64,000 bases of DNA from Perkinsela sp. CCAP 1560/9 (Eukaryota; Protista; Euglenozoa: Kinetoplastea), in contig CBFFSA010000001.1 in the NCBI GenBank assembly GCA_965644495.1, forward strand, positions 1,984,001 through 2,048,000, read 5' to 3'. Position 1 is the first letter of the stretch. Each line of letters starts with the position of its first letter. Positions 1-64,000 of this stretch are shown piece by piece. The translations under genes and the position numbers were made by a program. Below the pieces are notes generated by a model that was not told the origin of the DNA, searched no databases, and was given only the letters and a program-made list of their open reading frames with translations.

Positions 1-133
1 AAAAAAACATTTGAAGTATATTTTTTTGGAAAACAAAGGGGGGAAAAAGGGGGAGATTCCACCGAAATATGAATATATGAACCCGAACAATGGTCTAATA
101 TGGATTTTAAAGAAATTCTAGTCCTTCACGACA

Positions 134-826
134 ATGAAGAGTTCTGTACAAGCTGCTGATGTCCCATCTCGACCGAGTAAGGTGCGAAACGCGGTCCTGC
201 CCCAAGAATATAATCTGTTTCGACTACTGAGTAATGCCAGTTTTGAAGAGGAATCATGGAGCGTGAAGACGCCTGCGTGTGAGTGGAAGTTAGTACAGTG
301 CAACCCCGAGGGACAGGTCACAAACCTCAATTGGCGCAAAGACACAAGTCGGTATGCGAAGGAAGAGGAAAATGTCCGCATAAAAGGTGTACTGCGATGG
401 GATTTTCTCCCCAATACGCTGCTCTCTTTTTCTGCTTCAAATCAAGCGTTTTTGGAGGGGCACGTAGACTTGTCGGTACTACCCGCGGGATTAAAAAACT
501 TTGATATTGGTACGAATCGATTCAATGGAGGGTTGGATTTAACGCATTTGCCATCTACTCTGGAAAAACTGGTTTTGAATTTCAATCTATTTGAAGGTGA
601 AGTTGACCTTACACATCTCCCCGACGGTTTGAGAATTCTCGACCTTGCGTACAATACTCTGCGTGGAGAACCTGATCTCACAAAGCTTCCGGAGTTTCTG
701 ACGTGGGCCAGACTACTTCACAACAATTTCGTCATACCTGACTTTGTTCCGGCATGTGTTCATATCAAGCCGCATGTGCCAAGGAGTACTCGCCATTGTG
801 GGTACAGCAGGTATAAGAAGAAGTAA
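134..826 (+). CDS. Leucine-rich repeat protein (dispersed LRR family)
   Basis: Repeated LxxLPxxLxxLxLxxNxFxGxxDL units (e.g. DLTHLPSTLEKLVLNFNLFEGEVDL) after a W-C-W-C cap; paralogs at 33074, 41007 and 54997. Confidence 0.85.
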   Translation: MKSSVQAADVPSRPSKVRNAVLPQEYNLFRLLSNASFEEESWSVKTPACEWKLVQCNPEGQVTNLNWRKDTSRYAKEEENVRIKGVLRWDFLPNTLLSFSASNQAFLEGHVDLSVLPAGLKNFDIGTNRFNGGLDLTHLPSTLEKLVLNFNLFEGEVDLTHLPDGLRILDLAYNTLRGEPDLTKLPEFLTWARLLHNNFVIPDFVPACVHIKPHVPRSTRHCGYSRYKKK

Positions 827-978
827 TAGGCATGTACCCGTGTGTATTGTGCTTGTACATTATACGTATTCGTACATTGTATACGTACTTGTATATTATA
901 AGTACGATTTATACATGTTCGTGTATAATTTATGCATGTATGTGTATGTTTACATGGGATTTGTATGTGTACATTGTA

Positions 979-2128
979 CAGTAACTAACAAAAGTGTTCA
1001 AATGTTTTCACAAATTTTAATGTTTTTATATTTTACAAAAGAGATGCAGAGGATAATGCAGTAGTATATTACAGTAGTGTAGGCTGGAGTAGTGCTTACA
1101 TTCCCACGTACTTAGACTTCATCAACGATCTTACAATAAAAAACTATGAAAGATATAATGCGATCCCAACACTTGAACACTTTTTTCACTTTTTTGAGAT
1201 TATTTTTTTTTGACCAAAACTTTGCCTTACTTCACCCTTACCAAACCAAAATGACCAAAACTTAATACTTCGTAAGTCCCCCCTTCGCCCTAATTACTGC
1301 CCTTAAACGACGGGGCATGCTGCGGACAAGAGGAAGACATGCACTCGGAGGAAGGCCTGCCCACGCTTTTTGGGCGCGTTCCCAAAGTTCCAACATTCCT
1401 ACGGGAGGATCTGGATGATCCGCAGTCGACTTTTTGAGCTCGCCCCATAGGTGCTCTATGGGATTTAAATCGGGAGACTGCGGGGGCCAGTCTAGGACAC
1501 ACAATTCTTGTAAACGAAGGAATTCCCGGGCCTTCTTACTCGTGTGCTTTGGATCATTATCTTGTTGGAAGATGATCCGGTCCTTCATGACTTCCAACTT
1601 GTGGAGGGAAGGAGACAAATTCTGTTGAAGTATTTGAACGTACTGTTCAGCATTCATGTTGCCATGAACCAGAGCAATGGAGCCCACGCCGTGAGCCATC
1701 ATACACCCCCATACCATGATGGATCCCCCACCGTACTTCACGGTGCTGTGTGTATTTCGCTCTGAAAGTGCTTCCCCAAAGCTCACCCACGCCCACCGGC
1801 TGCCATTCGACTCGAAACGGCAGATCTTACTTTCATCAGTGAAAAGCACATGGCTCCAGTCGGCGTTCGTCCAATGCTCATACTTCTTTGCAAAGGCAAG
1901 ACGTAGAGCTTTGTGACGCTTCGTAAGGTGGGGTTTCCGTAATTTCTTCTTCCCCTTCAAACCACGCTTCCGAAGGGAAACCCGAATGGTTTGGGGCGAA
2001 ACATCTGCAACCCCCTCATCTCTCAACCTTTTACTGGTCGCGACTGCATCCTTAGTTGCACCGCTGGTGATGAGGCGGCGGACGCGATTGGAGCATGTCT
2101 CTGTAAGCTTGCGAGGGCGACCTGTTTT
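979..2128 (-). mobile_element. Tc1-family DNA transposon, copy 1 (right end lost in the N gap)
   Basis: TA at 977-978, then TIR CAGTAACTAACAAAAGTGTTC...; near-identical to copy 2 at 33577-35642. Confidence 0.92.
1262..2128 (-). CDS. Tc1 transposase, DD34E (N-terminus in the gap)
   Basis: GRPRK motif, second HTH, FTDES, QQDND-(34 aa)-NPIEH, C-terminal AKGGLTKY; no stops in the visible part. Confidence 0.93.
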   Translation of the reverse strand, partial: KTGRPRKLTETCSNRVRRLITSGATKDAVATSKRLRDEGVADVSPQTIRVSLRKRGLKGKKKLRKPHLTKRHKALRLAFAKKYEHWTNADWSHVLFTDESKICRFESNGSRWAWVSFGEALSERNTHSTVKYGGGSIMVWGCMMAHGVGSIALVHGNMNAEQYVQILQQNLSPSLHKLEVMKDRIIFQQDNDPKHTSKKAREFLRLQELCVLDWPPQSPDLNPIEHLWGELKKSTADHPDPPVGMLELWERAQKAWAGLPPSACLPLVRSMPRRLRAVIRAKGGLTKY

Positions 2129-2328
2129 NNNNNNNNNNNNNNNNNNNNNNNNNNNNNNNNNNNNNNNNNNNNNNNNNNNNNNNNNNNNNNNNNNNNNNNN
2201 NNNNNNNNNNNNNNNNNNNNNNNNNNNNNNNNNNNNNNNNNNNNNNNNNNNNNNNNNNNNNNNNNNNNNNNNNNNNNNNNNNNNNNNNNNNNNNNNNNNN
2301 NNNNNNNNNNNNNNNNNNNNNNNNNNNN
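2129..2328. other. Scaffold gap (200 N)
   Basis: Run of n; true length unknown. Confidence 0.99.
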
Positions 2329-3698
2329 TTATCCTCTCCAGCAGTCGGTTTTGGTTCAACTACAGACACACCGCTAACGCGCTCACCTTCCACCGTCTCC
2401 TCACCCAGCAAGGCGTCCCGTCCTCCCACATCCTGCTCCTCCTCGCGGACCCCCTCGCCTGTAACTCACGCAACCCCTACCCTGGCACCATCTACGCCCA
2501 CCCGTCTCTCACCGACAACCTCTTCGCTCCCCCCCACCCCTGTGGAACACAACCCCCAATGTCTCTTCTCTCCCACAAAGGGTACGACGTCACCCCGGAG
2601 TCTCTGTTTCGTGCCCTCCAAGGGCGACCGTTCTCTCCTCGTGCCTCCTCCTCCTCCCCCTCATCTCCTGCTTCCTCTTCTCCTACGAAGACCGAAAAAG
2701 GAAGAAACGCTTCGGCTTCGTCTTCTTTTTTTTCTCTTTTCCCTTTTTCGCTTTTTTCTTCCTCTTCACCCTCTCCCCATAAGAATACAAAAGCAACGCG
2801 TAAGAAACGAAGAAGAAGAGACAATGAAAAAGAAGAAGAAAAACAAGAAGAAGAAGGAAAAAAAGAAAAAGAAGAAAAACAAGAAGAAGAAAAAGAAGAA
2901 GAAGAAGAAGAAGAAAAACAAGAAGAAAAAGAAGAAGAAGAAGAAAAACCAGAAGAAAATGAAAAAGAAGAAAACACACGTTATTTTTCCTCTTCTTCCC
3001 CTAAACACAGAAATACGAAAGACCACGACCACGAGACCCCCCCCTTCACCCCCCCCTCCCCCTTCACCCCCCCTCCCCACGCCCACCTCCTGCTCTACCT
3101 CACCGGCCACGGCGCCCGCGGGCTCCTCAAGTTCCACGACGCCCGCGAGATGCCCTACGCCGCCCTCGCCGCGGAGGTCCACCGGCTGTTCCTCCGGGTG
3201 CGGTTCGCGCGGCTGCTGGTGCTCGCGGAGACCTGCGAGGGGGCGTCGCTGTGCGCCGCGCTGCACACCCCGGGGGTCGTGTGCGTGGCCGCGAGCGACG
3301 TCGGGGAGCCCTCCAGGTCGTGGGCCCGGGACCCGCGGGTGGGGCAGCCCGTGGTGGACCGGTTCGCCAGGAGCACGGAGAGGGGGGTGGGGGCGGGGAG
3401 GGCGGAGAGGGAGAGAGAGAAAACAGAAAAGGGGGGAGGGAAGGAAGCGGGGTGTGGCCCTCCGATGTTGCGGAGGTTGATGCGACATTGGAGGGAGGGG
3501 AGGGGGGAGATACGCTCGACGGTGCGGGTGTATGTGTCGGGGAGGGAAGGGGAGGGGGAAGGGGGGAAGGTGGTGAAAATGTACCCTGTGGAGTCGTTTT
3601 CGGGGGAGGAAGAGGAGGGGTTGGATGGTTTGTTGGAGAGTATATGGGATGTGGAGGAGGAGACGGTGTCGTTTCCGGATTTGCAGGACGTGGAGTGA
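2329..3698 (+). CDS. GPI8: GPI-anchor transamidase catalytic subunit (peptidase C13); 5' end in the gap
   Basis: SSRFWFNYRHTANAL, ACNSRNPYPG, YLTGHG (His), ETCEG (Cys), VVDRF; about 145-aa low-complexity insert; no C-terminal TM segment, as in trypanosomatid GPI8. Confidence 0.9.
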
Positions 3699-4144
3699 GG
3701 TCTTTTTTTCCTGGAGGCGCGTAACGTGTATCCCTTTTTTACCATAAAGGAGAGTATATCAGAACGATGCGTGAGAGAAAATTTGTCTTCCCCTACAAGC
3801 TTCAAAGGTGATACATGCTGACGGTTTGTCCATGAATTAGGAGAACAGCGAGAAACGACCCTTCGGTCTGTCTTCTTAGGCTTGCTGATCTGCACGACGT
3901 AGAAAATTACTCCAGTAGAAAGGTGTAAGGGAAACGTTGTGTGCAGACGCCCATCGTACTGCACACGAAATATGCGCGGGGTGAATGGGATTGGGTTCAC
4001 GGAGCTTCAGCGATAATGCTTTTTTCACCATCGAATTTCTTTCTCCTTGGAGGACTTTAATATGGATATACCCAGAAGAAGATTTGTGAATACGAATGTA
4101 CTCTAAACGTATTTATTTTTCCTTTTTTGCACTTTTTCCGCATA

Positions 4145-4810
4145 ATGGCCGTCACCCCATGGCTCGGGCCTCTGTGCTCTCCCGCAGAGGTAGAAACCTA
4201 TCTTAATGACGGGGACCCTAACTCCTCTCCCCCTATGTCCTGTCTCACCTGGATCAAATGGCTGCGTGAGGCCGAAGATGACGAAGACACCCGCATTCAG
4301 TGGGACCGACTTTTTGCAGAGCTCAATTGGATTCGACACGAAAAACAGCAACGGCAGAACCGTGCAAACCATAAAAGTACAGCAAAAGATTCAATTCCAT
4401 TGGGTTCAGAGACACCTCTTGTTCCACCTCCACCCGTTGATGTCTCTAGTTCGGAAAAGAATCCCATTTCCGGTCCAACCTCAAACGAGGAACCGCGGGG
4501 CAAGAAGCGGCCTGCGGCTTCTACAGTTCCGGATAAGGTGGAGCCCATACCTGAACCAGTGGCAATGCAACACCCGCCTCATACCACTGGTTCATGCACG
4601 GCTGATTCGCTGCCGCAAAGCTCTGAGATCACACAAGGGCCGCCGTCAGAGGAGAGGAAGCCTTTGCCGGAGGAAAGTTTGGTGGGGAAGGAAACTATAG
4701 TCTATGCGGAAACTGCCAGAGCGGGAACCAACGTGACAGTCCCACGTCCAGCGCCTTCTCGAGCCGTTCGTATGAAGTTACGGACGAAGCCCCCACGAAC
4801 AGTGAAGTAG
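4145..4810 (+). CDS. Hypothetical protein with Pro/Ser/Glu-rich tail
   Basis: ORF on the cluster strand; ATG 4145 follows a pyrimidine tract. Confidence 0.5.
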   Translation: MAVTPWLGPLCSPAEVETYLNDGDPNSSPPMSCLTWIKWLREAEDDEDTRIQWDRLFAELNWIRHEKQQRQNRANHKSTAKDSIPLGSETPLVPPPPVDVSSSEKNPISGPTSNEEPRGKKRPAASTVPDKVEPIPEPVAMQHPPHTTGSCTADSLPQSSEITQGPPSEERKPLPEESLVGKETIVYAETARAGTNVTVPRPAPSRAVRMKLRTKPPRTVK

Positions 4811-5439
4811 GGAAGGTTAAACGGTTCGTTCGTTAGGAGAGAAAGAAATATTGGCGTTGCGGGAGGTGTGTGGATAGGATGAAACCCTGTAGATGGTTAG
4901 GTTTCGGATGTGAGGTACGTAGTGATACACAAAGGACTTGTAAAATAAGTTTCTTCCTCTTTACTAAATACATACAAATATACACATACATATAATGTAT
5001 GTGGACTTTCGATTAGATGTTTTAGTGCACTCCGTTTTGGCTACCACTCAGAATTAGAAAGTCGTCATGACGTCAACAGTCTTTAGCACAACGATGGGCC
5101 GGATTGAACGAATAATGTACGAATTTTCTTCTTCGTAATTTTTTATAAAACTTTTCCATAATGCAGCCTTTTGGCTTCCTTCATTAACGATTGGGGGCTG
5201 CATAATAGGTAGTAATATAGTGCGCGCAATACATGCGCAGATCGTCTAAAACTCGCTTCTGTGTACTTGTCCCATTCACCTGCAGATATCCGTTGCACTT
5301 TTCTGCTAGGGTGCGTAGACGCTCTTGGGTCAATTCCTAAAAGCAATTTGCACCAATTCACCGATAGGGTGTTGTACTCAGAAGGAAATGTAAGAGTGTC
5401 TTCCTCACGTTCTTTGCGCGCCTTGTGTCGGTTAGGTTC

Positions 5440-6210
5440 TGCGGATCATTAAAAAAGACTCGCACCATACCCTCAAGTAGGTCGTCAGAAAGATGTCTCT
5501 TCTTGTTTTCTATGTGCAGCATGTGACCAAATTCGCGTTCCGTGTGTGTTTCGGAAAAGTGAATCCGGTTTATTGCTTGTCTAAACACTCGGATGTGCTT
5601 GTATTTTTGAGAAATAGAACTTCGCCAATAGCTCTCCACAACTTGTCGCTATGCATCATCAACCAGGCGATCAAATTCCGACTCCAACACTTCTCGTGAC
5701 ACATTATTTTCGAAGATACGCGTTACCCTACTCTTTTTACCGTAATCTTTTGGCATTGCGTCTACGACAATTTTTTCATGTGTTTCACTATTGTATTAGA
5801 AGGGAAATCCGCCTCTGGGATTACACGTGTATTCAAGTATGTTTGACTCAAGGAAGCCTCAGCAACTGTCCCAGTTACCTCCACCACCTCATTATTTCTC
5901 TCAAGCGATCGCTTACGCACCGGTTGTTCATGGCGTCGAATAATATTCGCTCTCGCGGCAACAAACTCTTCTTTGTGGGCAGTAGTTGACATAACGTCCT
6001 TCCAGTTGCCGTGCATCGATTTCATGTGTTCGATAAGAACAGAATGAGATCGTTCTGCAGACTTCTTCGCTTTGTAGCCATATTTTTCATTGGCTCTTGG
6101 GCACTTCGTACACAACCAATAAATAGCATTCCCAGGGTCCCGCACAAATCACCACTCCATTAACTGATCACCATTGCTTTTTGACCACCAATGCTTTTTG
6201 GCATGTGAAA
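5440..6210 (-). pseudogene. hAT transposase relic: BED zinc finger plus C-terminal dimerisation domain, catalytic core absent
   Basis: YWLCTKC...LIEHMKSMH (BED-like) in 5762-6145; in another frame LESEFDRLVDDA*RQVVESYWRSSISQKYKHI...SETHTEREFGHM...KKRHLSDDLLEGMV matches the hATC pattern; stop and frameshift. Confidence 0.7.
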
Positions 6211-6846
6211 AGATTGAAATTAAAATGACTGAAAATATGAACCGTGATCCCTAAAAAAGTTTGATTATCAGTAGTAAGAAAAGTGTGTTGTGTGGGGGGG
6301 GGTTATTATTTCTATAAAAACGGGATGTCGGCTCTATTTGCTGCTTACTCCACCTTTTTCCCGTAATCAATCTTCAATTGATCGTTTCCTTCCAGTACCG
6401 GCCGTACTCCCGCCCGAACTTATTCTTATACCGCAGGTAATGGAGGGTCTCGAAAGCAGGCTCAACCGAAATGGCGGACTTCAGGGCTTTCGCTCCGATT
6501 GCGGGACTAATTCGATTTTTTACAGGAACGCGCGGTGGCAGACGAGGGACCTGGTTTGGTTCAAGAGATTCCTCGGCAATGCTCAGTTGTGATACATGTG
6601 AAGTGATGGCTGATGCATCCACCATTGACTCCGTGATAACGCTTGAGGAGCGTCTGAGCTCGGCTCTGGATTCTATGGGATCCCAACATTGTCGGTTTCG
6701 TGACTGCCGAAAGAGCCTCGCGTAGCAAAAGCAGTTGTGTCAACCCTATTTCATAAATAATTATAATTCTTTATTTGATCGAGGGGGATGATACTGAAAC
6801 AATTTCCCAAAGCCAAGTTGGGTAAATTTGTGCCAATTTTCTTTTT

Positions 6847-7077
6847 TTAGTTTATCTTCCGATAAACTCTACGTGCCGTGCTTACCTCGACCTTGTAATC
6901 TCGGGCGGCGGCGCTTACAGACTTGCCAGCATCCATACTGGCACATAGGTTATTTTTTAGTTGTATGGTAAGATCTACTCGAACCTTCTGCGGCTGCTCA
7001 GCGAGCTGGTAAGATGCATTTAATATTAGTGCGGTGGATGAAGTAGATGAAGTATCATCGGGAAAGGGCAGTTTCAT
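6847..7077 (-). pseudogene. pogo/Tigger-like HTH_psq (CENP-B N-terminal) fragment
   Basis: RVDLTIQLKNNLCASMDAGKSVSAAARDYKVEVSTARRVYRK fits the psq HTH spacing; no DDE domain follows. Confidence 0.6.
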
Positions 7078-7479
7078 GTGGCAACGGTGAGGATAGAGTC
7101 AGTTGGCTCGCGTTAAAGAATAGAAGTGGTTGGGCCATCGGGTATTAAACGAATATTGAAATCAATGAAACTCTACAATTTCTGACCTGGGTTAGTTATC
7201 ATCACAGAGTAGGGATGGGGGGGAATCTGATACCTCCCTTACTTCGCCGCAGACGGAGTGGCTAAGTGTGGTGAAGTAAGGGGGGGGAGTAAGGGGGGGT
7301 AACGGTACGCTCTTTAAGAAGACGATGTGTACCCATCTAGGCTCAAAAACATGCAAAAAGAGCCCATGATTAACACTTATCCCCAACCGAGCCATCACCC
7401 CCTCCACCTCATACCATCTCTGATTCCTGGCGCAGTTTTCTTGGGCCATCTTTTGGGGCGATGTAAAATTGTAAAGACC

Positions 7480-7700
7480 CGTACACACCGCACTCGAATA
7501 ATTTCTGATCGGTCCAAGAGGAATGCGCTTCAACTTGTGTGCCTCAGTTAGGTTACAGCTGGGCCCCTTGGATAACCTGCTGCATCCTTCATTGTTTAAA
7601 ATGCTCGTCACTTTATTAAGAGAACAAGTGCGCCCCTTGTTTTTAACCATTTTATGCACCCAAGAATACGTGGGGCATCCATCAGGGCTCTCATTCTCTT
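7480..7700 (-). pseudogene. Degraded Tc1/IS630-like transposase fragment
   Basis: SILNNEG...KGPSCNLTEAHKLKR resembles the KKPxLTxxHKxxRL linker of Tc1 transposases. Confidence 0.4.
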
Positions 7701-8009
7701 CGTTACCTATGTTTTTTACTGGGGAGATAAATCTTTTTTATGTTTTTTTTCTTTATGGTGATTTTAGAGGGGACAAATCTTTTTCTTTCCACAAGTTGAT
7801 AAATTTTCGTGCTGTGCGGCGGTCACGCCCAAAAGTCGACGCTAATTTGTGAATCGACGTACCGCTTTTCTATTGTTTAATTATTTGCAGTCTCTCAAAC
7901 AGAGGGACAGAGAAAGTAGTTTTATGTGATATGGGGGGGTGTCTTATCTTTCGCCGCTCCATCCCTCAACGTATTCACCACACTTGGGGTTGCTTCGTCT
8001 TGTTTTCCT

Positions 8010-8216
8010 AACGAAAAACAATGGATGTGTTCCAGAAAATGAGTCCAGGGGTCCCCACAAAAAACGTGCGGCAAAGCACTTCGCCAGGGGAACGAGCTCT
8101 ATCCAATGCTGAAAAAGGAGAAAATTCACGTAGTCTTTTTAGATATCAAAAAAAATGAGAAAAAACGGACAAAAAAAGTCAAATTTCTGCGGGGGGGAGA
8201 TATCTTGAAACCACTG
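8010..8216. mobile_element. MITE family A, partial copy (one end only)
   Basis: Ends ...GGGGAGATATCTTGAAACCACTG|TA, like 34030; the internal part aligns to 38067-38428. Confidence 0.8.
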
Positions 8217-8364
8217 TAAGTACGGGGGTGAATTTACTATCTTTTCCTAGAACTTACAAACAAGTAGGGAGATAGTACCTAAAACATTTATAGCATCTAA
8301 AAAAACTTCCCTCTTCCCCCTTCTTCCCTCTTATCTACCTCTCCAACCCCCCCCCGCCTTCCCC

Positions 8365-9304
8365 ATGTTCCCCCTCCGCTACCGTCACCCCGACCACCCC
8401 GGTCTCCACCCCCTCCCCCTCCCCCCCCTCCACCCCCCTCTCCACCCTCCACGCCACCCTCTCCACCCGCGCCAGCATCCCCCTCCACGACCTCCAACTC
8501 CTCTACGGTTTCCCCCCCACCCCCCTCTCCCCCTCCCTCCCCCCCTCCACCCCCCTCGACCGCTCCCCCCTCCCCCCCTCCGGCACCACCCTCACCCTAC
8601 GTCGTCTCTCCCGTGCCCCTCGAGCGACCCAACCCACGGGCCCCTCCCCCTGCGGTACCCCCTATCTCCCCCCCTGCGGCCCCACACGCCTTCCCGTGGT
8701 CCGACACGTCCCCCCCGACCACTCCTGTCTCTTCCACGCGATGGCCTACGTGCTCCACCGTAGCCGCCGTCGTCGTGACCCGGCGGGGATGCGATCACAG
8801 GTCGCCGCTGTGATCGAAGCCAACCCCCGGGAGTTTCATCAAGGGGTGCTGGGGAGGGGGAATGGGGAATATGTGGCGTGGATACAGGGGAGGGGGGCGT
8901 GGGGAGGGGGGGTGGAGGTGGAGGTGCTGGGGGTGTTGTATGGGGTGGAGGTGGTGGTGGTGGTGGTGGAGGAGGACGGGGAGATAGGGGGGACAGAGGA
9001 GATCAAGGGGACAGAGGAGATCAAGGGGACAGGGGAGATCAAGGGGACGGTGGTCCGGTTTTGTCAAAACCGGGGGTACAATACCCGGGTTTTTTTAAAA
9101 TTGGAAAAAGGGCATTATGATGCGTTAGCAATGGCGGTGGGGGGGGGAGGGGAGGAAAGGGATGACCAGGTGGTGTTTAGTGTAACGGACGAGGAGGTGA
9201 TGAGGAAGATGAGGGGGTTGGTGGGATTGGGGCGTGAAGGAGAGGGCGGGAGGAAAAGAGGGAGGGTGGAGTGGGGGAGAGGAGTGAGGGTGGGGAGTGG
9301 GTGA
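8365..9304 (+). CDS. OTU1: OTU1/YOD1-like deubiquitinase (UBX-like plus OTU domain); one frameshift in the C8 run at 8421-8428
   Basis: MFPLRYRHP in frame 1; from about 8432 frame 2 reads TPLSTLHATL...LLYGFPP and is open into VPPDHSCLF (Cys), AWGGGVE and GHYD (His). Confidence 0.8.
8988..9047 (+). repeat. 18-bp tandem repeat x3 (GTEEIK) inside OTU1
   Basis: ggggacagaggagatcaa units. Confidence 0.9.
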
Positions 9305-9492
9305 AGCGATTAGTTGCGTTCAACACCCCCCACCTGTATGTGAGTAAGATAGTTCTGTACATGAAGAAACCGTGATGGAGGGTAATTGGTATGCAATTTT
9401 TTGTGTTATCATTGTAACCTACATCCTTTCCTGTTTCTTTTCTTCCGACACCCCATAAAAGTACATGTCTGATCTACGCAACACCGTCTAAA

Positions 9493-10854
9493 ATGGAAAA
9501 ACTTCACTCTGAGTATGAAACCGGCACGTTCTGCGTCGAGCTCGCCATTCTAAGCCTACATTGTGCTTCGCTGCAGCGCAACAAGGTATACCGTGTGTGC
9601 TGGGTGCGTGGCTCCAACGGGGGCAAGACCCCATATATCGAGTGCATGGACCGTGGCGTGCTACAACTCTCTCCTACCCCCTTGTTCCGCTTCACTACAC
9701 ATCTCAAAAACGCCCCCAAACAGCTCAAATTTAAAATCGAGGAATATCTCTCCCCCAAAGATACAGAAAAGCCCGCCAGAGTCTATGTGGTGCAGTATAA
9801 CTTGCAGAATGCTCACCCTCGGGCACAGCGCCCAACCCACCCCAACGTCGCGGAGCTACGGTTCTACATGGGAGCCTCCGATGCCGTGCTGCGGTTTTAC
9901 TGTCTGTTGTACCGAGAGAAGCACGGCCGTCCCCCACAGCGGCTGTTTACGGACTCTGGAAACGGCGTAGAGACTCAGCGCAATCAGGGGAGTCGTTCTC
10001 CAATTTCTCCGGAACAAGAATTGCCGCAAACAAATTACAACGGGGGTCGTTCAGAGGGTTCGCCAAACAACCATGTGGAAAATTTATCGCGTCGATTGGA
10101 TCATCTGCAGCACGCGTTTGCGGAACTGCGTCAGGAGGTTCGTGGGTTGAAATCGGAGCTGGAAGTTCTTCGCGGCGGGAGAGCGCAGGGTCCAGTAGTC
10201 TTAGAAAAAATGAGTGACCTGGCCACTTCGCAAGCTCCGTTTGGTGTGACATCCAAGAAAACAGAGGTAATGTCGGGGAATACGGCCACTCAACAAAGTA
10301 ATACAAAACCCGTTGTCGAAGGCCGGTGGCGTTCCTTGTCCTTTGGGGAGCCCAGCAAGAGCATGTCAAGCATACCGAGTAATCTGAGCTTTAGCTCGAC
10401 TCACACCGCACCGCCGAAAACGTCGTTCGACCTTGTTGACGCGGACGAGTTCAAGTTTGGTAGCTCAGATGAGTCCTCTGAAAATGGAGACAAACCAAAT
10501 AGCAGAGCAGGATCCGTTGAGCGGATGGTTGGGTCGGATAACACGTTCACAATACAGCCTGCTAAGGAGATCAAAACTAGTGAAATTTTAGCTACATCGA
10601 AATCATACGATACAGAGAGCTCCAAACTGCAGCAGAGGGAAGCCAGCGACAGCAACATCAATCTTCATGAAGATATGTTTTCATCGTTGGCCTCACTTGC
10701 AGTGAATGTTCAAAGTGTTTCACGGACGTCGAAGCCGAATTCGGAGGGTGATCAAGCACCAACAGTTGGAAAGAGCAGCTCCGGACTTTCGAAGCAGAAC
10801 GGCACGGAACAGAAAAGCCCGCAGGATTGGGCTCGTTTTCTTGACTCTGTGTAG
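9493..10854 (+). CDS. NT-C2 (EEIG1/EHBP1-like) domain protein with coiled coil and Ser-rich tail
   Basis: YRVCWVRGS..GKT, FTTHL, KQLKFKIEE beta pattern; heptad region LSRRLDHLQHAFAELRQEVRGL. Confidence 0.55.
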   Translation: MEKLHSEYETGTFCVELAILSLHCASLQRNKVYRVCWVRGSNGGKTPYIECMDRGVLQLSPTPLFRFTTHLKNAPKQLKFKIEEYLSPKDTEKPARVYVVQYNLQNAHPRAQRPTHPNVAELRFYMGASDAVLRFYCLLYREKHGRPPQRLFTDSGNGVETQRNQGSRSPISPEQELPQTNYNGGRSEGSPNNHVENLSRRLDHLQHAFAELRQEVRGLKSELEVLRGGRAQGPVVLEKMSDLATSQAPFGVTSKKTEVMSGNTATQQSNTKPVVEGRWRSLSFGEPSKSMSSIPSNLSFSSTHTAPPKTSFDLVDADEFKFGSSDESSENGDKPNSRAGSVERMVGSDNTFTIQPAKEIKTSEILATSKSYDTESSKLQQREASDSNINLHEDMFSSLASLAVNVQSVSRTSKPNSEGDQAPTVGKSSSGLSKQNGTEQKSPQDWARFLDSV

Positions 10855-11104
10855 ATCACCAGCCAATACTGCCTGTGAGAATCTTGAGAAAATGCTCATC
10901 TACAGAGTTGAGTCTATACATTGTCATACATTGTAGTTCCTCTTATGCAACACAAATCCAAAGACCATAGCACGTAATTCATGTCCTTTTTCGTTATGAT
11001 CATGCTTTTTTATGGCTAGGTATGATTTTGCGATTCATCTCCATTATCGATCCTCACATTTTTTTTCTTATCTTGACCCCTACCTCCTTATTTCCCACCT
11101 CCCC

Positions 11105-14100
11105 ATGCGTCGACTCTACCCCAAACTCCCCTCCCCCCTCTCCACTACCCCTTTCCTCCTACGACACTTCACCGATGCCACGCAATCCCGCAAACCTCAC
11201 CCCCACGAATCCTTCGTCAACGGACTCCAAACCGAGTTCCTTGACAACCTTCTCACCACGTGGCAAACCACCCCAGCGGCCGTCGACCCCTCCTGGCACC
11301 CCATCCTGGAAAAACTCACCCATGCCCGTCCAGAGGATCCCTTAGTGAAATCCTTTGACCGCTCCCAGGCTCTTGCTCAAGGCTCTGCGCTCGAGGACAC
11401 GCTCTCTTCCACTTCTGAAACATCTTGTGCTGCTGCTGCGGCTGCGGCTTTAGCCTCTCGCAAGGACATCATGGATCACTTCAAGGTGACCTGGATGATA
11501 CGTGCCTATGAGGTCCGTGGACACCGCATCGCGGATGTGGACCCGCTGGCCCCCGTGGGAGATCGGGACACGACCCGGGCCCATGAGCTCCAGCTGCAAC
11601 ACTTTGGGTTTCAGGAGAGTGATTTGAGCCGTGAGTTCCATATGGGGGTAATCCCCGCTCTTGGGGGGATACACGCCGCGAATCAAAAAATGACCTTGCG
11701 TGCGATTGTGGAGAAGCTCCACAAAACGTACTGTCAGAAGGTAGGCTATGAGTTTACCCATATTGTGGATGCGCGTCGGGCACGGTGGATGCGGGAGCGT
11801 ATTGCGGCACCGCAGCCCCCGACGGTGGCGGAGAGAAAGGCGTGTTTGCATGATCTTGTGCGTACGTTCTCGTTTGAGCGCACGTTGCTTTCGGAGTTTG
11901 CGGACGCGACACGGTATGGGATTTCCGGTGTAGAGGTACTGATTCCGGTAATGAAACTGCTGGTGCGCCACGCCGCCGCGAGTGGGGTGCGGGAGATTGT
12001 GATTGGCGGCACCCACCGGGGGCGGTTCAACATGCTCGCCCACGTACTGAGCACCGACATGGGGTTTGTACTGCAGCAGCTGTACGATCACAAAAACGGC
12101 ACCCCCCACCGCACCGAGTCCCGCGACATCCTCGCCAACCAAGGCTACGGCCTCGAACGTGCCACCCTTAACGGTGACCGCATCCGTCTCACCCTCCTCC
12201 CCAACGCCACCCACGCCGAGAGCGTAAGCCCCCTCGTCGCGGGCTACGTCCGTGCCCGACAACACTACGACCAAGCCGACCCCCACCGCACCCGTACCCT
12301 CGCCGTCCTCCTCCACGGCGACGGCGGTTTCGCCTCCCAGGGGGTCGCCTACGAGACCACCGGCCTCTCCGACCTCCAGTTCCACAACATCGGCGGCACC
12401 CTCCACCTGGTCCTCAACAACCGTCTCGCCCACACCGCCTCCCCCTCCCAGTACCGCGGCCCCACCGCTGCTGCCGCCTGCACCAACCTCGCCCTCCCCG
12501 TCCAGGCCCCCGTGTTCCACGTCAACGCGGACGACCCCGACGGGGCCCTGCGGGTCGTGCGGCTCGCGCTGGACTACCGCGGGGCGTTCCACCAGGACGC
12601 GATCGTGGACCTGGTGTGCTACCGGGCCCACGGCCACAGCGAGACGGACGACCCGACGGTGGCCCACCCGCAGCTGTACCGCACCGTCGCGCGGCACCCC
12701 GACGTGCTGTCGCAGTACGCGGGGCGGCTGGTGGGGGAGGGGGTGGTGGGGGCGGGGGAGGTCGGGGGGGTGGAGGCGGGGGTGAACCGGGAGCTGCGGG
12801 GGGCGCTGGCGAATGTGAAGAGGGGGAGCGTGAGTGGGTGGGAGAGGGGGGCGAGGGCAGGGGGTACGGGGGCGGGGACGACGGCGACAACGGTGGTGGG
12901 GGGGAGTTGTGTGGCGTTGCCGGGGGTGACGGGGGTGGGGAGGGAGGGGTTGCGGGATTTGGGGAAAAGGTTGGCAAAGCTGCCGGAGGGGTTTGATCCG
13001 CACCCGACGTTGCGGCGGATTTTGGAGGAGAGGGCCAAGCATTATGATTCTGGGGAGGGGTTGGATTGGGGAGCGGCGGAGGCGTTGGCGTTTGCGTCGT
13101 TGCTGCAGGAAGGGGTTCATGTACGGGTCAGTGGGCAAGATGTCGAGCGTGGGACGTTTTCTCACCGGCACGCGCTGTTGGTGGATGTGAACACTGCGAA
13201 GGTGACCATTCCGCTGGCGAATTTCCTGCCTGGGGTCCAGGCCCCGTTTCGGATTGTCAACTCCTCGTTGTCGGAGTATGCCGTCTGTGGATATGAGTTA
13301 GGGTATAGCACGGCGAATCCGAATGCGGTCGTGATCTGGGAAGCGCAATTTGGAGATTTTGCAAACGGTGCCCAGGTGATTTTCGACCAGTATCTGAGCT
13401 CCATGGAGTGGAAATGGGGTACCGCTGTGACTGGGTTGGTGGTGAATCTCCCCCATGGGTACGACGGCATGGGCCCGGAGCACTCCAGCGGGCGAATTGA
13501 GCGGTTTCTACAAGGTAGTGATGATGACGAGGAGCTCCCGATGGCGTTGCTGCGCAAGAACCGCGTCTTGCTGCGTCAAGTCTCTGAGAATCGTGACCTG
13601 AACTTGCTTTACCCCGTGTTGGAGGACATGATTCGCACGTACAACTGGCAGGTGTGCTTCCCCTCGACGCCTGCGAATTACTTCCACGTGCTACGAAGAC
13701 AGGTGCACCGTGCTTTCCGTAAGCCGTTGATTAATTTTTACAGCAAAGCGTTTCTCCGAGCCCCAAACATTTCCAGCTACGCCGAGATGGGGACCGGTAC
13801 GCTCTTCCAGCCGATCATCGATGACCCAAGCGTGACGCACTACGACAAAGTTAAGAAGGTGATCTTGTGCACGGGGCAAATCTATTTCCATCTAAGAAAG
13901 CACCGCGACAGCAGCAAAAAAGCGTGTAAATTGGCTTTGGTACGATTGGAACAACTCTCCCCCTTTCCGTGGCTACACGTAGATGCCGTGCTCTCTCGCT
14001 ACCCGAACAAAGTGGCTATCTCGTGGGCCCAGGAGGAGCCCATGAACATGGGAGCGTGGAACTACGTAGAGCCCCGGCTACATAATCTCCTCTCTTTCCA

Positions 14101-14224
14101 TCACAGGAAAACTACTGTTCGCTACGTGGGACGACCGCCCGCGGCAGCCAGCGCAGTGGGAGCGAAATCCATGCACGATGCCGAGATCGCGCGGTACTTA
14201 GAAGAGGCTATGAGCGGTATTTAG
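11105..14224 (+). CDS. OGDH: 2-oxoglutarate dehydrogenase E1, paralog A (degenerate PP/alpha half-site, canonical Pyr/beta half-site)
   Basis: Full E1o architecture; GQDVERGTFSHRH, SSLSE, WEAQFGDFANGAQ, LPHGYDGMGPEHSSGR intact; ATG 11105 gives an MRRLY presequence (ORF is open from 11012). Confidence 0.92.
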   Translation: MRRLYPKLPSPLSTTPFLLRHFTDATQSRKPHPHESFVNGLQTEFLDNLLTTWQTTPAAVDPSWHPILEKLTHARPEDPLVKSFDRSQALAQGSALEDTLSSTSETSCAAAAAAALASRKDIMDHFKVTWMIRAYEVRGHRIADVDPLAPVGDRDTTRAHELQLQHFGFQESDLSREFHMGVIPALGGIHAANQKMTLRAIVEKLHKTYCQKVGYEFTHIVDARRARWMRERIAAPQPPTVAERKACLHDLVRTFSFERTLLSEFADATRYGISGVEVLIPVMKLLVRHAAASGVREIVIGGTHRGRFNMLAHVLSTDMGFVLQQLYDHKNGTPHRTESRDILANQGYGLERATLNGDRIRLTLLPNATHAESVSPLVAGYVRARQHYDQADPHRTRTLAVLLHGDGGFASQGVAYETTGLSDLQFHNIGGTLHLVLNNRLAHTASPSQYRGPTAAAACTNLALPVQAPVFHVNADDPDGALRVVRLALDYRGAFHQDAIVDLVCYRAHGHSETDDPTVAHPQLYRTVARHPDVLSQYAGRLVGEGVVGAGEVGGVEAGVNRELRGALANVKRGSVSGWERGARAGGTGAGTTATTVVGGSCVALPGVTGVGREGLRDLGKRLAKLPEGFDPHPTLRRILEERAKHYDSGEGLDWGAAEALAFASLLQEGVHVRVSGQDVERGTFSHRHALLVDVNTAKVTIPLANFLPGVQAPFRIVNSSLSEYAVCGYELGYSTANPNAVVIWEAQFGDFANGAQVIFDQYLSSMEWKWGTAVTGLVVNLPHGYDGMGPEHSSGRIERFLQGSDDDEELPMALLRKNRVLLRQVSENRDLNLLYPVLEDMIRTYNWQVCFPSTPANYFHVLRRQVHRAFRKPLINFYSKAFLRAPNISSYAEMGTGTLFQPIIDDPSVTHYDKVKKVILCTGQIYFHLRKHRDSSKKACKLALVRLEQLSPFPWLHVDAVLSRYPNKVAISWAQEEPMNMGAWNYVEPRLHNLLSFHHRKTTVRYVGRPPAAASAVGAKSMHDAEIARYLEEAMSGI

Positions 14225-14405
14225 GGTTCGCTGTGTCTTCAGCAGGGAAGTGCTAATTTTAGATTGAGAATTCTGAACCATTTTTTCATGTAATTCAATG
14301 CATTTTTTTCGTTTCTTACGTTCCCTTAATAATTAAATTTTGTGCTGATAATCTGTTTCTTCCAACTGTCCTATTGAAGCGCTTTGTGATACAATGTATA
14401 CACCA

Positions 14406-14454
14406 ATGACACGTTACATCACTAGGCACTATGACACGTTACATCACTAGGCAC
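14406..14454. repeat. 25-bp tandem duplication between the E1 paralogs
   Basis: atgacacgttacatcactaggcac x2. Confidence 0.9.
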
Positions 14455-14580
14455 AAATAAAATGCGCTTTTCATCAGCCCTTCTGACGACTCTCCATTAT
14501 TTTTACCACAAAACAGTATTTTTCTTCTTTCTCTTCCACACTTCCTCTTCCATTCTTCCTCCCCCCTCTCCCTTCCTTTC

Positions 14581-17562
14581 ATGATGCGACGCGTCACTCC
14601 CCGTCTCCACACCGCCACTCCCCGACGCTACCCCCTCCACCCGTGCGACAACTTCCTTACCCCAGAAAACGCCTCCTATCTCGACACCCTCCCCCCAGAC
14701 ACCGCCCCTCCCCCACCCCACCCTACCCCCAGCCTCGATCCCCCCACCTGGGCCTCTCTCCTTCACAAAGCCGATGACCTCCCACGAGAGCAGCCGTTGC
14801 TACGCTCCACCTTTCGACCGCTCTCTTCTTCTTCATCTTCTTCTCATCCCCACAAATCTTCTTCCCCTTCTTCTCTTCACAACGTTTCTGTGAACTACTC
14901 TATGAGCGAGGCGGCACGGCTAGCCTGGATGTGTCGCGCCTGGCAAGTCCACGGTCACCTCACCGCCACCCTTGACCCGTTGAATTTACACCAAGGCATG
15001 CTGCGGATGCCCGACTCCTTTGGGGTGCGCGTGGAGGAACTCGAGCCCGCGTACTTTGGATTCACCGAGGCCGACCTCGAGCGCTCGTTTTATCTCGGCA
15101 TGTCCTCCACGAAAGGGGGACTGCTCGGGGAGGACACCACCATGACCCTACGGGAGCTCCATGCGAAGTTAAAAAGTATTTATGGACAGAAAATTGGGTA
15201 CCAGTTTATGCATCTCGCGGAGCCGGAGTGTGCAAAATGGTTCCGGGATCGGATCGAGACCCCGGAGCACTATCCGGAGTATTTGGGGTTCTCCACGGAG
15301 GAGAAGCTGGATGTGCTGCATCACCTGGCGCGTGGGGAACTCTTCGAGCAGTTTCTCCACACGAAATTTGTCGGGAGTAAACGGTTTGGGCTGGATGGTG
15401 GGGAGTCGCTGATTCCGGGGATGATGGAAATGATCCAACGCGCGGCCTCTCATGGGGTGGAGCACATTGTGTTGGGGATGCCCCACCGTGGGAGGCTATC
15501 GGTACTCACCAATGTGTGTGGGAAATCCATGGAGGCGCTTTTTAAGGAATTTAAGGGACTCACGCTGGATGATATGCAGGGTGAGGGTTCCGGAGATGTG
15601 AAGTATCACTTGGGGATGACTAACCGACGGGTGTTGAAGAATGGCAGCGCCATCCAGCTCAGTCTGCTTGCGAATCCAAGTCACCTTGAGGCGGTGAACC
15701 CGTTAGTGGAGGGTAAGGCACGGGCGAAGCAACACTGTCTTGGGGACACCTCCCGGGACCGGGTGATGGCCGTCCAGCTGCACGGCGATGCGGCGTTTGC
15801 GGGCCAGGGCGTGTGCTACGAGACCATGGGTCTCGGCGAGTTGGAGTCATTTAGCACTGGGGGAACCATTCATATTGTGGTGAACAACCAGATCGGGTTC
15901 ACCACGGACCCGAAAAAGTCACGCTCCTCCCCGTATTGCACCGATCTCGGGCGTGTGTTTGGGTGTCCGGTGCTGCACGTGAACGGGGATAGCCCAGAGG
16001 ACGTTGCCCGGGTGTTTCGCCTGGCCGCAGATTTCCGTAAAGAGTTCAAAAAATCCATCATCGTCGACCTCGTGTGCTACCGCCGCTTCGGCCACAACGA
16101 GACCGACGAACCCATGTTCACCCAACCCCTCATGTACCGCGCCATCAAAAACCACCCCACCATTCTCACCCAATACACCCAAAAACTCATCTCCGAGAAC
16201 TGCATCACCCCGGAAGAAACCCAAACCCTCCACCACACCATCACCCAAGCCCTCCGCGCCTCCCTCACCCACCTCGACGCCTACACCCTTACCAAATCCG
16301 AGTGGTACGACTCCTACTGGAAAAACTTCCGCAAGGCCTCCCATGTCTTTGCCAAGCTCTACCCCACCCAAGTCTCCGGGGAGGTCCTCCGCGAGCTCTC
16401 CACTCTGGTCATCCAAGTCCCCCCGCGTATTGCGCTTCACCCGAAGTTAGCCTCCCTGTTCAAGGCCCGGCAGCACACGCTGGACACCGGCAAGGGGATC
16501 GGCTGGGCCACGGCAGAGGCCCTGGCCTTTGGGAGTCTCCTGCAGGAGGGGATCCACGTGCGGCTCAGTGGGCAGGACGTCGCGAAGGGGAGCTACCACC
16601 AGCGGCACGCGGTGGTGCGGGACGCGCTGACGGGGGTGGAGTACAGCCCGCTGAAGAACATGTCGAGTGGACGGTTCGTGCTGTGCGACAGCCCCGGGGG
16701 GAACTACGGGGTGCTGGGGTACGAGCTGGGGTACTCCATGGAGAGCCCACAGGCGCTGGTGATCTGGGAGGCCCCGGAGGGGGAGTTGGTGAACAGTGCA
16801 CAGATTGTGGTGGATCAGTTTATTGCGTCCGGGGAGGCGAAGTGGGGTCGGCAGTGTGGGTTGGTGGTGGCGTTGCCGGTGGGGTGTGAGGGGGAGGGAC
16901 CGGATTTGTCGGGGGCTCGGGTGGAGAGGTTTTTGCAGGCGGTGGATGAGGAGGTGGCGGAGGATGCGGAGGGGTATGGGCCGAATTCTCATGCGAGGGT
17001 GAATATGGAGGTGGTGAGCCCGACGACGCCGGCGAATTACTTTCATTTGTTACGGCGCCAAATTCATCGGAATTTTCGTAAGCCGTTGGTGTTGTTCCTG
17101 CCGAAGACCACCGTAGGTAGTGCAAAGGAGGAGTTGGTGGATTCTGAGTTCGCCCCGGTGATCGCGGACGAGGCACGCTGTTCGCCGGATGCCGTGACAA
17201 AGGTGGTGCTGTGCTGTGGTCCGTTTTATTACCGTCTGTGTGAGGCCTTGTCAGACCTCTCGAAAAAGGACGTCGTACTGGTTCGTGTCGAACAGCTTGC
17301 ACCGTTTCCCGACCGCCTTGTGAAGAAACAGCTTGAGCGATTTCCTAAGGCAAAGGTGGTGTGGGCTCAGGAGGAGCCGCGGAATATGGGCGCCTGGAGT
17401 TATGTCCGTCCGCGAATTAACGCCGCACTACGCTGTGGGAAAAGGAAACATTCCGAGTTACAGTATCGAGGACCCCGGGCATGCTCCGTGGTGTGTACCG
17501 GGGACAAGCACATATTCGCACAGCAGCAAAAACAGCTTGTTAAATCAGTGTTCGACGAGTAG
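14581..17562 (+). CDS. OGDH: 2-oxoglutarate dehydrogenase E1, paralog B (canonical PP/alpha half-site, degenerate Pyr/beta half-site)
   Basis: KRFGLDGGE, GMPHRGR, GDVKYHLG, NPSHLE, HGDAAFAGQG, NNQIGFTT, RRFGHNE intact; MMRRV presequence. Confidence 0.93.
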   Translation: MMRRVTPRLHTATPRRYPLHPCDNFLTPENASYLDTLPPDTAPPPPHPTPSLDPPTWASLLHKADDLPREQPLLRSTFRPLSSSSSSSHPHKSSSPSSLHNVSVNYSMSEAARLAWMCRAWQVHGHLTATLDPLNLHQGMLRMPDSFGVRVEELEPAYFGFTEADLERSFYLGMSSTKGGLLGEDTTMTLRELHAKLKSIYGQKIGYQFMHLAEPECAKWFRDRIETPEHYPEYLGFSTEEKLDVLHHLARGELFEQFLHTKFVGSKRFGLDGGESLIPGMMEMIQRAASHGVEHIVLGMPHRGRLSVLTNVCGKSMEALFKEFKGLTLDDMQGEGSGDVKYHLGMTNRRVLKNGSAIQLSLLANPSHLEAVNPLVEGKARAKQHCLGDTSRDRVMAVQLHGDAAFAGQGVCYETMGLGELESFSTGGTIHIVVNNQIGFTTDPKKSRSSPYCTDLGRVFGCPVLHVNGDSPEDVARVFRLAADFRKEFKKSIIVDLVCYRRFGHNETDEPMFTQPLMYRAIKNHPTILTQYTQKLISENCITPEETQTLHHTITQALRASLTHLDAYTLTKSEWYDSYWKNFRKASHVFAKLYPTQVSGEVLRELSTLVIQVPPRIALHPKLASLFKARQHTLDTGKGIGWATAEALAFGSLLQEGIHVRLSGQDVAKGSYHQRHAVVRDALTGVEYSPLKNMSSGRFVLCDSPGGNYGVLGYELGYSMESPQALVIWEAPEGELVNSAQIVVDQFIASGEAKWGRQCGLVVALPVGCEGEGPDLSGARVERFLQAVDEEVAEDAEGYGPNSHARVNMEVVSPTTPANYFHLLRRQIHRNFRKPLVLFLPKTTVGSAKEELVDSEFAPVIADEARCSPDAVTKVVLCCGPFYYRLCEALSDLSKKDVVLVRVEQLAPFPDRLVKKQLERFPKAKVVWAQEEPRNMGAWSYVRPRINAALRCGKRKHSELQYRGPRACSVVCTGDKHIFAQQQKQLVKSVFDE

Positions 17563-17753
17563 GTTCATTTTTTCTTGAGATTTTACAGGTATGAGATGAT
17601 AAATAATGCGCAGGAGGTTTCTTAAGAAGTGTATGTGGAGCTAAGACTCCAATTATGGGTTTTGACTTGTAAGAGCTTATGTAATGAAGTATGTTGCCCC
17701 TCTTGTTTCTAATGCTTTTCTTTCTTCCGTTACATTGATTACATTTCGGTATC

Positions 17754-19406
17754 TTGGACAAACATTTTCATCCGAATTTTCGGATTCTTGTTCAGAATAC
17801 GCATGCAATTATTCTTTGTTTTGGTTGTCTTAGGGATACGCTTGCCTACGTTTTTTGTATCACTAATTTTGCCCTTTTGCATGTTCACCAGTGGGTCACG
17901 GCGGGCCACGGTGGGTCCAGCATATTATGCTTTTGCACCGAGCAAAACTGCGAGCTGTGCCTGTCAGGAACACTTCTCCGGTTGTGCATTTGCTGCCGTC
18001 ATCTGTGGTACCCTTTGCTCCATCAAGTAGACTTCGCTGCTGAAACACTGGATTCACTTGTCAGCTCACAAATTTGCTCTCGCCAAAAAACGTATTTTGA
18101 GTATGTGACCAAGACAGTAGTCCCGTACTTACGTTCTTTAGGAACACCCTCCGATGTTTTCCTCTCACTGGAACTGCTGGAATTAAGGGTTAAAGAGTGT
18201 TTAGGTCATCGAGAACTTTTTATCCCGGAATCGGGAGCTTATAGCGGTTGTACAAAACGTTTCTCGTATTCAGATCGAGCATGTGGCGATGCTTCTATGC
18301 GGTACTCCGGGTGGAAGTTATTTGCTGTTCGATTGCCTAATGCTTTTGTAGCGAAGAGCAGTCGAATGTTATCTTCACAAAGAGCCATACGGCGTAAGAA
18401 AAAATGGCCAATTAAGATTGACTGCAGCTTTCCTCCTTCAAACTCTGCACCACTTTTCATAGAGTGGAAACTTAAAAATGCCACCTTACCTGTTTGGAAT
18501 ACACGCGTCAAAACGCTTAAATTTCTACGATCGGGGTATTGCAACAACGACAACGTCGCGTTACTCTACCGTGTTTGTCACTACTGTCTGAAATATGGAG
18601 CGCCTAGCAACGTATACTGTCCGCTGGAAATCTTTTCGTTAGATTTTTCTCGCGCATGTCGAGCAGTCGCATCGCTTCTGCTGGATTATTTATCCTATTC
18701 TCGCGCGGTACCGTGTCAGTCCATGAACAGCAGAGAGAGACTAAGAGCAAGACAAGATTTTTCTGATACACTAACTGAAACAAATGTCGGTAGGTGGCCT
18801 ATCACACTGCACACTCCTATCCCATCAAGCTACGAAATACTTCACACTATTCCGAGGATCATTGAAATACTGTTTCAAAGTCGCATCCTGCCTTCTCTAC
18901 GGCTTGCACAACAACGAAACCGATTTACCGCACACGGCTTGCTGTGTCTAGAAAAAACGTTAGAAAATCTTATTTTGGTCGAAGGCAGAGAATCCGAAAA
19001 TTACTTGCGTTTCATGCATGATTGTCTTACGCACGTTCTCGAATCGCCTACCGAATTCCCTATTTGTCACCGCACACCAAATAAAAAAATATTGTGCGAA
19101 GAACTGATAAATGAAGAAACTAATAAATGTGAGACTAGTGCAAAAGCCGTTATGTCAAAGTCCAATGCAAGGAGTTCCAAAGAGTTGCTTCAAAACCTGC
19201 AGGCGCTAATCTACAAGGCTAGAGAAATTTATTTCCTTGCCACTTCTGTACGTGACTGCAGTGTTCTCATGGTGGTCCCTTCCTTTTCCCAGGCTGTTTC
19301 CCTTCCGACTGTGTCACTCATCGATTTCGATGACAAAAGCCACAAAGGACTATTACATTATGTCAAGCAAGAGATCGCACTATGTAAAGAGTATCAGAAC
19401 GCTTAG
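17754..19406 (+). CDS. IPK1: Inositol-pentakisphosphate 2-kinase-like; start uncertain
   Basis: WVTAGHGG (about GEGG), IEWKLK (about EIKPK), YCPLEIFS, ATSVRDCSVL, LIDFDDK. Confidence 0.7.
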   Translation: MDKHFHPNFRILVQNTHAIILCFGCLRDTLAYVFCITNFALLHVHQWVTAGHGGSSILCFCTEQNCELCLSGTLLRLCICCRHLWYPLLHQVDFAAETLDSLVSSQICSRQKTYFEYVTKTVVPYLRSLGTPSDVFLSLELLELRVKECLGHRELFIPESGAYSGCTKRFSYSDRACGDASMRYSGWKLFAVRLPNAFVAKSSRMLSSQRAIRRKKKWPIKIDCSFPPSNSAPLFIEWKLKNATLPVWNTRVKTLKFLRSGYCNNDNVALLYRVCHYCLKYGAPSNVYCPLEIFSLDFSRACRAVASLLLDYLSYSRAVPCQSMNSRERLRARQDFSDTLTETNVGRWPITLHTPIPSSYEILHTIPRIIEILFQSRILPSLRLAQQRNRFTAHGLLCLEKTLENLILVEGRESENYLRFMHDCLTHVLESPTEFPICHRTPNKKILCEELINEETNKCETSAKAVMSKSNARSSKELLQNLQALIYKAREIYFLATSVRDCSVLMVVPSFSQAVSLPTVSLIDFDDKSHKGLLHYVKQEIALCKEYQNA

Positions 19407-19503
19407 AAAGCGGTGTGGTCGTCTTTTTAAAAGTCTTTATCGTATTCTCTTTTTTTAGCTCGAAATAACGTACTGAACCAGCAACAACGAATCATTGTCT
19501 ATT

Positions 19504-20130
19504 TTAACAATTATGAAGGACATATTCGGTCGTAGCTGTGGCCGCTGTCAATATCTGAGCGTTGTCACGCTGGATCGCTACCTCGATGGCCATTAGGGCG
19601 TGCTTTATAAAGCCTCTTGGATTTGGAGTTTATCTCCCCAATTTCCTCAAAAAGGAGAGTGTCGCATTTCCCTGTACTCCGAAAACCGTAAATGCTAACG
19701 GGAAGAGGGTCATCCCCTCTCACTTGCCAACCCTCCATACTTCTTGAGTATGTCAGCTTCAGCTTTTTGGGCCGTGCTGCCCGGATATTTGACTTTAACC
19801 TCTACGTAGAAAGCAGCAAATGGTTGACGATGGTTACGTCGACGAGAACAACTTGATTCCCGACTAGCAAGCACACGTCTGGCCCGCTTCCATCCTCGAA
19901 ACGCGGTTCGTGAGGGTCTGGACGGAAGCCATGTTGACGGAGTATGCGCAGGAAGCACTCTTTAACAAGTGCGTGGCGTGTTGCTGCTATCTTGCCTCGG
20001 ACTCGGCGGCCCATGTATCGCAAATTTATCACTTGGGTAGGATTCACCGCAGGTGCATTGAATTTCTTGCCTGAATGATGGCGGAAGGAGGTAACAACGT
20101 CGGAGAGCTGTCTGCCACTCTGAGTTCGAC
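19504..20130 (-). mobile_element. 3' fragment of a CRE/SLACS/CZAR-like non-LTR retrotransposon (Zn knuckle plus REL endonuclease), degenerate
   Basis: Across frameshifts: CTCGE..H, TRHALVK, HEPR, GPDV, VDVTIVN, AE..ILKKY, FPLAFTVFG, IEVAIQRDNA. Confidence 0.75.
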
Positions 20131-20241
20131 ATCATGTATTCTCTTTTTAAAATTTCAGCTGTAAAAATCTTTTTACGTTCAATACGGGTTACAATACTCT
20201 AAACAGAAAAAAGAATAGTTTTGAGTTTTCGCTGTTTCTCA

Positions 20242-21195
20242 ATGGTATCAGCAGAGTCTCTGTTTCACCAAATCGACTCACAACAATTCATAACCACTCG
20301 GCTAGCTGAGATATGCTGGGAGAGATTGCAGGAGAGTATTGAGGACAAAGTAGCTACGCTCGTCAGCCAGTACGTAAAGAAGCATGCCGTTCCCTCCAAC
20401 CGTGGGCTTCTTCGAGATATTTACATTGCACGAGCCACAGATGCTCTGATGTCCTCCATTTGCGATTTCTCGCTGAACAATAGCGCGAAGCAAAATTCTC
20501 CATCTGTAAACTCAGCAAACTCCAAAGCAAATGAGCCGAATCGGCTAAGAGAGTATGTTGTACGAGAGTCGTGCGAACTATTATGTGCGCCTGGGCCATC
20601 TGGAATGGAATACTTGCAAAATGAAACTCAGTTTTCGGAGACCGTCTACAAGGCAATGGAACAGAGCTTACGAGAGTTGCAAAGAAAAGAACAGGAAGAC
20701 TATCTTAAGCTCTGGACGGAGCTTGATGAGGTTTCTTCACGTCGAGGGCACGTTCACTCAACGCGCGAAAATGAAAAAGTATCTGAAAGAAGCAAAGCTG
20801 TTTACTCAAAGAAAAAATCTCGTCCAGATTTGTCGATGAAGAAACGTGTGCTGCAAAAACCAACGTCTATCAAAGAGGAAACGGTGGAAATCTTAAAAAG
20901 GGAACATCCTTTATCTCCTCAAAAAGTTTCAGAAGCGAAGGCACACAAAAATAGAGAAACGGGAAACTCTAGGAACGTGAGTACGAAGAGTGTATCTTCA
21001 AAAAGCTCTAGCACTGATGAAAGAGTCGCTATGAAAGAGGCACAAAGAACTGATGCAGCTGTCCCTACCAAATCGCGTCGCGTTCGCGTGCTTCTCCGAA
21101 GCTCACACGAAGCACCATATGAAAGGTCGCCTCCTGAAAACAAAATTTTTATCAAACGAGGTGTAAAAATAGTTCCTCCTTCAATAGGAAACTAG
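20242..21195 (+). CDS. Hypothetical protein
   Basis: About 317-aa ORF with helical N-half and basic disordered C-half. Confidence 0.6.
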   Translation: MVSAESLFHQIDSQQFITTRLAEICWERLQESIEDKVATLVSQYVKKHAVPSNRGLLRDIYIARATDALMSSICDFSLNNSAKQNSPSVNSANSKANEPNRLREYVVRESCELLCAPGPSGMEYLQNETQFSETVYKAMEQSLRELQRKEQEDYLKLWTELDEVSSRRGHVHSTRENEKVSERSKAVYSKKKSRPDLSMKKRVLQKPTSIKEETVEILKREHPLSPQKVSEAKAHKNRETGNSRNVSTKSVSSKSSSTDERVAMKEAQRTDAAVPTKSRRVRVLLRSSHEAPYERSPPENKIFIKRGVKIVPPSIGN

Positions 21196-21372
21196 TGTGC
21201 GATTTCGGATTGCATTCACCTTTTTTTGTATTGCACAAACATAATGTATATGCTCTTTTTCCTCATTTTCTCCATTACTTCACCAACGCTTTTCCCTTCC
21301 CCATTATCACCCTATTTTGATAAAAACAAAAACGATAGTTTTCCTTCCCTACCCATTCTACCCCACCACAAC

Positions 21373-21972
21373 ATGTGCATCCTCGCTCACCGCCGCAAAC
21401 TGCGTAAATCCAGCCGTCGTCAACCCACCCACTTGGACGACGAGATCGCAAAAGCCCTCTACGACCTGGAGCTTCACCATCGTAAACTTAAAAACGCCCT
21501 CACCCCGCTTCACATCACCGGGGTCAAAGAGTTCCCCGTGGGGCGCACCCACCGCTGTGTGGTCGTTTACTACCCGCTGCGATTCATGCGAAAGATGCAT
21601 AAAATCCAGTCCGCACTCATCGCCGAGCTCGAGAAGAAGTTCAGCGGGAAGCAGTTTGTGCTGCTGGCCTCACGCAAGGTGATCCAGCGCCCCAAGTGTG
21701 TGTATAAGGCCCAGGAGGTGCCACGCTCGCACACGATGACCGCCGTGCACGAGTCGCTGCTCAGTGACCTGGTCTACCCGTTAGATGTGGTCGCCCAGCG
21801 TACCCGGCACAGTGTCGACGGGACGAAACAGCTGAAGGTGTTTCTCGATGCCAAGGAGAAGGAGAAGGTGGAGAACCGGATCGAGACCTACGCGGCGGTG
21901 TACAAAAAATTGACCGGGAAGGATACCGCGTTCGGGTTTATGACCAACGCTGCGCTGCAGCAGGTGCTGTAG
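21373..21972 (+). CDS. RPS7: 40S ribosomal protein S7 (eS7)
   Basis: LIAELEKKFSGK, PRSHTMTAVHESLLSDLVYP, VYKKLTGK; ATG at 21373. Confidence 0.96.
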   Translation: MCILAHRRKLRKSSRRQPTHLDDEIAKALYDLELHHRKLKNALTPLHITGVKEFPVGRTHRCVVVYYPLRFMRKMHKIQSALIAELEKKFSGKQFVLLASRKVIQRPKCVYKAQEVPRSHTMTAVHESLLSDLVYPLDVVAQRTRHSVDGTKQLKVFLDAKEKEKVENRIETYAAVYKKLTGKDTAFGFMTNAALQQVL

Positions 21973-22244
21973 CAAGGTGGCGGTCGTGTATGAATGAGAA
22001 AAAAAGAGGAAGAGAGTAGAAAGAGGATAAGGTGATGATAAGGAGGAAAAGGAAGTGTGGTGATTTAAGTTAGAAAATAGCTGAACAAAAGTTTTAAATG
22101 TGAAATGTAAAAGTCTATCGTAGAAAATGATTTCTAAGAAAAAAATGCCGAACCTCATACGCATCATGGTTTTACATCAATTACGGTATTTCCCTGGAAA
22201 AAACAATCCTTAGTCGTATTTTTTTGTATTCTCATCTCCAAATT

Positions 22245-22619
22245 ATGCCACCTCAACCGTTTCGTTCCTTTGGGGTACCCCCCGGCTATGGCCGAGGAGA
22301 TCTACTTGGCAACACTAATCCTACAGAAGGGAACACTAATCTTATGGGAATGCCCAGGAATGCTTTACCCCGCACAAACACTCCCGGCATGGAGGTCACC
22401 GGTACGGTGCCTCGATACGATCCCATAGGATACGGTTCCATCACTGATGCTCCGCCCACATTTACTCCATCGTTTCCTATGGCAGAAGGCAATCCTGTGC
22501 CTCGTGAGGAGCAATTTGAGCCAGACACACACAGACGTATCGATACAATTGATCCTCGTCCGCGGGAGGAGAAAGACCCAGATGCCTATCATGATATGTT
22601 CCCCACCCCTCCACAATGA
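22245..22619 (+). CDS. Pro/Gly-rich protein, possibly a minimal PI31-like proteasome regulator
   Basis: YGRGDL...LMG...VPRYDPIG...PDAYH..FPTPP resembles PI31/Fub1 C-terminal motifs (GxxDLxP, GARF/YDPxG). Confidence 0.45.
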   Translation: MPPQPFRSFGVPPGYGRGDLLGNTNPTEGNTNLMGMPRNALPRTNTPGMEVTGTVPRYDPIGYGSITDAPPTFTPSFPMAEGNPVPREEQFEPDTHRRIDTIDPRPREEKDPDAYHDMFPTPPQ

Positions 22620-23345
22620 CCTGAATAGTTGTGGGTCGTTAAATAAAATGAGAAAACAGAGTCATTGATGTCAGTCATGCCGTCTAGCTAAGCAAAATTC
22701 GTGATTTCGAAAAAAGGTCCATAGAATTAGTCTTCGCATACATGAACGGCGATTTGTTCTCTTATGTAAATGTGTTCATAGGATTTCGAGTGAATTTACT
22801 TTGTCCTTTGTCCTTCAATCTCGTTTTAGTTGTACAGAGTTGTAGGTGCCATAGTCCGTATACGAATTTCTTTTGAAGTTTTTCGTGTGGTCGATATCTT
22901 GGATAGGTAGATAATCTACCTACGTGTAGCTTGTTTTGGTTGACGGTTTTATGCAGTCTCATCGATGAGGGTGTGATCTTGTGTGATTTTACGGGTCAAA
23001 AGTGTCCCTTAATTAAATGTCCCGTAATTGATTTGTCCTGTGATTTAATCCCACACTGTACATGATGAAACATTGCTTGTACGAGAGCTAATCCTTGAGA
23101 TATAGCTACCATGATCTCCAAACGATTTCGATTCTGCAATGCTGAATATACAATGTACATGTATGCCTCGATACTGAATTTTGAAAGTGAAAATTCGTGT
23201 ATTTACAGGGTATACAAGGTTTACATTGTTTTGCGCAAGAATATTTGGACCGTTTTATTCCCTACGAATTGTCATCTTGCGTTTAAATAGCAAGTAATCA
23301 GTAGCATTTCTTACCGCTTTTTCTCTTCTCTTTTTTTTCTTACAC

Positions 23346-23717
23346 ATGCTTCGTCGAGTACTTACTCCGGGATCTGCACATCGCTACGCGGGATCCTCAT
23401 TGAAACCAGTACAGGCAGTAGGACTTCCATTGTCCTTGGCGGTTTCGAATCCTCTACATCAACAATCTCTTCGCGCGGCTTCGACCGTGACAGTCTCTAT
23501 TCAAGGATTGCACTACATCGGCACTGGGCTTGCGGCGATTGCTCTGGCGGGCGTTGGTCTGGGAATTGGGACCATTTTTGGCAACCTTTTGGTGGCATGT
23601 GCCCGACAGCCCAACATGGCAAAGGCTCTGTTCAATTATGCGATTTTGGGATTCGCTCTCACCGAGGCCATTGGACTTTTTGCGCTCATGTTGGCCTTTT
23701 TGATGTTGTTCTCTTAG
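23346..23717 (+). CDS. ATP9: Mitochondrial ATP synthase subunit c with presequence
   Basis: [22 protein letters not shown]...ARQPN...[11 protein letters not shown], kinetoplastid-type; MLRR presequence. Confidence 0.97.
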
Positions 23718-24152
23718 GAGGCTCAAGATGTCACGATATGAAAAAAGAACCAATGACACATAAAGATGAAATAAAAAAAACTTATTTTTTACGGGTAGGT
23801 ATTATTTCTTTAAAGTACTATTAGATTGTGAGTATACTCGAATGTGTGCCATGATAATTTTGATATGGAAGAATGATTAGCAAAATTTGTAGAAATACAT
23901 ATTGCACACATTTTTCAAGAATCATGTATTTACGTTCGTGATCCGAAACCATATTTTTTTACAGCTGACTGCAAAAGCGTTTTACGTTGAACCAAATACT
24001 AATAGCTTCAGCAAAATTTCTGTGTTACACTGAAGTGACGTGCCTTATGTAGATAATTTATTTGAAAAAGTTATTTACATGTTACACGCATGTGATATGG
24101 AAAACGGATAGAACTTCGCTTGGAGCTTTTAGAAGTAAACATTTTACCCCAT

Positions 24153-24168
24153 GTTTGTCTTTTTCTAG
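24153..24168 (+). promoter_or_regulatory. Putative trans-splice acceptor (polypyrimidine tract plus AG)
   Basis: gtttgtctttttctAG 6 nt upstream of ATG 24175. Confidence 0.55.
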
Positions 24169-24174
24169 GTCTTC

Positions 24175-25905
24175 ATGTCAGATCTTTCGGTACCTGCCTC
24201 TTCTCCTGCATCACCATTTGATTCCGAAGATGAAAATGCTTCGAGTAGAAAGGAACACGGATTACAGCACGAGTCTTTATCCAACGGCATGCAAGATGAG
24301 GTCAGGTCAGATTCAGTTGATGTACAGCGTGGAACATCTACCAATGAACCAGGTAAGGCCACTGTGTCGCACGAATCAGGACGATCTGAAATATCATTCT
24401 TGGAAGTTGAATCGATGCAGTGCTCCTCTGTTTACACTATGATGCAACGAAATGGGGAAGCGGTACAAGAGTTGGAGGAAGATCTCTTAACTGAATGTGA
24501 AAGCTTTTCTTCGGAAATGGACCCGGATGTAGTAGAAAATGTGGAGGAATCTCAAAATAGCGATAAGGCACCTAAGGAGCGGCGAACGCTATCGGAATTG
24601 GAGGCACCTCCCTCGGACTCCGAGGAAATTGACAAGGACCAGTTCTCAGAAGACATTTTTCAAGAATGTTTCGGAATACGCTTTCAAGATTTGGCTGTAG
24701 ATCCTGAGAATGAGCAAATTGCAAACTCGAAACAGTACATTGCAGCGCTACAAGCCATGCGCGATATCTTTGGAGACGACGACGGACTGGAACAAGCATT
24801 GGCACTTGAGAGAACGGCATCAGGAGATGGTATGGAGAAGCAATCGTTGCGGTCCGTGGTGGAGGCTGCAAGGGCGCAGCAAAGCAAGGAAGAGTTTGCT
24901 GAGATTTTTGGCGCGGGCTACTCCTATGATCCCTCTCTTGATGCTTACTACGGTATGAAACCGCTACTCCTCAGACGTGAGACAGCCCGTGCGCCACCTT
25001 GTCCTACAGGCAAAGTTGCCGTGGTTCGACTTCCCTCCACTTACCCCCACCGGCACATTCTACATCTAAGCGCTAATCGATACGTTCCCTCTGAGGAGAC
25101 TCTTTGGAAAAGTAATTTTCGAAATGTCTACACCCCAGAGAACATCATACGCTGCGCGCGCAAAGAAAACCGTGTACTCAGCAACGCCCGTTATGTGACC
25201 TGGGACAACGGTGACGTGACGCTCCACATTGGTCGTGAGACTCACCTACTGCGTCGTAAAACACGTCAGGAGGATCCTCACCTCCTTATGACCCGAGCAC
25301 AGTTTTCTACACCCAGCGAAAGGCTCGATAAAGGAGAGATCTCCTCTCAAGATCCCTCCTCTCATCTGTTACGTGGAGGTCTTAGCCTCTCGGGTGTACA
25401 GAACCCGATCTCAGTAGAGTATTCTCATGGCACGTCCTCATATTCGGGTGTGGCCTGTGTTCTCGCACATGAAGCTCGACAACGGAGCCATAAAATGCCT
25501 GCCTTAGTTCGTCCAACTATTCCTCCAGAGCAGCGCCCTGCCGTGGATGAACGCCCGAGACGTCCTCCTCGTCCCAACACGCTCGTCCCTGCAGGAATTG
25601 CGGAGATTGTGGATCCGTTGCAGGAGATGGTCAGTGAGAGCATCTATGAGGAAGGGTTGCGTGAGCAGCGACACAGTAATGTAGAAAATGATGAGGAAAT
25701 CTCTCCTATCTTACGTAATCGTCTGCGAGAAGCGCTGAAACAAATTACCGTTGTGATGGAGAGCGTTGGGGTCGCGGAGCGAACTCAGTTGGAAATTTAC
25801 TGTGCTCCTCTTTATCAAATTTTGGAAAATAGTGAGGCAACTTCTCATGTGCTTCGTAAAGGGCTTCAATCTTGCGAGGAAATTTCTTCACTGTATCACT
25901 TGTGA
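24175..25905 (+). CDS. LEO1: Leo1-like Paf1 complex subunit
   Basis: ENIIR..., SNARYVTWDNGDVTLHIGRE matches the Leo1 core SNARxVxWSDGSxxLxxG; acidic N-terminus. Confidence 0.75.
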   Translation: MSDLSVPASSPASPFDSEDENASSRKEHGLQHESLSNGMQDEVRSDSVDVQRGTSTNEPGKATVSHESGRSEISFLEVESMQCSSVYTMMQRNGEAVQELEEDLLTECESFSSEMDPDVVENVEESQNSDKAPKERRTLSELEAPPSDSEEIDKDQFSEDIFQECFGIRFQDLAVDPENEQIANSKQYIAALQAMRDIFGDDDGLEQALALERTASGDGMEKQSLRSVVEAARAQQSKEEFAEIFGAGYSYDPSLDAYYGMKPLLLRRETARAPPCPTGKVAVVRLPSTYPHRHILHLSANRYVPSEETLWKSNFRNVYTPENIIRCARKENRVLSNARYVTWDNGDVTLHIGRETHLLRRKTRQEDPHLLMTRAQFSTPSERLDKGEISSQDPSSHLLRGGLSLSGVQNPISVEYSHGTSSYSGVACVLAHEARQRSHKMPALVRPTIPPEQRPAVDERPRRPPRPNTLVPAGIAEIVDPLQEMVSESIYEEGLREQRHSNVENDEEISPILRNRLREALKQITVVMESVGVAERTQLEIYCAPLYQILENSEATSHVLRKGLQSCEEISSLYHL

Positions 25906-26370
25906 TGGTTGTGTTGGCTGTCAATGCTTCATTTTAGTCATACATTTTTCTGGATTCAATACATAGCAGAGCATCCCGTGTGCAAGTTAAATACTCGACG
26001 ATTTTTTACATATCTAATATCAGTACACTGGCGGCATATCCGTACACTGGTGTTCGAAATGAAGATATGATCAAATGCGTGATTATCTTTCGCATCTTGC
26101 TTTGCGGTGAAAGTTTTCAGGAAGCGTTCTACCAACGGATTGTTAGTACTCACTTTATTAGGCAGCAAAGATTTCTTGAGCTGTGAACATGCCTCAGAAG
26201 ATGTGTGATCAAGACAGCTTGAAGACCAACAGTTTACTTTTACTAACGTAAATTTTGAAAAAATTAAATACAATCTAAAGTGTTTGGGATTCATGTGATT
26301 CAGTCTGTGATTTTATCTACTTTGAAACGGCTCTCAAAGTTCACTAAAATTCCTTTCCTTTTCTATTGAC

Positions 26371-26898
26371 ATGATTCGCAATCCTCCGGAAGGGTACAGT
26401 CGTCATTTTTGGATGGGTCCATACCGCTCCCAGGCCGTGTTGCAGCCCGACTGCTTTCTACGAGAGCCGCTTGCGCAACGCCATCGATCGCGTCAGCAGC
26501 GAAGGCAAAACACACAACGCCTGCAGCAATTCGTTCACAAAACACGATTTCAAAACCTTAGTTTGGACGACGCAGCTACTTTGGTGAACAGTGCCGTACG
26601 AGGCCATCGTGCTCGACAGTCGAATGCGGTAATTTCATGGCTGAACGGTTCTCTTGTACCGTTAGAAGACATCCGTTCTCATAACGAGACCACACATGAA
26701 AAGCTAAGTGAGCTACTCCGAAGTCAAGGCCTTGATCCCACGGAAGCACTTGTGGCACCTCTTTCGGAAGTGCCCCTTCCCGGTTGCACGGATGAGGAAA
26801 TCACTGCTTACAACGATGAGGCTTTGGCATGTGCAAAGCAAATCGCTGCAAAGTATGGGCCCATTCGAGAGATCCTTTTTATCACTGGTACAGAATAA
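26371..26898 (+). CDS. Hypothetical protein
   Basis: 175-aa ATG ORF on the cluster strand. Confidence 0.6.
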   Translation: MIRNPPEGYSRHFWMGPYRSQAVLQPDCFLREPLAQRHRSRQQRRQNTQRLQQFVHKTRFQNLSLDDAATLVNSAVRGHRARQSNAVISWLNGSLVPLEDIRSHNETTHEKLSELLRSQGLDPTEALVAPLSEVPLPGCTDEEITAYNDEALACAKQIAAKYGPIREILFITGTE

Positions 26899-27530
26899 AA
26901 AATATTTGAGCCTTTATTTTTCTGTAATGGTGTTTTCCTATCCCCTATGAGTTACCTTTTACTATGCAGCGTAGAATACTTTTACAAGTATTACAACTTG
27001 AAGTGTGTGTCTATTCTATGGAACAAGAAAATTAATCTATAGGGCCTATTTTTCGTAACCATGTTGTTAGAACGTTGTTGATGCTCCAAGGTGGTAGTCC
27101 TTGTCAGAACAGCTAGTCATATTTTCGATAACACATTTAGATTCATTATACAGGCGTCTTTTTTTAGAAATCCTATATTCATTGTATTTAATCAACAATC
27201 AAACTGTCCTATTCGTAGAAGCGAACACCTATACCCTAGTTCGTTAAAACTCGAAACCCTCGTTAGATGATTCTTCAAAAAAAGAATCCGATACGGGTCA
27301 ATCTCTACATTCCGAGCATTACCCCAGAACACACACACAACCTCCTCTATACACACATTCCATCCAAGTCCAAGCCAAACTTTTCTACCCTTCCCCCCTC
27401 TGCTCTTTCTTCACACCCCCCCATGTTCCCCCCCTTCCACCCCTAACCCCCCCTCCACCCCCTACCCTTCCCCTCACAGCCTCCCCCCCTCCCTCCCATC
27501 CCCTACCCTTCCCCCCTCCCCATCCCCCCC

Positions 27531-28910
27531 ATGTCCCTCCCCCTCCCCCCCCTCCCCCTCCGCTCCATGACCCGTCACGCCCTCACCGGCACCCCGCCCC
27601 CCACCCGCTCCACCCTCCTCTCCACGGTCACCAACAAAATGGACCAAGCCGCCCACCTCCTCCCCACCACCCTCTCCCTCCACACCCCCCTCCTCCCCGG
27701 CCCCCCCCGTCGCACCGCCTTCGTCCGCACCCCCACCACCGAGCTCGGTCTCTCCCCCTCCATCGTCTCCTGGCTCTCCGCCCATGGCATCCACGCCTTC
27801 ACCCCCACCCAGGCCGCGGTCCTCGGGGCCATGCTCCGGGGGACCAGCGTGGTGGCCCAGGCGGAGACGGCCTCGGGGAAGTCCCTCGCGGCGGCGCTCG
27901 GGGCCGCGCACCGGCTCCTCCACGGGCTCGTCGCGGCGTCCCGCGTGCACACCGTCGTGGTGGTCCCCAGCGAGGGGGTGGGGCGGCAGTACGTGCGGTG
28001 GGTGTCCGCGGTCGCGGGGGGGTCGCGGCACGTGGTGGGGTGGGTGGGGGAGGGGGAGGGGGGGAGGGGGGTGGAGGAGAGGCTGATGGGGTTACGGGGG
28101 GTGGCCCCGCATGTGCTGGTGGGGACGGTGGGGGGGGTTGCGATGGTGCGGAAGTATGCGCCGGAGTTGTGGGGGGTGAAACTGCGAAAGGTGGTGGATA
28201 CGTTGGTGGTGGATGAGGTGGATGCGGTGTTGGCACAGGATGGGGGGGTGGAGCTGGTGGAGAGGTTGTATCGGAGACAACGGGATGAGATTCCGGCGCA
28301 GCTGGTGGCGTTGTCCGCGACGATGGATACCCGGACGCGACGACAGGTGAATCGGTGGGTGCGGGATGAGAGTAATGTGTTGCGGGTGTGTAGCTCCGCG
28401 ATGGAGCATGCCCTGCCGGAGAATTTGTCGTATTTTTTGTACTGTGACCCGACACGGCGTGGGGCCGCGCTGCTCGCCAATGTGCTGTTGTACAGTCAAT
28501 ATGTGAAGGAGGGGGGGTTTCGTCCGTTGGTGTGTGTTCCCACGTCCGAGCACAAGGCGGAGTTGCGGCAGACAATGCAGGAAATAGTCCGTCCGAAACT
28601 ACAGTCCACGTCTTGTGTGCCCAAGGACGATTCCTGTGGCTTTCTCCAGACCTCCCCGATTGAAATTTCTTCAAAGATACTGGTGTCGGATTTCGAGGAG
28701 ACGCGCGGGTTAAACTATGAGGGCATCTCGGATGTTATTATTTACGGAGGCGTTCCCTCACCCGCGCAGTTTGTGCACTTAGCGGGATGTGCTGCGCGCA
28801 ACGGGGGCAAGGGGGAAGTGAGTCTAATTTTTTCCCCATACGACTCGAGGAGTGTGCAACGTCTTTGTAGTGTTTATGATATTCCGTACAAATTATCAGT
28901 TTGTAGATGA
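27531..28910 (+). CDS. DEAD-box helicase-like protein with degenerate motifs
   Basis: FTPTQ, AETASGKS, VVDEVD, LSAT, TRGLN, HLAGCAARNG; start uncertain in the poly-C region. Confidence 0.8.
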   Translation: MSLPLPPLPLRSMTRHALTGTPPPTRSTLLSTVTNKMDQAAHLLPTTLSLHTPLLPGPPRRTAFVRTPTTELGLSPSIVSWLSAHGIHAFTPTQAAVLGAMLRGTSVVAQAETASGKSLAAALGAAHRLLHGLVAASRVHTVVVVPSEGVGRQYVRWVSAVAGGSRHVVGWVGEGEGGRGVEERLMGLRGVAPHVLVGTVGGVAMVRKYAPELWGVKLRKVVDTLVVDEVDAVLAQDGGVELVERLYRRQRDEIPAQLVALSATMDTRTRRQVNRWVRDESNVLRVCSSAMEHALPENLSYFLYCDPTRRGAALLANVLLYSQYVKEGGFRPLVCVPTSEHKAELRQTMQEIVRPKLQSTSCVPKDDSCGFLQTSPIEISSKILVSDFEETRGLNYEGISDVIIYGGVPSPAQFVHLAGCAARNGGKGEVSLIFSPYDSRSVQRLCSVYDIPYKLSVCR

Positions 28911-28927
28911 AGATTTGCTTAAGTGTG

Positions 28928-28962
28928 TGATCTCTTAGGGAAATTATTTACCTAAGAGATCA
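28928..28962. repeat. 35-bp near-perfect palindrome just after the helicase stop
   Basis: tgatctcttagg-gaaattattta-cctaagagatca. Confidence 0.85.
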
Positions 28963-29663
28963 TTTCAAATGATAACACTTGAAATATGGAATCCAACGCT
29001 TTAAATACGGTAAAGCGCATACGTACAGCCTTGCATGAACAGCGAAGAATGACAAAGATGTCCCGCAAATCCCACGAACCCGAAAAACATGCGGGAGGTG
29101 TGTTCTAGAGAGACTCGAAATTAGTCCATCTTAAGGAGTTTTGACGTTGAAAAAGTGAAAATACCAGTGGAGTCTTCGTTTCCACTACATATTCGCTTTG
29201 CTGAATGTCACCAGCGTGTATTCGCTTTGCTGAACTTCACCAGCGATGGGTATGGAATCATACAGCGCGCATGCAAATCCTTTTCCTGAAGTCTTTACTA
29301 TTCCTGGTGCTTTTTCACTCTTAAACAGCTCATGAGTAATATTGAGAAAATCGTTTTGTACTTGAGAGTGCAAGATTATAGCCCATCGGGAGTACTCTAA
29401 GGCGAAATACGTATTCCCCAATTCGTACGCAACATGCAAGAGCTGTTAGAGAAAGCATATGCTGTCATTTTGTAACATTTTCTCTATTTCTGCATTCTGT
29501 TTATTACACTGTAGCTACGATTGGTTGCTGTACAAACTGCAGTTTGCATACTTTATGGGTTTTTAACATCAATTTTGAAGAATAAATTCTCCCAGTGTTT
29601 ATGGCATATGCTTCTTTGCGTATCACACATTCGTAAGCTTCGATTTTCTTTAGCAACTCGATC

Positions 29664-30005
29664 ATGTGTATCAATCCAGTAGAATTTTGCACAACGGAAA
29701 AGCACTTCGATGCCGAAGAGAAGCAAACGGAAAGAGAAGTGCCTCCAAATGTTTTCTTTGATTTAAATTTAGAAAATGATTCAGCAAGCGAAACACTTTC
29801 TGTGATCAATCAGCAGCCCAGAAGTGGTCTCACTTTAGAAAGGATTTGTAGCATGCATGTAAACGCTTTGAAATATCAAGACGTTGGAGAACGACATCTT
29901 TTTCATATCGGTTTGCGAGATGCAAAGACACAAATGCTGCTTGAAGAAACCACTGATATACTACACTGGCTGCAATACTTTTGCCTCGAAAACATTGAAG
30001 CTTGA
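29664..30005 (+). CDS. Small hypothetical protein
   Basis: 113-aa ATG ORF on the cluster strand; no motif recognised. Confidence 0.35.
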   Translation: MCINPVEFCTTEKHFDAEEKQTEREVPPNVFFDLNLENDSASETLSVINQQPRSGLTLERICSMHVNALKYQDVGERHLFHIGLRDAKTQMLLEETTDILHWLQYFCLENIEA

Positions 30006-30283
30006 ATATGCAAGTTTTCTTTTCTTTGCTGTTTTAACTCATGGAGCGGATAGAAATTTACATTAAAAAAATATTTTTTTTCTTTCTTGCTGTGTTTTTC
30101 CTTGCTTTCATTTAGTAAGTTCTTGTTATTGTGAACAAGTTACTGATTTTGTCGGTGGTAAGAAACTGAGTGAGATACAAACTGAGATAGGAAAATTGAA
30201 GTAAGATTAATTAAAAAAGGAGAGTCACGTTTTTTATCCTATAAATTTTCATACATATTTTTTAGCTCATACGCCTACCCATC

Positions 30284-31042
30284 ATGTCCTCTGACGATTC
30301 GGATGAAGATTTCCGCACGCTTCGCCGGCGACCACGAAAGAATCGCGAGGCCCAGTACGCCCAGGAGGATGCCGCTGCGGAAGGTATTGTAAATCTCGCC
30401 ACCACAGACCTTGACGCACTCTCTCTTGGTGATTTCCTAAAAGCCTACGAACGACGTCCTAGACCTCAGCAGATATGTCGCACAGGTGCAGCTCACCCAA
30501 ACGCCAGGACGCGCATTCCATCCTGGTCCGAGTTGGAGACCAATACGGCCCCCTACCCCTACATTCGCATGTTACAACGCGCAAGTCACTGCGCTCGAGA
30601 GCGAAACCCGGAGGCCATTCGGGCCGGAGAGGGGACGATTCAAATTCTGGGCCCGAAAATGCAAAAAGACGGGCCTCGGAAAACTGTGATTACAAACTTC
30701 CGAGATGTCTGTGCCTCCATGGCCCGCACCGAGGAGAACGTCATGGACTTTTTAACCAAGGAACTTAGCACGACGGGAAATTTGGATTCTAATCTGTGCC
30801 TGGTGTTGAAAGGGAGCTACCGCGACCACAACTTGGAGAAAGCCCTGCGTAAATACGCCGATGAGTTTATCGTGTGCTATGCCTGTGGCTCTGGCCAGAC
30901 CACACTCTCGCGCGACCCCGTATCTCGTCTTTTTGAGCTTAAATGTGAAAAATGCAATGCGTCGCGAAATGTGTCGTCCGCGACAGCCGGATTTGCCGCC
31001 CAGACCACACGGCGTGCCATTCAAAGAATGAAGCAAGGCTAG
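30284..31042 (+). CDS. eIF2beta: Translation initiation factor 2 beta subunit
   Basis: KTVITNFRDVC..M.R, FLTKELSTTGNLD, C2-C2 ribbon CYAC...CEKC. Confidence 0.9.
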   Translation: MSSDDSDEDFRTLRRRPRKNREAQYAQEDAAAEGIVNLATTDLDALSLGDFLKAYERRPRPQQICRTGAAHPNARTRIPSWSELETNTAPYPYIRMLQRASHCARERNPEAIRAGEGTIQILGPKMQKDGPRKTVITNFRDVCASMARTEENVMDFLTKELSTTGNLDSNLCLVLKGSYRDHNLEKALRKYADEFIVCYACGSGQTTLSRDPVSRLFELKCEKCNASRNVSSATAGFAAQTTRRAIQRMKQG

Positions 31043-31174
31043 ATAATGGGAAACGGATGGGAATTTTGAGAAACAAGTGGGCATGGAAGAAAACAGATCA
31101 TGTTCCTTTTTGTTGATTTTATAGTCATGCAATTTGATATGAAATTTTCGTAAACTTTGCAGTTTTTTCTGGCC

Positions 31175-31229
31175 ATTCTTACTTATCGACTATGATTCTT
31201 ACTTATCGACTACGATCCTTACTTATCGA
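31175..31229. repeat. 20-bp tandem repeat, about 3 units
   Basis: attcttacttatcgactatg units. Confidence 0.9.
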
Positions 31230-31572
31230 GTTGTGCTGTTCATTTTTTTCGGAATAACGCTTCAATAGAAAGAAAACTCGCTTTAAATTTAAATAGCTTC
31301 GCTCGGTCTGCTTAAAAGATTTTTAATTTGAAAAGAATATGGAAGATGTACCGTACAAACATCGGTTCACGCAGCATGCAGTATTGTCAATATTATTGAC
31401 GTCAATTATTGAATAATTGACGTTAAAGTAAATATACCAAGACGGCGAAAAAATATGAATCGATTTCAAATTAAATTTTAAGTAGTTGAACTGCAGTAAT
31501 TCTATGTTATTTGAAAATAAATGAAACGTTTTTTGCTCTAAGATAAAATAAAACTTTGTTTCATTTGACATT

Positions 31573-32640
31573 ATGATTACGTATCGCTTTGACACTCTGA
31601 GCACAAGTGCCTTAGGTATATGTGGCTATACTATCACGGCTGGTTATGCATGTGTAGCATTATGGAAATGGAGGCGGAGAAATGCAACTTCGAGCCTCGA
31701 CTCTTCACAAGCACCAGACGATCTTGAAAAAGAAAGGACCATTTTTGCTTTTGTACGAGGCAGGCGAATTTTGCCAGTATGTGCCAAATCTCTATATGCT
31801 TTCGGGGTGTCCTTTATTGGTACCTTACTGTTTTACCTCGAGCCACGAATTCCGCTAGCACTACCCGCGGCGCTCACTTTTATTTGTGGTTTGCTTAATT
31901 TGACTTCTCCAAGCGAAGCTCTGTCTCCTCGCGGAAGAAATGGAATGTTGACTCTTCTTTCGCTTTCTTGTGGATACGCCATGGGTCCAATTAATGTCAC
32001 TTTTCCTAGTATGATTGCACTACCATTCTACTCATGTGTGTTCTCCACTTTATTGAGTCACATGGTGGCAAGTAAAGTTTGTCAAACGTCCTCGTGGTAT
32101 TTGATACACGCGTTGATCTGCAGCTTAACCTTCGGAAATTCGTTGTTGGAAAGTATATTCAAGCACCCAGGGCGCGCCCTCCCCTTTCATATATGGCAAA
32201 TAGTCCAGAGCGGTATTTGCGTAGGGATGACTGTATACGGCTGGTATGCCTGCATTGGTTCTCGACAACGAAGGTCGGGGACAGTAAAAGAGGTGTATGT
32301 TGCAATGGACGATCCTGCCAAACAGGATTGTATGATTCATCGAGACACAACAATTATTTTTGGTGCTACAGCCTCCATTTTGTTTATTATTACGCGTCAA
32401 CTCATGCGAAAAGTATTCAGGAGACGAGGTCCACCTCAGTCTTCTCATAATACTGCCTCCTCGACTATTATATGGCCGGGTTATCCCACCATCGGTCTCC
32501 ACGTGGGGTTCTCAGATATAAGCTCGGCTTTGATCTGTGTCGCAGGGTACATATTAGCTGTCAGCAAATTGCAACATACATATGGCACAACGTGTGGTCA
32601 TCGCATGAGCGAACTGGGGCGTGGCATTATGGGTTCGTAA
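31573..32640 (+). CDS. Multi-pass membrane protein, function unknown
   Basis: 355-aa ORF with several hydrophobic segments. Confidence 0.65.
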   Translation: MITYRFDTLSTSALGICGYTITAGYACVALWKWRRRNATSSLDSSQAPDDLEKERTIFAFVRGRRILPVCAKSLYAFGVSFIGTLLFYLEPRIPLALPAALTFICGLLNLTSPSEALSPRGRNGMLTLLSLSCGYAMGPINVTFPSMIALPFYSCVFSTLLSHMVASKVCQTSSWYLIHALICSLTFGNSLLESIFKHPGRALPFHIWQIVQSGICVGMTVYGWYACIGSRQRRSGTVKEVYVAMDDPAKQDCMIHRDTTIIFGATASILFIITRQLMRKVFRRRGPPQSSHNTASSTIIWPGYPTIGLHVGFSDISSALICVAGYILAVSKLQHTYGTTCGHRMSELGRGIMGS

Positions 32641-32683
32641 GCATTCTAGGACCGTTAATCTTTTTTCAGACCTTACTGAACTA

Positions 32684-32997
32684 CCGTATACCCCCCCCCC
32701 CAGTACGATACCCCCCCAGTGAGAGAGATTTGGCCCTTTTTGGGCTGACACCCAGTAAGAGAGATTTGGCTCGGGGGTATAGGGAGTAGGGGATGGGTGT
32801 CTGCATGTTGGGGGCCTCGGGGGTAACCCAAATAAGCGTCTTAACACGTTTTCCGAAGAAACAATACAAAAAAATAGTCAAAAAAGTCGGGAGAAAAGAG
32901 GAAACTTGCCAAAAAAGCATACCCCCCCAGTAAGAGAGATTTGGCCATTTCTACCCAAAACCCATTCTCTTACTGGGGGGGGGGGGGGGGTATACGG
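32684..32997. mobile_element. MITE family C, copy 1
   Basis: TA|CCGTATACCCCC...GGGGGTATACGG|TA; repeated subterminal CAGTAAGAGAGATTTGGC; inverted copy at 57292. Confidence 0.9.
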
Positions 32998-33073
32998 TAT
33001 ACAATATTCACATAGAGTTTCCTTTTCTTAATTTTCTTCCAATTCCAAGAACAAAACTTCCAATTAATTTGAA

Positions 33074-33517
33074 TTGCTACGATGCCTTTGTTTGTCATTT
33101 CAGTTGAATACCAACGGCCTCAGGCAGCACGAATCCGTGGTGCTTCGTTACGTGGACTGTAGTACACGTACTGTTGACTTGCTTCGCGAAACTCAACTCT
33201 CTTCTCCTATTGATTTTAGGTCTATGCCCCTTAGTCTAGAATGTATTGTGCTTTCGGGTGTGGGGCTTCGTGGCGCTCTCGATTTAACGTACCTTCCATG
33301 TAATTTACGCGAGCTGATGCTGTCTTACAACCTCTTTGAAGGAACCATTGATGTTTCAATGCTTCCGAAAGGTATGACAGATCTTGACTTGACGCTTTGC
33401 GATCTTACTGGCGAGGTAGATTTCTTCCACCTTCCTGAAAGCATGGAGAGGCTCATCATTTTCGGTACCGGTCTCGTTGGAAAAGATAACTACCTACCGG
33501 ATTGTGTTATAAAGTAG
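33074..33517 (+). CDS. Short LRR protein, possibly 5'-truncated
   Basis: LDLTYLPCNLRELMLSYNLFEGTIDV repeats; no early ATG; flanked by mobile elements. Confidence 0.65.
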   Translation: MLRCLCLSFQLNTNGLRQHESVVLRYVDCSTRTVDLLRETQLSSPIDFRSMPLSLECIVLSGVGLRGALDLTYLPCNLRELMLSYNLFEGTIDVSMLPKGMTDLDLTLCDLTGEVDFFHLPESMERLIIFGTGLVGKDNYLPDCVIK

Positions 33518-33664
33518 TTTCAGTTCTCCGGCTGTTTCTCCGGTCTAGGTTTGTTTGGGACACCGGACACGAGGTACAGTAACTAGCAAAAGTGTTCAAA
33601 TGTTTTCACAAATTTTAATGTTTCTATATTTTACAAAAGAGATGCAGAGGATAATTCAGTAGTA

Positions 33665-34030
33665 CAGTGGTTTCAATTGAACTTCACCCCCGCGGAATTT
33701 TGAGTTTTTTTGTCCGTTTTTGCTCATTTTTGTTGCAAACGAGAGATCTCGTTCCCCTAGTGAAGCGCTTTGGCACCTGTTTTTCATAGGGACCCCCTAG
33801 TGCTCATATGATGACCCGAAAAACAGCCAAAACATATTTTGATAAATACGAACGTTGGAAGGAAGTCTAAAACTATGTATTTTTGACCCAGGGGGTACCA
33901 GGGGGTCAGCACCAGGGGGCAGCAAAGCGCTTCACCAGAGAAACGAGATCTATCCAATGCTGCGGAAATGAGAAAAAACAGATAAAAAAACTCAAACTTC
34001 CGCAGGGGGGAAGATATCTTGAAACCACTG
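33665..34030. mobile_element. MITE family A nested in Tc1 copy 2
   Basis: TA|CAGTGGTTTCAA...TTGAAACCACTG|TA with more than 100 bp of imperfect TIR; empty site gtagTAtattac in copy 1 (about 1065). Confidence 0.95.
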
Positions 34031-34123
34031 TATATTACAGTAGTGTAGGCTGGAGTAGTGCTTACATTCCCACGTACTTAGACTTCATCAACGATCTTAC
34101 GGTAAAAAACTATGAAAGATATA

Positions 34124-34569
34124 CCGGTCTAAACTTAATCACGCCCAAACTGAATTAAGCCCGAAATCTCCCTTTGGGCTTAATTAAGTTTGGGCGTAAT
34201 AAACGTTATGTTCGACAAACTGTTTTCTAAATCTTTTGAAAAAGAATTTTCCATTTTTTATGGATAACTTTACGATTCCGAAGGTAGTGCTTGATGAGGT
34301 TTCGTCAAGACGAAACACTGACTGAAAGTTAAGAAGAGATTGATGTCCAGACGCTATTTAATTTATTATTGGAATGAGAGGATTTTTCAGAAATCCTATA
34401 GATTTTTTCTAAAATATTCTTTACCCACATATTTTCCGCGATCCCCCTCCAGGGTGATGGCATCGGGGGGGGATCGCCCGCAGCCTGACCAACCCATTTG
34501 GGCTTAATTAAGTTTGTGCGTAATTAAGTTGGGCGTAATTATGTACGGGCGTAAGTATGTTCGGCACGG
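34124..34569. mobile_element. MITE family B nested in Tc1 copy 2
   Basis: TA|CCG...CGG|TA; subterminal AACTTAATTACGCCC-like repeats; empty site agataTAatgcg in copy 1 (about 1156). Confidence 0.92.
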
Positions 34570-35801
34570 TAATGCGAGTCCAACACGTGAGCACTTTTTT
34601 TCACTTTTTTGAGATTACTTTTTGTTGGCCAAAATTTTGCCTTACCAAACCCAAATGACCAAAACTTAATACTTCGTAAGTCTCCCCTTCCCCTTAATTA
34701 CTGCCCTTAAACGACGGGGCATGCTGCGGACAAGAAGAAGACATGCACTCGGAGGATGGTCTGCCCACGCTTTTTGGGCGCGTTCCCAAAGTTCCAACGT
34801 TCCTACGGGAGGATCTGGATGATCCGCAGTTGACTTTTTGAGCTCGCCCCATAGGTGCTCTATGGGATTTAAATCGGGAGACTGCGGGGGGCAGTCTAGG
34901 ACACACAATTCTTGTAAACGAAGGAATTCCCGAGCCTTCTTACTCGTGTGCTTTGGATCATTATCTTGTTGCAAGATGATCCGGGTTCATGACATCCAAC
35001 TTGTGGAGGGAAGGAGACAAATGCTGTTGAAGTATTTGAACATACTATTCAGCATTCATGTTGCCATGAACCAGAGCAATGGAGCCCACACCGTGAGCCA
35101 TCATACACCCCCATACCATGATGGATCCCCCACCGTACTTCACGGTGCTGTGAGTATTTCGCTCTGAAAGTGCTTCCCCAAAGCTCACCCACGCCCACCG
35201 TCTGCCATTCGACTCGAAACAGCAGATCTTACTTTCATCAGTAAAAAGCACACGGCTCCAGTCGGCGTGCGTCCAATGCTCATACTTCTTTGCAAAAGCA
35301 AGATGTAGAGCTTTGTGACGCTTCGTGAGGTGGGGTTTCCGTAATTTCTTCTTCCCCTTCAAACCACGCTTCCGAAGGGAAACCCGAATGGTTTGAAGTG
35401 AAACATCTGCAACCCCGTCATCTCTCAACCGTTTGCTGGTCGCGACTGCATCCTTAGTTGCACCGCTCGTGATAAGGCGGCGGACGCGATTGGAGCATGT
35501 CTCGGTAAGCTTGCGAGGGCGACCTTTTTTCGGTTTGTTAACTAAGTTGGGTAGGTACTTTTTCTTATCCTCTGCATATCTTTTGTAAAATATTAAAACA
35601 TTAAAATTTGTGAGAACATTCGAACACTTTTGTTAGTTACTGTAGAACGCGGTACGAACTTCAATACGCTTTTCTCCGATTTTTCGACATGTGGGTCTGT
35701 TCCTAAAGATTTTTGTGAGCCCCCCTCCACTAACAGAGCAAATGTGCTTCATATTGGGGTAGTAGTGGTTGTGGGAGTAGTGCCCTATCCATGGACAGTT
35801 A

Positions 35802-36253
35802 CTCCCCCCCCCCTATCCTAGCGTTGCCTGGTTTTGGTGAAAAGCAACGCTAGGAGGGGGGGAGGGGGGTAAAAACCCCCACCAATGGGGGATTTCGAAT
35901 AATGTGCTTGCTCATCGGGCCACGATTTTCAAGTGAATCTTTAGACAGTTGTTTTGTTCATGCACTTATAGTGCAGAGATTAGATACAGTTTCTGTACCT
36001 TGTTGAATTATTTTCAATTTTGTACTAACTTTATCTTCCGGAGCATGGCCTCCAATGTCACCTCACCGGCTCCCATCGCGCACGACGGCCTCCCTCGAGG
36101 ACCTGTCAGCGCGCAGCGACATCCCCAGAGCTTTCACTTTATCCAAAGTCGAGCGATGCCGGATTAGTCATCCTCAGCGGCAGGATTAGTCATCCTCAAA
36201 AGCAACGCTAGGAGGTGGGGTTACCGGGACAACGCTAGGATAGGGGGGGAGAG
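35802..36253. mobile_element. MITE family E carrying a spliced-leader-like relic
   Basis: TA|CTCCCCCCCCCCTATCCTAGCGTTG...CAACGCTAGGATAGGGGGGGAGAG|TA; extra internal GCAACGCTAGGA copies. Confidence 0.85.
35967..36005 (+). other. Spliced leader (mini-exon)-like 39-mer; not an SL RNA gene
   Basis: GATACAGTTTCTGTAC-cttg-TTG matches the conserved 3' half of the kinetoplastid SL; no GT donor follows. Confidence 0.65.
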
Positions 36254-37291
36254 TAATGTATTTCAAGTGTGTATATTGTCCCATTGCATTCATGAGGTAA
36301 GGGCAAGGATGGCGTGTTTCATTTGGAGACAATTTCGTAGAAGATCTTCTATCGCTTCTTGTGATACATACAGGTTCCTTGAGCGGCAAGCCGCTGAAAA
36401 TAAATGCCCGACCCCAATTTGCAAGATAAAGTCCAATACAACACACGCACTTGCTCGACTCGTACTATTGGAAGTTGGACCTCTGGGGCTAGTTTCACCA
36501 TAGTTTGAATGCACATGATTTTATCCGTGTCAGTTGCTATCTGGCTTTGGACATACGGGGGGACATTTGTCTGTGTAATACTAATCTGGAGAACATAAAT
36601 CTGTGTGATATTAGTATGTGTTAACTCCAAAATATTTGGTCGGACAGAAAACTGTGTTAAATCAAAAATGCACCGCAGGCGAAATTCTTCTTTTTTAGTA
36701 AATTTATGTATTTTTCTCTGAAAATTTCATTCTTCTTGATTTATATTTGTAAAAATCACTGTAGAACCGCCGAAAGTGGTCACACCAATAGAAATCACAC
36801 CAATGGAAAATTATCCGACCGTCACTGTCGATAGCCCCCCATATCATCACCTTTTTTGGATGATGAGAACGGCTTTTCGGAACGCGATCTTCGGGACTTT
36901 GCCAAGCGCCTCGAGACAGGTCTTCAGCGTGTCGTCATCACATATGATACCGACGAAGGCGATCTAGGCTCTTTTTGATAGCTTCAAGGGACGTTTCTTG
37001 CATGGCCATTTCTTCCTGCAGCCACTGTAAGGGTAGGAAAAACCTGCAACACAGTCGGAGTTGAAGTCGAAGTTGACTTGAAAAACGAGACAAGGCTTCG
37101 TACAGCGTAGCAGTTTCGGAGAGAAAATACATTGGTTAAATCTCCCTTTTTTCCCCCAAATTCCCCCGGTGTGCTACAATCTGAGCCGTACAGCTCTTAT
37201 TTTCTATAAATCCCCCTGAATGGCTTGGTGTAAATAAGTCTATGTCTTCTCTTTCGTCAATACCAATCTAGAAGGATTGTTCGCTGAACTC

Positions 37292-37362
37292 GAAAAAACT
37301 TTGAAGTATTTTTTTTGAAAAATAGTTAAAATAGGGGAAAAAAGGGGAGATTCCACCAATAT
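37292..37362. repeat. Dispersed repeat shared with positions 1-72
   Basis: aaaaaac(a)tttgaagta...ggggaaaaaaggggagattccacc..aatatg at both sites. Confidence 0.75.
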
Positions 37363-38066
37363 GTAGCGTGTCTGACTATTAAATTATTCGATTCTTCTTC
37401 CTTTAGTATACTGTAGTTTAGTATACTGTAACAGTGTTTGATAGAATGAGGTGCCGCCCTGCCTTTCTTACAAATTTCTGCAACAAACCTCGCGAGAGTA
37501 GGTACTTTTTGCCCCAATTACTTGATGCATTAGAATTTATCCTGAATCCACCGAGTTATGCGTTTTCAAAGCCTTCAGTGAACTCACAAGTGTATCGAGT
37601 ACTTTCCTTTTCTCATCTGGACCCAGGCTTCTATCCAGAGGCAAGCTATGAAAGCATTCCGAGTTTTTGGCTGCTTTGTTGGCGTGGCTATTATATTCTT
37701 CATGTCGCCGGTCAAGAGCAATACCTTTGTATTGACCCTTTCGTGTCGACAGAATACACCCTCCACCATGGAAAGTGTTTATGTAGGCTTTTCGCCATTT
37801 GAAAATTTCAGTATAGATCCACTTAGCAAGTGAAATTTTTGCGACATTGTTCAAAAAAATACCCAAAGCATAGGATTAAAACGATCTTCGGAAGTGTATG
37901 CACTGCATTCTTCCATCTCTTGCACCGAGCTTCATAGCGAATTCGTGAGATCAGTCCAATCATGTTCGTCCAGCACACACAAGCGCGGAAAAAAAATCTT
38001 CTAGCTCACTTTCTGCCTCTCGCCGAGCTACATGATCTACTGCCGCTCTATCGTCCAGCATACATA

Positions 38067-38428
38067 CAGTGTTTTCAAGATGTGCAGTGTTTTCAAGATG
38101 TCTTCTCCCCTGCGGAAATTTGACTCTTTTTATCTGTTTTTTTCTCATTTTTACAGCATTGGATAGATCTCGTTCCCCTGATGAAGAGTTTTGTCGCCCT
38201 TTTTTTGTAGGGACCCCCTGGGTCCAAAACACATGGTTTTTTGGGTCATTTTTCTGGAACACATACATTTTTTTCATTTTTTTATGCTTTGTTAAAATAT
38301 TTTCTTTCGCATTTTGGCTTGTTTTCATTTTCTTTGATCTCGTTAGCAAATGCCTTTGTTACTTTTTCTTCCCAGTGATCCCCTAGGGCTCTCGTGAGAT
38401 TAAAAACACAGTTCATTTGAAACCACTG
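38067..38428. mobile_element. MITE family A, inverted copy with a duplicated terminal 18 bp
   Basis: TA|CAGTGTTTTCAAGATG (x2)...TTGAAACCACTG|TA. Confidence 0.9.
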
Positions 38429-38489
38429 TACATGTGGCGCATGTGCCCATTTACATAATCGATCGAATCCAAGATGTCGGCGAAGATCA

Positions 38490-38670
38490 TCGACAAAACC
38501 TTGGTGGTGGCTCGACAAAACCTTGGTGGAATCTCGACAAAACAATGGTGAAACCTCGCCACCCTCGGCCCTTCAATTGTTTTGAGAGAAAACGTTTATT
38601 CGTCTTCAAAAGACGTATAACGTTTTTATACGTCTTTGAAGACGTATAACGTAAAAGACTTTTACGTTAT
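38490..38670. repeat. Short tandem repeats followed by overlapping palindromes
   Basis: tcgacaaaaccttggtgg x2-3; cttcaaaagacgtataa..ttatacgtctttgaag; ataacgtaaaag-a-cttttacgttat. Confidence 0.7.
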
Positions 38671-38946
38671 CAAGACTTGCAATGTATGTTCTCATTATTT
38701 TTGTTTCTGCGCAAGAAGACAAAGATTTTGCTCTCAGTAACAGCACCAAAAGGAATTTTTTAATTGAAATATAGAAAATCTGTAGAACGCAAATTTTCCT
38801 TGTTAGATTTTTTTCCAACAATGGCCGTACTTTCAATCGAAACCATGAAACGCTATTCCTCGCTGCATCAGAGCTCGTCATCACCAAACCCCTCCCCGAC
38901 ATAACACACTCCCTCCCCCTTTCCCTTGCACACATAACCGACACGC

Positions 38947-40788
38947 ATGAACCATACCCTCACTCAGGTCACCAAACACACCCCCACCCCCACCGTTGTC
39001 GAGGCCATGCTCCACGGCACCGGGGTCGTCGCCATGGACTTTGGTCCCCACCTCATGCACTGGACCCTCGCATGCCGCGCCGCCCTCACCCACGGCCACC
39101 CCCCCACATCCCCCTCCCCCCTCCCCGGACCCGGCCACCGTCTCCTCTCCAACCTCCACCTCGCCCGCGAACACGCCCGTCTCACCCGGGACAAACTCCG
39201 TCGTCTCTACGTCGACCCCCACGCCTGGGTCCCCGCCTACACCTCCACCCTGGTGGACTGGATCAACACCAACACCGACCCCCCCGGCGCCCTTCTCCCC
39301 CCCTCCCCCCACGGACCCCTCCCCGCCCTCCCCTTTGCCGCGGACGCCACCCAACGCGTGCTGCCCTTCCCCCAGCTCCTGGCCTACGAACACAGCCTCG
39401 CGCGGTACAGCCACGGGGTACGGCCCCTCGCCCACCTCCCCGCGCTCCACCCCCTCCACGGGGTCTACGCCCCGGGGGTCGTGGAGGGCCGCCTGTACCG
39501 CAGTCTGATCGGCTGGTTCCGCTCCACGGTGCGCACGGAGAGGTGCTGGCACGCGCTGGACTGGTGCAGCCAAAGTGGGGTGCTGAGTTGGGGGCTGCTG
39601 GTGAATGGGGTACGGCACCTGGTGTGTGTGGACCACGGGGTGAGGGGACTGCGCTCGACGAAGGGACAGGTGAGACGGTGCGCGGGGGAGGAGAAGTTTC
39701 AGAGGTGGGAGGGGGCGGGGAGGGTGACGTTGGTGCCGTTTGAGTATGAGAGTGCGGAGGGGGGAGGGAAGGGGGGTGGGAGGAGAGGGGGGGAAGGGGG
39801 GTCGACGGTTTCGTTTGAGGCGTTGGAGTACCAGTGTCCGGAGGCGTTGAAGGGGATGAAGTTTGATTTGATTGTCACGCATGTGGGATTGCCTGAGGTA
39901 TCGATGACCCCTCTTACGGAGATGGGCCCTTTTCGCGCCCAGGTGCAACAGTCTCGTAAGAATACCATTCTGTCATTTTTGGAAATGTGTGAAAAGCACT
40001 TACTAAGGTGTGGAGGGCGCTACGTTGCAATCATATCCCACAATTACCATTGGCTTCTCTCAGGGGAGGTTCTTCCGTTGCCTTTAACCCCGCCTACGCA
40101 TTGGGAAACGATTCTCGACGAGAGTTGTTCTCTTGGTGAGTGTGAGGGTATTCTTGGTGGCATTGAAACCGATATAACCGCTATGGCCACCGCTTCGAGT
40201 GCGATGCAAAAAACGCAGTCTCAGGACACGGACAATCCACTCAAAGTTACGCGCACAACACACAAGAAGCGCTCACAACTATGTGATTCCTTGTGGGTTC
40301 GAGATTATTTGCGTGATGTCACGGGTCACCTATGGGTTCTACGGCTGAAAGGGGCCAATGAGCGATATCTTAAATCGAAGCCTTCTAGCTATGAGGCCGG
40401 GGAGCCTTCGACGGACGTACAACCTTGTGCTTGGAAAGAAACGCGTGATTATCAATACTACCAACCAAAGTCTGGTCCTCTTGATGCCGCTCTTGGAGCT
40501 AATGTGCCCACACTTTCATTTCTAGAAGACGCTTCATCTCAACGCCGCACTGACCTTGATGTTTTGCATTCCTCACCTGAACCGCCAATTGCAGAACTCA
40601 ACAAAAATGATCAATGCTCTAATAAAGAAATTGACTCACAGTCTTCTTTATCCAGTACGCCTCCTAGAACACGTGCTACCGTGTCTCAGAACAAAGAAGA
40701 TAAATATACAAGAGCAATTCGACAGCAAAAAGCAGCATTGAAAACACAAATTGACTTGCTGAATTTTCTTTCCAGCAAGCGTCTTTAA
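38947..40788 (+). CDS. Hypothetical protein with a possible class I methyltransferase-like fold
   Basis: ALDWCSQSGVL..., LVCVD and FDLIVTH fall in the order of SAM-MTase motifs, but the Gly-rich loop is degenerate. Confidence 0.5.
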   Translation: MNHTLTQVTKHTPTPTVVEAMLHGTGVVAMDFGPHLMHWTLACRAALTHGHPPTSPSPLPGPGHRLLSNLHLAREHARLTRDKLRRLYVDPHAWVPAYTSTLVDWINTNTDPPGALLPPSPHGPLPALPFAADATQRVLPFPQLLAYEHSLARYSHGVRPLAHLPALHPLHGVYAPGVVEGRLYRSLIGWFRSTVRTERCWHALDWCSQSGVLSWGLLVNGVRHLVCVDHGVRGLRSTKGQVRRCAGEEKFQRWEGAGRVTLVPFEYESAEGGGKGGGRRGGEGGSTVSFEALEYQCPEALKGMKFDLIVTHVGLPEVSMTPLTEMGPFRAQVQQSRKNTILSFLEMCEKHLLRCGGRYVAIISHNYHWLLSGEVLPLPLTPPTHWETILDESCSLGECEGILGGIETDITAMATASSAMQKTQSQDTDNPLKVTRTTHKKRSQLCDSLWVRDYLRDVTGHLWVLRLKGANERYLKSKPSSYEAGEPSTDVQPCAWKETRDYQYYQPKSGPLDAALGANVPTLSFLEDASSQRRTDLDVLHSSPEPPIAELNKNDQCSNKEIDSQSSLSSTPPRTRATVSQNKEDKYTRAIRQQKAALKTQIDLLNFLSSKRL

Positions 40789-40860
40789 GCGCTTGAAGTG
40801 GTCCCTGGGTCTACTTCATATCTTGGAGCATATCACACTTAATGCTAAAGATTCTATAAT

Positions 40861-40886
40861 ATCTTTTCTTTTATATCTTTTTGCAG
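40861..40886 (+). promoter_or_regulatory. Putative trans-splice acceptor
   Basis: atcttttcttttatatctttttgcAG upstream of LRR ATG 41007. Confidence 0.55.
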
Positions 40887-41006
40887 GTTCAAACCGAGGA
40901 ATCGAACCAAAGGTATATTGGCCCAACATATATTTGGGCTGATCTGAAGCAACCAAAAGTGTAAATTCATCTCAATTTTGATTATCAATTTTATTGGAGG
41001 TCTCTA

Positions 41007-42149
41007 ATGTTCTCTGTGATAACGTCGTTTCCTCTTGCGGTGTTGTACATCCCATGCACTTTGGTTCGTGCTAATAACCTTCAGTACTCTACTCCGGGGT
41101 TCTCGTGCGCAGATGCAGCGGTCAAACTTACTACCCAGCAGTGCACAGGATTTTTAACGTCTGATGAATCACACGCACGTGTGGCGACTCGAAAGGTCCA
41201 TAGCAGCGTTCTCCCAATAGAATATGACCTTGCCAGAATGGTATCTAAAGTGAAGAATCTCTCTCCTAGCTGGCGTGTAGAACGATCTGCGAACACGTGG
41301 GACGGAATTGTTTGCGACGTAGACGGTAGTGTAACACGAATTCATTGGAGCGATCGGAATATGGCAGGTGAACTCCTATTTTCCTATCTACCTAGAACTT
41401 TGGAAGAGTTGAGAATGAACACTAATACTCTCATTGGTCGCTGTGATATTCCCCATGATTGTCGCGGTCTTACTAGTGTAGATGTCAGTCACAATGAGTT
41501 GTCGGAGATCGACATTTCTTTATTACCAGGCTCTGTAGCATACTTGGAGTTATCTTCTAATCTATTTCACGGCCTGGTTGATTTCGAAGCTTTGCCTGAA
41601 ATGCTTCGAAATATACATTTAGCGAACAACAAATTCGTAGGTCCCGTCTCACTTGTATCTCTTCCAAATAACACCAGGTATATTTATCTTGATTTTAATT
41701 CTTTCGAAGGCCCGCTTGACCTGACTTGTCTCCCGTCAAAATTTAACACTATTTCAGCTTACGACAATCGTCTGAACGGAGAATTAAACATATCACAATT
41801 GCCGCGATCAACGCGACAGCTTGCTCTTGCGAAGAATCAGTTTCAAGGTACCATTGATCTTTCATATTTACCACCCCTGGTGTACTATGTTTCTTTTTTC
41901 GGGAATAACCTTACGGTATACATGGACACTTCGAAATTTTCAGAAAATTTCAGAGAATTCTGTATCAGCTATCCTCCACGAAGATACGCGAAAGTCACGT
42001 CTTTACCGGGCATGAAACTAAAATGGCACGGAAATAATAACACTTTTTACGGCCTCCAATCGGCCGACATCAAAAGGACTAAAGCTGCTTCGTTAGATGA
42101 ACAGGAACTTGAATGGAAGCCAATTGAGATAAAAATCGCTACAGAATAA
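41007..42149 (+). CDS. Leucine-rich repeat protein
   Basis: WDGIVCD cap plus about 8 LPxxLxxLxLxxNxFxG repeats; hydrophobic N-terminus. Confidence 0.88.
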   Translation: MFSVITSFPLAVLYIPCTLVRANNLQYSTPGFSCADAAVKLTTQQCTGFLTSDESHARVATRKVHSSVLPIEYDLARMVSKVKNLSPSWRVERSANTWDGIVCDVDGSVTRIHWSDRNMAGELLFSYLPRTLEELRMNTNTLIGRCDIPHDCRGLTSVDVSHNELSEIDISLLPGSVAYLELSSNLFHGLVDFEALPEMLRNIHLANNKFVGPVSLVSLPNNTRYIYLDFNSFEGPLDLTCLPSKFNTISAYDNRLNGELNISQLPRSTRQLALAKNQFQGTIDLSYLPPLVYYVSFFGNNLTVYMDTSKFSENFREFCISYPPRRYAKVTSLPGMKLKWHGNNNTFYGLQSADIKRTKAASLDEQELEWKPIEIKIATE

Positions 42150-42560
42150 TATTGGATGGGATTGGCAAGGAATACGCAAATACGCACACTTATGAATACT
42201 CCTTATTAGATTATATACACAAATGCTAATGCAAAGAAGTGGTATAGGAGTGTTTATAAAGAAGTGACATAGGAGGATGTAGAAATATTGTGAAACATAC
42301 GTACAACGTGGATCAAGCTAAATTTGCATCAGTTTCGCCAGGATTTCATACTGATCACTGTAGTATAAATTAGGAATTACATGAATACAATTTCTCCTTT
42401 GGAATACATGAGCAATTTTAAACTACTTCATATCATCGTCAAATAATTAGTCGCATTTTTTCGGTTACAGAATTCCTTTTCCGAGCGTTCGGGTACTCGA
42501 GATTTTCTTTTGCTTGAAATTTGGTTTTTATTTTTGAGTTTGCACACAATTCTCTTATTA

Positions 42561-44486
42561 ATGGAAGTTTCAGAAACATCGCTTCAAGAATTTGTACATA
42601 GTTTAGAGTACGAAGAGTCAGTAGACCTTGCTCAGTTGTTGTACGCTTCGATTAGAAGTTCCGATTTTTTTCACTTGACTTGCCCTGCTTTTCCGTTCGG
42701 TGTGGTAGAATACTTCCTAGGGACAATTCTGCGCAATTTTGATCGAGTAAGTGAGGATAACGCATATCAAAAACGCATCGAGGTCTTCAAGCTGCTTATC
42801 TTTCACCCTTGGTTTTGCATTGGTCATTGGAAAATCGGGCCCTCTATTGATTTATGTAATAATTTGGGTCACATCCATCTCTATCACGCTCTTCTTCATT
42901 GGAGAGGATTAATGGAATACAGCATCCATTGTTGCACGAACAAGAGATGTCCTCATCGCTCTTCCGTTGTAGGTCAAGCTTCCGTATCAGTCCGAGAGGA
43001 CACATTACCTTTGTGGACTACCCTCGCCTTCCCACTTTATCCAATTTCTCATAGACTAGCCGTGCGGGTTTTGTTTTATGCCACTATAAACGAAATTCTG
43101 TCTGATCGTGCAGCTTATGAGATAGCGACATTTATGTCACCCTTGATTCTTCCCAACTCCTTTGTGTTTGAATCTTTGTCGAAGTCTTCACCAGAAATTT
43201 CTAGAACCAATCGGGAATATGGCACCTCTCCCCTACTCCCGAAGGGTTCTGTCCTTCCAACACCAATCGCAGAAGGAAGATCTGCTCAAACAAACCCACT
43301 TCTACACCAAAACTTGCTTGAGGAAAAAGTTGAGGGAATTGATATCTCTCAATCCTATGGTACACCTCTTCCAATACGACATATGGAGGGCAGCAGACGG
43401 AGTCTTCTTCCCTCGGGTGTAACAACGGTAAACAATTCTTCGGAATCAACGGAGATGCACTCCTTTGACAGGTCTAATATGGAAATCTCTGAAGAACCCC
43501 TCAAATCTCATGCGACACGTTCGTTTCACTTGGATCACCCGTCTCTGGTGGAGTACGGAATAGAAAGCTTAGGTGACAATACGTCGAGTATTGAGGTTCG
43601 CTGCCGAAAAACGAATACACTTGTAGACAAAGGAAAGCTTCTGGGGGTGAAGAACAAAAAACTCTATTGGGTACCAAATACGCTCCAGCACTTGAATAGT
43701 CACGCCGAACTTGGAACTCCACAATTCGTCCGAAGTAAACTTGTTATTCAACATATCACAGATGAAGATTGTCGCCAATCAAGGAATTTTAATAATAGTA
43801 CAGAGCGCGTTCTTTCTGGAGCTACTCCCTATACGCAATCAGATATATCTGGAGGAGCAATGCAGTTCAAAAGTGTTGAAGACGTTAACGAGACAGTGTC
43901 GGAACTCATCACTCCTAATGACAGCTCAGTAGGGCATTCCCCTTTATCTGCTTATGAATCCAATTCGTACCTTGAAGTCACCCAGTTCACTGATTATTCA
44001 CAAAGTGTCGATCGTAATTTTACTCCCTTGCCGAATGAAAGAGTAAAAACGGACAGGAAGACATCGCCATGGGAAAGACTTCACGAAGGTCGTGCGGAGA
44101 CCCTTTCTTCATTTCTTTCTCACCGTATGGTAAAAGGGAAAGAGTTGCGGTCCCTTTCGGAGGCTCTCGAAGAAGTGGCTGAATACAACGCTCCACTCAG
44201 TTTTCGTTGTAGGCTGGCGGCTGACGGCTTAGAGTCTCGATTGTTGGATGTGTCCGGAAAGGCAACTATGCCATACGGACTGTACTTTGGCCAACGTATC
44301 TGTCGCCCGTGGGGTTCGGCCACCGAAGCAGGGACAATACTCGGATTAGGGGAAGACAAGGCTCTTTGGTGGCTACCAGATTACAGTATCGGTATGGCTC
44401 GGCTTGCTCTTTCTCCGGAGCAAATTTCTCTATTAGTTAAGCCAAAAATTATCGGAGCCGCGATTCCTCGTGAATACGAAGAGTGA
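42561..44486 (+). CDS. Hypothetical protein
   Basis: About 640-aa ORF with two similar G.LLG....L.W.P segments. Confidence 0.65.
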   Translation: MEVSETSLQEFVHSLEYEESVDLAQLLYASIRSSDFFHLTCPAFPFGVVEYFLGTILRNFDRVSEDNAYQKRIEVFKLLIFHPWFCIGHWKIGPSIDLCNNLGHIHLYHALLHWRGLMEYSIHCCTNKRCPHRSSVVGQASVSVREDTLPLWTTLAFPLYPISHRLAVRVLFYATINEILSDRAAYEIATFMSPLILPNSFVFESLSKSSPEISRTNREYGTSPLLPKGSVLPTPIAEGRSAQTNPLLHQNLLEEKVEGIDISQSYGTPLPIRHMEGSRRSLLPSGVTTVNNSSESTEMHSFDRSNMEISEEPLKSHATRSFHLDHPSLVEYGIESLGDNTSSIEVRCRKTNTLVDKGKLLGVKNKKLYWVPNTLQHLNSHAELGTPQFVRSKLVIQHITDEDCRQSRNFNNSTERVLSGATPYTQSDISGGAMQFKSVEDVNETVSELITPNDSSVGHSPLSAYESNSYLEVTQFTDYSQSVDRNFTPLPNERVKTDRKTSPWERLHEGRAETLSSFLSHRMVKGKELRSLSEALEEVAEYNAPLSFRCRLAADGLESRLLDVSGKATMPYGLYFGQRICRPWGSATEAGTILGLGEDKALWWLPDYSIGMARLALSPEQISLLVKPKIIGAAIPREYEE

Positions 44487-44644
44487 TGCAAAGTATCATT
44501 GTGCACACATAACCAATCACAATTCCATTTTTCGTCTGTATTCCTTTACTACTTTTCCGTTCACAAAAAAAAATGCAACAAAAACTTTTTACAAGCATAA
44601 AAAGATTTTTTTCTTCATGTAAAGCACTATTCTCTCTCGTGTAC

Positions 44645-45961
44645 ATGCTACTCCGCATCTCCTCCTTCCGTACCCCCCTACGTATCGGTCATCCCTTTCA
44701 CACCCAACCCACACCACCCAACAAACCACATCCCCCAAAGCCCGCCCCATTCCATCCCAAACGACAGCAACAACAACAACCCCCTAACACCACAACCACC
44801 ACAACAACAACAACTCCTCCCCCTCCCCCCGAACCCCCACTGGCCTTCCTCACCCAACTCCAACACGGTGTCGAGGAACACACTGAACCCTACCCTTCCC
44901 TCTCGCTCCACAATTTCCTCTTCCCCAAAACCCTTTTCTCTACTTCTACAAGTACATCTCCTAGGTCCACAAGCACATCTACGAGCACATCTCCTAGGTC
45001 CACAAGTACATCTACAAGCACATCTCCTAGGTCCACAAGCACATCCACAAGTACATCTACAAGCACATCTACAAGCACATCTACAAGCACACCTACAAGC
45101 AGCACATTTACAAGTACGTCTCCTAGATCCACAAGTACATCCACAAGTGCACCTCCAAGTGCATCCACAAGCACATCTACCCGTACATCCACGAGCCCCC
45201 CCACAAGCCCCCCTCCCCCTCCACCCCCTAGATCCACACCCCCCTCCCCCCCTCCCCCCGACTTCCCCGTGATGCTCCCCCCACGCTGGTGCACCGCCCT
45301 CACCCACGCCGTGCACACCACCTTCCCCGGGCTCACCTTCACCCACAACCGCACCCTCCTGCAGGCCTTCATCCACCCCTCCTACTGCGGGCTGTCCGCA
45401 GCCCACACCGCCGCGGGTCTCGCCCCCGTGGGACGGGACCTGCTGCGGCTGCTGTACACCGCCTGGGTGGTACGGGCCAACCCGCACGGGGGTCTCGGGG
45501 AGGGGAGGGGGGGGGAGGGGGGACCCGAGCAGGTGGTGCGGGACCTGATGGGGACCGCGGTGCTGTGTGAGACCTGTGTGCGGGGGTGGGGGGGGTTGGG
45601 GGGGTGGGTGTTAAGTAATGAGGGGTTGTTTCGGCTGCCGAGGGCGTTTGAGCCGGGGAGTTGGAAGAAAGGGGAGGGGGGGGTGGGGGGGTGGAGACGG
45701 GGGAGGGAGGGGACGGTGTGGCATTATGTGAGGAGGAGGAGGAGGAGGGGGGGTGGGGGTGGGGGGTTGGAGAAGGGGGTGGAGGGGAGGGGGGAGAGTG
45801 GGGAAGAGGAGGAAGAGGATCCGGTACCTGTGGAGGAAACGTTGGTCCTGGCCTTTCTGGGTGGGTTGTATTACGATCAAGGTCTCCCAGCTGTTGTTGA
45901 TTTTGTGCAAAAGTACATGCAAAAGCACGCGCTTGCGTTCTTGTTAGAGAGGGACGCATAG
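44645..45961 (+). CDS. RNase III-like domain protein, probably non-catalytic and mitochondrial (mL57/mL44-like)
   Basis: LLQAFIHPSY, LAPVGRDLL (in place of the LEFLGD signature), AFLGGLYYDQG; MLLRISSFR presequence. Confidence 0.6.
   Translation: MLLRISSFRTPLRIGHPFHTQPTPPNKPHPPKPAPFHPKRQQQQQPPNTTTTTTTTTPPPPPEPPLAFLTQLQHGVEEHTEPYPSLSLHNFLFPKTLFSTSTSTSPRSTSTSTSTSPRSTSTSTSTSPRSTSTSTSTSTSTSTSTSTSTPTSSTFTSTSPRSTSTSTSAPPSASTSTSTRTSTSPPTSPPPPPPPRSTPPSPPPPDFPVMLPPRWCTALTHAVHTTFPGLTFTHNRTLLQAFIHPSYCGLSAAHTAAGLAPVGRDLLRLLYTAWVVRANPHGGLGEGRGGEGGPEQVVRDLMGTAVLCETCVRGWGGLGGWVLSNEGLFRLPRAFEPGSWKKGEGGVGGWRRGREGTVWHYVRRRRRRGGGGGGLEKGVEGRGESGEEEEEDPVPVEETLVLAFLGGLYYDQGLPAVVDFVQKYMQKHALAFLLERDA
44946..45200 (+). 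repeat. Coding Ser/Thr tandem repeat (12- and 33-bp units)
   Basis: acaagcacatct and acaagtacatctcctaggtcc units encoding STSTSTSPR. Confidence 0.9.
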
Positions 45962-46373
45962 GCGAAGCTCATCAAGTGAGTGGATATCTTTGGTATGATT
46001 GGTCCGAAAGCGACGAAGAGATGGTTGGACTTCGACACGAATACGACACGTAGAGTGAGCCGCTTTTGTGATTTACTGGCGTCAGTCGTATCAGGGCAGA
46101 GGTTTTTCCTCCAAAGCACTCGTGTACATAGCAATGTTTAGCGTGGGCATGTGCCTGCATTTTCTCGATGTCAGCTTTCTTGTACGTCTGCATGCACTAT
46201 GCACTGGATGGAATCTCAAACGATGCATTCATTCGCCAATATGCTCCTCTATCGAAGTAGAAGGTGTTCTTTTCTTTTCTCACAAGGTGTAGATTTATCA
46301 TGAATAAAAAATGTACCCCGACGTACACAATTTTTTCTTTGTCCATCAACTCTCTTTTTACAGAAAATCATTC

Positions 46374-48647
46374 ATGCAACAACCGGGTGCTCAACTGTCG
46401 TCCAGTCCCGGGCACCCCTATCTCTCCCGTGTTCGCTATTCCTTCCTCGTTTACCTCCTGTGGTTTCTCTTCCAACGGCGCCAGTTACGGTCCTATGCCG
46501 CGGCCCACCTCGGTAGCATGGGTCTCTCCGCCGACAAGCTCTTCACCCCCAACTTTCTCCCCTCCCTCCGTCGCATCGCCTCCATTGCCCTCCCCACCTG
46601 GCGCAGCCGCGAGGGTTTCAGCACCGCAACCTTCATCGCTCTCTTCTTCCTCAAAGCCTACCTCGTCGTCCAACGCAGTGTCATGGACGGGGCCGTCCTG
46701 GAAGCCTTCCTGGCCGGCACCCACCGTCTCGTCGCCGTACTCAACTACGTCGGGTTCAGTCTCCTCGGGGCCGTCGTGAACGGGGCCATCCAGCACGTCC
46801 GCTACACCCTGATCGCGGCCTACCGTCTTCGCCTCACCACACACTTCCACGCGCGTTACCTCAACCACTCCATCTTCTACTACGGCACCGTCCTGGACGA
46901 CCGCATCCGTTCCCCCGATGTGGTCCTTACGAAATACTGCCATGAGTTTGCCGAGCACTTTGCCGAGCTCCCGTATTATTTTCTCATGCCGCTGTTAGAG
47001 GCCACCTCCTCGTTGTACATTGTGGGGCGGGAGCTCGGGGTGGGCACCGCGGCAGCGATTACCGCAATGGTGCTGGTCTCGCTACGCACGCTGCGGGTGC
47101 TTACCCCACCGTTTGGGAAGATTCACTCCGGACTGCTGCATGCCGAGGAGACGTTTAGACGGCACCACACGGAGCTGGCTGTGAATACGGAGCAGATTGC
47201 GTTGCAGCATGGTGGGGGGTTTCTTCGTCGGCGGCTGGACCAGGCTTGTGGGAAGGTGTGCGGGATGATGCGGCATATGGCACTCGCCCGGGGGTATTTT
47301 GTCGGGGTCGAGATGGCTATGATTACGTTGTGGAATACCGTGGGGTTTCTGGCGTGTGGGCTAACGTGGGGAGGAGAAGGGAAGATTACCCAACAGGATT
47401 CGGCGAATGCGTTGCGTACGTTTGTGGTGCATCGACATTTGATACGTAATTTTCACTCCGCGGTGAAGAAGTTGGCACTGAATTTGAAGGAGATTTCGCA
47501 TTTAACGGAGTTCACCAATAAACTTGCGGAGTTTGACACCGTGTTGTCGAGTCTCGCTCGTGGGGAATTTCACAAGCATGTCACGACGCCGGTACAACAG
47601 GAATCGGAAGAGACCGGTGGGGACTTGCCGTACAATTGGTCGCAATCCCTGCCTGATCTCACTTCCCCATCGGAGATCACGGAGCCGAAAATCGGGCAAT
47701 CCACCTTTGAGACGGACATGGAGCCCGACGAACTTATTTGCGCTTATGACATTGATGTTGTCACTCCGGCCCGAAACATTCTCGTACATGACCTTACGTT
47801 ACACATCCGTAGAGGAGAGAACTGGGTTATTACCGGGCCGAACGGGGCAGGAAAGAGCTCCTTGGTACGCATGCTTGCTGGTCTATGGTTCCCCGCGAAA
47901 GGGGCGATTCGCGTGCACCCCTTGGTCGACTTTTTTGTTCTCCCCCAGCAAGCTCTTATGGTCGCCGGATGCACACTTTTGGACCAAGTTATCTTTCCAG
48001 ATTATATTGTGCCCCAAGGGGAGGAGCATAGCTCGACGGAGCCGTGCGCGGTGGTGCATCCACCTGGAGCATTTGAGCTCGCAAGCCCTTCCCTCTCCCC
48101 CTCCGCTTCGGATCCCACCACATATAGCCCCGCAAGTTCCCCCATCGTACTCCGGGAGGATACAATGGAGAGTCGTGGGGCCCGAGGCGTGCGTCTGGAC
48201 GAGGATCTCGTCTCCCGTGTGAAGCAGGCACTGGAAATTTCCACCGGAATGTCGATTGTTCCAGAGGTGTTCGGAAACTGGACTCATCCAAGTGCGGGTC
48301 TCGCTGCCTCACCGGACCTCAACTTCGAGTGGTCATCCCTGAGTGGAGGACAGCAACAAAAAGTGGCCCTCGCTCGTATGTTTTATCACGGCAGGAGGTC
48401 TGTGGACCATGGTCGAATTCCTGTGGTGGTGATGGATGAGTCCACCTCTCAAATGGATTTCGATGCCGAAGAGAAGCTATTCAAAAACCTTGCGACCTCA
48501 AATATACAACTTATTTCCTTAACACACCGTCCGGAGGTAATGAAATATCATGAGCGTGTGCTAATTTTGGATCGTGAATCTCACGGATGGAAAGTACGAC
48601 ACATGTCCGCAGACAATCGATCCATTTCACCTGCGCGAGCTAAATAA
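46374..48647 (+). CDS. ABCD-family (peroxisomal/glycosomal GAT-like) half transporter
   Basis: YRLRLTTHFHARYL, DDRIRSPD, EQIAL..GG, GPNGAGKS, LSGGQQQK, MDESTS, THRP; ATG 46374 follows tttttacAG. Confidence 0.88.
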   Translation: MQQPGAQLSSSPGHPYLSRVRYSFLVYLLWFLFQRRQLRSYAAAHLGSMGLSADKLFTPNFLPSLRRIASIALPTWRSREGFSTATFIALFFLKAYLVVQRSVMDGAVLEAFLAGTHRLVAVLNYVGFSLLGAVVNGAIQHVRYTLIAAYRLRLTTHFHARYLNHSIFYYGTVLDDRIRSPDVVLTKYCHEFAEHFAELPYYFLMPLLEATSSLYIVGRELGVGTAAAITAMVLVSLRTLRVLTPPFGKIHSGLLHAEETFRRHHTELAVNTEQIALQHGGGFLRRRLDQACGKVCGMMRHMALARGYFVGVEMAMITLWNTVGFLACGLTWGGEGKITQQDSANALRTFVVHRHLIRNFHSAVKKLALNLKEISHLTEFTNKLAEFDTVLSSLARGEFHKHVTTPVQQESEETGGDLPYNWSQSLPDLTSPSEITEPKIGQSTFETDMEPDELICAYDIDVVTPARNILVHDLTLHIRRGENWVITGPNGAGKSSLVRMLAGLWFPAKGAIRVHPLVDFFVLPQQALMVAGCTLLDQVIFPDYIVPQGEEHSSTEPCAVVHPPGAFELASPSLSPSASDPTTYSPASSPIVLREDTMESRGARGVRLDEDLVSRVKQALEISTGMSIVPEVFGNWTHPSAGLAASPDLNFEWSSLSGGQQQKVALARMFYHGRRSVDHGRIPVVVMDESTSQMDFDAEEKLFKNLATSNIQLISLTHRPEVMKYHERVLILDRESHGWKVRHMSADNRSISPARAK

Positions 48648-48947
48648 ATAGTTTGTGTCATTCATACAAATTCGCTTTTTATCAATTTGACTGCACGTAG
48701 GCAGGTGTAAATTTCTTATGTTAATTGTTAACAAACCTAATAATAATTGGGCGTGTCAAGTTCTTGCTTGCAGATATCTGTTTTTAAAATCAGTTTTCAA
48801 CTAATACAGTGTTCTATAGAATTTGAACGTACTTCTCGTTGAAGCGTCTGTACTAATTTTTTTATTAAAATATCATTGAAAATACAATTAAAGAAAAATA
48901 GGACCTGAAAATAGCACGTGCGCAAATTGTTAATGTGTTACATGTAG

Positions 48948-50081
48948 ATGAAAACTGGAGTTAATTTCAATTCTTCGAGCGGAGCCTCTCGCTCTTCTGG
49001 GCGTATTACTCCGCTTTCAAGGTCTGTGGGGCCAACGAATCTTTCTTCTTCGAGAAAGGAATTTCCCTATATTTGCAGAAGATCACCAAATACTGAACAC
49101 ACCAATTTACTGAGTTCGAACAATAAGATTTCCAATTTTGAGACTAAAGGTGAGATGAGATCTGTAAGATCAGCTGATACGTTGATTGCCACTCAAGCTA
49201 CTAGAGTTAGAGTGCAAGAAAATAGACTTTCTTCGGATAACGTCATTCGTGTCCGCGTTGGTTTAGGAGCAGAATCGATTCATAAGAGTCCTAGAGTTTC
49301 CCTCAAGCGGTCGAGTAGCAGCTCTTTTGGAACTCCATATCTTCAAAGCCCAGTCTATTCATCAACGCCAAAGAGTACACTCTCGTCCCCGAACAGTGAT
49401 TACGGCAATCCACCTTCTCCATGGATTCGAGAAGGTCTTCCTGCGCATCGTACCAAGATGCGAATGTCACTTCTTTCTGCATTGCAGAAATCGCGATCAT
49501 GCGATTCTTTAAACACGCCAGAGGGGACGAATACTGATCGCATTCAAACCCCCATATTGCGTGGGAATATGGACGAGTCTCCGAATTCCGAAACTCTAAG
49601 CACTGATTCTCTCCGTACTCCAATAAATCGTTTGTCGCAGCTCACAACGGCCAGCACTCCTCCAAATTCACACCTTCATGTTGTAGTGGCTCAAATAGAA
49701 ATGGCATTGCAGTCGCTTCCTTCAGGCAGAGTTCTATCCCAATTTCGAACCCTTCATTTTAATCTAAACGATGACAAAAACGAAGACTTGCGCACGGCTG
49801 TGCTGGATAGAACACTTGATTCAGAAAAACTGGTACGCATGACAAGTGCTGAGCTAGCCAACCCCGATCTCCGCGTGGCTCGCAAGGCGAACGTCGAGGC
49901 GCACTTAGATCGTATTAATACAAAAAATCACAAGGTGGGGACTAGAACAACTTTTTTTACATGCAGCAAGTGCCACGGTAATGATACAACGTTTTACGAA
50001 ATGCAAACTGCTAGCGCAGATGAGCCAAGCACTAAGTTCGTGACGTGCCTAAATTGCGGAAAGTCGTGGAAGTTTCGTTAG
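48948..50081 (+). CDS. TFIIS: Transcription elongation factor TFIIS-like
   Basis: FNLNDDKNEDLR, LVRMTSAELA, CSKC...QTASADEP...CLNCGKSWKF. Confidence 0.9.
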   Translation: MKTGVNFNSSSGASRSSGRITPLSRSVGPTNLSSSRKEFPYICRRSPNTEHTNLLSSNNKISNFETKGEMRSVRSADTLIATQATRVRVQENRLSSDNVIRVRVGLGAESIHKSPRVSLKRSSSSSFGTPYLQSPVYSSTPKSTLSSPNSDYGNPPSPWIREGLPAHRTKMRMSLLSALQKSRSCDSLNTPEGTNTDRIQTPILRGNMDESPNSETLSTDSLRTPINRLSQLTTASTPPNSHLHVVVAQIEMALQSLPSGRVLSQFRTLHFNLNDDKNEDLRTAVLDRTLDSEKLVRMTSAELANPDLRVARKANVEAHLDRINTKNHKVGTRTTFFTCSKCHGNDTTFYEMQTASADEPSTKFVTCLNCGKSWKFR

Positions 50082-50517
50082 GGTTCCGTTAAGCACTATT
50101 GAGAATCTAAAAAAATGATCTCTTGAACTTCCTTTAGAGAGTAACATCTTGATCTTCCGCGCGAACACTCGTGTTTGGGCATATTTCATAGAACGTCAAG
50201 ATGTGTATATGATTTGAAATGCGTGAAACATACCTGATACTTTGTACATGATATTTTTCCTTACGAATTTGAATGGGAGAACTAAATGACCTCTGTAGTA
50301 CTCTTGTGTCCCAATATTTCTTAAGTAATACAGTAAGATTCGCATAGTAAGATAAGTCGGAAACTGTAAGAAACTTCTGTGGATGAAAACTTAAAATTTA
50401 GCAGGAATTTTATTTATTTTGAAGCAAATAGTTTTAAATCGGAGCATAATATATTTTGAAAGGAAAAGAGGTTGATATGCTCACAGCACTTCAGACAGCG
50501 CAATTTAAATAAATCGA

Positions 50518-53211
50518 ATGGAAGGCTCAGAAACCTTGGATAAAAGTTTAGAAAAAGTTCCGCTGCGACCCTCGAGAATCATCAAGGAGCCTATAAGGTG
50601 TTGTGCATCTAGGAAATGCATTGGGCGGCATCAGCTTGACGAATCCACTGTTTTCCGTCGGCCGCGTTCGAAAACATGGGCGCTTCTCCGAGCTCCGGGA
50701 CAAGCCGGTTGTCTGCTTCCTGTGCGTGAGGTCTCACGGCAAGCCGAGACGCCGTGCTCCACGCTCTATTTCGATTCCACGCGAAATTTCGCCTCCTTGT
50801 CGCTCCGTACGCCTTCTCCGGAGATGCAATCCACAGAGGTTAGCTCCCCACAGTTCTCTCCGTTCCCGTGTGATCCGGAAAACGACAGCCATGCACGTTC
50901 TTCTCGTAAGGCTGTAGTCTCCTACAGCTACCGCCGGAGTTGTCGTTTAGGTCGAGCCCTGGTACACACCTTAGGGTCTCCTCGTGAGACATGCACCTCC
51001 TCGTTGTCACAATCGAATCCCAGTGGGATTAGTCCAATACGAAGTGGGGGGACGCAGCCGCAACGATTGGAGTCCTGCTCTCATACAGCAGCGGTTAGAT
51101 CAAAGAAGCCTTTTATCCCCTCGCTGGCGACTTCCTCGGGGTTGAGTGGTTCCGTGGTCTCCTCTTCGGGTTATGATCCCGGTCAGTTTTCCTCTCCCGA
51201 GTGTAAAGGGCTTACACTACGCAGTACGCGTAGTAGCGCAACCACGACAGAACGTGAAACACGAAAATCGAGAGAGAAATCTGATACACAATCCGGAACT
51301 GAACACACGGTGGCCCATCGGCTATTTCCCTCTGATATGAATGGTGTGGAATCTCCCATAAAGGTAAAGAGTACCGATGGAGAATCGTCGGCCATAACCC
51401 TTCATTGCGCACAATCGAAGAGGGAATTGTTAGTTGTGGGAAAAGAGGTGGCCTCAGTGGCGCACCATAGCAAGATTTCGAATCTATTTTTAGACACAAC
51501 TTCACATGAGGATGACACAGAAGTGCCAGGTCAGAGTGATTTGAGTCTTTGCACTAATTTTGTCAAAGAACTCGTGGACACGTTTGGAGAAAAGACACAA
51601 CCTGAAGAAAAGATAGTAGAGAACTCGCCTTCTCAGAAATCATTGAAAACAGTAATCACGACGCAGCAGGGCTGCGAATCAGCAGAATATAGCTTTTCTG
51701 ACTGTCGTGATACAGTGCGACCGTTAGAGGCAAGGAGCATTGGGGGATCATCTGCCGCCTCGAAAAATTGGCGAGATATTTCTTTGGAGCCGAACTTGAA
51801 TTCTTCCTCTTTACACACTACTTACCCTCTACCTGACAGCTTTTCGTTGGCATTACGACATCACATGTGGAACACGCTTGCAATCATACCGTGCGGAGCA
51901 CATGTGTATTTTACCGCATTTTCTCATCTTCTTACACTCATGCGAGACGTACGTTGGCTCGCAGTAAACTGTCCTAGAGGAATTTCGAATGCCTTGACAC
52001 GCGCCACCAATGGAGTCATATTCCTAACTGTAAAATGTGCTTCTTCGGAGGTTTGGAAAGATGTCATGTCTCGGGTTTGCCACGTCAGTGACGCACACTC
52101 GCGCCACACACTTTTTCGCACAGAACACTATGTAATTAGTGTCCTAGGGTGGAATCTTAGACCACGAACTTTACTTAGCAGTTACGAGGTTGTGCGTGAT
52201 CGCTATCTTGAGACGCGCTGCTTTCACTCCCCTTTGCAATGTAAGGCATCTCTGAGAAGCAACGAGGTAAGTTCTGTACCGCAAGATCTCTCAACCGCAA
52301 TAGAAGATAGAGATGCAGCTTGCGAGGAAACAAGCAATGAATCTGGTGAAAGAACTGTTGAAAGCATAAAACTTTGTCCGTGCCACACGGCAAAGGAAAC
52401 TATTTGCGAGGCTGATTGGATGAGGATCTTTATTTTATCTGAAACGGTTATGGCGTTTTGTCCCCACAGCATCCTGATGCATGATATTGACGGGGGATAC
52501 GAGCGCCTCTTGCAAGTAAGTGCCGAAACATTCTCGAACGTGATGCTGCACAAAGAAGGCTTTGCAGAGCGGGTACAAGATAATTTTACATTGGAATCGT
52601 ATACTTTACACGGTGTCACGAAATTATGTCTGGTCTTCCTGCAAATATTGACTGGACAACGCATGGATCACTCGATATTAAATCATGAATCAACAATGCC
52701 AGTGTCGCTCGCTTCGTCCGAAACAAAGCTCTCAATGGATCATTTTGAATCCATGGCCTCACACAGCATTTGTGTCGGCGGACTTTCCATGCACGATTTT
52801 CCCTCCCTTATGTCGTGGCTCTTTAAAGAACTCAAAGTATGTCTAGCGTTTCCTCCTACAGGAAATGTTCAGTCGGCAGCTTCGATCTCTCCGGGACGAG
52901 AGTCAGGAAGCGCCGCTTCACCATTGACTTGTAGAATTGTGCATTCACCAATGCACAGCGCACAGCCCCAGGATGTGGACCCTTTGAACAATGAAATTAC
53001 CAAGCCAGTGACAAGACTGAACGAAACTCAATTTCAGACTCCACCACTGCGAGCGCAGGTAGCGAATAATATACAGGTGGGCTTGCACGCCGAATACCCC
53101 ATGCCAGTATGTATCACGTGGCTTTCATTTTGCCAATACGCTGCCGTATCATGGATGGATGCAACCCGAGTGGCCTCTCAAACCAAGCGCTCGTCGACTG
53201 TGTGCCCATAA
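50518..53211 (+). CDS. Hypothetical Ser-rich protein
   Basis: 897-aa ORF; no motif recognised. Confidence 0.65.
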   Translation: MEGSETLDKSLEKVPLRPSRIIKEPIRCCASRKCIGRHQLDESTVFRRPRSKTWALLRAPGQAGCLLPVREVSRQAETPCSTLYFDSTRNFASLSLRTPSPEMQSTEVSSPQFSPFPCDPENDSHARSSRKAVVSYSYRRSCRLGRALVHTLGSPRETCTSSLSQSNPSGISPIRSGGTQPQRLESCSHTAAVRSKKPFIPSLATSSGLSGSVVSSSGYDPGQFSSPECKGLTLRSTRSSATTTERETRKSREKSDTQSGTEHTVAHRLFPSDMNGVESPIKVKSTDGESSAITLHCAQSKRELLVVGKEVASVAHHSKISNLFLDTTSHEDDTEVPGQSDLSLCTNFVKELVDTFGEKTQPEEKIVENSPSQKSLKTVITTQQGCESAEYSFSDCRDTVRPLEARSIGGSSAASKNWRDISLEPNLNSSSLHTTYPLPDSFSLALRHHMWNTLAIIPCGAHVYFTAFSHLLTLMRDVRWLAVNCPRGISNALTRATNGVIFLTVKCASSEVWKDVMSRVCHVSDAHSRHTLFRTEHYVISVLGWNLRPRTLLSSYEVVRDRYLETRCFHSPLQCKASLRSNEVSSVPQDLSTAIEDRDAACEETSNESGERTVESIKLCPCHTAKETICEADWMRIFILSETVMAFCPHSILMHDIDGGYERLLQVSAETFSNVMLHKEGFAERVQDNFTLESYTLHGVTKLCLVFLQILTGQRMDHSILNHESTMPVSLASSETKLSMDHFESMASHSICVGGLSMHDFPSLMSWLFKELKVCLAFPPTGNVQSAASISPGRESGSAASPLTCRIVHSPMHSAQPQDVDPLNNEITKPVTRLNETQFQTPPLRAQVANNIQVGLHAEYPMPVCITWLSFCQYAAVSWMDATRVASQTKRSSTVCP

Positions 53212-53610
53212 TTCCGTGTCACATACAGAGCACATATAGTTAAAGGTGGTCCTTTTATCTAATGTAAGAAACATTAAGTTGGAACACGAACGTGCATATT
53301 CAAAAAACTGAAAGGCGCATTCTTTCTTTGTAAACAGCATCTATTTATGAAGGTGTAACGCATTTGAGCCCCTGTTCTTAAACACTTTCTACTATTCTTT
53401 GTGGTTCTTCTGTATACTGATACAATTTTGAGTTGAACAAAGCTTTTTTTTCGAACCTTCTGAGATTAATTTTGTCTTTTAGGTATTAAAGTTCTTCATA
53501 GGCATTTTTGTTTTTACTTTGTACTTCAAAGAACTTGGCGCACTCGCTGCTTCACAGCGGAGTTATGCGTTATACGTGGTGAATCCCTACATCTGAAATG
53601 ATCGCAAAGC

Positions 53611-54819
53611 ATGAATGAAGAGCTCCCCTTGTCGGACAGTGGCATGCATCGTACCTCGTCAGTTCGAGAGCGAGCTTGGAGACATAGGCTTTCGCACCTT
53701 GTTGCTCAGGCGGACATGTTTCTTAAACCCCGAGAAGATTTCAAGTCTCACACCTCTTCTCCGTACGGTCTAGCAATTCATCTTATCACGTTTCTTTTCT
53801 TATTGTCTCTCACAGGGTATGAGATATGGGCAACACGCATCTCCCCTCCCTTTTTTTCAAAATATGTTCGAGTGGATGGAACTGTTGATGGAATGGTTCC
53901 ACTGCATTTCAACATTACGTTACCCCACGTACAATGCCTTGATGCGACGCTCGACGTGATGGATGCTGTAGGACTGCAGCAAAATGACCTACAACAAAAT
54001 GTGCAAAAAATACCCGTCGATCGCGGTGGTAAACTCCTTTGGGAGGGCTTCTACGAAGAGGGTAAGAATCCAAACTCACGACAGGGAAGCACTGCGTACG
54101 ACCCTCGTAATGACCCGCTTTCTCCACTTTATTGTGGATCATGTGATCTCCCAGAACTCGTCTCTGAACAGCGCCTCTCCGACTCCTCTTCCTTTTTTTC
54201 TTCTGCTTTTTGTTGCAATACTTGTGAGAGTATTCTGAGTCTGTACGATAGGCATCAAATACCACGTCCCGCGCTCCCCACCATACCACAATGTCATCAT
54301 GAGCTCTCCCTGTTCCACCCCGGTTGTAATCTCCAGGGCACCATACTTTTACACAAAGTCCGAGGGAGTATGCACGTGATCCCAGGAACGCGCACAGAGC
54401 TGTCGAGTCTTCTCTTCGAGCCTGGCCGCATCTGTCCGCTAAATTCTTCCCATCGAATTCACCATATATGGTTTGGGACCGATCGAACCGCTAGTGAACC
54501 GATGCCACTCAAGGAGTACACGCATATCTCGGAGCAATCACAATTTGTAAAATACTTTTTGCAAATCATGCCCGCATCAAGGGAGACACACGACGGGTTT
54601 ACCTACACAGCCAGTGCACAGCACTATGATGCCGAAACGGGCTTACAACCAGGTGTGTTCTTTTCGTTTGATTTTACCCCGATGCACCTGCTCAGTTTGG
54701 ATGACAAGGAGGATCTCAGCCGCCTTTGTATTCGTCTATGCGGTATTTTTGGCGGTCTATTTTTGTTTCATCGACTTGCCTTGTATTTTACAACATCAAT
54801 GACGAAAGAAACCATGTAG
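53611..54819 (+). CDS. ERGIC3: ERGIC3/Erv46-like COPII vesicle protein
   Basis: DMFLKPRED, FNITLPHVQC..LDVMD, YCGSC, CCNTCE, GCNLQG..KVRG, PGVFFSFDFTP, LCGIFGG. Confidence 0.9.
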   Translation: MNEELPLSDSGMHRTSSVRERAWRHRLSHLVAQADMFLKPREDFKSHTSSPYGLAIHLITFLFLLSLTGYEIWATRISPPFFSKYVRVDGTVDGMVPLHFNITLPHVQCLDATLDVMDAVGLQQNDLQQNVQKIPVDRGGKLLWEGFYEEGKNPNSRQGSTAYDPRNDPLSPLYCGSCDLPELVSEQRLSDSSSFFSSAFCCNTCESILSLYDRHQIPRPALPTIPQCHHELSLFHPGCNLQGTILLHKVRGSMHVIPGTRTELSSLLFEPGRICPLNSSHRIHHIWFGTDRTASEPMPLKEYTHISEQSQFVKYFLQIMPASRETHDGFTYTASAQHYDAETGLQPGVFFSFDFTPMHLLSLDDKEDLSRLCIRLCGIFGGLFLFHRLALYFTTSMTKETM

Positions 54820-54996
54820 CGCAGACGAAAATTTAGAATGCAGAAAACGAATAGTTTGAGAGCTATATTTTGCATGGTGATAGCTTCGTGGGATATTACG
54901 TCAGTTTTTTTCATCCGGTTTGATGGTCAATATGAAAAACGCATGACATATTCTACACCCATAAGTTAGCACTAGTAAATAAATTTACATTGGCAT

Positions 54997-55870
54997 ATGC
55001 TACGTTCGCATTTGATTAAAGTTTCTTGTCATATTGTTATTTGCTTATTCGCAATGCTATCTTTTTTTGAAACTGCAGATGTACGAAATACGGTGGGACG
55101 AGTGCGCGGCGCCTTCCTTCCACAAGCATATAAACTCAGTCGCGTACTACGGAATACTACAAAACTGCATTCGAGTTGGAGTACGGAAACGACAGCATGT
55201 CGATGGACGGGCGTGGGTTGTGATGCGTAGAAACAAGTCAGTGATATCCGGTGGGGCACGCAGGGACTGAGAGGAACAATTTTTTGGATTGATTTTCCAC
55301 AAACCGTGAAACTGATTATTCATGGAGTTTATAGTTTTAAAGGAGGTATAAATCAAATTGAAGGCGTTCTTCCCACATCGGACTTACCATCAGCGCTAAA
55401 CATGTTCATACTTGACAGCAACAAGTTGAGTGAAGTAATACGCTTCGATCAGCTTCCCATGAGTTTGGTATCATTGGAAGTGGCTGATAGTCAGTTTGAG
55501 GGAGTCGTGACCCTTCATACGCTTCCGCCTATCTTACTTAACCTGGACTTACGACAAAATCGATTCTCGGGGGACTTAACTATAATTTGCCTCCAGAGTT
55601 GGAATGTCTCAACATTTCCGAAAACTTTATTAGCGGGCATCTAAATCTCCCAAAAAAATTGGATTCAATTGATTTAGATGAAAATTCAGCGGGAATCTTG
55701 ATTTTTCTTCCCTTTCACCATTTCTCAAACTCCTGTATCTACTAGGCAATTGTCTTGATGGAAATCTAGACCTCAGTAACGCCGTTTCTTTATGTGCATT
55801 GGACGTACGTTGAAATAATTTTTCATCCATCGTGTCAAGCCCTCCACAGGTTTATTTGCGCTACGACCCA
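54997..55870 (+). pseudogene. LRR pseudogene
   Basis: CRWTGVGCD cap and LRR units broken by several stops and frameshifts. Confidence 0.75.
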
Positions 55871-55898
55871 TAATAGCTTTGAAAGTCCCTTTCATATA

Positions 55899-57003
55899 CT
55901 CCCCCCTTCATTAATTTCTATAAATGCCTTACCGAAGTTTTTGAAAAAAAAGTTATAGATTTGTGAAAAATTATATTTTCGCTCGGAGGTCAACTTTTGC
56001 GACAGTTCTTTTCGGAACTATACCTATCTTGGATCAAGACGAGGACGAAGCTCATGAAACTTTCGCTTCGGAAAGTGCTGATCAACCTTTTGCACTCTGA
56101 AATTATAACCAGTGCACATTTTTCCGTCCACAGCAACGGTTTTCTATTTGTCGTATCTAAGTTTTTTCTGTGGTTTTGCTCTTTTTTTAAGTTTTTTGGA
56201 ATCGCCGAGTCTCTATCCCAATATACCCTGAATATTCCTGTTTCCTCATCGCTTTTTTAACACCTACGCTGGTCGATAATACTTTCTTTCTGACCGGCGA
56301 CCTACCGGACCTTCCTTCTTGAACTTCCTGACAAAACGTCAGCGACGATTGCAGGATGGCAAATACTTTCCTCGACTGGATGCAAGTGCGTGCAGCGAAT
56401 TCTTTGCAAGAACTCAAGGCTCCGCCCGAGCTGAACATGTTTAGGCGCTCTAGATTGTGTCTTTCCGTTCCTTAAAATTCGACATGCAGATGCCCCCAAT
56501 GAAACGCTATCCAATCCGTCAAACGAACCGTCTTCATGGTTAGCTGAAATCGCCCGCAGACTACTTCGCGCATGAAATTAGCTGAACGACGTCTTGGAGG
56601 AAACGACCGAGCTGAAAGGGTTTTTAGGGCGCTCTAGAGCTTTTCCCTCTTTTCGAAGGACAATCAAGTTTTCACGAACGAAGGCTTTCTTTTTTCTACT
56701 CAGTTTTCGCGGACTGCGGCGATTGGGGGACACGATCAGCGAAGACCTACGGTCAACACTTGGGGCTACCCAACCCCTCCATATTAAAGTCAGAAAACTT
56801 TTAGGTTTTGCTTAGTGTCGTGTAAAGTGAGAGTAGCCCGCACCCGGGAGGCCCACAAAAGTATGTTCGAACGTCCACCCACCAAAGTAACCGACCAAAG
56901 AGAATACCCCACTTCATTAATTTCTATAAATATTTATATTTTATAAATATAAATTTGATTTTTTGTTATAATCTATATTTATAGAAATTAATGGAGGGGG
57001 GAG
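55899..57003. mobile_element. Non-autonomous TIR element, family D (1.1 kb)
   Basis: TA|CTCCCCCCTTCATTAATTTCTATAAAT...ATTTATAGAAATTAATGGAGGGGGGAG|TA (27 bp, 1 mismatch); extra internal TIR copy near 56912. Confidence 0.88.
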
Positions 57004-57291
57004 TACAGGTGTACGTCCTACACAGTTTTTATTATTTTATTTTACATGTAGCGTCGCGTACTAATAAAGCGATCCAGGCATAAGGGGGCGAAGGAGATAC
57101 GAAGCAACAGATGTAGCAGATTCCCACTGAAAAGATATTGTATCTCCCTGCACGAGAAATGCTTGCCTTTGCGGTGGCTTGATCGGAGACGAGCTCGTCC
57201 AGGGACTTTATACCTGGATTCTACACTGCATAACCCCACGAAAAACTTGCCAGCTGGCCACCCACTCAAAAAGTGGCCAGCTGTCCAACTA

Positions 57292-57644
57292 CTGTATACC
57301 CCCCCAGTAAGAGAATGGGTTTGGGGTCGAAATGGCCAAATCTCTCTTACTGGGGGGTATGCTTTTTTCGCCAGTTTCCTCTTTTCTCCCAACTTTTTTG
57401 ACTATTTTTTTCTATTTTTTCTTCTGAACACGTGTTAAAACGCTTCTTTGGGTTACCCCCGAGGCCTCCAACATGCAGACACCCACCCCCTACCCCCTAT
57501 ACGCCCCCTGTGGGGCTCCCGAGCCAAATCTCTCTTACTGGTGGTCAGCCCAAAAAGGGCCAAATCTCTCTTACTGGTGGTCAGCCCAAAAAAGGGCCAA
57601 ATCTCTCTTACTGCGGGGGTATCTTACTGGAGGGGGGTATACGG
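57292..57644. mobile_element. MITE family C, copy 2 (inverted)
   Basis: TA|CTGTATACCCCC...GGGGTATACGG|TA; reverse complement of 32684-32997 with one extra repeat unit. Confidence 0.9.
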
Positions 57645-58264
57645 TATTTCAGAAGGTGATCAGCTGGCTACGTTTTCAAGAGGTGGCCAGCTGACCATAA
57701 AAAATCGTGCTTTTTTTCGTTCATTCGTTATGCCACCGGCCACTGAAATGTATTTTGAGAAAAAAAGTATTTCTGGAACTTAGTTTGGGAGCTGAAAAAT
57801 CTTCCCCGAGCTTGGAAAGAGATGTAGTTTATGAATTCGGGGATGAATATCAATCCTCTTCGCGATTTTTAGTCACATTTTTAGTAAACAGGTTCTAAAA
57901 ACTGCGTACTGTGCTCGATTTCTTTCATGTTTAATGCAATGCTGAGATTCTGTAATGAAAAAGACCTGTGCTTTGAAATTTTTGAAAAATCATTTTTATA
58001 CCAATTTCTCTTATACGCGCATCTTATGCTCGTCGAATTAACCTTAGTAAGCGAGTTAGATGCTCACCGTATCTCCCTCAATACACTTTATTCTGACTGA
58101 CTGCACTGTGTCCATTGTGTAGTTACTCCATTGCATTCTGGTTAATAAAAGGGCAGTAGAATTCTTTACAAACTTCTAATGTTCACAATCATTTTCAATG
58201 GCTCTTAGAAAAGAGTTTTTTGCATGATCTCTGGAAAAGCGCTCTCCTCGGAATCCTGGAGCGT

Positions 58265-58681
58265 ATGATTACGTTATCTTTCTACTATTGGCATACAACT
58301 TCTATTGCATACTTTTTCCTCTGTCTTTTCTGCACAAAGCCCAATTCAATACGTAGGATAGGTTGCAGCATAGCATTCGGGAAAGAAGAGTTTGTTAGTA
58401 CTAGTGACGGTTATATTTGTTTGAAGTTGGTAAACAATTCGTATACGAATGGAAGCTTTGCACCATCTCCTAACTTAAATAACTTTTCTGTCCCATCTTT
58501 TCCTGAATCGGGCACCAATACTTCTCGAAAAAAAGTAGATTATGAAGTGGCGCCACGAACTGGTATTCAGTTAGTTCCGGAATTTGTTCAGTGGATTATT
58601 GGATCTATTATTGTGCTGCTAGCGTTAGTAATTGGTCGGTACTTTGATCCTCCTCCATACGGAACAGATCAGAGACCGTAA
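58265..58681 (+). CDS. Small hypothetical membrane protein
   Basis: C-terminal TM segment WIIGSIIVLLALVIG; start uncertain. Confidence 0.45.
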   Translation: MITLSFYYWHTTSIAYFFLCLFCTKPNSIRRIGCSIAFGKEEFVSTSDGYICLKLVNNSYTNGSFAPSPNLNNFSVPSFPESGTNTSRKKVDYEVAPRTGIQLVPEFVQWIIGSIIVLLALVIGRYFDPPPYGTDQRP

Positions 58682-58868
58682 TTTGTTTTTGAATTTGCGC
58701 CTGGGAACACTCCCAGTGAAAGTCTATCAATTCATGCAGTCATGGGTCTCATATTCAAATTATTTTGTTTAGATGCCTACGTGATCCTATCGCAAACTAT
58801 GTACCTTGTTTAACACGAAAATTGATTTCATTTCTTCAATTACGTTCTTCATGAGACACTTGTAATTA

Positions 58869-59825
58869 ATGTCATTCTCAGAGTGTCTGCTGGGTGTGCC
58901 CAAAGACGCCACTATCGATTTTGAAAAGTACCTGAGTCACAAAATTGGTCCTATAAAAAAGCGAGAGGAAGTCTGCGTTGACTTCCAGGATGGCAAATGT
59001 CACAAAGAAGAATGTACGTTCCGCCATGCCTTGGTGAATGATGAGATGTTTCTTCGCAAAGCGCGAAAAGAGGTTTGCAAATATTGGCTACGGGGTCTGT
59101 GCTGCGCTGGGGAGGACTGTCTCTGGCTTCACGAGTACGACGTGGACAAAATTCCTCCTTGTATTTATGTCGAAAAATTAGGCGAGTGTGGGAACCCGGA
59201 GTGTATTTACCAACACCCGGAGGAGAACAGCCGCATCCCGCGGTGCGCGGCCTATGACAGGGGCTTTTGCAGTTTCGGTCCAAACTGCTCCTTGCGTCAT
59301 GTCAAGGGAATGTCCTGTCCAAGTTATCTGGCCGGGTTCTGTCCGTTTGGTCCTCGATGTACGTTACAACATCCTAAGATGGTGTTTTTTGATGAGGAGA
59401 GTGTGCGGGAGCGAATTCGTCATGATCTTGCGGTAAGTCCAGGCTCTCCTAACCTAAAAGTGGTGTGTGATCGCTGTCGCGATCCTGGACACATTGCCCC
59501 TCAGTGCCCTGGAAAAGAGGAGGGAAAAGTGTTTAAGGCGTTGCAGCAGCGTCAGGAGCCCGGAGCCCCTCCGATTCGGGAAGGTTGTTACTATTGCGGG
59601 GAGAGGGATCATGTGGCTCGTACGTGTCCGAAGCGCACGGACGATTTTCAAAAATCGAACCGTGTTCGCTCAACTCGGTATCAAGAGCGCTCTCATTTTC
59701 AACGTGGAGGAACGGAGGGCAGGTTTCCGTCTGATGGGAATTCAAACGAAATGCGCTACAAAGAGCCGGGATGGGGGTCCAATTTCCGATTGCAAACTAC
59801 GTCCGTTCAAGAAAATTCTAGATAG
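58869..59825 (+). CDS. CPSF30: Cleavage and polyadenylation specificity factor 30 kDa
   Basis: Five CCCH fingers (VCKYWLRGLC...CLWLHEYD) plus two CCHC knuckles. Confidence 0.92.
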   Translation: MSFSECLLGVPKDATIDFEKYLSHKIGPIKKREEVCVDFQDGKCHKEECTFRHALVNDEMFLRKARKEVCKYWLRGLCCAGEDCLWLHEYDVDKIPPCIYVEKLGECGNPECIYQHPEENSRIPRCAAYDRGFCSFGPNCSLRHVKGMSCPSYLAGFCPFGPRCTLQHPKMVFFDEESVRERIRHDLAVSPGSPNLKVVCDRCRDPGHIAPQCPGKEEGKVFKALQQRQEPGAPPIREGCYYCGERDHVARTCPKRTDDFQKSNRVRSTRYQERSHFQRGGTEGRFPSDGNSNEMRYKEPGWGSNFRLQTTSVQENSR

Positions 59826-60099
59826 AAGTTGAACATGTTTTGTTTCGTAAACTTATGCTGGAATACAGGGTCCGCGGCGCAGTATCGTACACTGTATGGT
59901 ATGGTATTTCCGTTCATTTTTCAGTGAGATACAGTGTATGTAAATTATATCGTTGGGATTTATTCGCTTATTGTACATGTAAACTTATCGTTGTAAGCTT
60001 TATCATATTGAACACCACGTAATATTTATTTCGCTTTTTCTACTTTTGAAGAGTAGGTACACGTTCTATAATTTTGTTTCTGATGTGTTGTATCAAATA

Positions 60100-61464
60100 A
60101 TGAAAAACATCAACTTTCTTCTCAACGAACTAAAACGTTTACGAAGGCGGTTGCCATCGGTTGGAGACTTAGCTGTGGGAGAGAATTCACAAGTTACTTC
60201 ATGTGCAACAGATATTCGAACAGAGGCTTGCAAAGCTTGGAACGGAACGCTTCCTCTTTCTTCTCATGACCTCCAAAGCTTCCTTCAACACAACGGTATT
60301 ACAATCAAATGTGATAACGTAGATGAACTTGGCGCAGCAACGCAGCAACACAATGTACGAGCAGAAACAAGATCTGATTATATAGGTTGTTCAAAAGTTT
60401 TCATAGATTTGTGGCGCGAGGCCGGGTATTTGGGTCTAGATTTACCGAAACAACACTGGGATGAATTACTCTGTCCAATTTTGAGGGAAAGTAGCACACT
60501 CCCTCTCTTGTACCAGGTTTTGCTTTATTCTGTTCTCCTGCTTCATCGCAGAGACGATTATTTAGAACTACTTTCAACTCAAATATCTTCTTTAATACCT
60601 TGTGGTGGACTACCAGAACTCCTTACTCTTGCACGCACTCTAAGCTCTAACCTGAACAGAACCCATAGCACTAGACTTGAGGTAGCCTTAATGAGACGAG
60701 TGCATGCATTAGCTTTGTCCTTACCATCCGAAAGCATGGTGGAAGTGTTGCTCTCGACGGCGAATGTACGTACAAACACGTTTCCTTGGATAGACCTTCT
60801 TCCTCTTTTTCTGAAACGTCATCTCCCACGATGCGGAGAGGACGAAAGCTACAGCGTACTACATACTGCTTTAACAACTCACAATTTTCGCAATGAGGCT
60901 AAAATTCGAAATATATTGGACCATCTCATCCTTCTTTCTCAATTGCGTATTGAAAAGAGTCTCAGTGGTGGAAAGCTCCGAAGTAGTAACTGTGAGCATG
61001 ATGAATTACAGAACCCTCACATTGTTTCTTCGCGGAGGCTGAGTTTAACGGAGCATCACGCATCAGAGTTTTGTACGCTAATTTCTCGAGACTCTTTTTT
61101 ACAGCATATCATGCTCTCTTCAAGTCAATACCGGCGCTATCTACTCGAATATCTTTTGCCTGTCTGCTTTTTCGGGTCTCCAAATTTAAACGAAAAATTC
61201 TCGAACAAAATGAAAGAGTCCAAACGCTCCAAAGTTAAGGATATACCTGCGAAGCATATTATCGGTGTTGCTAAAGTACTACTACTGCTACACAATGCTC
61301 TCTGCTCTTCCAATACAACCGAAATGTCACACGACAATATGAGTCCGTACAGGTCGAAAACTCTGCTTCGATACTTTGCTGGTGAAGTAGGGCCGGAACT
61401 CGCTTCTCGTTCTCCTCCTTATCTACGTAGGGAATTGGAGCACACGTTTCGGATTGGTAACTGA
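60100..61464 (+). CDS. Hypothetical Leu-rich helical protein
   Basis: About 454-aa ORF. Confidence 0.6.
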   Translation: MKNINFLLNELKRLRRRLPSVGDLAVGENSQVTSCATDIRTEACKAWNGTLPLSSHDLQSFLQHNGITIKCDNVDELGAATQQHNVRAETRSDYIGCSKVFIDLWREAGYLGLDLPKQHWDELLCPILRESSTLPLLYQVLLYSVLLLHRRDDYLELLSTQISSLIPCGGLPELLTLARTLSSNLNRTHSTRLEVALMRRVHALALSLPSESMVEVLLSTANVRTNTFPWIDLLPLFLKRHLPRCGEDESYSVLHTALTTHNFRNEAKIRNILDHLILLSQLRIEKSLSGGKLRSSNCEHDELQNPHIVSSRRLSLTEHHASEFCTLISRDSFLQHIMLSSSQYRRYLLEYLLPVCFFGSPNLNEKFSNKMKESKRSKVKDIPAKHIIGVAKVLLLLHNALCSSNTTEMSHDNMSPYRSKTLLRYFAGEVGPELASRSPPYLRRELEHTFRIGN

Positions 61465-61711
61465 ACCTTCGCATGACCTTTCGATAAGCTTTGCTACAGT
61501 TAATGTCACCGTACGACGAGCGTTGTTAGCGCAATGGTCATTCATAACGGTCTTCATATGACATACAGTTCTCAATGAATGGAGGTCAAAACTGTCCATA
61601 TTTTCACTTTTTGTTTATCATAAATTACGGTGTCTATTAAAACTTCAATCTAAATAGAAACAGGAGCTTCTCAATTATCATCATTATTTAAAATATGGAT
61701 TACGGAATTAA

Positions 61712-63973
61712 ATGAATGTATCGTTGAGTTATTGTGTTCGTGAATTAGAACGCAGAGCTCACACATGGGGATCCGCTTGGATATTGCTCTGTGTTCAAGA
61801 TCTTCGCCGAATTCAATTTCAGCCTTGTGTACAAGGCACGAATGCTCTACTAAAAGCACAAAACGTAGTTTACAATCATTTACACTCAACCTCAGAGCGT
61901 TCAACACGTGACTCAGATACGCCAGAAAGAGATATTAGTTGCTGCGAAATAATCTCTAGTCTTCGGGAAATGAGTGAGCTTTCTCTCCTTGATTTCGAAC
62001 TGACAAAAACTGCATGCGGTGTTTTACGCCCGATGCTCTGCAAACGAATGGAAATGAAATTACTAAGTGTCAATGATCTTGTTTTTTCGGCAGAAGTATC
62101 TCTTTCATGCGAAGCCTTCTATGCCAATTCTCTTGCTCGGCGCATTATAGAGTATCTTGTTGAACATCGAGGACACCAACTTACTTTGTCTCATTTCGCG
62201 TCTATTTTAAGCGTATACAGGAAAACGAATCTAGAACGCGAAGAATCTCCTTCAAATGTTGGAACACTTCCAAATCGTTTCGTCCATTTGCTAAGTAGGT
62301 CTCTGAAGACAGAAAAGGCAGTTTGCGCACTGGATTACTGCAAACTTCTTATTAACGCAACTGCCTTTCCTGAATTGTCCGAAAATTTAAGCGAAGGTCC
62401 CGCTATGCAGCTTTTGTGTCGTTATTGTGTTGACGGAATAAATGAAATGAGCAATATAGACATATGGGTCGAGTTTTTATTAACCGCAGTACCACGTTTT
62501 CCTTATTTATACGTCAGCTCTGAAATTGGAAATGCCATGATACGAAATTTTCCTAACCTAAAAATTTCTGAGCTTTCACTCGCCCAAGCAACAAATATCT
62601 TAGAAGGTATTCTGCGTTTAGAATGGGACGAAAAGACACCCGCAAATAGTCGATCAATGCAAATCTTGAAAGCTTTTGTTCAAGATGTTCGTGACGCAAG
62701 TGAAAATGGGATTGTCATGAATTCGAAAAGTGGAAAGAAGGAAGACAAACGAAAAACATCTCGTCGTGACAAGACTACTCTTTCCGAATCTCGTTTTACT
62801 GCTATCACTTTAGCTTTTGGGGTTCGAGTGTTTGCCGCCCCGGATGAAGTTCTCTGCAATGAGTTGTTTGATTTTTTAATCAACCGTAATATTGAGGAAC
62901 TAAGTGCCTTCGAATTCATTACCTTATTTAGGGAAGCTCGACGCTTTCCTCTTTTTTCTCAAACCCGCATGGTGAGGTTATTTGACAATCTCTTAGGCGC
63001 TCGTTTTTATAGGTTACAGAAAGAAAAAATGGACGTACACTCTTTGCTACTTCTTATTGAACTTGCAGGTTTGTACAAGACAGTTAATCTAGCTGTTATC
63101 AGATGTGCAGCAATCCATTTTCAGAAACTTATCCCTACTATGAGTCCAACTATTCTTTTACGTGGAGGAACGTCACTTCTGCGGTTTCGTGTGAACGTTC
63201 CGGAGCTATGGGCCGATTTCTCAAGGCGGCTTTGGGATTTCGTTTTGCACCCAGACACCGAAGGGGGTGGATGGGCCTTCGATACGTTTACTTTGGCTTC
63301 CGCAAGTAGACTTGGAGTTGAATTACATGAAATGCAGCTAGGGGTGGCGAACAGGCAAGCACTTTCCCTCTTAGAGGAAGCCTATTATTCACGTTTCTCG
63401 ACACTCACTCTTGAAGGAATGCCACAAGCGTGGGACACACTTCGATATGGACAGCTTGGTACAGTAAAACGGCAACAAGCCGGTGTGCAGCTTTTGGCCA
63501 CATTGCACAATCATTTAGGGATTCCTTGGAGGGAAAGCGTGAGGTCGTCTCTATCCAGAACATCGACTCACGCAGAGCTTCCAATTGCGTCTTCTTCCGA
63601 ATCGCACGATAAATATAAATTTTCTTTGGATGCGGATACAGATATTCTTTTATGTTTGCGGATTATTCATGGAATTGTGGGCTGCTCTAAGCTTCTTGAG
63701 TCATCACACGTAAAGGACTCCATTTTGCATCTTCTTAAAAACAATGTACAACCAAAGCTGAAGCTCGTTCTTGCTCCTCTTTTTGTCACACTCATGCGCG
63801 ATGTACAATTTCTAGAAAAAGTGGAAGAGACCTTTCCTTATTTAGAAGACTTTCAGGACAACTCTCTTCGATTATGGGAACGCTTGTCTCCTCCAAGTAG
63901 GAAAGACGTCATTCGAGGCCTGTTGGTTCTCGGCGCTTCAAGCACTGAACTTGCCTCCAGATTCCAGAGTTGA
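61712..63973 (+). CDS. Hypothetical alpha-helical (repeat-like) protein
   Basis: 753-aa Leu-rich ORF. Confidence 0.65.
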   Translation: MNVSLSYCVRELERRAHTWGSAWILLCVQDLRRIQFQPCVQGTNALLKAQNVVYNHLHSTSERSTRDSDTPERDISCCEIISSLREMSELSLLDFELTKTACGVLRPMLCKRMEMKLLSVNDLVFSAEVSLSCEAFYANSLARRIIEYLVEHRGHQLTLSHFASILSVYRKTNLEREESPSNVGTLPNRFVHLLSRSLKTEKAVCALDYCKLLINATAFPELSENLSEGPAMQLLCRYCVDGINEMSNIDIWVEFLLTAVPRFPYLYVSSEIGNAMIRNFPNLKISELSLAQATNILEGILRLEWDEKTPANSRSMQILKAFVQDVRDASENGIVMNSKSGKKEDKRKTSRRDKTTLSESRFTAITLAFGVRVFAAPDEVLCNELFDFLINRNIEELSAFEFITLFREARRFPLFSQTRMVRLFDNLLGARFYRLQKEKMDVHSLLLLIELAGLYKTVNLAVIRCAAIHFQKLIPTMSPTILLRGGTSLLRFRVNVPELWADFSRRLWDFVLHPDTEGGGWAFDTFTLASASRLGVELHEMQLGVANRQALSLLEEAYYSRFSTLTLEGMPQAWDTLRYGQLGTVKRQQAGVQLLATLHNHLGIPWRESVRSSLSRTSTHAELPIASSSESHDKYKFSLDADTDILLCLRIIHGIVGCSKLLESSHVKDSILHLLKNNVQPKLKLVLAPLFVTLMRDVQFLEKVEETFPYLEDFQDNSLRLWERLSPPSRKDVIRGLLVLGASSTELASRFQS

Positions 63974-64000
63974 AGGATTGTGTTCCATTCTCTTCGTTTT

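Follow-up and report, generated by a model that had tools for sequence, protein, structure and literature searches.

Two adjacent genes in the window (the whole 64-kb stretch of DNA analysed here) encode relatives of the E1 subunit of 2-oxoglutarate dehydrogenase (E1o) that have lost conserved active-site positions in opposite domains: paralog A in the diphosphate-binding (PP) domain, paralog B in the pyrimidine-binding (Pyr) domain. This reciprocal pattern is far beyond chance. We think it probable, at roughly 0.78, that the two products work only as an A:B heterodimer, in which B-PP and A-Pyr together form one complete active site and the other site is vestigial. The features concerned are:

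11105..14224, + strand: paralog A, E1o-like, 1039 aa, full-length ORF without stops
11873..12823, + strand: PP domain of A, aa 257-573, eroded, 25/73 conserved positions lost
13058..13756, + strand: Pyr domain of A, aa 652-884, canonical (ERGTFSHRH, SSLSE, AQFGDF, PHGYDGMGPEHSS)
14225..14580, + strand: A-B spacer, with a long polypyrimidine tract (~14515-14580) directly before the B ATG
14581..17562, + strand: paralog B, E1o-like, 993 aa, full-length ORF without stops
15343..16260, + strand: PP domain of B, aa 255-560, canonical, 73/73 conserved positions kept
16495..17112, + strand: Pyr domain of B, aa 639-844, eroded, 16/62 conserved positions lost

The initial annotation had described both ORFs as full length and stop-free, and this was borne out for A and B alike. 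For paralog A, a start at 11105 is likelier than one at the ATG at 11012, because a polypyrimidine tract (11050-11104) similar to that of B lies just upstream and the orthologues start likewise. Both tracts look like kinetoplastid trans-splicing signals; if that is what they are, one polycistron would be processed into an mRNA for A and another for B. Every long ORF in the window is on the + strand. A short tandem duplication was read directly from the spacer sequence, at ~14405-14455.

Both proteins have full-length E1o architecture. Each contains the Pfam domains E1_dh (PP), Transket_pyr (Pyr) and OxoGdeHyase_C, and each scores above the curated cut-offs of the E1o profiles TIGR00239 and PRK09404 (764 and 770 bits), with 894 and 851 bits for A and 977 and 917 bits for B, the first of each pair being the NCBIfam E1o equivalog score. 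The E1o structures 8i0k and 7wgr were matched end to end (E = 7e-192 for A, 4e-211 for B). AF2 monomer models are similarly close to E1o structures, with pLDDT 85.2 and TM 0.91-0.93 for A and pLDDT 84.8 and TM 0.91-0.94 for B; the Pyr domain of B, though eroded, is modelled at pLDDT 70-96 throughout.

An assembly artefact was ruled out by a second assembly together with three orthologous loci. In the second assembly (L009), which is independent and 99.05% identical across 15.3 kb, neither ORF is broken and the motifs are unchanged: the substitutions, on whose reality the initial annotation had made its proposal depend, are found there again. No sequence resembling human DNA turned up. Codon differences between the window and L009 comprise 20 synonymous and 4 non-synonymous changes, one of the latter at an eroded site. 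The possibility that A and B are pseudogenes was ruled out by the intact ORFs, the confident predicted fold, and an omega of ~0.1, seen in every domain, the eroded ones included, in the closest pair of loci (L007/L008). A per-domain dN/dS comparison had been proposed from the outset; it brought out purifying selection in this pair but no contrast between domains, dS being saturated (NG86 undefined or > 2) for all other pairs and the per-domain omega contrast correspondingly weak. The A/B domain contrast is drawn instead from dN, identities, conserved-site counts and branch lengths. Both paralogs are retained as a tandem pair in four genomes, the window genome and three Perkinsela-type genomes, and the L007/L008 omega and the L009 codon counts show both to be under purifying selection.

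A position was counted as conserved if its conservation across 35 canonical E1o proteins reached 94% or more; 73 such positions lie in the PP domain and 62 in the Pyr domain. Paralog A keeps 48/73 PP positions against 73/73 in B (Fisher p = 5e-9), and the relation is reversed in the Pyr domain, where A keeps 61/62 and B 46/62 (p = 1e-4). The C-terminal domain of A is likewise canonical. At the level of motifs, the substitutions named in the initial annotation were all recovered: A reads TRYGISG, RDILAN, NATHAE and NNRLAHTA beside canonical SSLSE, AQFGDF and PHGYDGMGPEHSS, and B reads canonical KRFGLDG, GDVKYH, NPSHLE and NNQIGFTT beside altered SPGGN, APEGEL, PVGCEGEGPDLSG and AKGSY.

Residue equivalences were set by alignment to E. 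coli SucA (2jgd), in which H260 is the histidine of HRGR, H298 that of GDVKYH and H729 that of EHSS. As had been supposed before the alignment was run, A has no counterpart of H298 (N345 stands there), and B has neither the H729 equivalent (L776) nor the glutamate of SxLSE (N708). The full set of equivalents is H304, N345 and H793 in A, and H302, H343 and L776 in B, so that neither chain holds all three substrate/acyl-transfer histidines and only B-PP and A-Pyr together supply the whole triad. The losses in the PP domain of A include F271, K343, H345 (now N), P368, S369 and L371 of NPSHLE, and Q440, G442, F443 and T445 of loop 1, while H304, HGD406, N438/N439 and GH511 are retained. In the Pyr domain of B the changes are E to N708 (the ThDP-activating Glu), Q732P, F733E, F736L, H767V, H776L and R669K/T671S/F672Y. 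The Mg-ThDP diphosphate site (HGD...NN, loop 1 and NPSHLE) is canonical in B; in A, HGD406 and N438/N439 remain, while loop 1 is lost and little of NPSHLE is left. Conversely, the SxLSE glutamate and the QFGDF aromatic pocket are present in A (E724, AQFGDF) and absent from B (N708, APEGEL).

The bearing of these losses on assembly depends on a structural premise of the initial annotation, that each ThDP site is built from the PP domain of one subunit and the Pyr domain of the other. The DHTKD1 structure paper (PMC7340257) confirms it: the ThDP diphosphate sits on alpha/beta1 (PP) of one subunit and the pyrimidine ring on alpha/beta2 (Pyr) of the other, and the Pyr side also carries the activating Glu and the His of loop 3. 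With the interface geometry taken from that paper, the residue pattern is one of complementation: the two paralogs lack different residues of an interface site and are complete together. B Pyr also keeps D745, R780 and R783, which match the salt-bridge network of the two-fold axis: their distances from the loop-3 His correspond to those of DHTKD1 D677/R712/R715 (PMC7340257).

The model we favour is as follows. A and B would be the two ancient kinetoplastid E1o paralogs, grown mutually dependent in the lineage of the window organism and Perkinsela, and would assemble over the usual E1o two-fold interface. The PP domain of B is predicted to give the Mg-ThDP diphosphate ligands and two substrate histidines (H302 and H343, the H260 and H298 equivalents; D403; N436), and the Pyr domain of A the ThDP-activating Glu (E724), the aromatic pyrimidine pocket and the loop-3 histidines (H784 and H793, the latter the H729 equivalent). 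The complete pocket would decarboxylate 2-oxoglutarate and succinylate the lipoyl arm of the E2o that the genome retains; its symmetry mate, formed by A-PP and B-Pyr, would be vestigial. A:A and B:B dimers would each have two defective sites. That the heterodimer forms, that its composite site is active and that the homodimers are not, we infer.

Perkinsela sp. CCAP 1560/4 shows the A-then-B tandem order and the reciprocal erosion too, as do two related assemblies. Selection on one composite B-PP/A-Pyr site would predict invariant retained halves and variable eroded halves. The PP domain of B keeps 73/73 conserved positions in 4/4 genomes, and the Pyr domain of A keeps 59-60/62 in the three Perkinsela-type proteins (61/62 in the window). 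In the opposite halves, the Perkinsela-type A proteins have lost 30-33/73 PP positions and the B proteins 22-27/62 Pyr positions, and the Glu/aromatic-pocket feature (SxLSE, QFGDF) is gone from all three of these B proteins as well. Replacement residues at eroded positions mostly differ between lineages: the H298-equivalent position reads N/Q/Q/Q across the four A proteins, the activating-Glu position N/S/A/A across the four B proteins. In the PP domain, window A and the Perkinsela-type A proteins are only 40-42% identical, against 75-76% for the B proteins. Trees of the two protein halves agree with this, A branches being ~4x longer than B branches in the N-half tree and B branches ~2x longer than A branches in the C-half tree. 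The pattern points to one composite site held under constraint and a second one that drifts.

This distribution bears on two other readings. One is that A and B are separate homodimers with changed chemistry, A:A acting on a new 2-oxo acid through a remodelled pocket and B:B being a Glu-independent decarboxylase. Loss of the Glu alone is no proof that B:B is dead, since glyoxylate carboligase is a ThDP enzyme that works without it. A also still has its Mg ligands and the H260 equivalent, together with a complete Pyr half, and there is a mammalian E1o paralog, DHTKD1, with a different substrate (PMC7340257). However, of the A PP sites that are always changed, 14/19 carry different residues in the window and in the Perkinsela-type genomes, which resembles drift and not a new conserved pocket; A lacks the loop-1 residues that bind the ThDP diphosphate, and B lacks the Glu, the aromatic pocket and two histidines together. 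Two mirror-image, independent neofunctionalisations would also be less parsimonious than one heterodimer, and we hold this reading to be very improbable.

Another possibility is that both proteins are catalytically dead, as homo- or heterodimers, and kept for a structural or moonlighting role after loss of E1o activity in this reduced lineage, much as OGDH subunits of T. brucei have been assigned functions beyond the Krebs cycle. Each does lack residues regarded as essential; Perkinsela is a reduced endosymbiont (PMC5601477), and T. brucei alpha-KDE1 is reported to be glycosomal, a non-Krebs location (review PMC9512073). Such a role would give no reason for B-PP to stay at 73/73 and A-Pyr at 59-61/62 in four genomes that have diverged, with drift in the halves opposite. 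Nor does it sit well with the retention of the partner enzyme: the window genome encodes a sucB-equivalog succinyltransferase E2o (466 bits) with its lipoyl domain, and Perkinsela sp. CCAP 1560/4 has kept an E2o as well, 66% identical to it (65-70% when two ENA proteins taken to come from related assemblies are included). We give pseudoenzymes of this kind very little credence. The initial annotation had allowed that a third, fully canonical E1o elsewhere, with A and B unexpressed, might undo its proposal; none beyond A and B was found in the 21-Mb assembly, though unassembled sequence may hold one.

Returning to the heterodimer, the nature of its second pocket deserves separate comment. A caveat raised at the start, that A keeps HGD, NN and GH, holds in all four A proteins (Mg ligands and loop-2 GH), and with these residues in place a diphosphate ligand may still bind at the vestigial site. 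A stronger version would make the A-PP/B-Pyr pocket a regulatory or structural site that binds Mg-ThDP or another diphosphate nucleotide. The four A proteins share, besides HGD, NN and GH511, 35/73 PP positions and five derived residues, and the low omega in even the eroded domains of L007/L008 fits with such a role. The retained A PP residues may serve the fold alone, however. A has lost those residues of loop 1 and NPSHLE that hold ThDP, and B its pyrimidine pocket; a ligand-binding second site of this sort appears very unlikely to us.

Compared with canonical E1o enzymes (E. coli SucA 2jgd, human OGDH 7wgr/8i0k, M. smegmatis KGD, human DHTKD1 6sy1), A and B have the same four-domain architecture and the same fold (E 1e-190 to 1e-211, TM 0.91-0.94). 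Construction of the ThDP site between subunits is common to both (PMC7340257), and the E2o partner family is present here too. All E1o enzymes known so far, however, are homodimers with two equivalent sites, whereas neither A nor B is complete and one full site is possible, only in a mixed dimer. In the alpha2beta2 E1 of pyruvate and branched-chain dehydrogenases, PP and Pyr lie on different polypeptides, as they would in the working A/B site (PMC7340257), but there the alpha and beta chains are short and both sites are active, while A and B are full-length chains, each with an unused, decayed domain.

The closest precedent is trypanosomatid deoxyhypusine synthase (DHS; a 2018 study cited in PMC10216422, and PMC3663545): a kinetoplastid paralog pair in which each member is impaired alone, the interface active site is drawn from both paralogs, and each heterodimer has one live and one dead site. 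DHS belongs to another enzyme family, with another cofactor and pathway, and unlike its losses those of the E1o pair are organised by whole domains (PP vs Pyr). Its complementation has been demonstrated by biochemistry and by structure, whereas the case for the E1o pair is made from sequence and comparative evidence. The trypanosomatid prozymes (AdoMetDC/prozyme, PRMT1 ENZ/PRO) are also kinetoplastid duplicates with a degenerate paralog needed for activity (PMC5201418, bioRxiv 10.1101/776112); they consist of one enzyme and one dead activator, whereas A and B are both half-dead and each is predicted to give catalytic residues.

A 2021 review of E1o/E1a assemblies does not contain the word heterodimer (PMC8146983). 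The literature search found no paper linking Perkinsela with 2-oxoglutarate dehydrogenase E1, and the enzyme is not discussed in the Perkinsela genome paper (PMC5601477) or in a euglenozoan metabolism paper; the searchable literature held nothing relevant on E1o heterodimers or E1o pseudoenzymes. As far as we found, structures and the searchable literature present E1o and its relatives as symmetric homodimers only, and a mixed E1o pair with a single active site has no earlier description there.

If the model is right, a central-metabolism enzyme would join the prozyme/DHS theme of kinetoplastids. The classic arguments for half-of-the-sites or alternating-sites catalysis come from ThDP E1 enzymes, whose two cofactors have been proposed to communicate. 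A natural single-site E1o would be a ready test: is inter-site communication needed for catalysis? The pair would also be an unusually clean instance of degenerative complementation (a constructive-neutral ratchet) within one oligomer, by whole domains, and one whose decay can be dated on a tree, E1o being canonical in PhF-6, trypanosomes and diplonemids and decayed in the window organism and the Perkinsela clade.

All 35 other sampled E1o proteins (35/35) are canonical, the trypanosome and diplonemid copies and the nearest outgroups of both paralogs among them. Outside the eroded lineage, the closest relatives are PhF-6 for B and the metagenomic P0001 for A, both canonical; PhF-6 is a prokinetoplastid described as free-living. 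Since the outgroups of each paralog are canonical, the duplication is old and the erosion specific to this lineage. All sampled kinetoplastids keep two E1o paralogs, Trypanosoma included (Tb927.11.9980 and Tb927.11.1450 in T. brucei, by annotation). A knockout of Tb927.11.9980 is given as one of KDH-E2 in PMC7951978, but may have hit an E1 paralog instead.

It is conceivable, though rather doubtful, that the pair works as an A:B heterodimer across Kinetoplastea and that the Perkinsela lineage merely exposes an ancestral state, because reciprocal decay could start only if mixed dimers already form. A concrete, testable prediction follows for the two E1o paralogs of trypanosomatid parasites. Early reciprocal drift was not found in the trypanosomatid paralogs: beyond the eroded lineage, proteins of the A clade and of the B clade have each lost a few conserved positions, in similar numbers and in both domains, and we would count these small, even losses as evidence neither for nor against heterodimers there. 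On the age of the duplication relative to diplonemids, Diplonema has two E1o copies, but the half trees place them differently from the tree of whole proteins. The contig of P0002 ends beside its E1o gene.

The long ORFs of this gene-dense stretch are all on the plus strand (source assembly: 21 Mb in 110 contigs), and two neighbors among them resemble the E1 component of 2-oxoglutarate dehydrogenase (E1o):

11012/11105-14224, plus strand: A, E1o-like ORF
14581-17562, plus strand: B, E1o-like ORF adjacent to A

Sequence, architecture and fold all identify both proteins as E1o: each matches the solved structures 8i0k/7wgr over its full length (E = 7e-192 for A, 4e-211 for B), contains E1_dh, Transket_pyr and OxoGdeHyase_C, and surpasses the NCBIfam E1o equivalog cut-offs, and their confident AlphaFold2 monomer models (pLDDT 85.2 and 84.8, respectively) reach target-normalised TM scores of 0.91-0.94 against E1o structures. 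Judged by sequence, neither would be classed as a self-sufficient E1o, since neither has the full family set of catalytic residues.

The likelier start of A is 11105 rather than 11012, since a polypyrimidine tract ends directly before 11105 and orthologues have the same kind of beginning; B is likewise preceded by such a tract. The longest A ORF opens at an ATG 31 codons further 5' (window 11012-11104), but the extension is probably not translated, as this ATG precedes the tract and the extension has no equivalent in orthologues. The A-B spacer carries a short tandem duplication of ~26 nt (14405-14455), its two unit copies ending ...cacgttacatcactaggcac.

The initial annotation had listed motif changes in the diphosphate-binding (PP) domain of A and the pyrimidine-binding (Pyr) domain of B, every one of which is present in the sequences; the alignment to E. 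coli SucA (2jgd) that it proposed fixes the residue numbering. H298, the His of GDVKYH, is N345 in A; H729, the His of EHSS, is L776 in B, where the Glu of SxLSE is replaced by N708; H260, the His of HRGR, is kept by both. Conserved columns were defined by at least 94% identity across 35 canonical E1o proteins (animals, fungi, plants, amoebae, bacteria, diplonemids and other kinetoplastids), with the following outcome:

Conserved E1o positions kept by each paralog
PP, 73 conserved positions: A keeps 48, B keeps 73 (Fisher p 5e-9)
Pyr, 62 conserved positions: A keeps 61, B keeps 46 (Fisher p 1e-4)

Comparable erosion was found in none of the 35 other E1o proteins sampled.

The reciprocal erosion is real and inherited. 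The nearest relatives of B (55-56% identity) are in Perkinsela sp. CCAP 1560/4 and two ENA assemblies, and in all three of these Perkinsela-type genomes an A-type gene lies directly upstream of a B-type gene, with the same genes downstream as in the window (IPK1, Leo1 and a DEAD helicase). All three keep 73/73 positions in B-PP and 59-60/62 in A-Pyr, but only 40-43/73 in A-PP and 35-40/62 in B-Pyr (Fisher p 5e-6 to 2e-12). A second assembly (ENA ERZ24900291, contig ctg3871l), probably from another strain or haplotype of the window's species, matches window 6938-22224 at 99.05% identity over 15.3 kb (106 mismatches, 13 gaps). Both ORFs are intact there. In A, 10 codons differ from the window synonymously and 3 non-synonymously, one of these replacements falling in the eroded NPSHLE motif; in B the counts are 10 and 1. 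Its automatic gene calls split both E1o genes into fragments. The shared downstream genes occupy 17754-19406 in the window and 13008-14308 in two of the Perkinsela-type loci (L007/L008); intergenic regions are several times longer in the window.

How might two such proteins function? That each ThDP site is shared between subunits, the structural premise of the initial annotation, is borne out by the DHTKD1 structure: one subunit binds the ThDP diphosphate through alpha/beta1, its partner binds the pyrimidine through alpha/beta2, and it is alpha/beta2 that carries the activating Glu and loop-3 His (PMC7340257). Because both subunits contribute to each site, B-PP and A-Pyr together would make a complete one; A-PP and B-Pyr would make one in which loop 1, the aromatic pocket, the Glu and the equivalents of H298 and H729 are all missing, and an A:A or B:B homodimer would have two defective sites. 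Unless A-Pyr and B-PP work together, the conservation of complementary halves in four diverged genomes would be hard to explain, and we infer that A and B are expressed and form an active heterodimer. B retains R780, R783 and D745, which by spacing from the loop-3 His match DHTKD1 R712, R715 and D677, an invariant salt bridge at the two-fold axis (PMC7340257). A ligand may still occupy the second pocket, since A, as had been cautioned, keeps its Mg ligands in all four genomes. The nearest known parallel is the deoxyhypusine synthase of trypanosomatids (PMC10216422, PMC3663545); the pair differs from prozyme systems, where just one of the two proteins is dead (PMC5201418). The searchable literature yielded no report of a heterodimeric E1o, and the Perkinsela genome paper (PMC5601477) does not discuss the two genes.

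Compared with its Perkinsela-type counterparts, window B is 75-76% identical in PP and 57-62% in Pyr, and window A 40-42% and 68-72%, respectively. Measured from the last canonical relative, the path to A in the N-terminal-half tree is ~4x longer than that to B, and in the C-terminal-half tree the path to B is ~2x longer than that to A. Most positions lost in all four genomes differ in residue between the window and Perkinsela (A-PP 14 of 19, B-Pyr 11 of 13), a signature in these alignments of relaxed selection rather than of a new conserved function. The per-domain dN/dS comparison suggested earlier gave omega ~0.1 in every domain for the sole pair with unsaturated dS, so the folds of even the eroded domains remain under constraint; the contrast between domains is weak, owing to dS saturation. 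The PP-Pyr linker of A (12830-12920, aa ~575-605) holds a low-complexity insert rich in Gly, Ala and Thr, where the window reaches its highest GC content (63%). The AlphaFold2 monomer predicts disorder there (pLDDT 34-46), and Perkinsela-type A proteins have no counterpart of the insert.

The pathway context agrees with a heterodimer. The assembly contains no third E1o: apart from A and B, Transket_pyr matches only three ORFs, two the size of an E1-beta (383 and 393 aa) and one of 708 aa taken by its size to be transketolase. It also encodes a succinyltransferase (E2o) that scores above the sucB equivalog cut-off. This E2o is 66% identical to a Perkinsela CCAP 1560/4 protein and 65-70% to two ENA proteins taken to be from related assemblies, all with lipoyl and catalytic domains.

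Whole-length and half-protein trees both contain two kinetoplastid E1o clades. In one, a canonical metagenomic protein (P0001) is followed by window and Perkinsela-type A, beside trypanosome A-type proteins; in the other, a canonical protein of the prokinetoplastid PhF-6 is followed by window and Perkinsela-type B, beside trypanosome B-type proteins. The duplication is therefore older than the divergence of prokinetoplastids from the trypanosomatid line, and both copies long remained canonical; among the E1o proteins sampled, reciprocal decay is restricted to the window organism, probably a prokinetoplastid sister to the Perkinsela clade, and the Perkinsela lineage. The two Diplonema copies change position between the whole-length tree and the half-protein trees. 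As such decay needs mixed dimers beforehand, it is possible that E1o is heteromeric across kinetoplastids in general. An ambiguous lead comes from KDH-null procyclic T. brucei, obtained by deletion of "KDH-E2 (Tb927.11.9980)" (PMC7951978): Tb927.11.9980 is listed elsewhere as an E1 component and Tb927.11.11680 as E2 (PMC12589498, PMC6299225), so the gene ID and the name cannot both be right. Should the ID be the correct one, a single E1o paralog would be essential for KDH activity, with the other no substitute.

Of three E2 acyltransferases in the window's genome (G000:C16:98315-98998, G000:C6:771603-772265 and G000:C16:143720-144433), one is clearly an E2o, another comes nearest the PDH E2 model without reaching its cut-off (357 vs 445 bits), and the third (537 aa) is under every cut-off; with the two E1-beta-sized matches, they raise the possibility that the genome keeps further 2-oxo acid dehydrogenase complexes. 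PF16078, the E1o N-terminal segment, matches weakly in A (11105-11330) and the rest of its clade, and has no match in B, which keeps only a degenerate version (14581-14900). In human E1o, binding to E2o and E3 has been ascribed to the corresponding region (PMC8146983); anchoring to the E2 core may thus also be asymmetric between A and B.
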